Below, piece after piece: positions 1 through 64,000 of a stretch of 64,000 nucleotides of DNA (position 1 is its first letter; every line of letters begins with the position of its first letter). Source of the stretch: Escherichia coli. Lineage in GTDB: Bacteria; Pseudomonadota; Gammaproteobacteria; Enterobacterales; Enterobacteriaceae. The position numbers and the translations under genes were made by a program. Location of the stretch: assembly GCF_044324785.1 (NCBI RefSeq), contig NZ_CP172127.1; one strand, written 5' to 3'. The notes beneath the pieces are model-generated. The model made no database searches, was not told where the DNA came from, and saw only the letters and a program-made list of their open reading frames with translations.

Positions 1-11136: not shown

Positions 11137-11477
11137 TGGAATGATCTCCTCGAAAATTTATTTACATTACTGGTAAATCGTTAACATGTGTTAATTCGGA
11201 ATATTATATCATAACAGGAAAAATCTCGTCTATTAGAAATAAAAATATTCTAAAGCCATAATATTATATTTAATCTCATAAAAACTAATGTCGTTGGCGG
11301 ATTTTTTTATAATTGTGTTTTGAAAGCATACTTGCTTTTAATATGTGGAAATCATTAAGGCTAGAATAAAACTCGTATCCGCCCCAGGAAGCAAACAGCC
11401 TGCTTTATTGCAGGCTATTTGCTGGATGACTTACTAAATCCTTCACATCTATTCCTGATAAAAAGGAACAGAATTTA

Positions 11478-12932
11478 TTACCGGAACGGCGGCTCATTAA
11501 ATGTTCGTAATTTACGTGAATGCAGTCGGTCGCCTTCTGCGCGCAGCAAATCGATCGCCCGAATGCCAATTTGCAGGTGTTCGGAAATAGCGCCTTCATA
11601 AAAACGGTTAGCCTGACCGGGAAGTTTAATCTCACCATGCAACGGTTTATCTGAAACACACAATAGTGTCCCGTATGGCACGCGGAAACGATATCCTTGC
11701 GCGGCAATGGTTGCACTTTCCATATCAATTGCTACGGCCCGGCTTAAGTTAAAACGAAGTGCAGAAGCTGAGTAACGTAATTCCCAGTTCCTGTCATCTG
11801 TGGTTACCACAGTGCCAGTACGTAGCCGCTGTTTAACTTCCTCACCGGGCCTGCCGCTGACTAACTTGGTAGCGTCATAAAGCGCACGTTGCACTTCAGC
11901 AATGCTCGGAATAGGAATATCGGGCGGCAGTACCGCATCAAGAACGTGGTCATCGCGTAAATAAGCGTGTGCAAGTACATAATCTCCAATGGCCTGGCTT
12001 TCACGTAAGCCACCACAGTGACCAATCATCAACCAGACATCCGGGCGTAGCACCGCCAGATGATCGCAGATGGTTTTTGCATTTGACGGTCCCACGCCAA
12101 TATTCACCAGAGTAATACCCTGACCATCGGCGGTAATTAAATGCCATGCTGGCATCTGGTGTTTTTTCCATGCAAGGTCGGAAATGGCTTCTTCTGGCGC
12201 TTTGGTTTCGGCGGTGATCCAGTTCCCGCCAGCACAAGAAAGGGCAATGTAGGGACTATCAGGGTCGAGGATCTGGCTGCATCCCCAACGAACGAATTCA
12301 TCCACATAACGTGTGTAGTTGGTAAACAAGACGAACGGCTGAAAATGTTCAACTGGCGTACCGGTGTAATGGCGCAACCGCGCGAGGGAAAAATCGACGC
12401 GGCGCGCATCAAAATGCGATAGCGGGGAGAATTCCGTTGGATGATAAATGCCGTCTGCAGTTTCATCGCCAATTTGCGCCAGTTCTGTTGTCGGGAAGTA
12501 GCGAGTTAACCCAGCGCTCATTGAGCGATCAAGGGTCAATTCAGAGCCATCGATGACATAAGGATAAGGGATTTCATGCTGCGAGGGTTGCACCGAGATA
12601 TGCGCACCATAATCCTGATACAACAACGTAAGTTGTTCATTGAGATACGAACGAAAGAGAGTAGGGCGAGTAATCGTGGTGGTGTAGCTGCCTGCGTGGG
12701 TAAAGCGACCAAATGCGCGCGTTTTGGGGGGATTGGTTGTGCTACCGTCCCAGGTTACGGTCAGTGATGGATAGACAAAAAGACCTTGTTTGCGGGCGTT
12801 TTCATCAGGTAATTCGCCACTTGTAATATAGTTGCCAATGGCGTTGCGTAAAGCGACTACAGATTGCTCATACAACGCGTCGAGTTTATCCAGTGCCTGA
12901 GCTGGGGTCAGACCGGAGCCCTTATTATTCAT
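11478..12932 (-). CDS. amn: AMP nucleosidase
   Basis: 484-aa product from internal Met (MNNKGSGLTPAQALDKL...) with AGGAGA RBS; the ORF track extends 52 codons upstream. Confidence 0.93.
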   Translation of the reverse strand: MNNKGSGLTPAQALDKLDALYEQSVVALRNAIGNYITSGELPDENARKQGLFVYPSLTVTWDGSTTNPPKTRAFGRFTHAGSYTTTITRPTLFRSYLNEQLTLLYQDYGAHISVQPSQHEIPYPYVIDGSELTLDRSMSAGLTRYFPTTELAQIGDETADGIYHPTEFSPLSHFDARRVDFSLARLRHYTGTPVEHFQPFVLFTNYTRYVDEFVRWGCSQILDPDSPYIALSCAGGNWITAETKAPEEAISDLAWKKHQMPAWHLITADGQGITLVNIGVGPSNAKTICDHLAVLRPDVWLMIGHCGGLRESQAIGDYVLAHAYLRDDHVLDAVLPPDIPIPSIAEVQRALYDATKLVSGRPGEEVKQRLRTGTVVTTDDRNWELRYSASALRFNLSRAVAIDMESATIAAQGYRFRVPYGTLLCVSDKPLHGEIKLPGQANRFYEGAISEHLQIGIRAIDLLRAEGDRLHSRKLRTFNEPPFR

Positions 12933-13033
12933 GTGTGTCTCCTGTTCCATACAATTACCGCACATCCGATAGTATGTCACAGAAATGTGAAACAAAAGTG
13001 TAAGACGAAGATCGGATGATCTTCGCCAGGCTA

Positions 13034-14350
13034 TCAAGCGCGTTGATTGTCTTTCATCAACAAAGCGGTCATTGCGGAAATCAGGCATCCAGCCAGCAAA
13101 TAAATAGCGACGCTATGCCAGTTCCCGGCAAAGTAAGTGATGAGTGCAGCGGCAATAAAAGGTGTAAATCCACCGCCAACCACACTGGCAACCTGATAAC
13201 CGACTCCAGCACCACTGTAGCGATAACTGGCACCAAACATTTCGGTAAACATCGGTTGTTGCACACACACCACCATGTCATGCGCAATGTTTGCCAGCAT
13301 TATGGAGAAGAAAACTATCCAGAAAATAGATTGTGCTTCAAGCGCCATAAAGAAAGGAAATGCGCTCAACGTTCCGATCAACGCGCCTGTGATATAAACC
13401 CTGCGGCGACCAAAACGATCGGCAAGCCAGGCAAAACAGGGAATTGTCAGGCAGCTTAATCCACCGACCAGCAAACCAATATTAAGGAAAAGTTCGCGCG
13501 GTAACCCCATATTCTGGGTTGAATAATTAAGTGCGAAGGCGGTAACGATGTACATCGTCAGCAACTCGCACAGTCGTAGCGCAATAATCTTCAGGAAAGC
13601 ACCGGGATGTCGTAATAGTGCTTCGATAACCGGGATGCGTTTTTTCGCGGCCGCTTGATTATGTTGCTGTTGTTCAAATTCCGCGGACTCCTCCATGCCA
13701 TTGCGCACCCACAATGCTCCCAGTACCAGTACGATGCTAAACAGGAAAGGAATGCGCCAGCCCCAGCTTAAAAACTGTTCGTCAGTCGTCATCATACTGA
13801 TCAATGAAACCAGTCCAGTTGAAAGCAGTAAACCTACACCGTAGCCAACTTGTACACCGCTACTGTAAAAGGCTTTTTTATTTTTCGGAGCACTTTCAAC
13901 AGAAAGCAACGCTGCGCCTCCCCATTCGCCGCCGACGGCAAATCCCTGTATGGCACGCAGCGTCACCAGTAAAATGGGGGCCCACCACCCAATGGTCGAG
14001 AAGGAAGGAAGAATACCAATCAAGGCTGTCGCGATACCCATCATCCAGACGGTCAGCATTAACATGCGCTTACGTCCCAGTCGGTCGCCAAAGTGACCGA
14101 AAATGACACCGCCGAGTGGTCGGAAAAGGAAGCCGACACCAAAGGTGGCAAATGCGGCGAGCGTTCCCATCGCCGGGCTTACTTGCGGGAAAAACTCGCG
14201 ATTAAACACCAGTGCGGCGGTAATGCCATAGAGTAAAAAATCATACCAGTCGACGACGGCACCAGCGAAACTGCCGAACGCAGCTCGTCGGGCGCGACTT
14301 AACGAAAGCGTCCCTTCATCGGGACGAGTGGAGATGAGCGTGGAGTCCAT
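13034..14350 (-). CDS. shiA: shikimate/dehydroshikimate MFS transporter
   Basis: 438 aa, 12-TM MFS pattern, recognised as ShiA; synteny with amn. Confidence 0.93.
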   Translation of the reverse strand: MDSTLISTRPDEGTLSLSRARRAAFGSFAGAVVDWYDFLLYGITAALVFNREFFPQVSPAMGTLAAFATFGVGFLFRPLGGVIFGHFGDRLGRKRMLMLTVWMMGIATALIGILPSFSTIGWWAPILLVTLRAIQGFAVGGEWGGAALLSVESAPKNKKAFYSSGVQVGYGVGLLLSTGLVSLISMMTTDEQFLSWGWRIPFLFSIVLVLGALWVRNGMEESAEFEQQQHNQAAAKKRIPVIEALLRHPGAFLKIIALRLCELLTMYIVTAFALNYSTQNMGLPRELFLNIGLLVGGLSCLTIPCFAWLADRFGRRRVYITGALIGTLSAFPFFMALEAQSIFWIVFFSIMLANIAHDMVVCVQQPMFTEMFGASYRYSGAGVGYQVASVVGGGFTPFIAAALITYFAGNWHSVAIYLLAGCLISAMTALLMKDNQRA

Positions 14351-14664
14351 AATGATCCTGTTTGTACTGTCTTTTTATAATTAGTATGGAAAAGGTAACT
14401 CACATTGCCGTCGATCTATAAACGAACCTTATGAGACTACCTCGACAGAGCGCATCTGCAAATGATTTTATGGCTGATTAGCGGCAACATGAAAAATTCG
14501 CTGGAAGATGAAAGCGCAGGAGTTGCTGGTGTTGTTTAAGGATTAAGCAGAGGACCCACAGGTTCGAGATATGAAACATAAAAGTCCGCATATGCACAAA
14601 ATTGCACCCTGATGATTCTGATAGACTGCATTGCATTATAACCAGTAGGGAGGCGAGGTTAGTT

Positions 14665-15666
14665 ATGTTTTTAGTATCATTGTTGAGACGTATTGCATTT
14701 AGTTACTACGATTATAAAGCTTATAATTTTAATATTGAAAAAACAGACTTTGTTGTCATACATATCCCCGATCAGATTGGCGATGCTATGGCCATCTTTC
14801 CAGTTATTCGGGCGATTGAAATGCATAAAATAAAGCATCTTTTAATTGTTACTTCGACTATTAATTTAGAAGTCTTTAATTCGCTCAAACTTGAACAGAC
14901 TAAATTAACATTAGTCACAATGACTATGCAGGATCACGCAACATTAAAAGAAATAAAAGATTTAGCGAAGAACATAACACAGCAATACGGTACGCCGGAT
15001 CTTTGTATAGAGGCGATGCGTAAAAAGAACCTGAAAACGATGATATTTATCAGTCAGTTGAAAGCAAAAACGAATTTTCAGGTTGTTGGTTTAACCATGA
15101 AGTGCTATTCCCCTTTGTGTAAGAGCGCGTCCCGGATGGATCAGAATCTCCGGGCTCCTGTACCCATGACATGGGCATTTATGATGCGTGAGGCGGGTTT
15201 TCCAGCAGTCAGGCCAATATATGAATTGCCACTAAGTAAGGATGTACTCGATGAGGTGCGCGAGGAAATGCGATCGTTAGGATCTTACATTGCGCTTAAT
15301 TTAGAAGGTAGCTCGCAGGAACGTACATTTTCATTATTGATTGCAGAAAATCTAATAGCAAAAATTCAAAGTGAAACAGATATACCAATAGTGATCGTTC
15401 ATGGACCAAAAGGGGAAGATAAAGCAAGGGTATTAGTGGATTGTTATAATAATGTCTACCGTTTATCCTTATCACCCTCGATTAAACGTTCAGCAGCAAT
15501 CATAAAAGATGCTTATATCGCAATAACTCCTGACACCTCAATATTACATATGGCAAGTGCCTATAATACCCCGTTGTTGCAATTTATGCTGATTATAAAA
15601 CGCGATGGCCCGCAATGGCCAATGTTTCGGAGTCAGTCGTCGTTGGGCAAAAAATTGACAATATAA
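14665..15666 (+). CDS. yeeL: putative glycosyltransferase (heptosyltransferase-like) YeeL; possibly frameshifted near 3' end
   Basis: GT9-like sequence; start at Met 22 with GGGAGG RBS; the family-typical C-terminus (SLDEFAKALKSVLARI) continues in another frame after 15666. Confidence 0.55.
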   Translation: MFLVSLLRRIAFSYYDYKAYNFNIEKTDFVVIHIPDQIGDAMAIFPVIRAIEMHKIKHLLIVTSTINLEVFNSLKLEQTKLTLVTMTMQDHATLKEIKDLAKNITQQYGTPDLCIEAMRKKNLKTMIFISQLKAKTNFQVVGLTMKCYSPLCKSASRMDQNLRAPVPMTWAFMMREAGFPAVRPIYELPLSKDVLDEVREEMRSLGSYIALNLEGSSQERTFSLLIAENLIAKIQSETDIPIVIVHGPKGEDKARVLVDCYNNVYRLSLSPSIKRSAAIIKDAYIAITPDTSILHMASAYNTPLLQFMLIIKRDGPQWPMFRSQSSLGKKLTI

Positions 15667-16299
15667 GTCTGGATGAATTCGCAAAGGCATTAAAAAGTGT
15701 TTTGGCGAGAATATGAAGCAGTACGTATGCAAAGTAATGCCGATCTGTTATGAACGGTGGTGTCATCAATACTCTGAGGCTGGTCAATCATCACAGAAAG
15801 CCAGCCTTTGGATCAAAGCTGTACTCACCGAAAATGATCATAGTCACACCGAACGCGATTCAGGTGGAACTAAAACAATGTAATGTATTTCACCATCATA
15901 AATAAGACAACCTGAACTTAAATCTCCGTTAACAGGCATACATTATTATGAGTGGTACTGATGTAATTTGTAATATTGAAATATGAACTGATATTGTTTG
16001 TTCGTCCTGACATATCTTCCTCCATGATGTAATTAGCTAAACATTAACGTAATTTGACTGCATAGCAACAATGATAGCCATCAAAAATAGCTCATGTACT
16101 TCGTTTTCCGCTGGCGTGGAACAGGTGGTTATACCATGTGTGAAAGCGTTTATTAAAAAAGAAAGGAGGCTCAACTATCTTCAGACTAACAGGGAGGTAT
16201 GGGAAAATGCAGGTATATTAATGGAGCGTTTGACAGCAAACGAATGTAAAAGGCAGAGCGCCCCGAATGGAGCACTCTGTAAGAAAATATAGCGAAAAA

Positions 16300-24915
<8,616 letters not shown>

Positions 24916-25113
24916 GCTTACCTTCCCTGAACGAGCTAACATAAATGCGCCCTTTCTAGCACAGCGAAAAAAAGTAAATCCTGATAGCAATATGATTGAA
25001 AATTAATAACTTTTCGTTAAGCAGTTTTGAGTGTGAGTTGCAAGAGGGGAGACTACTGAATTACTCAAGTTTTATAATCGAGGGGAAAATGGTGATGGCG
25101 TTCATAGCAAAAC

Positions 25114-25138
25114 GCCCTCAACCATAAAGGTTGAGGGC
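25114..25138 (-). terminator. hairpin terminator downstream of tRNA-Asn
   Basis: 10-bp stem GCCCTCAACC/GGTTGAGGGC, 5-nt loop, T-rich tail on minus strand. Confidence 0.5.
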
Positions 25139-25227
25139 GCTTAAGATGTCAAAAACCCGCTATCCGTTAAAAAGCAATGCTCAACTAAGATCAGTGACAT
25201 TGCGCTAAAAAGCGAATTTTTAGAATT

Positions 25228-25303
25228 TGGCTCCTCTGACTGGACTCGAACCAGTGACATACGGATTAACAGTCCGCCGTTCTACCGACTGAACTACAGA
25301 GGA
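25228..25303 (-). tRNA. asnT: tRNA-Asn (GUU)
   Basis: 76-nt exact tRNA-Asn sequence on reverse strand; symbol by synteny with mtfA/yeeJ. Confidence 0.93.
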
Positions 25304-25403
25304 ATCGTGTGAACGGGGCGCATATTACTTAGCGGTACCTTGTCTGTCAACACTAAATTTCATAAGCCATTTCAATTGGTTAATTAATCTGCAAAGTTGT
25401 TAA

Positions 25404-26201
25404 TTAATGAACATTCGTCGCCGAAAACGAGTCTGTATCATTAGCGTGATGCAGTCTCTGCAAAGGATCTTGTTGATAAAATTGGCAGAAACGTTGCCAC
25501 AATGAAGGGAAACGAGGAGCAAAAAGTTCTGGGGCGCTAAAGAAATATTCAGAAAGTACGGCAAAACACTCAGCAGGATCACTGGCAGCATAAGCATCGA
25601 TGCTCGCCGCATTCTCGCCAACTAATTCGATTTCTTCCTGAATGTTGTTCATTGCAGCATGAAGATCGTGTTCCCAGCCAGCAACCTCACGCAACGGAAT
25701 AAAGGGAACTCCGCTGGCGCGATCGCCGTTACGGGTGTCCAGCTTATGAGCGACTTCATGAATAATCAGGTTAAAACCAGAAGCATCAAAAGAATCTTGT
25801 ATATCCAACCAGTTCAAAACGATAGGCCCTTGCTGCCAGCTCTGACCTGACTGAACAATACGTTGGTTATGCACCAGACCGATATCGTCTTCCCATTCGT
25901 CATCGACCACAAATGGCGCAGGATAAATTAAGACTTCATGAAAACCATCCAGCCATTCCAGTCCTAACTCCAGAACGGGCAGGCAAAATAGAAGTGCTAT
26001 CCGGCAGCTTCTTAATGAATCCAGTTCAAAGCCCTGTAAAGGAACAAGCCGCTTTTGCTGTAAAAAACGTTCGGCAAGAGTGACTAATTTGCTTTGTTCC
26101 TGTTCCGTCAGACACGTTAAAAGGGGGATCGATAGTGCTTCCTGCCAGGGAAGGGCAGTTTGATGTGCTGATTCTTGTACTTTCCAGGGCCACTTAATCA
26201 T
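25404..26201 (-). CDS. mtfA: Mlc titration factor A (MtfA, zinc-dependent aminopeptidase-like)
   Basis: 265 aa from [23 protein letters not shown]; HEXXH (HEVAH) motif. Confidence 0.9.
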
Positions 26202-26294
26202 CGTTTTGCTCGCAAACTCGTCACTTGAACAAAATTGCACGGACAGGGACTGTTAAAATGCCAAATTTCCTGGCATCATGGCAACCATCTGAAC

Positions 26295-26384
26295 GGAGAG
26301 ATGCCGGAGCGGCTGAACGGACCGGTCTCGAAAACCGGAGTAGGGGCAACTCTACCGGGGGTTCAAATCCCCCTCTCTCCGCCA
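26295..26384 (+). tRNA. serU: tRNA-Ser (CGA)
   Basis: 90-nt sequence with long variable arm, anticodon loop CUCGAAA, ends GCCA; prophage integrase lies immediately 3'. Confidence 0.9.
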
Positions 26385-26469
26385 CTTTATCAATGACTTA
26401 CGTCACTCACTTTTCACCGTCGATCCCCCTGTTAGAACGGACTTAGAATATTCACTTAGAATTAGACCG

Positions 26470-27498
26470 TCACGGGTTTCTGCTCAGAACTGTGACATCC
26501 AGCACCGGAATATCCAGAGTCGGAGTTACTGCGGGTTTGCGATCATACGTCAGCACTTGCGCCTCTGTTTTGTGACCAGAGAACAACTGCTTTTCTTTAC
26601 TGCTTCCGTCGTAGTCTGAGATCCCCTTCGCTTTTAAATCGTGAAACGTTCCCGTAATCGGGTAGCCCAGCTTTTCACTTGCCGCCGCCCTGGCTTTACG
26701 CCAGATATCGTTAAATCCGGTATAGCTGTATTGCCCGCCATATTTGTTACAGACCACGAAATGTTGTCCTCCCAACGATTTCGCCTGCTCAAGTGCGAAC
26801 GTCAGTCGCTCTGAATACTGTTTGATCTGCTTTTTGCCAGTCTTACCCTGTTGGATAAACAACCCCTTACTCATTACCTGATCCCACGTCAGCTTTCGTA
26901 TATCGCCGATCCGCGTGGCGCACAGATAGGCGATCTCCATCGCGCACTGTAAAACGGGAGATGCCTCCTGATAAATTGCGATATATTCCTCGTCCGTGAA
27001 ATAGTAGTCGCGGGGCTTGAGGGAAAATTTACTGACGCCCTGGCATGGATTCCCTTTTACGTATCCGCGTTCGTATCCCCAGCGGAATACTCGCGACATA
27101 CTGGCTTTTTCATGGTTCGCCTGTGTTTTGCTTTTCAGCCCCCGCTTGTCCATATACAGCCGCACGTGAGCAGGTTTTATGTTGTCGGCTTTCATTTTCC
27201 CGAACGCGGCGAGTAATTTCTTCTGGTGCTGCAGATAATCCTTTTGTGTACGCTGACCGAGTTCCAGATAGTAGGTGCTGTTGAGAAATTTGTTCCAGAG
27301 TTTACTGAACGTCATGACATCAATAGCATCATTCAGGATCTCTTCGTATTTCACCCATACCTGAGCAATTGACAGATCATTAATTTTACCCAGCGTAATA
27401 CACTCTCGGGGCGTTGGTTTGAAATAATAGCTGTATTTGTTTTTATAAACGCGGGGTGGCAGCTTATTATCTTCCGCGTTTTTTCGTGTTCTGCTCAT
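26470..27498 (-). CDS. prophage tyrosine integrase
   Basis: 342 aa; adjacent to tRNA-Ser 3' end, transcribed toward it; catalytic-domain pattern (ATRIGDIRKLTW..., HDLKAKG...Y). Confidence 0.9.
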   Translation of the reverse strand: MSRTRKNAEDNKLPPRVYKNKYSYYFKPTPRECITLGKINDLSIAQVWVKYEEILNDAIDVMTFSKLWNKFLNSTYYLELGQRTQKDYLQHQKKLLAAFGKMKADNIKPAHVRLYMDKRGLKSKTQANHEKASMSRVFRWGYERGYVKGNPCQGVSKFSLKPRDYYFTDEEYIAIYQEASPVLQCAMEIAYLCATRIGDIRKLTWDQVMSKGLFIQQGKTGKKQIKQYSERLTFALEQAKSLGGQHFVVCNKYGGQYSYTGFNDIWRKARAAASEKLGYPITGTFHDLKAKGISDYDGSSKEKQLFSGHKTEAQVLTYDRKPAVTPTLDIPVLDVTVLSRNP

Positions 27499-27713
27499 CA
27501 GATTGCATCAAAATTAGGTTGTTCTTCTTCGGCTATCTGCGCGGGTCTGGCTCCGGACAGCGCGGCGTTTACATGCGTCCACGTGACGCGAGGTCGCCCG
27601 TCGCGGCGTTTTACATAAGAGATCCCGGCACGGGTCAGGGCACCGCATTGTTTTGACGGGAACTGGTAACCGGTCAGTTCAACCAGTTCCTGGTCTGTTA
27701 GCAGGTCGTTCAT
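27498..27713 (-). CDS. excisionase-like protein
   Basis: 71-aa ORF, stop overlapping int start; small basic protein in canonical xis position. Confidence 0.6.
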   Translation of the reverse strand: MNDLLTDQELVELTGYQFPSKQCGALTRAGISYVKRRDGRPRVTWTHVNAALSGARPAQIAEEEQPNFDAI

Positions 27714-27922
27714 GGTCTTTCCTCATAATGCGGTAAATCAGGTCATCTGCCGCCTTGCAGGCACGGGCAATATCAGACTCGGTCAAAGTCTGTTTCCTGA
27801 CGCTGGCCGAGAGTCGGCCAATTTTGATATCAAATGCGGAGAGCAGAGTTGCTCCCGGTTGCCATCGCAGCATTGTGATCCTCCGGTTACTGGTGAATCG
27901 CAATGCTAGCGATGGTGAGTTT

Positions 27923-28105
27923 TTATTTCTGATTAGGCGTAATCAGTTCTGGTGGGGGGAATGCCGATTTCTCCCGCGTGACCTTAATGTTTTCTGGCAG
28001 GTGTAGCCCAAGTTCGCAGCGGCTCCGTGCTTCAATAATGCCATTGGTACCATCGGCAAGTACCAGGTGAACCGCGTCACCACGCTTTAATGTGAGTTTA
28101 AGCAT
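27923..28105 (-). CDS. hypothetical phage protein
   Basis: 60-aa ORF translationally coupled to upstream gene. Confidence 0.4.
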   Translation of the reverse strand: MLKLTLKRGDAVHLVLADGTNGIIEARSRCELGLHLPENIKVTREKSAFPPPELITPNQK

Positions 28106-28674
28106 TAGCGTACCCTCAGCGAACGTTCGCCGTGTTCCAGATGTGCGCCTGGTACCGGGTTTAATAATTCGGCTGGTGGTGTTTCTCCACGCGCCAGTAT
28201 TTCGGCGGCAACCGCCTCCGCAGATTCAATCACTTCTTTAATGGCTCGTTTGTTTGGTGTAATAACCGTTTCTACATCAACAAGTGACACGCCTTCATAC
28301 TCATCCGGGATCTTATCTTTGCTATCGATAATTACCCGGATAGCCCCCTGTGCATCAGTAAATGTGTTTTTTGCGGTTTTCAGTTTATCCAGGCCAGCAG
28401 CTTGCAGGCAGGCGAGCATATGCTTCCGAATTGCTTTTTCCTTGCCTTCAAAGGACGTCTTACGGGTAGCCAGGCGAGACATTTCTTCAGCGCAGGTACT
28501 GGCATTGCCCTGTAAATTACGGCAGATGACCATCATGGCGTCCAGTTTGTCTCCCAGTTCTCCTTCCATACCTTCAAGCGTGTCGGCGATCATCTCTGGC
28601 GTCAGTTCGTCGGAGGTTTCCAGCAGGTCAATCAGGCTGGCGTATTCTTTTGCAATAGCGATAGCGGTGCTCAT
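28105..28674 (-). CDS. phage protein of recombination module (possibly Gp157-like)
   Basis: 189-aa acidic protein, overlaps neighbours at both ends; family assignment from memory only. Confidence 0.45.
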   Translation of the reverse strand: MSTAIAIAKEYASLIDLLETSDELTPEMIADTLEGMEGELGDKLDAMMVICRNLQGNASTCAEEMSRLATRKTSFEGKEKAIRKHMLACLQAAGLDKLKTAKNTFTDAQGAIRVIIDSKDKIPDEYEGVSLVDVETVITPNKRAIKEVIESAEAVAAEILARGETPPAELLNPVPGAHLEHGERSLRVR

Positions 28675-30884
28675 GCTGTTTGCTCCTGTGCGGCGGCGAG
28701 AGCGGCGAGGCGTTCGGTTTTGATTTCATTCAAACGGCGCAGGCGCGAACCAAGATAAGTTGAATACTCCTTATCACCTTTGGATTCTGCGGCCTTGCGG
28801 TGAACTTCTACTTCCCGCGCAATAAGGCCATAGACTTTATTAACTTCATTGGGGGTTACGGCTGCAGCCAGTGTTTTGGCAACACCTGAGAGTCGTTCAT
28901 CCAGTTCTTCACGCAGTCGGGTAGCATCCTCTACTTTCTCGCTTGCCTTCTTAATACCGTATTCTGTATTCAGCTCGGCGGTGTAGGCACTATCGTTATG
29001 CATATCCATATAAACATCTGCCGCAAATCCCAGATGAGATAGTGCTTTGACGGTGGCATCAGTAAGAGACTTTTTGGAGGCCTCTTTTTCCATTACCAGT
29101 GCCCCTTTGTTATTTTTTGATATGTAATCCGTGTGGCCATATGACGGAATAAATCCTTTCACTCCGTTCCAGATGTACCAGAGATCTATCCGGATGGTGT
29201 GTACTGACAGGCAGAACAGGGAACCGTCAGCATCCCTGACAGGTTTTTGTCCAATAATTTTCCCTGTCTGATCCTGTATAGGTTCAAGTAATGGCACACC
29301 GCGATCCACTCGCTCCTCCTTGATTTCAACTCCCCAACCAATGCCTTCCATTCCCAGCACTTCAGTCGCACGCATCAAAATATATTGTGCGCGTATGGAG
29401 TGCAGTCCTGCACCGTAATCATTATGTGTGACATACGCAGGATCGGTCCGCTGAACGCGATTCCAGATAGCCAAATTTGCTTTGCTCTGGTCATCATTCA
29501 TTGCTGACAGATAATGCTCCATGCGAATTGATGCAGTTTTTTCCTCGGCATGGATCCGCTCAACCAGCGCGTCAACGTTTTGCACCAGGTCTTTTACCTG
29601 CTCGCTAAGTTTTTCTTGTGGAGGAGTCTCTTCTGTCGGGGTAATAGCTGCAGGTTCCCTCTGTGATACTGCGTTATTTTCAGGTACGTCATACACATGG
29701 CGAGGCGTGACAAACTGCTCACGCAACTGCTGCAAACTACGTTCTCCAGCATTTGCTGCTTCGCTTTTTTCGCCCTGATTTGAGGGTGTTTCTGACATCA
29801 TTCCATCAATTGAGAATCGCCCGCCGCCGTGGTTGGTGACTTTTACATCATCCTTTGGTGCTGTTTCCTTTGGCTTCTCTTCAACAGCATTTGCATCACG
29901 CTGCCCGTTAGCTTGCAGCCAGTTGTCGATGTGACTGCGCAGGGATTGCGGGAAGTGGTACGTGTCTTTTGCGGGGGCGCTCTGAATAACACCGAATACT
30001 GATGCGCGGTCATAGGCAAGGATCTGATCCGTTGTGCGCAAGGCCATTGACCAGCGTTTAAAATCCTCCCGATCCTGGCTGATTATTTCGTCTGCCGCTT
30101 TCAGGACGCTGGGGGTGATTTTTTCCGGGCCAACGGGTAACAGGGCGCAGGCAATTTCACGATCCAGTGTGGCGTGAGTCTGTTTGTAAGGACGTGCGGA
30201 CGGTTTTACCTCCGGCAGCATTTCATCGCGTTTACCGGGATTCTCTACCCATTTTTTTATAAATTTGGAGATAGTCCAACTGGTCGGGTTTTGTTCCTGG
30301 GTATCGCAACTTGCCAAAATTGCATGTATCAGATTATTCAATCCAGCAATATGCATGTACTCGATGGGCTTACACGCCACCATGGCATCAAGAACGATGC
30401 GGTTAAACGCGTCAACCTCATCCTCACTGTCAGTATCACTGTTGTCGAGCATCTCCAGGTATTCACGCGTCTGCGCAAGCAATTCACTGTCGACTTCGTT
30501 GGCGTCGTGGCTGAACAGCAGAACGGCGGCGAATCGTTCACGAGCCGGCAGTTTCATCAGGTCGTTAACCTGTGCGATATCTGCTGAACCGCTATCTACA
30601 ACGGGGGTGTTAACTACCCATTTTTCGCCATCAAAACTGTGTTCTGTGGCGAACGTCTCATCAAACTCACCAACGCCTGGGCGCGGTTGGCCCGGGGCAT
30701 CTTCCCAGATTTTAGGTTTGAAATAGTTGTCGCCGTGGTCAGGGTAGGCTTCCCACAATTTGCCGATGATGATGTTCTCGGCAACTTTTTTGTTAGGGGC
30801 GTCGATGGCGATGGCCAGCGCCGGGATCGCGCCGTTTTTGAGCGCGCCTTTTTTCGCTTCTAACAAGCCGTTAAAAATGGTCAT
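28671..30884 (-). CDS. large phage recombination protein: C-terminal Rad52/Sak-like single-strand annealing domain fused to ~470-aa N-terminal region of unknown function
   Basis: C-terminal KEASKKSLTDATVKALSHLGFAADVY and GWGVEIKEE... resemble Rad52/22-family annealing proteins; GAGGAAAG RBS. Confidence 0.55.
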   Translation of the reverse strand: MTIFNGLLEAKKGALKNGAIPALAIAIDAPNKKVAENIIIGKLWEAYPDHGDNYFKPKIWEDAPGQPRPGVGEFDETFATEHSFDGEKWVVNTPVVDSGSADIAQVNDLMKLPARERFAAVLLFSHDANEVDSELLAQTREYLEMLDNSDTDSEDEVDAFNRIVLDAMVACKPIEYMHIAGLNNLIHAILASCDTQEQNPTSWTISKFIKKWVENPGKRDEMLPEVKPSARPYKQTHATLDREIACALLPVGPEKITPSVLKAADEIISQDREDFKRWSMALRTTDQILAYDRASVFGVIQSAPAKDTYHFPQSLRSHIDNWLQANGQRDANAVEEKPKETAPKDDVKVTNHGGGRFSIDGMMSETPSNQGEKSEAANAGERSLQQLREQFVTPRHVYDVPENNAVSQREPAAITPTEETPPQEKLSEQVKDLVQNVDALVERIHAEEKTASIRMEHYLSAMNDDQSKANLAIWNRVQRTDPAYVTHNDYGAGLHSIRAQYILMRATEVLGMEGIGWGVEIKEERVDRGVPLLEPIQDQTGKIIGQKPVRDADGSLFCLSVHTIRIDLWYIWNGVKGFIPSYGHTDYISKNNKGALVMEKEASKKSLTDATVKALSHLGFAADVYMDMHNDSAYTAELNTEYGIKKASEKVEDATRLREELDERLSGVAKTLAAAVTPNEVNKVYGLIAREVEVHRKAAESKGDKEYSTYLGSRLRRLNEIKTERLAALAAAQEQTA

Positions 30885-30914
30885 TGGTCTTTCCTCATTA
30901 CAGGTCAGTGGTCT

Positions 30915-31235
30915 TTAGTAGGGGATTTCATCAGTATCTGGCGTGTATTCGATGCAAAGTAACTGCTGGATTTTGTCATCGATAGCAGCAATACGCTGTT
31001 GGGCGTCGGCGACTGTTTTCTGTTTTTGTTCACGCAGCTGCTCGACCTGTAAACCGATGATGTCGATTGGCTGGGGCTGGTTGACGGTAATTTCAATTTC
31101 GCGGCTTTCCAGAAGGATGTACCTGTCTGGAAAATTTTTTGACATATCAACCGTCGCAATAAGCAGCTTTTCATGGCTGAAAGTTGAAGTTGCATAATGA
31201 ATAAAGAGTGTTACTGGGATGGTGCGCGCTTCCAT
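30915..31235 (-). CDS. hypothetical phage early protein
   Basis: 106-aa ORF with AAGGAG RBS. Confidence 0.5.
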   Translation of the reverse strand: MEARTIPVTLFIHYATSTFSHEKLLIATVDMSKNFPDRYILLESREIEITVNQPQPIDIIGLQVEQLREQKQKTVADAQQRIAAIDDKIQQLLCIEYTPDTDEIPY

Positions 31236-32078
31236 AGCGACTCCTTGGTGATGTATACTCGGGACCGATCAGCGAATATTGATCAGCTTCCATAGCGTCA
31301 GTGTCGTTGGTCTTTCCTCATCACAAGTTTGGTCACTTGTGATAAATCCGAATGGTTTGGTCGCCGTTCGGGGTAACTGGCCCGCCTTGTGCGGGTCTTT
31401 TGCTATCTAAAGGGTGCCGGTTACGTTTCCGGCGTCGTTATGTTTCCATCACGACCGTACGGGGCTGGTCTTTCCTGTTTTGAGCTGGTCAGGCTCATGG
31501 TCAACGCTGGTCAGGCGTGGTACTTCCTCCGGTCTTTCCCTGGTGTCACGCTGCGGGTTTGGCCTCTCCTGTTGGGGACTCAGGCACAGCGATAAAACCT
31601 GGCTGTGTGAAAAAATGGCCCATCGTGCGGACTGGGCAAAGACTAAACACAGCAAATTGATGATGGGCGCCCGGAATCGAACCGGGTAACGGGCAGGGAG
31701 TTCCCGTTAAACACCTGTTCACCACAACCGGGAGCGCACTCCGCCATTTCAAAATTTAACGACAAAGCTCAAAGTTGAGTCGATGAAGTGCGCTCTCGTG
31801 TTGTAGCCAGGACTCTTCCCTGGTGGTCACACCGTATCGCCTTGATGGTGAATCAATCGCTCATACCTGGCTGTGGCTTGCACATTCCGGCTACCTGCTA
31901 TGGAGACAACGCGTTAAGGCTCCGCTTCCATCCAGACCGCTTCGACACATGTGCCATATGCCGGTGAAGTCTTTCCCTCTGTCATCGTGCTGTCGGCGAC
32001 CCGAAGAATGCTCCGGGATGTTTATCCACGCCCGGTCGTGCTACCTTTTATGTCCTCACAACAAAAAAGGATATTTTC

Positions 32079-32297
32079 ATGTCAGAGATAGCCGAACTTA
32101 AAGAAGAATTAGCTAAAGTTAGAGCTGAATTACATACCCACAAGGCATTGCTCTTAACCATTCTTCGTGATCTTCCTCCTCAAAAAGATAAATTTCTCTT
32201 GAGAATTGGAGCGTCCGTTAACGATCTGAACCGCCCAGATATTCAGGAGTTAGGCACACTCATTCAATTTTTGCGGTTGCTAAATAACCGCAAATAG
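32079..32297 (+). CDS. hypothetical small protein (AT-rich gene convergent with the gene downstream of the repressor)
   Basis: 72-aa ORF with AAGGAT RBS; helical heptad-like N-terminus. Confidence 0.35.
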   Translation: MSEIAELKEELAKVRAELHTHKALLLTILRDLPPQKDKFLLRIGASVNDLNRPDIQELGTLIQFLRLLNNRK

Positions 32298-32634
32298 CAT
32301 CAACATTAAGCCGGGTGCCGTCATGTTTATTGGCGGCATCAGTAGCTATTTGTAATATTTTTCTGACGTCATCAATACTTGTTCCCCGGGTTGTTTCGCA
32401 CAGACTTTTGTCAATTGCGCAGAAAACTTCAAAAACTCCCGTAGCCAATTTTTCCCGTTCATCTGCTTTCAGAGTGATGACCGGAGAATATAGCGTAGTA
32501 AAGGCTTCTCTGATTTCCTGCGCCATAGCTACTGGTGATTTTGTTTCGCAAAGCTGGGTGCTGAACTGCATCCGGTCACTCAGTAGATGAGCGGCGATCA
32601 CCTGAATTTGTTGCGGTAAAGATTTAAATTCCAT
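32260..32634 (-). CDS. hypothetical protein encoded directly downstream of the repressor (rex-like position)
   Basis: 124 aa from MEFKSLPQQ with AGGAG RBS. Confidence 0.45.
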   Translation of the reverse strand: MEFKSLPQQIQVIAAHLLSDRMQFSTQLCETKSPVAMAQEIREAFTTLYSPVITLKADEREKLATGVFEVFCAIDKSLCETTRGTSIDDVRKILQIATDAANKHDGTRLNVDAICGYLATAKIE

Positions 32635-32737
32635 CGTTTGGTACTCCTGACACACTGGTCTGGGTTGCCCTTATCGCCGGGTAGCGGAACGTGTTTCTGA
32701 ACAACTGCCGCTGGGTAAGCGTTGTTGATGAAAGCGA

Positions 32738-32762
32738 CTTTACAATTTGTATTTGTAATGGT
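32738..32762. promoter_or_regulatory. operator-like site sharing the ATTTGTAAT half-site of the cI/cro operators
   Basis: TTACAATTTGTATTTGTAATG repeats the 9-mer found twice in the 33333..33371 operator region. Confidence 0.4.
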
Positions 32763-32884
32763 CAATGTATTTTTAAAAAATAATTTGTAGTTAGGGGCAA
32801 AAAAATATTCACTGTGTAAAGGTGTTTTTGTGTTAGGGGGAAAGTTGCATGCCAGCAGCGGCTGGCCTGGAAATTTGAACTGAA

Positions 32885-33313
32885 CTATTTTGTCTGGTTT
32901 TTGGCTTCAAGTAGTTCTTTTAGCAGTAGATCGAAGTGCTCTCTTTTTTCTTTTAGCTCATTGATTAGTTTATTTTTTTCGCTCTCAGGCAGTCCTCTGA
33001 ATAGTTGCAGTAGAGCCTGTTCTTGTGGGGTTAGTTCTTGATTGTAATTACCGGGGTGTAGCGTGGATTCATCCAAATATTCTCCTTCATTCATGAAGAA
33101 AAAATGAACAGGGTATCCGGTCACTTTTGCTAGCTTGTCTAATTTATCTTTTCTTGGCGTTACCCCATTACACCATGCCTGAACTGATTGAGCTGTAACC
33201 CCAATATGGCGAGCTAACTCAGATTGAGACCAGCCTAAGTCTTTTAGAATCCGTTGTAGTCGGCTAGCAAAAGCCATGTTTTTCGTTTTTGTGTTCATAC
33301 CGTAAGGATACAA
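32885..33313 (-). CDS. prophage repressor (XRE-family HTH, cI-like, no S24 peptidase domain); start uncertain (TTG 33313, ATG 33298 or 33277)
   Basis: HTH motif GWSQSELARHIGVTAQSVQAWCNG; divergent from Cro-like gene. Confidence 0.75.
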   Translation of the reverse strand: MYPYGMNTKTKNMAFASRLQRILKDLGWSQSELARHIGVTAQSVQAWCNGVTPRKDKLDKLAKVTGYPVHFFFMNEGEYLDESTLHPGNYNQELTPQEQALLQLFRGLPESEKNKLINELKEKREHFDLLLKELLEAKNQTK

Positions 33314-33396
33314 GGTTTAATTGTAGGGAGCATTGCAAATATAATTTGTAATTACAGTTATGATTTGTAATGATGGCGCGGACACAAGGAGTCCAT
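33314..33396. promoter_or_regulatory. divergent promoter/operator region with two inverted-repeat operators
   Basis: ATTGCAAAT-ATA-ATTTGTAAT and ATTACAGTT-ATG-ATTTGTAAT inverted repeats between divergent regulator genes. Confidence 0.6.
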
Positions 33397-33627
33397 ATGG
33401 ATAAACAACTGCAAGACAAAATTCTTTCCGTAATGAGTCAATCAGAGTTAGGTCGGCGATTAGGGAAAAAACCACAAACTGTGAGCCTCTGGTTCAAAGG
33501 ACGGGTTCCCGGTGAAGAGGTTTTGCGCACATCTGAAGCTCTTGAATGGCGCGTGACCCCTCATGATCTTAGACCGGATCTTTACCCAAACCCAGATGAC
33601 AGCTTGCCTAAAACGGAAGCAGCTTAA
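33397..33627 (+). CDS. Cro/YdaS-like HTH regulator
   Basis: 76 aa from MDKQLQDKIL with AAGGAG RBS; HTH-like SQSELGRRLGKKPQTVSLW. Confidence 0.7.
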   Translation: MDKQLQDKILSVMSQSELGRRLGKKPQTVSLWFKGRVPGEEVLRTSEALEWRVTPHDLRPDLYPNPDDSLPKTEAA

Positions 33628-33685
33628 CTGTTGGTGAGCCCCAAATCTGATTAAGCGTAATCAATTTTTAGCGACAGGAGACGCT

Positions 33686-34162
33686 ATGGAAAACCCAGAG
33701 GAATTACAAAAAGAGATTTTGACCTGGGCGGCAAGGGCAGGGCAGGAACTCGTCACGATTGAAATCTGCCGGGCCTGGTTCAGTCAGGGACGCAATGATG
33801 AGTTGAGACTACATGAATTTGAGGACGCGGACGGCAACGTGGACTGGAGAGCCATCAACAACAATCGGCAGAAAATCTTTCGCTGGTTACGTGGCGAGAC
33901 AACGGCGGCGCGCCGAAAAACTCAGGTGCTGGCCAGTGTGATGAAAGCCGTGCTACCCGCAGAACGGCGTGCGCGTCTGGAGTCGCCGGGCGATCCTGTT
34001 TTGCTGGCAACGCTGGCGGCAAAAGAAGGGGTGGAAGCGATTAACGCTGTACATCTCCACTTCGCGCCAGAGATAACTATTCAGGAAATTGACGAAGCAA
34101 TAGCGGCGCTGGTAGCGACGCGAGGGGCAGTGATAAGCACTGCGCAAGGCCATCATGCATGA
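33686..34162 (+). CDS. YdaT-like protein (CII functional analogue family)
   Basis: 158 aa; NNRQKIFRWLRGETTAARRKTQVL...LPAERRARL resembles Rac YdaT. Confidence 0.65.
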   Translation: MENPEELQKEILTWAARAGQELVTIEICRAWFSQGRNDELRLHEFEDADGNVDWRAINNNRQKIFRWLRGETTAARRKTQVLASVMKAVLPAERRARLESPGDPVLLATLAAKEGVEAINAVHLHFAPEITIQEIDEAIAALVATRGAVISTAQGHHA

Positions 34163-34201
34163 GCGCCTGACCAGCGTTTAACTTATACCGAGGAAAGACC
34201 G

Positions 34202-34426
34202 ATGTTAAGACATATTGACCGCATTACCTGGCGTAACGGCTGGCACCTGAATGGACGCCCGGCACATGTTGCAGAGATCCGCCCCATATTCGATGGCCGC
34301 GTCGCAGCTGCACGTTCTGTATGGGAAAAGTACGAAGAAGAAAAAGCGAAACTGCGTGAGCAAAATCTCTCTGGCGCTGCCTATGAGGCTGGCTGTCGCG
34401 TTCTCTCAGAGGCTTTGGGCATATGA
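34202..34426 (+). CDS. hypothetical protein
   Basis: 74-aa ORF, stop overlaps next start. Confidence 0.4.
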   Translation: MLRHIDRITWRNGWHLNGRPAHVAEIRPIFDGRVAAARSVWEKYEEEKAKLREQNLSGAAYEAGCRVLSEALGI

Positions 34427-35190
34427 ACATCCTCCCGTTACTTGATAGACCCATAGCCTTCCAGAGAAGTTTTATCCGTCTTGAAATTGGCGTGACTGCC
34501 GCATTGTTTCTGTCGCAGTTGACGTACTGGACAAACAGAACAACTGACGACGGCTGGGTGTATAAAACCCAGGATGAGTGGGAAGAGGAAACAGGGCTTT
34601 CACGATACGAGCAGGAGGGCGCCCGCAAAAAACTACGTGGTCTCGGCGTCTTGCTGGAACGTAAACAGGGCTTGCCTGCCAGGCTGTACTACAAAATCGA
34701 TAATGATGTGTTGTGCCAGCTACTTACGTCCGCATACAAGGATGCGGAAAAACCACATACAGGTGAGGGGAAAACCACCAGGCCTGTACGTGGAAAACCA
34801 ACAAACATTCTTACAGAGAATACAACAGAGATTACTACAGAGATTATTACTGATGGTGAATCGGCTGACGCCGACACCCAACAACCTGCCGACCAGAGAA
34901 TAAATTATCAGGTGATACTCGATACCTATCACGAGATTTTGCCAGAGATGCCACCAGTGAAAATCCTCACTGACGGCAGAAAAAAACACCTTCGCACTTT
35001 CTGGAAAAAATTCAATTTCAATGAGTCCCGTTGGCGGGCCTATCTGGAATTTATCGGTGGCAATTGTCGCTGGATGCTGGAGGACAGGCCAAATGGCAGG
35101 GGAGGATTCTGGCGGCGTAAAAATCTTGATTATCTGATTACCGAACGCTGCTACGTTTCGGTTAAGGAAGAACGCGCAAATGATAAATAA
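34423..35190 (+). CDS. phage replication initiation protein (O-like, N-terminal winged-helix)
   Basis: 255 aa, immediately precedes and overlaps DnaB-like helicase gene. Confidence 0.6.
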   Translation: MNILPLLDRPIAFQRSFIRLEIGVTAALFLSQLTYWTNRTTDDGWVYKTQDEWEEETGLSRYEQEGARKKLRGLGVLLERKQGLPARLYYKIDNDVLCQLLTSAYKDAEKPHTGEGKTTRPVRGKPTNILTENTTEITTEIITDGESADADTQQPADQRINYQVILDTYHEILPEMPPVKILTDGRKKHLRTFWKKFNFNESRWRAYLEFIGGNCRWMLEDRPNGRGGFWRRKNLDYLITERCYVSVKEERANDK

Positions 35191-36595
35191 CGCGATTGCA
35201 CTGTACAGCGTTGACGCAGAACAGGCTGTTCTGGGCTGTCTGATGCTGAATACCGACCACGACAGAACCAATGCGGTATTTGCGTTACTGAAACCGGAAA
35301 CGTTTTATATCAATGCGCATCAGGTTATCTACCGGGAGATCAAAGGATTATTTCAAGCTGATAAACCAACTGACCTGATAACACTGACCGAACTGATGGA
35401 ATCGAAGGGGCTGTATGAGCGCGTGGGGGGATTCGCATACCTGGCTGAAATGAGTAAGGCGGCGATACCGGCCTCAATGGTCAACTACGCGAAAATTGTA
35501 CGTGAAAAAGCCATTCTTCGTTACGCCGTGGAAAAGTTGAATTCTTGTCTGGAGATTATGACCCAGCCTGCAGATATGACTGCTACTGACAGGATCAGCA
35601 CCGTTCAGCAAGTGATTGGACAGGTAGCTGAACATGCCCGTACCGGGCATAAGGGCGGTTTGCGTCCGGCAAGTGAAGTCGTCGATGACTGGATAGATGA
35701 CCTTGATCGCCGTTTCAATGATCCAGCACATGCAGCCGGACTAACGCTCGGAATCGAAAGCCTTGATCGCTTAATGGCACCAAAGCAGGCGTTAAGAGGC
35801 TCATTGGTCGTTATTGGTGCCCGGCCAAAAATGGGCAAGACAGCCGCGTTTAATAAAATTGCGGTGCATTTTGCTCTGAATCATCGTTTGCCGACGCTGG
35901 TATTTAGCCTGGAAATGACTGACAGAAGTCTCATTGAACGCATGGTTGCGCAGGAAGCAAAGGTCAATTCGGAGATTTTTTATCTTGGCCCTAACGATGA
36001 ATCTGAATTGAGTCTCGCAATAGCAAAGGCGGGGGAGATTGCCGAATCCAACATGATGATTGACAGCACGGCAGGCGTAACCCTTGCGCATATTGTCGCT
36101 GAATGCCGAAAGGTTAAGCGGATGCATGGCTCGGTTGGCCTGGTGGCAATTGACTATTTGACGCTGATGAAAACCGAAGCGGCAGAACGTCGGGATATTG
36201 CGTATGGCGATATCACAACCGGTTTGAAGAACCTGGCAAAAGAGCTGGATTGTGTTGTGGTCCTGCTGACGCAACTCAACCGAAAACTTGAAGAACGAGC
36301 AGATAAGCGGCCTAACCCGAGCGACAGTAAAGATACCGGGCAGATCGAACAAGATTGCGATGTCTGGATTGGCCTCTATCGTGATGCTGTTTATAACGAA
36401 AATGCCGACCCAAATCTCATGGAAATGTTGCTACGTCTGAACCGCGAAGGACCATCGGGAACAGCCTACGCCCTGATGAAAAATGGCTCAGTTATTGATA
36501 TCAGCGATGAGGAGGTTTATCGCCGTACCAACTACCGCTCAGAAAAAAATAAACGTTATTCCCGTAGCGATAATTCTCGCACAAATGAATTTTAA
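35180..36595 (+). CDS. replicative DNA helicase, DnaB-like
   Basis: 471 aa; N-terminal DnaB domain (AEQAVLGCLML...), Walker A GARPKMGKT, Walker B VAIDYL. Confidence 0.9.
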   Translation: MINNAIALYSVDAEQAVLGCLMLNTDHDRTNAVFALLKPETFYINAHQVIYREIKGLFQADKPTDLITLTELMESKGLYERVGGFAYLAEMSKAAIPASMVNYAKIVREKAILRYAVEKLNSCLEIMTQPADMTATDRISTVQQVIGQVAEHARTGHKGGLRPASEVVDDWIDDLDRRFNDPAHAAGLTLGIESLDRLMAPKQALRGSLVVIGARPKMGKTAAFNKIAVHFALNHRLPTLVFSLEMTDRSLIERMVAQEAKVNSEIFYLGPNDESELSLAIAKAGEIAESNMMIDSTAGVTLAHIVAECRKVKRMHGSVGLVAIDYLTLMKTEAAERRDIAYGDITTGLKNLAKELDCVVVLLTQLNRKLEERADKRPNPSDSKDTGQIEQDCDVWIGLYRDAVYNENADPNLMEMLLRLNREGPSGTAYALMKNGSVIDISDEEVYRRTNYRSEKNKRYSRSDNSRTNEF

Positions 36596-36633
36596 CCACG
36601 CCTGACCAGCGTGAAATAACCGAGGAAAGACCA

Positions 36634-37044
36634 ATGACCACCACTCCAGGCAAATTAGAGTACCCGTCGGACAAAGGACACATAGACGACGGTAAAAACT
36701 ATCTCGACGTCATTTTGTGGAATATGAACGTCGGGCCACGTGCGCGCACTCGCGCGGTTTTTGTGCCAAGACCTAAAGCAGGCAATTTTTCAACCCCTGC
36801 TAAGCCTGCCCGTCAGGCATCCGTAGCCGCAGCGCCAGCAGTGAAACGTAAGGGCAAAACGCACACCGGGATCGCGATTCGCAGAAATGGTGAGCGGCAA
36901 GTAAAACTCCACGAAACAGCGACAACCTGGTGTGCTTCACCGCATGAAACTTACGACAAGATAACCGGGCAGCGCATTGGTGCGCCTGGTCGCTGTCGCC
37001 TGCTGTTGAGTTCCATCACTCCGATAGCAAAGAAAGGGGCGTGA
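36634..37044 (+). CDS. hypothetical phage protein
   Basis: 136-aa ORF in nin-like region. Confidence 0.4.
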   Translation: MTTTPGKLEYPSDKGHIDDGKNYLDVILWNMNVGPRARTRAVFVPRPKAGNFSTPAKPARQASVAAAPAVKRKGKTHTGIAIRRNGERQVKLHETATTWCASPHETYDKITGQRIGAPGRCRLLLSSITPIAKKGA

Positions 37045-37045
37045 T

Positions 37046-37282
37046 ATGGCCGGGCAATCAGATTACCTGCCGCCCGGCTTACCACACAACCGCGCCAAAT
37101 GGCCCCAGGAATACCAGCTTAAAGAGCACTACGACATGCGAGCGGCGACGCTGATCCGCCAACTCTTTGAGAAACGTATTCCGAGGGGAAGCGTGATTGA
37201 GCAAATCGGAATGACGCCGGATACGTACCGGGAATTTTTCAGAGAGCGTCTGAACTACTGGAGAGGGGTGATGGAGCAATGA
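37046..37282 (+). CDS. hypothetical phage protein
   Basis: 78-aa ORF, tightly packed with neighbours. Confidence 0.4.
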   Translation: MAGQSDYLPPGLPHNRAKWPQEYQLKEHYDMRAATLIRQLFEKRIPRGSVIEQIGMTPDTYREFFRERLNYWRGVMEQ

Positions 37283-37590
37283 AATACAAACGGTGGGTGC
37301 GTGCGGAAGTCGTAATCATCAAACAATGTGCGGGCAGCATGACAGTTGAACGTATAGGGCAGCTTATTGGAAGAACCGGTGCAGCGGTACGCACAAAAGC
37401 GCGCGAGCTGAAAATCTGTATGTATCTGCGGGGTAATTATCACCAGTCAGCAAAATACTGCCAGGAGGATATCGAGCTGGCAAGGGAATTACATCAGTCG
37501 GGTATTAATCGCCAGGATATCGCAGAAAAACTCGAAATGCCGATCGGAGCGGTGAATCAGTTTGTTTATTTTGAGCGGAGGATTTCATGA
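37279..37590 (+). CDS. hypothetical phage protein
   Basis: 103-aa ORF, overlapping stops/starts. Confidence 0.4.
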   Translation: MKYKRWVRAEVVIIKQCAGSMTVERIGQLIGRTGAAVRTKARELKICMYLRGNYHQSAKYCQEDIELARELHQSGINRQDIAEKLEMPIGAVNQFVYFERRIS

Positions 37591-37811
37591 AAGAACTTTT
37601 TCTGGCATTTGTGCCCCGGTTTATTAATGACCAGATCGCACTGACTGATAATGGTGAACAATATGAAATTGCCTGCAGCATGGTGGATGTGAATCCGGGC
37701 GAACGGTATGACGCGATGTGTGACCTGAAAATATTCACCTGGCTGGGTTGGGCCATTCCGTGTGGAGAACCAACAAATATTCGCCCGTTTGAGGGCAGGG
37801 AGGCTGTATGA
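37587..37811 (+). CDS. hypothetical phage protein
   Basis: 74-aa ORF. Confidence 0.4.
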   Translation: MKELFLAFVPRFINDQIALTDNGEQYEIACSMVDVNPGERYDAMCDLKIFTWLGWAIPCGEPTNIRPFEGREAV

Positions 37812-37998
37812 GTGAATTGAAAATACGTCGCAAGGCAATAGCACGCGTTAAAAATCCATTACCAGTGCCCGCCGAATGCCATTTTTGTGGTGGGAATGTA
37901 CGGATTGGTACGTATGTATGGTGATTGCGGAGTGACGTAAAACGAATCGTTGTGGGTGTAATATCGTCAATATCATTGGTTTCCCGGAGGGAAAGGAC

Positions 37999-38220
37999 AT
38001 GTTTGGCGATAAACTGGAGTTACCACGGAACGGGCGGATAGTGCTCTATATTTCAGATTACAAAGTAACCAGGGCTGAGGTGTTGGAACCGGAAAAACAT
38101 CTGGTCACGTTACCGGACATTATTGAGTTGTATAAGCGGGTCGGATATGTGGACTTGCATCGCGATGATGTTCCCGTTGAGTGTATGGAATGTGAACACC
38201 GGAGGTTTGAAGTTGATTGA
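37999..38220 (+). CDS. hypothetical phage protein
   Basis: 73-aa ORF with GGAGGG RBS. Confidence 0.4.
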   Translation: MFGDKLELPRNGRIVLYISDYKVTRAEVLEPEKHLVTLPDIIELYKRVGYVDLHRDDVPVECMECEHRRFEVD

Positions 38221-38444
38221 ATTGACTTAGAAAAAGCCCGGGGCTATAGTTTCCGCGCAGCCGCAAAATCGGTTGCCGGGATTGGCGTCCCGGATATCTA
38301 AGTGACGCATAGCCGCGTTAGCGGTTTTTTTATGTGTTAGGCACGGCCACATTCGCATTATGGTGGGCTGTGTGGGGGCTTCTGCGGAAGCGCCGGGTTC
38401 ACTTAGCCGGTTACGCCAACCCTGCACAGTTCACCACCAGATGA

Positions 38445-39137
38445 TTGGCGTCGCTGGTGGTGATGAAAAAAACACTAAGTGAGGCCACTGCGATGACAAT
38501 CCAAATATCTGCGGAATCCCTTTCTCCGCTACATCATAACCAACTTCCCGTCATCACTACTGAATTGCTTGCCAGTTTGTATGGCACGGAAGTAAATGGT
38601 ATCCAGCAAAACTTCAAGCGCAACATCGCCAGATTTGTCGTAGGAAAGCATTTTTTTAAGCTGGAAGGTAATGAATTACGCGACTTCAAAAACAGACTGA
38701 CAGATAGTCAGTCAGTTGCTAAACATACCCGATCCCTCATTCTCTGGACAGAACGCGGCGCAGCTCGCCATGCCAAAATGCTGGAAACAGAACAGGCCTG
38801 GGAAGTTTTCGAAAAGCTGGAAGATTGTTATTTTAGCCAGCGTCCAGAGAGGCGGAGTACAACTACCGATGACCGTACTCCCTTACGTGATGCCGTTAAT
38901 ATGCTGGTCGGTAAGAAAGGCATGATGTATCCCGATGCCTACACCATGATTCATCAACGCTTCGCCGTCTCTCACATAGAACAACTGTCACAGACGCAAA
39001 TGTTAGAGGCGATTGAATACATCCACTGCCTGCTACTCGATGAAAATCAACCAACCATTCCAGATCACCACTATCAAAAATGGAAAAGTGACCAGAATGC
39101 GCCATGTTGCCAAAGGCGAACATCTGATGACCTTTGA
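38445..39137 (+). CDS. ORF6N-domain antirepressor / Rha-like regulatory protein; start uncertain, 3' region possibly frameshifted into ORF 39013..39270
   Basis: N-terminal pattern LPVITTELLASLYGTEVNGIQQNFKRNIARFVVGKHFFKL resembles ORF6N antirepressor domain. Confidence 0.55.
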   Translation: MASLVVMKKTLSEATAMTIQISAESLSPLHHNQLPVITTELLASLYGTEVNGIQQNFKRNIARFVVGKHFFKLEGNELRDFKNRLTDSQSVAKHTRSLILWTERGAARHAKMLETEQAWEVFEKLEDCYFSQRPERRSTTTDDRTPLRDAVNMLVGKKGMMYPDAYTMIHQRFAVSHIEQLSQTQMLEAIEYIHCLLLDENQPTIPDHHYQKWKSDQNAPCCQRRTSDDL

Positions 39138-39270
39138 CGCTTTCAAAGAGATCGCTGAGCGGGCAGGGTATCTGGTGATCCACAGCGACAATCTGCGAAG
39201 TATGACACTGGATAAATTGATGGTAATGGGGAAAAAGTCTGCTGTATCCGTTGCTGATTCAGCATTTTGA
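39013..39270 (+). CDS. hypothetical protein or shifted C-terminal part of the antirepressor
   Basis: 85-aa ORF overlapping previous gene in another frame. Confidence 0.3.
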   Translation: MNTSTACYSMKINQPFQITTIKNGKVTRMRHVAKGEHLMTFDAFKEIAERAGYLVIHSDNLRSMTLDKLMVMGKKSAVSVADSAF

Positions 39271-39299
39271 CAGGTTGAATGTTTGGCGCGGTTATACTC

Positions 39300-39377
39300 T
39301 ATTTGCGCTTAAAAAGGTATTTAGTCACAACCAGCACGAGGCCGAATACTCTGTCAAAGTACCGCCCATGTAAAACT
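39300..39377. repeat. decayed copy of the 3' end of the two-TM gene (direct repeat partner of 42901..42978)
   Basis: about 92% identical over ~78 bp to 42901..42978, with a 1-bp deletion that frameshifts the encoded C-terminus. Confidence 0.75.
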
Positions 39378-39447
39378 GTAACGTATGTACTTGATGACTA
39401 AGCTGGCACCAGGTTAACACCAGGCGCCAGCTTGAAGGAAACTTCAG

Positions 39448-40371
39448 TTATTGGTTTCTGAGGAAAGCGATTCTTGAAAGGGTCATTTGCGTCTGGCAGT
39501 CGACCATTTTCTTGACTTCAGCATCTGTTCCCTGCATTGAAACTTTACCGCACATAGCATCCTTAGTTTTGATCCACTGACGCTGAGAAGGCAGCAAATC
39601 TTTTTTCTTCGCCGGGGTTAACTTGCTCCAGACGGTACTCAAATCAGAGTCGGCATTCGCAAATGCCATTCGGGACTGATCAAGGCTGTCAGCTTTTTGT
39701 GGCTGAAGTTGTGCCTGTCTCTCTATTTGCTTCTCCGCCTCATACTTAGCCTGTTCCTGCGCCCTGAGTTGCACCTGTTGTTCCGCTTCAATTTGGCTCT
39801 GTTGGGCATCCTTAGCCTGCTGGATTTTCTGCTGCTCAACGATCGGGTTGATAATAGAAAGTGATGTCAGTAAAGCGGCGCCCACTGATATCGGATTATC
39901 AGAAGAGGTTTTTACAAAAACGTTTTTCTGATCGTCGGTCGCCTGCACGGTGTAGGTGATACGTTTGGAAAAGGCGTTTGCGTTGTTCTCCAAAAACAGG
40001 CTTTCCATTTGCTTGTCGAGATTACGATTAAAATTCTTTCTGTAATCATCAGAAAGCTGGACGTATTCGTTCGCAGGTAGAGTCATCGTCACGGTCCCTT
40101 CACAAGTTTTCATTGTGCTGCCCGTGTCACTTGATGTTGTGGAGATTTCAGAGATGGCTAGTTTGATCTTGTCCAATGTGCTTCGTTTGGTCTGATTAGT
40201 GACATCAGGGTATTTATCGACCTGTTCAGAGAGTCCTTCATAAGCAGATTTTTTTAATAAATCCATAAGCGCTGACTGGGTTATTTCCGAAGAACAACCG
40301 ATCACATCTTTTTTGTTATCACAGCCTGTAAGGGCAATGGCGAGTAAGAGTACTGAGTATTTTAATCTCAT
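39448..40371 (-). CDS. lipoprotein with C-terminal DUF1311/LprI-like domain
   Basis: signal peptide plus lipobox LTGC; Gln-rich coiled region; C-terminal SQRQWIKTKDAMC...C pattern. Confidence 0.65.
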   Translation of the reverse strand: MRLKYSVLLLAIALTGCDNKKDVIGCSSEITQSALMDLLKKSAYEGLSEQVDKYPDVTNQTKRSTLDKIKLAISEISTTSSDTGSTMKTCEGTVTMTLPANEYVQLSDDYRKNFNRNLDKQMESLFLENNANAFSKRITYTVQATDDQKNVFVKTSSDNPISVGAALLTSLSIINPIVEQQKIQQAKDAQQSQIEAEQQVQLRAQEQAKYEAEKQIERQAQLQPQKADSLDQSRMAFANADSDLSTVWSKLTPAKKKDLLPSQRQWIKTKDAMCGKVSMQGTDAEVKKMVDCQTQMTLSRIAFLRNQ

Positions 40372-40996
40372 GAATTCCCTTTAGAGTAAGGATTGGTTTT
40401 TAAGACGCGGTCTGTAATCAGTTCCGAGAGCTACAGTAAACAACGCTGAGCACTGAACGCATCACAGGCAAGGTAAAGGCGATATCGGCAAAGGCTGTGA
40501 AACCTTTAATTCAACAGATGGAAACGGTATGCGCAGGATCCTGTAACGACGCTCCCAAAACCGGAAACCTGTAAGGCATGTTTTCGCTGCTGAACTTAAT
40601 ATACGAACCTGCACTATCATGAACATATTTTATATCGTTATACCCCGAGTGATTGTGCCCGGCAATGGATAGTGTCCTGGAGGAACTATTTCTACTGTAA
40701 AAGGTAGACATTTAATTTCAGTGTGGAATTATTCCCTGCTGTTAATAACCATGGCTCTATATGGCACCGAGCGGACTAGTTAACTTGCCTGAAAGCCGCT
40801 ATGAGTGAGGAGCGAATATTGGCACGAGAGGATACCTGAACCATTTTTTGGACATGCGCTAAAAGCGAATGATTAGTTTTATCGGAATATTTACAGTATA
40901 CTTACAAGGCAAGCTTGGCGTGCCGTCTTGGGCGAGATTGCTTAAATTATTTTGTGGATATATCATTCAAACAAAAGATAATAAAATGAGGTTGTT

Positions 40997-41194
40997 ATGT
41001 CATATATTCGCGTAGAGAAAGATGGCCTTCAGTATGAAGCAGAATACTTCCGTAAAGAGGATATGGTCACAGTCTTTGGGGTTAGAGGAGGGCATTCCAG
41101 CGTGGTTCTAAATGGAATGACAGAAGTCGCGGCTGCTCGTACTGCGTTACGAAATCTTATTAGAGAAAATCAGGTTGATCCTCTAACTGATTAA
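40997..41194 (+). CDS. hypothetical small protein (AT-rich cassette)
   Basis: 65-aa ORF. Confidence 0.35.
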   Translation: MSYIRVEKDGLQYEAEYFRKEDMVTVFGVRGGHSSVVLNGMTEVAAARTALRNLIRENQVDPLTD

Positions 41195-41398
41195 AAATAA
41201 GCCATCTTAACTGAGAGCATATTTTGATATAATTTAGATTAAATCTATTTTGAAGGTTAGTTTGGGATGAGAAGATTACATCAAAACCGTTATTACTAGC
41301 AATAAGTTGTGTAAATCAAATAATACATAATCATGTGGTAACATATACTAAGCGTAGTAAAGTTTTTATATATTCCTGTAACTTTGTGAGAAACTTCC

Positions 41399-42064
41399 AT
41401 GAAAGCCGACAACTTAAGAATTATAGAGAATGGCAAATATGTTTTCGATATGTTCTTGGATACTGGTGAATTTTACTATACAAGTCATGCCTTTGACACG
41501 AGAGAAGATGCAAAAAGCTGGATGGAAGAATGGCAGATTTGGGCAAATAATGTATCGAGTGGGAAAGTAAGTAGTATTTATTATATTTTACAAGTGCCTG
41601 ATACTTGGGCCGGTTCTTCAGATAAAAATAACCCTTACTCGGGACTTTATGTGAAAATAGGGCGTTCCAATAATGTGCTAAAAAGGTTGTCTAACCTGCA
41701 GACAGGTGCATTTGGTCAATTAATATTACACGCTTTGGAACCTGGTGGTTCAGAAAAAGAAAACTATCTTCATGAAAAATTTAGCAACGAAAGACGTCAA
41801 GGTGAATGGTTTGTTTGTACTAAGGAACTTACCAAGCATATATTTACAACATGGTTTAAAAACAAAATGCTCCCACCAGAACATCAAATAAAAATAATGC
41901 AGCTCGCAGAAAGAATAGGTATTTATTCGCATGTTCATACACTAATGGGGGGGAAGCCAGACTTAGTAAACCCATCTATTAGTGAACCTTGGGAATGCGA
42001 AAAATATGTTTTGGTTGATATGATTTATAGCTCTTTAGCAAAGCAAGTTAATCATAAAAAATAA
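41399..42064 (+). CDS. T5orf172 (GIY-YIG superfamily)-like protein
   Basis: 221 aa; core GLYVKIGRSNNVLKRLSNLQTG...ENYLHEKFSNERRQGEWFVC matches T5orf172/MUG113 pattern. Confidence 0.5.
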   Translation: MKADNLRIIENGKYVFDMFLDTGEFYYTSHAFDTREDAKSWMEEWQIWANNVSSGKVSSIYYILQVPDTWAGSSDKNNPYSGLYVKIGRSNNVLKRLSNLQTGAFGQLILHALEPGGSEKENYLHEKFSNERRQGEWFVCTKELTKHIFTTWFKNKMLPPEHQIKIMQLAERIGIYSHVHTLMGGKPDLVNPSISEPWECEKYVLVDMIYSSLAKQVNHKK

Positions 42065-42384
42065 AGTGTTACATTTTAACCATACAATTATTGATTCACT
42101 AATGAAGAGGTGATTTAAACGTATGAAGTTTTAATAAGCTCCAAGAATATTTTGTCATACATGGGTTAAAGAGTTATATAATAATATCTGCTTCTGGAAT
42201 ACAGCAGACAAGCACCTGCAGATAAAGGTCTGCTGAGAGCGAGAAGCGGATCATACGTTGGAAGTTGTTTAGGCAAATACGTTATAAACGTATTTGATTA
42301 AATTTACTTGGATCATAGTCTTCAATAACGCTTTATTATATTGTTTTTCATGCAGCAAACAGGTTTACAGGTAGGTAATAAGCT

Positions 42385-42789
42385 ATGAGTGGATGGAAAG
42401 AGTCTTTTACATTAGCAGAACAGATACAATTAGCATTAAATTTAGGTTATGAGGCTGTACCAGATGAAGAGGCATATACTGGGGCATACTTCATTAAAGG
42501 TGGTAAGAAGTGGATCTTTAACATCATCGGTCTCAAAAAGACATTGAATATATCTTCAGATGATGAACTAAGAGGGCAGGATTATGATGTTGATATGTAT
42601 TTCGAAATTCGCCAAAATTGGGCACAATACCAAGATATGATCTTTGGAAGCGAAGATATCACTCCTTCACCTAAAAATGAACTTACTTCAATTTACCATG
42701 ACCTGCAGGTAACGGATGAACCCAGGGAAATGGTGTATCTTTCTGATGGGATGTGGCTGGATCCCAACGGACGAATTGTACAACGATAG
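42385..42789 (+). CDS. hypothetical protein (AT-rich cassette)
   Basis: 134-aa ORF. Confidence 0.4.
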   Translation: MSGWKESFTLAEQIQLALNLGYEAVPDEEAYTGAYFIKGGKKWIFNIIGLKKTLNISSDDELRGQDYDVDMYFEIRQNWAQYQDMIFGSEDITPSPKNELTSIYHDLQVTDEPREMVYLSDGMWLDPNGRIVQR

Positions 42790-42898
42790 CACTCGAACAC
42801 ACTCAGTAATCGTCTATAAGGCCAGCACTTGTTACTTGGTCATTTGGGGTTGCTGGTCTTCTCCATTAAATCGACTAAAGTCTGTTCCATAGAGAGAG

Positions 42899-43504
42899 TT
42901 ACTTGCGTTTAAAAAGGTATTTTGTCACGACCAGCACGAGGCCGAATACCTCTGTCAAAGTACCGCCCATGTACAACTGGAGCGTTAAGTCTTTAAATAC
43001 AAGCCATTCAGCACCAGTGGCAAAAAATACACCATTCATTATCAAAAGCTGGCAAGCAAGGATAATAAGGAACCATTTGCCATAGCGTTTTTTTAGATCG
43101 ATTTCAGCTTCAAAATCTTTGTTGTTGAGTTGTTTGCGCTCATGCTCAGTATCAAGTGAATTCACCTGTTTCACAGATGTGAACTCGGTCAAGATTTTAC
43201 TCTCAGTACGGGTGACTTGTTGAGAGGGGGTAGGAATTGGAATTCTTTTGATTGACGCAGCTACAGCCATTTTGCGAGCTTCGGCAGCTCTTTTTCTGGC
43301 TATTCCGTGAATACGGGCAGACGGTTTTTTTGGAGCATGCGAAACCTTTGTCTGAGGTGAAGTTTCGTCAGGAGACTGAACCGGAGTTTCATCCTCCTCC
43401 GGCTCAACCTCTTCTGCTAACTGACGGTGTAGGTTGAGGGAATCCTTCAGTCGGCGTGCAACTTCCTGTTTGAAACGGCTGTTAAAATCGTCATCCGATG
43501 GCAT
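42899..43504 (-). CDS. membrane protein with hydrophilic N-terminal region and two C-terminal TM helices
   Basis: 201 aa; TM segments WFLIILACQLLIMNGVFFATGA and LYMGGTLTEVFGLVLVVTKYLF; starts 10 nt after peptidase gene. Confidence 0.6.
   Translation of the reverse strand: MPSDDDFNSRFKQEVARRLKDSLNLHRQLAEEVEPEEDETPVQSPDETSPQTKVSHAPKKPSARIHGIARKRAAEARKMAVAASIKRIPIPTPSQQVTRTESKILTEFTSVKQVNSLDTEHERKQLNNKDFEAEIDLKKRYGKWFLIILACQLLIMNGVFFATGAEWLVFKDLTLQLYMGGTLTEVFGLVLVVTKYLFKRK
42901..42978. repeat. intact direct-repeat partner of 39300..39377 (encodes last 26 codons of the two-TM protein)
   Basis: reverse-complement translation gives QLYMGGTLTEVFGLVLVVTKYLFKRK*. Confidence 0.75.
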
Positions 43505-43513
43505 TCTAAAGCG

Positions 43514-44002
43514 TTACCCCAACCTCAAGTTCTTTAAACGATAAGTCATCGCATCGTCAGATACGCCAAAATGATGCGCCATTATATAACTTGGTTGGCC
43601 GTCAGCGTGCAGTTTTCTGACCTCATCTACCGGCATCAGAAGTTCTGCTGCGAACTTGTTCGCAAAAATTTCATCAGGATGCGTTCCGGCGCTTGCGGTT
43701 TCGCCACGTAAATCAACGTACTCATATTCATCGCTATGCGATGCTTGCCGGGCGATGTAATGCCCCAACTCATGCCCACATGAAAAACGTTGACGAACTT
43801 TGTTGTCATCACTGTTTAGAAAGATCGCTGGATCTTGATCTTTTTGTTTAATCAGTGCGCCAGAAACTTTCCCAGGAAGATCGGTAATAAAAACATCTAA
43901 TCCCATGTCGTGAGCAATTTTCGCTGGATCAACAGGGAAACCACGCCCGCACCAGAACGTGTCCAGCACTCGCCGGGCGTGCTCTCTTGGGTTGGTAGCC
44001 AT
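43514..44002 (-). CDS. ImmA/IrrE-family (M78-like) zinc metallopeptidase, stand-alone
   Basis: 162 aa; HEXXH as CGHELGHYI and downstream EIFANKFAAELLMP. Confidence 0.7.
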   Translation of the reverse strand: MATNPREHARRVLDTFWCGRGFPVDPAKIAHDMGLDVFITDLPGKVSGALIKQKDQDPAIFLNSDDNKVRQRFSCGHELGHYIARQASHSDEYEYVDLRGETASAGTHPDEIFANKFAAELLMPVDEVRKLHADGQPSYIMAHHFGVSDDAMTYRLKNLRLG

Positions 44003-44569
44003 AGCTCCTCCAGTTACTGCATTACGATTATTGGTCGAAATATAGACAACATGTTCCGTACCACATTCCTGTAAAAGTGCAAATTCTGCACTTCTGGTAC
44101 GATATTAACTGTTAGTAGTAAAGTCTTCCAGATAAATCACTTTAAAATCGTGTGAATTGCTTGCTTTTTACGCTGCATTGTGGATGGCTCAATGTTTCCA
44201 GTAAAAACATACATGATAATCATGACATTAGTGGTTTTTTAGGCGTCCATCTGTTTCTTAAAAAAATGGATGCCACAAGCGCCCGGATGAGAACAGGAAG
44301 GGAAGGCTATTACATGTGTGATTTATTACATCTGTAAAAAAATACAGATCTAACCTGATCTTTTCATTGAAGTTTTTCTTGGTCCTGGATAGGATCTGGA
44401 GGTTGCGAAGATTTTAGAGTCGCATCAAAGGGAAAGCCCTGACAGCGCCAACTGTCAGGGCCATACAAAAACATCGGTTAATGCTTTCGTTGAGATCTCG
44501 GTTTGGGAGATTACCTCAACCGGGATCCCGTGTAAAGCATTCATTGCCGAAAATGATATAGGTCAATGA

Positions 44570-44848
44570 ATGAAACACATCTGTAAAAAGTCACATCGTC
44601 ACGACAGTATGTTTGATGTTCTTTCCGCAAATCAGGGGAACGTTGGGCGGCACAAATGTTGTGGATGTGCCTATGATAAAGGTATGTGGCACGCATTAAT
44701 TGGCGTTCCACGTGCGGTTGATGACTCTGTTTTAGGTGATTTGCCCGAAAGCCAGGCCGGGCATGTACGTCATAAAGATGCTTTTGAAGCATATAACATG
44801 GGATATGACCATGGGATGCATAAAAAAGCCTACGGCATGGCCTCATAA
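44570..44848 (+). CDS. hypothetical Cys/His-rich small protein
   Basis: 92-aa ORF followed by a clear terminator. Confidence 0.4.
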   Translation: MKHICKKSHRHDSMFDVLSANQGNVGRHKCCGCAYDKGMWHALIGVPRAVDDSVLGDLPESQAGHVRHKDAFEAYNMGYDHGMHKKAYGMAS

Positions 44849-44868
44849 CCAGGTGTAACTTATTAACT

Positions 44869-44896
44869 AACCCGCTTCGGCGGGTTTTCTTTTTTA
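44869..44896 (+). terminator. rho-independent terminator
   Basis: CCCGC-TTCG-GCGGG hairpin followed by TTTTCTTTTTT. Confidence 0.7.
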
Positions 44897-44966
44897 TAGA
44901 ACCCTGCGATGTGAAAACGAATAATAAATTGTGCAAATAGTGCAGTTTTTATTATTCGAGGTAATT

Positions 44967-45608
44967 ATGAAAACCTTCTATGAGGGCTGGCCTGAAACTT
45001 TCGTTAGCCGGTTAGATATGTTACGGGCGTTGGATGATCGCGGTTCGACCCGGAGGCTCTATCTTGAGCGGACCGGAGCAATATTTGGCGCTCTGGCAGA
45101 AGAGATACGTACAGCCGTTGCCGGGCATCCTGAAACTGACGCGAGTGAACTTGATATCGGGCCGCTATATCGCTATTACAAACGTGGAGAAAAGGGGGAT
45201 CCGCTGGCTGACTTACTTATTAAATTGGCTCCACCAACCTGTGAACGGGTTCGTATATCTCCTGAAGTGTACACAATCCCGTATCTGTTTTTTGCACTGT
45301 TGATAGCGCAAGGCGCTGACAACGATGCCCGAGATTTTTTCAATATGATGATGCGACCGTTGATCATCGCCTACCGCTTCAAACAACTGGCGCGCTACCT
45401 TGGCACGAAGGGCGGAGGACGACCACAGCACAGATTAAAAAGTGAAGCCATTGAACTGGCTGATCGTTTTTTTACTGAAAACCCGACTGCGCCATTATCG
45501 CGTGGTGTGCAATACATATCCGGTATTTTTGTGGCGAAATACTCCGATCCACCTGCAGCCTCGACGATTAGAAAATGGTTAATTTCAATTTACAGGAGTG
45601 ATAAATAA
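44967..45608 (+). CDS. hypothetical protein
   Basis: 213 aa from MKTFYEGWPETF with GAGGT RBS. Confidence 0.45.
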   Translation: MKTFYEGWPETFVSRLDMLRALDDRGSTRRLYLERTGAIFGALAEEIRTAVAGHPETDASELDIGPLYRYYKRGEKGDPLADLLIKLAPPTCERVRISPEVYTIPYLFFALLIAQGADNDARDFFNMMMRPLIIAYRFKQLARYLGTKGGGRPQHRLKSEAIELADRFFTENPTAPLSRGVQYISGIFVAKYSDPPAASTIRKWLISIYRSDK

Positions 45609-45759
45609 TGACCATAAACGGTTTAATCCCCTATAAAACCGTTTAATAAAATTCACGACGTGAATATAATTGTTCATTATTCCCTCATTGTATCTGGCGT
45701 TATGACAAATGCCATAAAATACTGTATAAATGTACAGGCGGTGGCGTTAGGGGGAAGAC

Positions 45760-45939
45760 ATGAATATTCAAGAATCTATAGGCGAACTACCGGAAACATG
45801 CCGGGCTGTTATCAAGCGTAAGGACGGACACATCGTTGGTGTGCGTGTTCTGACTGATGATGAACGGATTGCCAGCCTGATGGCGTTTCTCGAGTTGGCA
45901 GAAATAGCTGGATATACTATTACACCCCCTGACGCGTAA
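45760..45939 (+). CDS. hypothetical small protein (59 aa, below track threshold)
   Basis: manually translated MNIQESIGELPETCRAVIKRKDGHIVGVRVLTDDERIASLMAFLELAEIAGYTITPPDA; GGGGAAG RBS. Confidence 0.35.
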   Translation: MNIQESIGELPETCRAVIKRKDGHIVGVRVLTDDERIASLMAFLELAEIAGYTITPPDA

Positions 45940-46016
45940 AACACGGTATAATATCGGTGCTGGATTGAACACCCGGCACCATTTTCTGAACACTGCCGCG
46001 CCACCTGGAGTTAACC

Positions 46017-46613
46017 ATGGCGCAGCATTCATTTATCAGGGTATCCGGCGGTTCGCTAATACCCGCGACACCAGACACGCAACGCTGGTTGACTGAACGA
46101 GTCAAACCAGGTGCTGTTGTGTATGCAGATTTCAAACAGGCGCGTAATCCCGCGTTTCATCGTAAATTTTTCTCACTTCTCAACCTGGGCTTTGATTACT
46201 GGCATCTCTCCGGAGGGGCTATTTCTCCTGCAGAGCGCGAACTGGTTCACGGCTACGTTAAGTTACTGGCTTATTACGGTGGGCATGGTGATGTCATGGC
46301 TGAGCTGGCTGATCAGTATCTTCTCGATGAGTCGGAAAAGCGCGCGGGGAATATCAGTGCGGTTAAGTCGTTCGAGGCGTTTCGCGCCTGGGCGACTATG
46401 GAAGCTGGATTTTATGACGTTCATCAGATGCCAGACGGCAGTGTGATGCGCGTACCTCGTTCAATCTCGTTTGCTGCGATGGACGATCTTGAGTTCGGTC
46501 AACTGTATTCAGCCGTTTTAGATGTGCTGTGGAATTATATTTTGTTCCGCACGTTTGCCTCTCAGGAGGCCGCTGAAAATGCCGCCGCGCAGCTGCTGGA
46601 TTACACATCATGA
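46017..46613 (+). CDS. DUF1367 phage protein (YbcN-like)
   Basis: FIRVSGGSLIPA...ARNPAFHRKFF closely matches YbcN-type proteins. Confidence 0.7.
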   Translation: MAQHSFIRVSGGSLIPATPDTQRWLTERVKPGAVVYADFKQARNPAFHRKFFSLLNLGFDYWHLSGGAISPAERELVHGYVKLLAYYGGHGDVMAELADQYLLDESEKRAGNISAVKSFEAFRAWATMEAGFYDVHQMPDGSVMRVPRSISFAAMDDLEFGQLYSAVLDVLWNYILFRTFASQEAAENAAAQLLDYTS

Positions 46614-46903
46614 AAAAAATCGACCTGAGAAAAGCTGCACGCGGTCGCGCTTGTACTGTGCGTATCCCCGGTGTGTGCAATCACAATCCTGAAACCAGTG
46701 TACTGGCTCACTACCACCTCGCCGGAACATGCGGAACAGCAATCAAACCACACGATATGCAGGGCGCTATCGCCTGCAGTGCGTGTCACGATGCTATCGA
46801 CGGACGTACAAAAACAGATTACGAGCGTGATTCCTTATTACTGATGCACACAGAGGGCGTTTTAAGGACGTTGGCCATCTGGCGTAACGAGGGATTCATC
46901 TGA
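46610..46903 (+). CDS. DUF1364 phage protein (YbcO-like, putative nuclease)
   Basis: 97 aa with Cys/His-rich pattern of YbcO-type proteins. Confidence 0.7.
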   Translation: MKKIDLRKAARGRACTVRIPGVCNHNPETSVLAHYHLAGTCGTAIKPHDMQGAIACSACHDAIDGRTKTDYERDSLLLMHTEGVLRTLAIWRNEGFI

Positions 46904-47574
46904 TGAGTAACGAGTATTTGTTGGAATATACCCGCATAAAACTGCGCGCTGCATTGCGGGATTTGTCTGGTGGTTCTAAGGGGCAGCTGGAAGCATTGTG
47001 TGAGCACCCGCCGGCAGACAAAAACGCATATCCACGCAAACATATTCATCGTGTGCAACTGGAGGACCGGACCGTTGATGCTCTGGTTACGCCAGTTTAC
47101 GCCCTGGAAAGTTTCAGCAGACGTCGTCCCGCGCCGCCGATGAATGATTTTGAATTCGCTGATTCATCGTGGCGCCGCGCCGTGAATTCGCTCGACGTTA
47201 GCCAGCAGGCGTGGTTGCGCTATTGCTACGGTGGTCACCTGGCGTTCAAACACCAAACAGCTATTTGTGAGGCTGTCTGGAGTCGCTATAAAGGACACAT
47301 CCCCGCGTCAACTCAGAGAAAAGTAGCTAAGCGCCTGCTTTCGTTGGTGTGGTTGTCCGTGCAGGCGGTTGCAGCAGCAAATAAACGCGAGGATTTTAAG
47401 GAGATGGCTGGATCTGCGCTAGCTGGAATGTTGTCTGTTTCTCGTTCCACCTGGTGCGAAACATACTCCCCGCACTGGGTAGGAATGAAAGAGGCGGTGA
47501 GAGCACTTGATGAAATGGCACTTCTTGCAACTTTGCATCATTATCAAAACCATTTAGACGACGTTTGCGTATAA
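46903..47574 (+). CDS. putative late-gene antiterminator (Q-like, positional)
   Basis: 223-aa ORF immediately upstream of the lysis cassette. Confidence 0.45.
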   Translation: MSNEYLLEYTRIKLRAALRDLSGGSKGQLEALCEHPPADKNAYPRKHIHRVQLEDRTVDALVTPVYALESFSRRRPAPPMNDFEFADSSWRRAVNSLDVSQQAWLRYCYGGHLAFKHQTAICEAVWSRYKGHIPASTQRKVAKRLLSLVWLSVQAVAAANKREDFKEMAGSALAGMLSVSRSTWCETYSPHWVGMKEAVRALDEMALLATLHHYQNHLDDVCV

Positions 47575-47935
47575 TGCTTGCAAAACCGAACAAAACAGGC
47601 CATATTAAACGCTAATTTGGTATGTTGCCAAATTTCTAAGAACCTCGCCACGGCGGGGTTTTGTCGTTTCTGAATCAGGAAAAATCATGTCTGAACCTCT
47701 AACCGCTGGCGTTGCTGCTGGCTCGGCGGGGGTGACGTTTGCTGCGTTATTTCCTGAGGCAACACCTGCAGTGATGATCTGTGCGCTGGCAGGCGCAGCT
47801 CTCTATGTGTTGTCGTCCGGGCAGCATCGATTCTGGAAGCAGGTTAGACTGGCCCCCTGAATCTCCAGACAACCAATATCACTTAAATAAGTGATAGTCT
47901 TAATACTAGTTTTTAGACTAGTCATTGGAGAGCAG

Positions 47936-48301
47936 ATGATTGATGTCTTAGGACCGGAGAAACGCAGACGGCGTACTACACAGGAAAAGATCGCTATTGT
48001 TCAGCAGAGTTTTGAACCGGGAATGACGGTCTCCCTTGTTGCCCGGCAACACGGTGTGGCAGCCAGCCAGTTATTTCTCTGGCGCAAGCAATACCAGGAG
48101 GGAAGTCTTACTGCTGTGGCCGCAGGAGAGCAGGTCGTTCCTGCCTCTGAACTTGCTGCTGCCATGAAGCAGATTAAAGAACTCCAGCGCCTGCTCGGCA
48201 AAAAAACGATGGAAAATGAACTCCTTAAAGAAGCCGTTGAATACGGGCGTGCAAAAAAGTGGATAGCGCACGCGCCCTTATTGCCCGGGGATGGGGAGTA
48301 A
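47936..48301 (+). CDS. insC: IS2 transposase OrfA
   Basis: [29 protein letters not shown]... recognised as IS2 InsC. Confidence 0.9.
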
Positions 48302-49164
48302 GCTTAGTCAGCCGTTGTCTCCGGGTGTCGCGTGCGCAGTTGCACGTAATTCTCAGACGAACCGATGACTGGAAAGATGGTCGCCGCAGCCGTCACTCAG
48401 ATGATACGGATGTGCTTCTCCGTATACACCATGTTATCGGAGAGCTGCCCACGTATGGTTATCGTCGGGTATGGGCGCTGCTTCGCAGACAGGCCGAACT
48501 TGATGGTATGCCTGCGATCAATGCCAAACGTGTTTACCGGATCATGCGCCAGAATGCGCTGTTGCTTGAGCGAAAAACCGCTGTACCGCCATCGAAACGG
48601 GCACATACTGGCAAAGTGGCCGTGAAAGAAAGCAATCAACGATGGTGCTCTGACGGGTTCGAGTTCCGCTGTGATAACGGAGAAAAACTGCGAGTCACGT
48701 TCGCGCTGGACTGCTGTGACCGTGAGGCACTGCACTGGGCAGTCACTACGGGCGGCTTCGACAGTGAAACAGTACAGGACGTAATGCTGGGAGCGGTGGA
48801 ACGCCGCTTCGGCAACGAGCTTCCGGCGTCTCCAGTAGAGTGGCTGACGGATAATGGTTCATGCTACCGGGCTAATGAAACACGGCAGTTTGCCCGGATG
48901 TTGGGGCTTGAACCGAAGAACACGGCGGTGCGGAGTCCGGAGAGTAACGGCATAGCAGAGAGCTTCGTGAAAACGATAAAGCGTGACTACATCAGTATCA
49001 TGCCTAAACCAGACGGGTTAACGGCAGCAAAGAACCTTGCAGAGGCGTTCGAGCATTATAACGAATGGCATCCGCATAGTGCACTGGGTTATCGCTCGCC
49101 ACGGGAATATCTGCGGCAGCAGGCCAGTAATGGGTTAAGTGATAACAGGTGTCTGGAAATATAG
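48259..49164 (+). CDS. insD: IS2 transposase OrfB (DDE catalytic domain)
   Basis: [23 protein letters not shown]... recognised as IS2 InsD; overlaps orfA in -1 frame. Confidence 0.9.
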
Positions 49165-49405
49165 GGGCAAATCCACAGGTTATTTTCGCACTCATTTCGT
49201 TTGTTGGCGGTGTGTATTGCGCTGAGACAGCATCAGCCATCATTACCGGTATTCTGAACGCGGTGCTGAGTCACCTGAACCCTCCCGTAACAGTAAAAGT
49301 CTCTCCCGCCATTGGTGCACTGGTTGCATCAGTAATCAGCGTTACATCACTGTTGCGGATCATGTCACAAGCTCGTTTATGGAAATCAGATAAGGGGATG
49401 AAATA

Positions 49406-49678
49406 ATGACCCTGCACTCTGTCCTCATTAATGCCAATGCAATTATCTGTCTGATGCTGGCACTGCGGTTGATGTTTTTTCAAAAAACAGGCCGCTATCG
49501 TTTTTTCATCTCACTAACTGCTTACCTGGCGATTCTGTCTGCTGCGTGGATAGCCCTACGAATTTTTTATGGGAAATATACGCAGGTTGATCCCGCAGAG
49601 TTCTTTCTCAACCTCACCATCTGTATTGCTGTCTGGCGGGCACGAGGGAATATTTCAAAAATAACAGGAGACAGGTAA
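49406..49678 (+). CDS. small membrane protein of lysis cassette (holin/antiholin-like)
   Basis: 90 aa with ~3 hydrophobic segments. Confidence 0.45.
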   Translation: MTLHSVLINANAIICLMLALRLMFFQKTGRYRFFISLTAYLAILSAAWIALRIFYGKYTQVDPAEFFLNLTICIAVWRARGNISKITGDR

Positions 49679-50160
49679 TGACGGATCCTAAATGGCTAAT
49701 TGAGGCTCGAAAAAACCTCGGCATTCGGGAAATGAAAGGGAAGCAACATGCTGCAGAAATTGTGCAGTACTGGAAAGATATCAAACGCGGCGGCATTAAG
49801 GATGACGAAACACCGTGGTGCTCCGCCTTCACAGGAGCAATGCTGGAACGTGCAGGTATTCGCTCAACGCGTTTTGAGTCTGCGAATTCTTATCTCGATT
49901 GGGGTAATGAACTGAAGGAACCCGCCTATGGATGCATTGCTATTCTGTCTCGGTCTGGCGGTGGTCACGTCGGCTTTGTTGTCGGGAAAAATGCCGCCGG
50001 GGATTTAATGATTTTGGGGGGCAACCAGGCAGATGAAGTAAATATCAAAGCTTTTCCGAGCTCACGAGTTACCGGCTATCGCTGGCCTGTTGATGTGCTG
50101 GATGTGCCGTCAACCTTGCCGCTGCTGATGGGAGGTGAATTATCAACTTCGGAGCAGTAA
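49678..50160 (+). CDS. putative endolysin, CHAP/NlpC-P60-like Cys/His peptidoglycan hydrolase
   Basis: 160 aa; candidate catalytic TPWCSAF and GGGHVGFVV; position after holin genes. Confidence 0.55.
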   Translation: MTDPKWLIEARKNLGIREMKGKQHAAEIVQYWKDIKRGGIKDDETPWCSAFTGAMLERAGIRSTRFESANSYLDWGNELKEPAYGCIAILSRSGGGHVGFVVGKNAAGDLMILGGNQADEVNIKAFPSSRVTGYRWPVDVLDVPSTLPLLMGGELSTSEQ

Positions 50161-50162
50161 CC

Positions 50163-50354
50163 ATGAAAAAGTTCTTTCTACTGGCAGCGTTGGTGCTTGC
50201 GGGTTGCTCAAACACGACGTACACGGAAGCAACGCATCCCAACGGCACGACCGTAAAGCACATTTCTATCGCACCGGGTACGAAGATCACAACCGCAAGT
50301 GGTGGCTGTATCGACTCTGCCGGGGCTGCGGCTTCATGCCCATTGGATCAATGA
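50163..50354 (+). CDS. small lipoprotein (possible spanin-like lysis accessory)
   Basis: 63 aa, signal peptide with lipobox LAGC. Confidence 0.4.
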   Translation: MKKFFLLAALVLAGCSNTTYTEATHPNGTTVKHISIAPGTKITTASGGCIDSAGAAASCPLDQ

Positions 50355-50552
50355 GGGTAATTGGCATAGGCAATTTAACCGTATAAGTGCGCCTTCACCG
50401 GCTTCCTGCAAATAAGTGCATTTCGTAATTTATAAAGTTCTAAGAAGCAAGTCCATAAGCTTAACATTACAGCACAAACGATCTGTTTTTAGTTCTATGG
50501 GTGTTCTCTTTTTTCGGGAATATATTTTAGTAACCAGAATTAAATTCTAAAA

Positions 50553-50578
50553 GGCCTCGCAACTGCGGGGCTTTTTTA
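50553..50578 (+). terminator. rho-independent terminator
   Basis: CCTCGC-AACT-GCGGGG hairpin followed by CTTTTTT. Confidence 0.6.
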
Positions 50579-50730
50579 TATCCGTATTTCGCTGCGCACC
50601 GCATGCGCATATCAACCACCGAACCAAACCCTTTGGAATGAGCCGTTGAGGATGTCAGTTAGTGCTGGCGAGCCTCGGTGGGCTGACTTCCTATGCGGCA
50701 ACGGTTCATCTCAAAGAGTAGGTACACGCT

Positions 50731-51228
50731 ATGAAATCATTAACCCTCTTCAATCAACCAATCCGCGTCGGGGATGATGGCATGATCTGCCTCACCGACA
50801 TGTGGAAAGCCAGCGGCAAAAGTGACGCTGAATCGCCGTACCACTATCTGCGAAACAAGCAGACCAAAGAGTTCCTTGTCGAGCTGGAGAAAAACCACGA
50901 ATCTGTGGTTTTCACTGCCCGCGGCGTACACGGCGGAACCTATGGCGGGAAGTTTGTTGCTTACGATTATGCGGCTTGGTTAAACCCAGGGTTCAAGTAT
51001 GCAGCCTATAAAGTACTCGATGACTACTTCACCGGAGAGCTTCGGCATCGTAATAGCTTAAGTGCGCAGCTCAACATGAAGTGTTATGAGTTTGACCAGA
51101 AGAAAGACATGGCGAGCTTCTGTGGGCAAGGACTCGCGGCATGGCGTTATACAAAGCCTGTGCTGATCGCTGAGATGAACACCTTGGCAAACCAACTGCA
51201 GATTACGCTCCCTGGACTTCCTGGATGA
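50731..51228 (+). CDS. KilA-N domain protein
   Basis: 165 aa; N-terminal pattern consistent with KilA-N DNA-binding domain. Confidence 0.6.
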   Translation: MKSLTLFNQPIRVGDDGMICLTDMWKASGKSDAESPYHYLRNKQTKEFLVELEKNHESVVFTARGVHGGTYGGKFVAYDYAAWLNPGFKYAAYKVLDDYFTGELRHRNSLSAQLNMKCYEFDQKKDMASFCGQGLAAWRYTKPVLIAEMNTLANQLQITLPGLPG

Positions 51229-51467
51229 GTAATCGCGTCATCGAATGCGCCTCCAGAGCGGGGCGTGACTTCTCAGAGTTCATGAAAGGCGAGAAGGGTA
51301 TGGAGGACGCGCTGTCCTCGGTGAATCAGTTTGGCGAGCAGATTCGACTCAACGGCTGCGTCAATCATCACTTTGTCAGTTACATGATGCGTAACGCGAT
51401 CATGCAGGCATTCATGGACATGGCAAGCACTGAGAAAAAAGAAGAGCGCCGACGTAAACGAGCGTAA
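51225..51467 (+). CDS. hypothetical protein
   Basis: 80-aa ORF overlapping previous stop. Confidence 0.35.
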   Translation: MSNRVIECASRAGRDFSEFMKGEKGMEDALSSVNQFGEQIRLNGCVNHHFVSYMMRNAIMQAFMDMASTEKKEERRRKRA

Positions 51468-51617
51468 GCAAAAGCTGAGTAGTCATTCCAAAGCTCATCC
51501 CCGGGCGGGCTTGATAATGGATAGTCATCACAGATTTAAAATGTGGCAATGAAGTCTCTTTAATAAGCCAATTCTTAGCATTATTCTGACCTCTCCAATT
51601 GAAAAGGAGGTTGAGTA

Positions 51618-51809
51618 ATGTCAGATGAAATCCGTCGCTGTAAAATCGTCAGTATGTATGAACAACCCGAGGGAACGTTCATTAAGTTCGCTCCAGTGAA
51701 ATTCTATGACGAAGGCAACAACCCTCATGTCGGCGAGCAAGCAATCGTAGAGATGGATAACGGCAAAGTGATTACCGTAAACCCGGGTGAGATTCACTTT
51801 ATTAAATAG
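51618..51809 (+). CDS. hypothetical small protein
   Basis: 63-aa ORF with AAGGAGG RBS, followed by terminator. Confidence 0.45.
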   Translation: MSDEIRRCKIVSMYEQPEGTFIKFAPVKFYDEGNNPHVGEQAIVEMDNGKVITVNPGEIHFIK

Positions 51810-51830
51810 TGACAAAACTGATTGTGATGA

Positions 51831-51852
51831 AACCCACTGCGGTGGGTTTTTT
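51831..51852 (+). terminator. rho-independent terminator
   Basis: CCCAC-TGCG-GTGGG hairpin followed by TTTTTT. Confidence 0.7.
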
Positions 51853-51917
51853 ATTGCCATCACCATGGGCAGACCCATCGTAATGGCAAAAGCAGGGCGA
51901 GGTTATCGCCCTGTGTC

Positions 51918-52187
51918 TTAACCGCGTGCCTCACGACCCTCCTCGTCCTCAGGTACACGATATCGCCAGTATTTGTCCGGCCTAACCCAAACAACATCCC
52001 CGCCGCTATCAACTCTGAACTTATTTATGACTTTTGTTGAAAGTGCTTGGTTGCCGTCTGCATTTTCCTTCAAATGTTGCTCATTACCAACTTTGACCAA
52101 ATAATCAACGACGTCCTGCTGGTATAAGCATCCATCTTTTTGCAGTGCAGATAACATCCAATTTGATACATCTGCAACATCTAACAC
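51918..52187 (-). CDS. hypothetical protein (moron, opposite strand to late genes)
   Basis: 89-aa ORF downstream of DUF2158-like gene. Confidence 0.4.
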   Translation of the reverse strand: MLDVADVSNWMLSALQKDGCLYQQDVVDYLVKVGNEQHLKENADGNQALSTKVINKFRVDSGGDVVWVRPDKYWRYRVPEDEEGREARG

Positions 52188-52201
52188 AGTGGTTGATTGG
52201 G

Positions 52202-52420
52202 TTATGGCTTTGGGATGAATTTATCTAACGACTCTTCTGGGAAATTACCACTGTCTAATTTCCTTCCTGCAAACCATTGGCAACGGTAGTTACCATTGAA
52301 GGTATCCGATAAGGTAGTAAGTGGTTTTTCAACAGTCATTGCTGGGCCACCTGATTTCAATACGACTAGCTCCCCTTTATTAAATTTTGCAACTGGAGTT
52401 TGTGAAGGTGCTTTAGCCAT
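52202..52420 (-). CDS. DUF2158 (YodC-like) small protein
   Basis: 72 aa; GELVVLKSGGPAMTV motif. Confidence 0.55.
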   Translation of the reverse strand: MAKAPSQTPVAKFNKGELVVLKSGGPAMTVEKPLTTLSDTFNGNYRCQWFAGRKLDSGNFPEESLDKFIPKP

Positions 52421-52757
52421 TTTATGTCCTTAAAAGTTAGTGATATGACAATGATTAGATGGCGACAATAGGTATAAATTTCAATAATAACAACTTGACT
52501 TAGCTCACAAAATTTAAAGGAAATCTTATGGCAAAACCGGACTGGGGAGCACTGCAACACCAGTTCCTCGCCGTCCATGCCAAAACGGGTATATCACCGA
52601 AAGAATGGTGTGACGCGTAGGGACTGAGCTTCGCAACAGCCGCCGACGTATAAAAAACAATTGCGCAATGTGCCAAAGAGCTGGTGCCTGATGTAAGAGA
52701 CGTTTTACTTAAACGAGAGGCCGCCTTTTTGTTTTAAGACGGCACACCTTCAACAGG

Positions 52758-53003
52758 TTAAGGTAACCGATTTGACCATTTAGTTGCGCGCCAGTTGTTC
52801 TGAATCATAATCTCCTCGAGTATCTCATCTGAAGGCTCTGCTTCGCCGCTTAACCATTCTCTTAAAGTTGGACAATGCAGGTAAGAGGAGTTCGCACGAT
52901 AAAAAGATACGATGGTTTCCTCTGATAACTTCTCAGGAAATTTTTTGGGGTCAGCTTCTTTTAATATTACGCTCATTAAGGCTTCGATTTTTTCTTTGTT
53001 CAT
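52758..53003 (-). CDS. hypothetical protein (AT-rich moron)
   Basis: 81-aa ORF. Confidence 0.35.
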   Translation of the reverse strand: MNKEKIEALMSVILKEADPKKFPEKLSEETIVSFYRANSSYLHCPTLREWLSGEAEPSDEILEEIMIQNNWRATKWSNRLP

Positions 53004-53374
53004 TTTTTTGTGTGCTCATGGTTGTTGCTTTTCTGTAAGAATATCAATAATTTCAAGATATATACACATAGGGAAAACTTTGTTCGGTAGTCTATCGATA
53101 CAGCGCAAAAGGATGGCTCGCTGCCAAAGTGAAAGCTTACGCTGATAATGAGATACACAAAGCTGATGTATGCAAACAAGTACGCCGCGAGGCTACAGTC
53201 GAGTTTGATGAACCTGATGCGAGCCCCCGATTCCTGTCCTGAAAGGGATATAGCCCCCCTGGTCGCGGGTCCTTTCCGAAATTCAAAACACCGAGGGTCG
53301 GTAGACGCGCAAAAACTCACTCGTTTTTAGTATTTTTTCATTTTGGGTATTTCCGGTTCCGGTGAGGATTTTTA

Positions 53375-53941
53375 ATGGCAAGTCAGGCTGAGGTCGCAGC
53401 ACATTTACTGCTATCTGATCGTCGTCTGCGCGATCTTGCAAAACTTCCGGGAGCCCCAGTCCCCCAAGGACGTGGCGATTGGGAACTTGACGCATGGCGC
53501 CATTTTTATATTCGTTATCTCCGGAGCAATAGACGCGACACAACTAGTAATGACGAACCGGAAGCTGGGGACAATTCTCCCGAAAAAAATCGCGAGCAGT
53601 GGTTGAAAAATGAGGAACGGCAGGAGCGAATCCTGATGGCTCGCGTGAAACGCCGCATTCTTGCTAAACGCTACGCGCCAATTGAATTAATCAGCGTATC
53701 TGTATCTCGCGTCGCAGTTGAATTACGTACCCGTGTCGAATCGTGGCCACCACGGTTAAAAAAGGTGTGGCCGGAAATGCCGCAGGAGGCGAGCAGTGTA
53801 TTACGAGAGGAGCTGGCAATAGCCCTGAATGAACTGGCAGACATACGAATCGACTTCAGCGATTACGATGTCAGCGATATCGAACGCGATCTCGACAGGG
53901 TTGAATCCCTTGCGCGTGACGATACCGATGACGGGGGTTGA
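53375..53941 (+). CDS. putative terminase small subunit
   Basis: 188 aa directly upstream of and overlapping the terminase large subunit gene. Confidence 0.5.
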   Translation: MASQAEVAAHLLLSDRRLRDLAKLPGAPVPQGRGDWELDAWRHFYIRYLRSNRRDTTSNDEPEAGDNSPEKNREQWLKNEERQERILMARVKRRILAKRYAPIELISVSVSRVAVELRTRVESWPPRLKKVWPEMPQEASSVLREELAIALNELADIRIDFSDYDVSDIERDLDRVESLARDDTDDGG

Positions 53942-55790
53942 GTGGGCTGATAAACATTTTTATCTTCCCGAAGGCTCAAGCCATATTGCTGGCCACTGGA
54001 CGACTCAGCCGGTCCAGGTAGTGATGTTAAATATGATGACTAACGACGCGATAAAAATCGTGTCTGTTCGCAAATCAGCTCGTCTCGGTTATACAAAAAT
54101 ACTCGTCGCGGCGCTGCTCTATTTCGCTGAGCACAAAAAACGTAGTGCCGTGGTCTATCAGCCTATCGATGACGAATCGGATGGATTTGTCGCCGACGAG
54201 GTTGACCCCGCTATCGCCGAAATGCCGGTGATTCAGAAAATTTTCCCAGACTGGGATAAAAGCAACGAGCGTAACAATCTCCAGCGCAAAGAGATGAGCG
54301 GCGCAATTATTGATTTTCGCGGCGCGAGTACGCCGGGGAATTTTCGTCGACTGACGAAACAGGTTGTCGAAGGTGACGAGGTCGACGGCTGGCCGCTGGA
54401 GGTCGCTAAAAAAGGTAAAGGCGAAGGCTCGCCAATTGAGCTGGCGCTCGTTCGAATTAAGGGCGCAGCATACCCGAAAGCGATTTTTGGTTCGACGCCG
54501 ACCGTTACTGGCAAAAGCCATATAGAAATGTTGGAAGACGCGGCTGATCTGACGTTTCGTTTTTACCTGAAGTGTCCGCATTGTGGCGAGGAGCAGGTCC
54601 TGGTATTTGGTTTCGACGGTATCGAATACGGTCTCAAGTGGGATGACAGCCTGCAGACCAACGAGTCGAAATCGTCGTCCGCGTATTACCAGTGCTGCCA
54701 CTGCCCGGAGCATTTTTACTATCGCGATCTCGAAAAAATGGAGCTCGGGGGGCGCTGGATAGCCGAGGACTGCACCTGGACCCGAGACGGAATCCATTTT
54801 TTTGATCATGACAGTGGCGTCGTTCGCGCGCCGAAACACGCGGCGATCGTGATAAACGCCCTGTATTCACTAAACCTTGATGGATGGGGCGAGATTGTCA
54901 GCGAGTGGCTGAAAGCGAAGGGCGACCCACTCAAAGAAAAAACGTTTCATAACACGACGCTCGGCGAGCTTTGGAGCGACGTGGCCAGCGAGCAGCTGGA
55001 GCACGATATTCTGGTTAATCGCCGGGAAAAATACGCCAGCCAGGTTCCTGACGGTGTTGTTTATATAACCGGCGGCATCGACTCTCAGACGTCCGGGCGC
55101 TACGAGTGTTACGTGTGGGGCTGGGGAGCTGAGGAAGAGTGCTGGCTGATTGATAAAACAATCGTCCTCGGTCGCTACGACGAAGAGGACACGCTGCAGC
55201 GTGTCGACGGAGTGATTCGCAAACAATACCGGCGCAGCGACGGGACCACAATCGGCGTCAGCCGCTGGGCGTGGGATACCGGCGGTATAGATGCGCAGGT
55301 TGTTTATAACCGCTCGCTGAAACTCGGTCCGCTGTGGGTCATTCCAATTAAAGGCGCAAGCTCATACGGCCAGCCAGTCGTAAATATGCCGCGTACACGT
55401 AACGCGAATAAAGTTTATTTGTCGTTAATCGGTACTGACACAGCAAAAGATTTGCTCGCGATGCGCCTGCCACTGGAACCAGACCCAAAATCAGCGACAC
55501 CGGGTGCAATTCATTTTCCAAACGACGACGAAAAATTCGGCACAACAGAGGCAAAACAGCTCGTCTCTGAAGTTCTGATCCCGAAACTCATTAACGGTCG
55601 CGTCGTTTACCGCTGGGACAACCAGGGGCGGCGAAATGAGGCGCTCGACTGCTGGGTATACGGGCTGGCAGCGCTGCGTATCAGTAAAATTCGTTTCCAG
55701 CTCAATCTCGAGACGCTCGCTGAGCAACGGAAAAAATCACAAAACAAACTGTCTCTCGAGGAGATGGCGAGAATGCTCGGAGGGAGCTAA
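53829..55790 (+). CDS. terminase large subunit, lambda gpA-like (start uncertain: 53829, 53868 or 53928)
   Basis: TGVEWADKHFYLP..., Walker A-like region, CPHCGEEQ zinc motif, IPIKGAS and NEALDCWVY resemble lambda gpA. Confidence 0.9.
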   Translation: MNWQTYESTSAITMSAISNAISTGLNPLRVTIPMTGVEWADKHFYLPEGSSHIAGHWTTQPVQVVMLNMMTNDAIKIVSVRKSARLGYTKILVAALLYFAEHKKRSAVVYQPIDDESDGFVADEVDPAIAEMPVIQKIFPDWDKSNERNNLQRKEMSGAIIDFRGASTPGNFRRLTKQVVEGDEVDGWPLEVAKKGKGEGSPIELALVRIKGAAYPKAIFGSTPTVTGKSHIEMLEDAADLTFRFYLKCPHCGEEQVLVFGFDGIEYGLKWDDSLQTNESKSSSAYYQCCHCPEHFYYRDLEKMELGGRWIAEDCTWTRDGIHFFDHDSGVVRAPKHAAIVINALYSLNLDGWGEIVSEWLKAKGDPLKEKTFHNTTLGELWSDVASEQLEHDILVNRREKYASQVPDGVVYITGGIDSQTSGRYECYVWGWGAEEECWLIDKTIVLGRYDEEDTLQRVDGVIRKQYRRSDGTTIGVSRWAWDTGGIDAQVVYNRSLKLGPLWVIPIKGASSYGQPVVNMPRTRNANKVYLSLIGTDTAKDLLAMRLPLEPDPKSATPGAIHFPNDDEKFGTTEAKQLVSEVLIPKLINGRVVYRWDNQGRRNEALDCWVYGLAALRISKIRFQLNLETLAEQRKKSQNKLSLEEMARMLGGS

Positions 55791-56023
55791 TGACCGCGCG
55801 CGAGGTTTTAACAGAACGGCTGCTGGAAGCGGAAATCGCTCTGCACAAATTATTAACGGGTAAATCGACCGTGTCGCTGTCTCACGGCGATTCAGCGGGA
55901 AATAACCGGAGCTATCAGTACTCCCAGGCGAGTATTGAACAGCTCCGAACGTACATTATCGAGCTGAAATCACAGCTCGGTCTGAGTACGGGACGCCGCC
56001 GTCCCGTGGGAGTTCGATTATGA
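55790..56023 (+). CDS. head-tail joining protein, lambda gpW-like
   Basis: 77 aa; resembles gpW (…LHKLLTGK…YIIELKSQLG…RRRP). Confidence 0.7.
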   Translation: MTAREVLTERLLEAEIALHKLLTGKSTVSLSHGDSAGNNRSYQYSQASIEQLRTYIIELKSQLGLSTGRRRPVGVRL

Positions 56024-57594
56024 CTGCTCCACAGCAGCTGCTCGGGCCTGACGGTAAAACGCCACTACGCCGTTTTGCGGGGTATAACGGCGGCGGTCCC
56101 GGTTTCGGTGGCCAGCTGATTGACTGGAATGCGCCACAGCAAAGCGCCGATGCGGCACTGCTGCCTAATTTTTATCGCGGTAACGCGCGAGCAGACGATC
56201 TCGTTCGCAATAACGGTGTCGCGTCGAACGCCGTGCAGCTGCACCAGGATCATATTGTCGGCAATCTGTTTAAATTGAGTTATCGCCCTAACTGGCGTTA
56301 CCTAGGGATATCTCGCGAGGACGCCAGGGCGCTGGCGCGTGACGTTGAGGTCGCGTGGACTGAATACGCTGAGGACCCTCACTGCACGATTGATATCGAG
56401 CGGAAACGGACGTTCACAATGATGATCCGCGAGGGTGTGGCCACTCACGCGTTTAACGGTGAAACCTGCGTACAACCGGTCTGGGAAAGCAGTACCGGTA
56501 GCGTTTTTCGGACGCGATTCAAAATGGTTTCGCCGAAACGGATTCGAAATCCGGGTTACGCAGCTGACACCCGATTTCGCCGCGCCGGTGTTGATATCGA
56601 TAAAAATGGAGCCGCAGTGGGCTACTGGATAGCCGAGGACACCTATCCACTCGGTGGAATCGGCAAGTGCCGGCGTATACCAGCGCAGCTCAGCAGCGGC
56701 AGACACGCATTCATTCACATATTCGAGCCGCTCGAGGACGGACAGACCCGCGGAGATAACATTTTCTACAGCGTCATGGAGCGCCTGAAAATGCTCGACA
56801 CACTGCAGCAAACACAGCTGCAGAGCGCGATTGTTAAGGCCATGTACGCCGCGACAATCGAATCAGAGCTCGATAGTCAGCAAGCGTTTGAATATATCGC
56901 CGGCGCGGGTACTGATATCGACTCGAACCCACTGAATTCGTTTATTCAGAGTTACGTGACGTACTACAACGGCGCAAATATCAAGCTCGGTGGTGTGAAA
57001 GTTCCTCATCTGCATCCCGGCGACAAACTCAGTTTACAGACCGCTCAGAATGCTGATGCTGGTTTTAGTTCACTGGAAAAATCACTCCTGCGTTACGTTG
57101 CAGCTGGCGTTGGCGCGTCATACGAAGAACTTAGCCGGGACTACAGCCAGGTCAGTTACTCCAGCGCCCGGGCCAGTGCTAACGTCAGCTGGCGATTTTT
57201 CATGGGGCGTCGACGTTTTATCGCCGCGCGACAGGCTTCGCTGATGTTCTGCTGCTGGTTTGAGGAGGCGCTGGCGCGCGGGATTATCACTCTGCCCCGC
57301 TCCGCGGTTCGGTCGTTTTACGAGGCGCGGAACTCCTGGACGAATGCCCTCTGGATCGGCGCTGGACGTATGGCCATCGATGGGCTGAAGGAGGTTCAGG
57401 AGAGCGCCATGAGAATCACGACCGGCCTCAGCACGTATCAGAACGAACTGGCGCTGCAGGGACAGGATTACGAGGAGGTTATGGAGCAACAGGAATACGA
57501 AATTCAGCGCCGGCGTGAAATGGGGCTGAGCGAACCGTCATGGTCTGTATCTCACTCCTCAAATACCAACGATAACGGCTGGGGAGGTAACTGA
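56020..57594 (+). CDS. portal protein, lambda gpB-like
   Basis: 524 aa; extensive similarity to lambda gpB (LLGPDGKTPLRRFAGYNGGGPGFGGQL, LPNFYRGNARADDLVRNNG, FEPLEDGQTRG). Confidence 0.9.
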   Translation: MTAPQQLLGPDGKTPLRRFAGYNGGGPGFGGQLIDWNAPQQSADAALLPNFYRGNARADDLVRNNGVASNAVQLHQDHIVGNLFKLSYRPNWRYLGISREDARALARDVEVAWTEYAEDPHCTIDIERKRTFTMMIREGVATHAFNGETCVQPVWESSTGSVFRTRFKMVSPKRIRNPGYAADTRFRRAGVDIDKNGAAVGYWIAEDTYPLGGIGKCRRIPAQLSSGRHAFIHIFEPLEDGQTRGDNIFYSVMERLKMLDTLQQTQLQSAIVKAMYAATIESELDSQQAFEYIAGAGTDIDSNPLNSFIQSYVTYYNGANIKLGGVKVPHLHPGDKLSLQTAQNADAGFSSLEKSLLRYVAAGVGASYEELSRDYSQVSYSSARASANVSWRFFMGRRRFIAARQASLMFCCWFEEALARGIITLPRSAVRSFYEARNSWTNALWIGAGRMAIDGLKEVQESAMRITTGLSTYQNELALQGQDYEEVMEQQEYEIQRRREMGLSEPSWSVSHSSNTNDNGWGGN

Positions 57595-58901
57595 TGCCGT
57601 GGAACAATTTTCCGCACCTCGCCGCCAGGGCGTTCAATCAACCGCTTTTGCTGGAGCCCGCCTACGCGCGGGTGTTTTTTTCAGCGCTGAGCGACCGGTT
57701 CGGTACCGGGCGACTGATTGATACAGCGTCCGGAGAGGTAATGAACAGCGACGAAATGAACGCGCTCGCGATGGGGTGGGACAGCAGCGAGCGAACACGC
57801 CAGAAATCGTATCGCGTGGAGCGTGGTATAGCCGTTCTGCCTGTTACCGGGACGCTGGTTCATAAATTGGGTTATATCAATCCGGTCAGCGGGATGAGCG
57901 GTTACGACGGAATCGCAAAACGTCTGCAGCAGGCGATTTCTGATCCCGATGTTAAGGGGGTCTTGCTGGATATTGACTCCCCTGGCGGTGAGGTCGCCGG
58001 CGCGTTTGATACCGCTGATCTAATCGCCCGGGCGCGAGAGCAAAAACCGGTGTGGGCGCTGGCCAGCGATACGGCCTGCAGCGCCGCCTATTTGCTGGCG
58101 TCAGCGTGCTCGCGCAGGCTGATAACGCAGACCGGCACGGTTGGTTCAATCGGTGTCCTGATGGCTCACCGCTGCGTCGAAAAAGCGCTGGAGATTGCTG
58201 GCGTTGACGTGACGCTGATTTACGCCGGTGCACGCAAGGTCGACGGAAATCCTTACTCACAGCTGCCCGACGACGTTCGCGACGAATTCCAGCTGAGTAT
58301 TAACAGCACGCGCGAGCAGTTCGCGCAAAAAGTCTCGGATTATACCGGGCTGAAAAAATCCAGGGTGCTGGCCACTGAGGCCGCAGTATTTATCGGCGCG
58401 GACGCGATTAAATCTGGTCTCGCTGATCAACTCGTTAATTACGCGGACGCTATTGCAGTGATGGCCGACGCACTGAAACCAAAAATGGAGCGATTTATGC
58501 CAGGTACAGAAACCACGGCGGAGACCACGACCACAGAACAAACCGCGGCCACGACTACGGTCGCGCAGATTGAGTTCAACGAGAAACAGATTCGCGCTGA
58601 CGCTGTGTCGAGCGAACTGGCGCGCGTGATGGCCATCATCAATTGTCCCGAGGCCGTCGGGCGCGAGGCGCAGGCAAAAGCGCTCGCCGGCGTCCCCGGG
58701 ATGACCGTCGAGCAGGCGCAGCTGGTCCTCGCGGCAGCACCGCAAACGGCGCAGGCGCGGACAGAAACGGCGCTCGATACACTAATGAGCACTGAATCAC
58801 CGGCGACTATTCAGGATGCCGGCAGCATTACGGCAACAGGAACAACCGCAAACGTCTCGATGCTTGTCGCGGCAGGGCGTTCAATTTTAGGGGATGAATG
58901 A
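57594..58901 (+). CDS. prohead protease/scaffold, lambda gpC-like (S49 peptidase family)
   Basis: 435 aa; SppA/S49-like region GVLLDIDSPGGEVAG...SIGVLMAH. Confidence 0.85.
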   Translation: MPWNNFPHLAARAFNQPLLLEPAYARVFFSALSDRFGTGRLIDTASGEVMNSDEMNALAMGWDSSERTRQKSYRVERGIAVLPVTGTLVHKLGYINPVSGMSGYDGIAKRLQQAISDPDVKGVLLDIDSPGGEVAGAFDTADLIARAREQKPVWALASDTACSAAYLLASACSRRLITQTGTVGSIGVLMAHRCVEKALEIAGVDVTLIYAGARKVDGNPYSQLPDDVRDEFQLSINSTREQFAQKVSDYTGLKKSRVLATEAAVFIGADAIKSGLADQLVNYADAIAVMADALKPKMERFMPGTETTAETTTTEQTAATTTVAQIEFNEKQIRADAVSSELARVMAIINCPEAVGREAQAKALAGVPGMTVEQAQLVLAAAPQTAQARTETALDTLMSTESPATIQDAGSITATGTTANVSMLVAAGRSILGDE

Positions 58902-59230
58902 TGACCACAGAAACGTATAGCCCGGATGATTTTATTCTGGGACCTGATCTCGTTGTGACGACCGTCGGTCATTTTCAGGGTGGGATCAACGTACCCCGGC
59001 TGACACCGATTATGCTAGACGCTACCGCCGGCACGTTTAAAGTCTGGGACGGTTCAGTCGGTAAGGCCATTGGCCTCACAGCCACCGCAGTTAATACGGG
59101 TTCCAGTTCTGCAGACTGCTCGTACTACAAATCAGGCTCGTTCCGTTACACGGCGATCAATTGGGGTACGGTTACCGACGTAGCTAAACGCAAATCAGCG
59201 TTTGCTGGTACGCCAGTCAGCGTCGGCTGA
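58898..59230 (+). CDS. head decoration protein, lambda gpD-like
   Basis: 110 aa; LTPIMLDATAG...YKSGSFRY...SAFAGT resembles gpD. Confidence 0.8.
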   Translation: MMTTETYSPDDFILGPDLVVTTVGHFQGGINVPRLTPIMLDATAGTFKVWDGSVGKAIGLTATAVNTGSSSADCSYYKSGSFRYTAINWGTVTDVAKRKSAFAGTPVSVG

Positions 59231-59288
59231 TGGCAAAAAAACTCAAAACAAGCCGCCTCCGGGCGGTTTTTTTATACAGGATATCTAA

Positions 59289-60323
59289 ATGAGCGATTCG
59301 TTTACTACGTCAGAACTCATTACCGCGACACAGCAGGTATTTAAGTTCAATCCGTTATTTTTAAGACTTTTTTTTCGTGAGACATACACGTTTACGAGCG
59401 AAGAGGTTTTTCTGGATAAAATCCCGGGAAAAGTGAACATGGCCGTGTACTGCGCGCCGATGATCACCGGCAAAGTTGACCGCACTCGCGGCTATTCAAC
59501 GAACCATTTCAAACCGGGTTACACGAAGCCGAAACACACGATCAATCCGAATATGAGCATCAAGCGCGCCGCAGGTGAGCAGATTGGCCAGCCGGAAACG
59601 CCGGTCGAACGTCGTGCAAAAATTATCATGCAGAACCTGCTCGACGAGGAGCTCAGCATCAGTCAGCTCGAAGAGTTCCAGGCAGTGCAGGCGGTTCTGT
59701 ACGGTAAATACACCGTCTCTGGCAGCAATATCGAGACCTATGAGATCGATATGAGCCGCAGCGCGACGAATAACGTCACTCAGTCCGGTTCGACAGCTTG
59801 GTCGACTCAGGACGCAGAAACGTATGACCCGAGCGACGATATCGAATCCTATGCGGACCTCGCCTCCGGTGCTGTTAACGTGATAATTATGGACGGTAAA
59901 GCCTGGAAGCAGTTGAAGCGCTTTAAAAAATTCTGGACGACACTGGATACGCGCCGTGGCTCAAACAGCCAGCTCGAAGTCGCGCTGAAAAACCTGGGCG
60001 ATGTCGTTAGCTTTAAGGGCTATTACGGCGACACGGCGCTGTTCGTTTACAAGGGGCAATATATTGACCCTGTAACAGGCACTGAAACGCGTTATATGCC
60101 GGATAACACGATGATCCTGGGCAACACAAAAAATCGCGGACTCCGCACCTATGGCGCGATCCAGGACGAGGACGCGCTGAAAGAGGGTATCTGCGAGGCC
60201 ACGCGTTATCCAAAAGTCTGGACTACGACCGGCGATCCGGCAGTGACGCAGACAATGACCCAATCCGCGCCAGCGATGGTCCTCACCGACGCCGACGCGT
60301 TTGTCGTCGTAAAAATCGCGTAA
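59289..60323 (+). CDS. major capsid protein, lambda gpE-like
   Basis: 344 aa; FKFNPLFLRLFFRE, DTRRGSNSQLE, GLRTYGAIQD closely resemble lambda gpE. Confidence 0.9.
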   Translation: MSDSFTTSELITATQQVFKFNPLFLRLFFRETYTFTSEEVFLDKIPGKVNMAVYCAPMITGKVDRTRGYSTNHFKPGYTKPKHTINPNMSIKRAAGEQIGQPETPVERRAKIIMQNLLDEELSISQLEEFQAVQAVLYGKYTVSGSNIETYEIDMSRSATNNVTQSGSTAWSTQDAETYDPSDDIESYADLASGAVNVIIMDGKAWKQLKRFKKFWTTLDTRRGSNSQLEVALKNLGDVVSFKGYYGDTALFVYKGQYIDPVTGTETRYMPDNTMILGNTKNRGLRTYGAIQDEDALKEGICEATRYPKVWTTTGDPAVTQTMTQSAPAMVLTDADAFVVVKIA

Positions 60324-60355
60324 GAGCCGAAAGGCTCTTTTTTTAGGGAATTAGC

Positions 60356-60769
60356 ATGAGCACAAAAACAGAATTGCTGGCGCGCATTGACGATTTGAGC
60401 GCCCAGCTCGGTCGCGAATTGCCGCGCAGCGGGACTATTGCTGAACTGGAATCAATCGTCGCTGGCGCTGAGTCAGAGCTCGATATTCTGAACGAGCAAT
60501 CCGGTGACGCGAGTGATGCCAACATTAATGCGAACGCATCAGATGAAACTGATGATGACAGCGCAGAACAACCGTCAATCGCGAGCACGACGTCACAACC
60601 AGAACTGTCTCCCGCTACGCGCCGCGTTAAGCTGCGTAACACGCTGGATGTATATCACTACGTGAACGGGCGTCGCGTTCGCGAGATTGTTGCCGCTGGC
60701 CGTGAAATTGTTGTTGATTCACCAGAGGTTGCAGACCTCATCGCAGCTGATCACGTTTACGCTCTATGA
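60356..60769 (+). CDS. DNA packaging protein, lambda FI-like
   Basis: 137 aa; N-terminus resembles FI; position after major capsid gene. Confidence 0.55.
   Translation: MSTKTELLARIDDLSAQLGRELPRSGTIAELESIVAGAESELDILNEQSGDASDANINANASDETDDDSAEQPSIASTTSQPELSPATRRVKLRNTLDVYHYVNGRRVREIVAAGREIVVDSPEVADLIAADHVYAL

Positions 60770-64000: not shown

Follow-up and report, generated by a model that had tools for sequence, protein, structure and literature searches.

An IS2 insertion splits the first gene of a PF16931/PF05449 lysis module in an Escherichia coli prophage

The 64,000-nucleotide stretch of Escherichia coli DNA analyzed here (the window, whose positions are used throughout) contains the lysis region of a prophage that appears to be of the lambdoid type with a contractile tail and to be integrated beside tRNA-Ser(cga), in a host that is probably a close relative of strain N3. 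All genes, IS2 features and terminators described below are on the + strand. The gene for a Q-type late antiterminator (46903..47574, 223 aa; PF06323 Phage_antiter_Q at 133.8 bits, PHROG 304) lies immediately 5' of the lysis cassette. A terminator scan identified a tR'-like intrinsic terminator behind it, consisting of a 10-bp stem and then a T run (47639..47672). From 47687 the lysis genes follow: a gene of the family PF16931, which is split by an IS2 element, a gene of the family PF05449, and an endolysin gene of the TIGR02594 type. This succession of Q, terminator and lysis genes is that of a lambdoid Q-dependent late operon, and the position of the terminator would fit the lambdoid Q / PR' / tR' layout. 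By a consensus promoter scan, neither a PR' candidate on the + strand nor an outward promoter at the right end of IS2 was found; the scan gave 3 promoter-like hits, where chance alone would give 3.4. A perfect TATAAT is present at 47570-47575, as a candidate PR' element only.

Apart from the split gene, the lysis cassette is intact, as are the structural genes in the window. The second holin-family gene (49406..49678, 90 aa; PF05449 Phage_holin_3_7 at 67.7 bits, PHROG 217) begins with an ATG that overlaps the stop codon of the split gene (TAATG), has its own Shine-Dalgarno sequence (AAGGGGA at 49391-49397), and encodes a protein with 100% amino acid identity to that of a gene in phage vB_EcoM-705R4. 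Its stop codon is in turn overlapped, again as TAATG, by the start of the endolysin candidate (49678..50160, 160 aa; TIGR02594/CHAP-like, with 137.1 bits for TIGR02594 and a weak CHAP hit). As judged from its sequence, this protein has neither an N-terminal signal nor a transmembrane domain (TMD), and is therefore presumably holin-dependent. The 63-aa ORF that comes next (50163..50354) is a putative lipoprotein by a lipobox signal match only (LPAM_1), and the same position is occupied by a “hypothetical protein” in 705R4 and YZMc3-1. The lengths of the structural-gene ORFs equal the annotated lengths in the related prophage of YZMc3-1, as compared by eye. With the other ORFs compared at full length, IS2 was the only lesion seen within the window; the prophage continues past 64000, with its tail/attR region beyond.

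The initial annotation had proposed that removing IS2 and one CAGGT would join two fragments in frame into a holin-like protein of about 124 aa. When this was done in silico, the frame held while the length did not: a 384-nt ORF results, encoding 127 aa. The rejoined protein shows 100% identity to the annotated “putative holin” WP_001294589.1, and its gene is 100% identical in nucleotide sequence to that of strain YZMc3-1. Comparison with the annotated intact gene in E. coli RM10042 bears out the reconstruction, with 127 of 127 amino acids identical, 2 nucleotide differences that are both synonymous, and only one copy of CAGGT at the site. The protein falls into Pfam family PF16931 (Phage_holin_8; 44.4 bits against a cutoff of 26.4, residues 1-117) and into PHROG 198, “holin” (category lysis/holin, E = 2.7e-34), which confirms that IS2 splits a holin-family gene. 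Its hydropathy peaks at residues 25-43, 49-73 and 97-115 correspond to three TMDs, followed by a basic C-terminal tail, and an alignment of 11 members shows M1, G36, S59, G63 and A99 to be invariant in the family.

The insertion point is at codon 52/53, in the loop that connects TMD1 to TMD2, and the core of the protein is split after residue 53. Both fragments were delimited by sequence and by alignment to RM10042. The 5' fragment (47687..47844; codons 1-52 and 2 nt) reads into IS2 and stops at a TGA at 47858-47860, giving a product of 57 aa (53 native residues plus RLAP), and the identical 57-aa product was called on Logan contig SRR31073010_132. The 3' fragment (49181..49406) runs from the third nucleotide of codon 53 through the stop codon and retains TMD2 and TMD3 together with the charged C-terminus and the invariant residues S59, G63 and A99. 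Since the product is limited to a stub of 57 aa in which a single conserved TMD remains, the PF16931 gene is knocked out. In the annotation, 47687..47844 and 49181..49406 belong under one label, that of an IS2-interrupted PF16931 gene. An already known insertion sequence has here inactivated a gene in the usual manner, which is a common kind of prophage damage. Insertion sequences often inactivate single prophage genes, thereby aiding prophage decay or domestication; the O157 Sakai prophages reportedly carry IS629, and the cryptic prophages of K-12 are likewise said to carry IS elements. There, as here, single genes have been hit, whereas the present case is distinguished by IS2 being the only lesion seen in the window.

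The element itself (47845..49175) aligns without gaps to IS2A of K-12 MG1655 (in yaiX, NC_000913.3 381260-382590), which is likewise a 1331-bp member of the IS3 family. With 57 mismatches in 1331 positions (95.72% identity) and 11 substitutions in OrfB relative to IS2A, it represents an IS2 isoform, of which 100% identical copies exist in other E. coli. Both elements share the termini TAGACTGG...CAAATCCA; the left inverted repeat (IRL, 47845..47885) is fully identical to that of K-12 and the right one (IRR, 49135..49175) differs at one position. The repeats are imperfect and about 41 bp long, and 31 positions match over about 42 when IRL is aligned to the reverse complement of IRR. The gene orfA (InsC/InsA-type; 47936..48301; PF01527 HTH_Tnp_1) encodes a 121-aa protein identical to K-12 InsC1 at all 121 positions. 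In the overlap with orfB lies the heptamer A AAA AAG (48253..48259), read in orfA as the codons GCA AAA AAG, which, by analogy with the IS3 family, is the predicted site of a programmed -1 frameshift. The InsD-type orfB (48259..49164; 301 aa; PF00665 rve and PF13683 rve_3) is open, has no internal stops, and shares 290 of 301 amino acids with K-12 InsD1. The identical OrfA, the 301-aa OrfB with its rve domain, the heptamer and a 5-bp target duplication are thus common to both copies. The duplicated target is ATTAC on both sides of IS2A, in contrast to CAGGT in the window, and the window copy, unlike IS2A, has a prophage lysis gene as its target. The transposase genes and the late operon are read in the same direction.

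The junctions read ...TTCTGGAAG CAGGT / TAGACTGGCCCCCTGAATC ... GGGGCAAATCCA / CAGGT TATTTTCGC..., with the two copies of CAGGT at 47840..47844 and 49176..49180 and with TTCTGGAAGCAGGTTAGACTGGCCCCC as the insertion junction sequence. CAGGT occurs once at the empty site of RM10042, as it does in related prophages. Because the empty sites carry a single copy and rejoining restores the intact allele, the repeat is a true target-site duplication rather than a 5-mer repeated by chance, as the initial annotation had said of this IS2 and its intact 5-bp duplication. An active-looking IS2 copy very probably transposed into the gene, duplicating CAGGT. IS elements are a frequent source of assembly errors, which makes it natural to consider a mis-assembled copy, or a fortuitous repeat beside an old insertion. 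We regard this as practically negligible, considering that an independent assembly of short reads shows the left junction without a single difference (a Logan contig of SRR31073010, 3186/3186 identical to window positions 44687..47872), that hundreds of genomes have the single-CAGGT empty site, that the rejoined protein is 100% identical to its intact counterpart, and that a 5-bp duplication is the signature of IS2. For the right junction, exact look-ups of two possible 3'-fragment products returned no records.

The same insertion was found in 0 of 5,426 complete E. coli genomes. In 443 of these complete genomes the PF16931 gene is present at at least 99% identity, and the site is contiguous and uninterrupted in every one; the intact protein was found on at least 1000 contigs, as against one contig (2 samples) with the truncated product, and only one other public assembly contig has the junction in common with the window. 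On these grounds the insertion is rare, lineage-specific and probably recent. Its flanks are unmutated, and the inverted repeats, orfA, orfB and the A AAA AAG heptamer of IS2 are all intact, so that the relatively recent origin suggested by the initial annotation probably stands; “recent” is to be taken in a relative sense only, because the undamaged duplication and flanks rule out a long period of decay without dating the event. Versions of the gene product comprising only the N-terminal 44-49 aa in the protein database had raised the suspicion of an IS hotspot, which was dismissed when the contigs were read: the short versions examined (47- and 49-aa forms) stem from a CGA-to-TGA nonsense allele (L018, L021) or from metagenome contigs ending at that point. 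This R48-stop allele is independent, belongs to a diverged prophage variant, and was absent from all 443 complete genomes with the gene.

The two holin-family genes form a module that extends well beyond this prophage. In 10 of 10 sampled unrelated phages (HK639, mEp390, SPN1S, Mana, Pylas, P27, RSY1, Seifer, LPM4 and TR2), PF16931 and PF05449 genes occur as an invariant pair followed by an endolysin, which is of several different types, and the window gene is placed in the same way, directly upstream of its PF05449 partner and the endolysin. Lambdoid, epsilon15-like, P2-like and N4-like phages as well as the Stx2e phage P27 carry the pair. The two proteins show no similarity to each other, and the idea that they might be paralogues was rejected. 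The same families are found in the same order in KS5 (gp35/gp34), AP3 (gp13/gp14) and Mana, which are Burkholderia P2-like phages, and in the N4-like Klebsiella phage Pylas (075/076), in each case immediately before the endolysin gene, with ORFs that overlap or abut. Identity of the split gene to the first genes of these modules is 34-38%. Unlike that of the window, the four modules are intact, and they are accompanied by endolysins and spanins of other types. By position and topology, Lynch et al. (2010) named the PF16931-type partner gp35 of KS5 a putative antiholin (PMC3091744), as was done for gp13 of AP3 (PMC5674055), and the holin and antiholin roles in all four modules are predictions only. 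GenBank records of the Center for Phage Technology (CPT), on the same basis, call the PF16931-type gene “holin or antiholin”, and the PF05449/DUF754 gene bears the label “holin” in most records sampled. For PF16931 and PF05449 proteins the searchable literature offered in-silico annotations but no experiments, and the same was true of the literature on SPN1S, TIGR02594, DUF754 and phage 705R4. A paper on the UE-M6 holin was rejected as a precedent, that protein being an unrelated class II holin. The pair is a widespread, experimentally uncharacterised two-gene lysis module.

Our overall account, which we consider very likely, is that IS2 hit the first gene of the late operon, the upstream member of the PF16931-PF05449-endolysin module, and we infer that the loss of the PF16931 protein breaks lysis control. 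The initial annotation had gone further, in taking the split gene for the holin and the prophage to be probably lysis-defective; this is not established, given that an intact PF05449 gene precedes the endolysin and that its partner has been called a putative antiholin. We see a serious case, somewhat short of an even chance, for the split gene being the holin or the indispensable half of a two-component holin. Lysis after induction would in that event be abolished, because the lost protein was the hole-former or its obligate partner: the endolysin would be trapped in the cytoplasm and virions would not be released. The Pfam name (“putative phage holin”) and the PHROG category are in line with such a role, as are the three TMDs and basic tail of the protein, the conservation of an intact gene in the 443 genomes, and the need for a hole-former that an endolysin lacking a secretion signal implies. 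In addition, the strict co-occurrence of the two genes and the overlap of their stop and start codons in all ten phages suggest joint action. What speaks against a holin role is the second, intact holin-family gene with its own ribosome-binding signal directly before the endolysin, together with the opinions found in papers and database records, all of which give the name “holin” to PF05449/DUF754 and “putative antiholin” or “holin or antiholin” to the PF16931 type (PMC3091744 and PMC5674055 among them).

If these labels are right, the split gene encodes an antiholin, an inhibitor that sets the timing, while the actual holin is the PF05449 protein; we hold this to be possible, with appreciably less than an even chance. 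Since the lost protein would then be the antiholin, lysis would be kept but mistimed, probably early, and the prophage would remain lytic with an early trigger and a smaller burst. The homologues KS5 gp35 (37.6% identity), AP3 gp13 and Pylas_075 are all labelled putative antiholins, and it is the PF05449 gene that stands immediately before the endolysin and is mostly recorded as “holin”. Inspection of the sequences showed a dual-start motif in neither gene, which makes a separately encoded antiholin plausible. These antiholin annotations, however, derive from gene order and TMD counts alone, and the lack of sequence similarity between the two proteins also weighs against the assignment. Separate antiholins of well-studied phages, such as T4 rI and P2 lysA, are not known to be strictly adjacent to and co-inherited with their holin, and the invariant pairing is no less compatible with the two proteins being structural partners. 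The probability that is left falls to little effect of the insertion, or to a polar block of late transcription.

Phage lambda offers a parallel. In its S-null mutants, Sam7 for example, a lambdoid late operon has likewise lost the function of the lysis gene that comes first behind Q, PR' and tR', and Sam7-type mutants are the model for absence of lysis, with virions accumulating inside a non-viable cell. Lambda S encodes holin and antiholin from one gene and is unrelated in sequence to the split gene, whereas the window keeps a separate second holin-family gene, so that the S-null phenotype is not simply transferable. The suggestion that the insertion may stabilise the lysogen is unsupported: a holin defect in lambda S mutants traps the virions while the induced cell still dies and induction is not prevented. 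The prophage is best flagged as damaged in its lysis module and not as proven non-lytic.

A different consequence would follow if polarity were dominant, with Rho-dependent terminators in IS2 ending late transcripts after the first 160 nt of the operon; no lysis or virion proteins would then be made and the prophage would be fully defective. We consider this improbable. Polymerase modified by the Q proteins of lambda and 82 passes terminators of both the intrinsic and the Rho-dependent kind across distances above 20 kb, and the operon is governed by a Q-type antiterminator; on the + strand, moreover, no intrinsic terminator was predicted from 47745 to 49544, a range that includes all of IS2. 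The precedent for polarity is galEP3 (gal3), the standard reporter for Rho-dependent polarity, in which IS2 with its Rho-dependent terminators lies at the start of the gal operon (PMC3737525). The likeness is that in both cases a polycistronic operon has IS2 close to its 5' end, here right at the beginning of the late operon, and it disregards the relative orientation of IS2; unlike the gal operon, that of the window has a Q antiterminator and a tR'-like terminator ahead. Because Q-modified RNA polymerase generally reads through terminators, Rho-dependent ones included, we would expect IS2 polarity to be largely overridden after induction, and the PF05449 gene, the endolysin gene and the structural genes are probably still transcribed.

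The strain provides a naturally occurring knock-out of one gene, the first member of the module, in an otherwise intact-looking prophage, and its comparison with a precise-excision derivative could reveal which member is the holin. That the loss of PF16931 is more than decay seems very unlikely to us. Recurring knock-outs of the gene, namely the IS2 allele and the R48-stop allele, could be selected as yielding a non-releasing or differently timed element. Alternatively, the co-oriented IS2, with no terminator predicted between orfB and the PF05449 gene, could supply Q-independent read-through into the PF05449 gene and the endolysin gene, in which case lysogens would leak the second holin and the endolysin at a low level, which could for example promote vesicle or cargo release.

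The IS2 element (47845..49175) is exactly 1331 bp long and is bordered by CAGGT on both sides (47840-47844 and 49176-49180), the window reading ...CATCGATTCTGGAAG-CAGGT-TAGACTGGCCCCCTGAATCTCCAGACAACC... across the left junction (47820-47890) and ...TGTCTGGAAATATAGGGGCAAATCCA-CAGGT-TATTTTCGCACTC... across the right one (49150-49200). In-silico excision of IS2 together with one CAGGT joins the fragments 47687..47844 and 49181..49406 into an open reading frame of 384 nt, a multiple of three; the initial annotation had correctly foreseen an in-frame product, but its estimate of ~124 aa was slightly low (127 aa). The comparison with related prophages that it had proposed gave full agreement: the rejoined protein matches WP_001294589.1, a "putative holin" from E. 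coli O43 RM10042, at 127/127 residues. The RM10042 gene carries CAGGT once at this position and differs at two nucleotides only, both synonymous, and the gene of strain YZMc3-1 shows 100% nucleotide identity. Because the empty RM10042 site has one CAGGT and rejoining restores an identical protein, we read the repeat, as the initial annotation had done, as a genuine target-site duplication rather than a coincidental 5-mer.

Aligned without gaps to IS2A of K-12 (NC_000913.3 381260-382590), the element has 57 mismatches (95.72% identity) and retains the imperfect terminal repeats of ~41 bp; IS2A is likewise flanked by a 5-bp duplication, but of ATTAC. The orfA protein (47936-48301, 121 aa, Pfam HTH_Tnp_1) is identical to K-12 InsC1, orfB (48259-49164, Pfam rve and rve_3) is open over 301 aa, 290/301 of them identical to InsD1, and at 48253-48259 the orfA frame contains the IS3-family slippery heptamer A AAA AAG. 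The window holds only this one IS2 copy; chromosomes and plasmids of other E. coli carry 100% identical copies of the isoform. On this evidence the element, an isoform of IS2, seems able to transpose.

The holin-like identity proposed for the rejoined protein is upheld by matches to Pfam PF16931 (Phage_holin_8; residues 1-117, 44.4 bits against a gathering cutoff of 26.4) and to PHROG 198 "holin" (E = 2.7e-34). Three hydropathy peaks (residues 25-43, 49-73 and 97-115) precede a basic C-terminal tail, and an 11-member alignment of the family has M1, G36, S59, G63 and A99 invariant and P4, A37, F60 and G98 nearly so. The target CAGGT corresponds to codon Q52 plus two bases of V53, in a short loop ahead of the second transmembrane domain (TMD2), and the present product consists of 53 native residues and RLAP (57 aa), without TMD2, TMD3 or the charged tail. 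Judged by its sequence, the interrupted gene is a knock-out. As a side observation, 34 nt of this gene (window 49299..49332; nt 277-310 rejoined) match at 100% a "CRISPR"-annotated feature of E. coli ES6 (NZ_CM184335.1 1108652-1108685), which resembles a spacer gained against prophages of this family.

Among 5,426 complete E. coli genomes, none contained the 3.1-kb IS2-bearing stretch (0/5,426), the best matches being two pieces that meet across an empty site. The gene is present in 446 of these genomes, with at least 99% identity in 445, and a 61-nt probe across the target was unbroken in each of the 443 genomes containing it. In a 15-billion-protein collection, the intact protein occurs on at least 1000 contigs and the 57-aa truncated product on one 13-kb Logan contig (SRR31073010, 2 samples), which is identical to window 44687..47872 (3186/3186) and ends ~30 nt into IS2; short-read assemblies typically break inside IS copies. 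Given these counts, flanks without mutations and an undamaged IS, the insertion is rare, lineage-specific and, as the initial annotation had suggested, probably recent. Prophage genes are commonly damaged by insertions, IS2 has long been known, the family of its target gene is catalogued in Pfam, and events of this kind are known; the specific allele appears undescribed, with one other public assembly only. An independent loss-of-function allele, R48 CGA to TGA (window 47828..47830), was seen at two database loci (L018 1501-1884 and L021; a 22-kb Logan contig of SRR11463940, and ENA ERZ1753401), on a prophage variant ~94.6% identical upstream; it occurs in 0/443 complete E. coli genomes carrying the gene.

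A lysis defect, which had been considered probable, is not established, since the split gene is not the sole holin-family gene: an intact PF05449 (Phage_holin_3_7) gene of 90 aa (49406-49678, + strand) starts at its stop codon (TAATG overlap) and lies beside the endolysin. The latter, a TIGR02594/CHAP-like peptidoglycan hydrolase of 160 aa (49678-50160, +), overlaps the PF05449 gene in the same way (TAATG) and has neither an N-terminal signal nor a TMD. Directly behind it, a 63-aa lipoprotein ORF (50163..50354, +) without a C-terminal TMD is kept at the same position, as "hypothetical protein", in vB_EcoM-705R4 and YZMc3-1; neither an i-spanin/o-spanin pair nor a unimolecular spanin was recognisable in the cassette.

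PF05449 homologues were found in 169 phage records, from which ten phages were sampled for gene order: lambdoid HK639 and mEp390, epsilon15-like SPN1S, P2-like Mana, RSY1 and LPM4, N4-like Pylas and TR2, the Casjensviridae phage Seifer and the Stx2e phage P27. All ten have a PF16931 gene directly upstream and an endolysin directly downstream of the PF05449 gene; given this order, endolysins of several unrelated types, and no similarity between the PF16931 and PF05449 proteins, the two genes form an invariably co-inherited (10/10 sampled), probably translationally coupled pair. In this strain, one half of a widespread two-gene lysis module is naturally knocked out, which is mildly useful. Published opinion names the PF05449/DUF754 member holin and the PF16931-type member "putative antiholin", the latter being KS5 gp35 (Lynch et al. 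2010, PMC3091744) and AP3 gp13 (PMC5674055), and Center for Phage Technology records call the PF16931-type gene "holin or antiholin". These labels were derived from the order of the genes and their numbers of TMDs, and we found no experiments behind them in the literature. That the knock-out abolishes lysis is a serious but tentative prospect; that lysis continues but is mistimed is possible, if somewhat doubtful.

Little effect, or a polar block, we regard as unlikely. IS2 carries Rho-dependent terminators, and its galEP3 insertion is a standard reporter (PMC3737525). The PF05449 gene, which retains its own Shine-Dalgarno (AAGGGGA), appears to have lost its coupling to upstream translation. 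A Q-type antiterminator gene (46903-47574, +; PF06323, 133.8 bits) and a strong intrinsic-terminator-like hairpin with a T run (47639-47662, +) precede the lysis genes in what resembles the lambdoid Q / tR' arrangement, and no intrinsic terminator was predicted on the + strand from 47745 to 49544, which spans all of IS2. The Q proteins of lambda and 82 modify polymerase so that it passes intrinsic and Rho-dependent terminators. Because IS2 lies downstream of the Q gene, Q-modified polymerase would by analogy pass through it, and the late genes are probably still expressed upon induction. The suggested stabilisation of the lysogen is without any support: in lambda S mutants, a holin defect blocks release, not induction or host death, and by analogy the same would hold here.

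The integrase gene (26470-27498) adjoins tRNA-Ser(cga) (26295..26384), beside mtfA. The chromosomal flank (window 1-16000) matches E. coli N3, the closest complete chromosome, at 100% identity, and in N3 this site is empty (L005, the N3 locus, 2240-2329; order mtfA, tRNA-Ser, zinT). The prophage encodes a DnaB-type helicase, lambda-type terminase, portal, protease, capsid and P2-type baseplate; the structural ORFs of the window are all as long as their annotated counterparts in the related YZMc3-1 prophage, and the portal gene, frameshifted in that prophage, is open here. No second lesion is visible in the window part of the prophage, which runs on past 64000. A ~2.5-kb segment from the lysis genes to the terminase (50087..52600), including a KilA-N/ORF11CD3 protein (50731-51228), is not shared by the RM10042 and 705R4 prophages, which are collinear elsewhere, and by this comparison is a variable "moron"-type region. 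Also in the prophage, the accessory region has genes for a protein ending in an LprI (lysozyme inhibitor) domain and for one with a T5orf172/MUG113 domain (39448..40371, - strand, and 41399..42064). A 2896-aa ORF (16300..24990, - strand), an Ig-like domain protein by the N3 annotation, contains internal tandem repeats of ~609 bp with 85-90% identity at 19841..21880.
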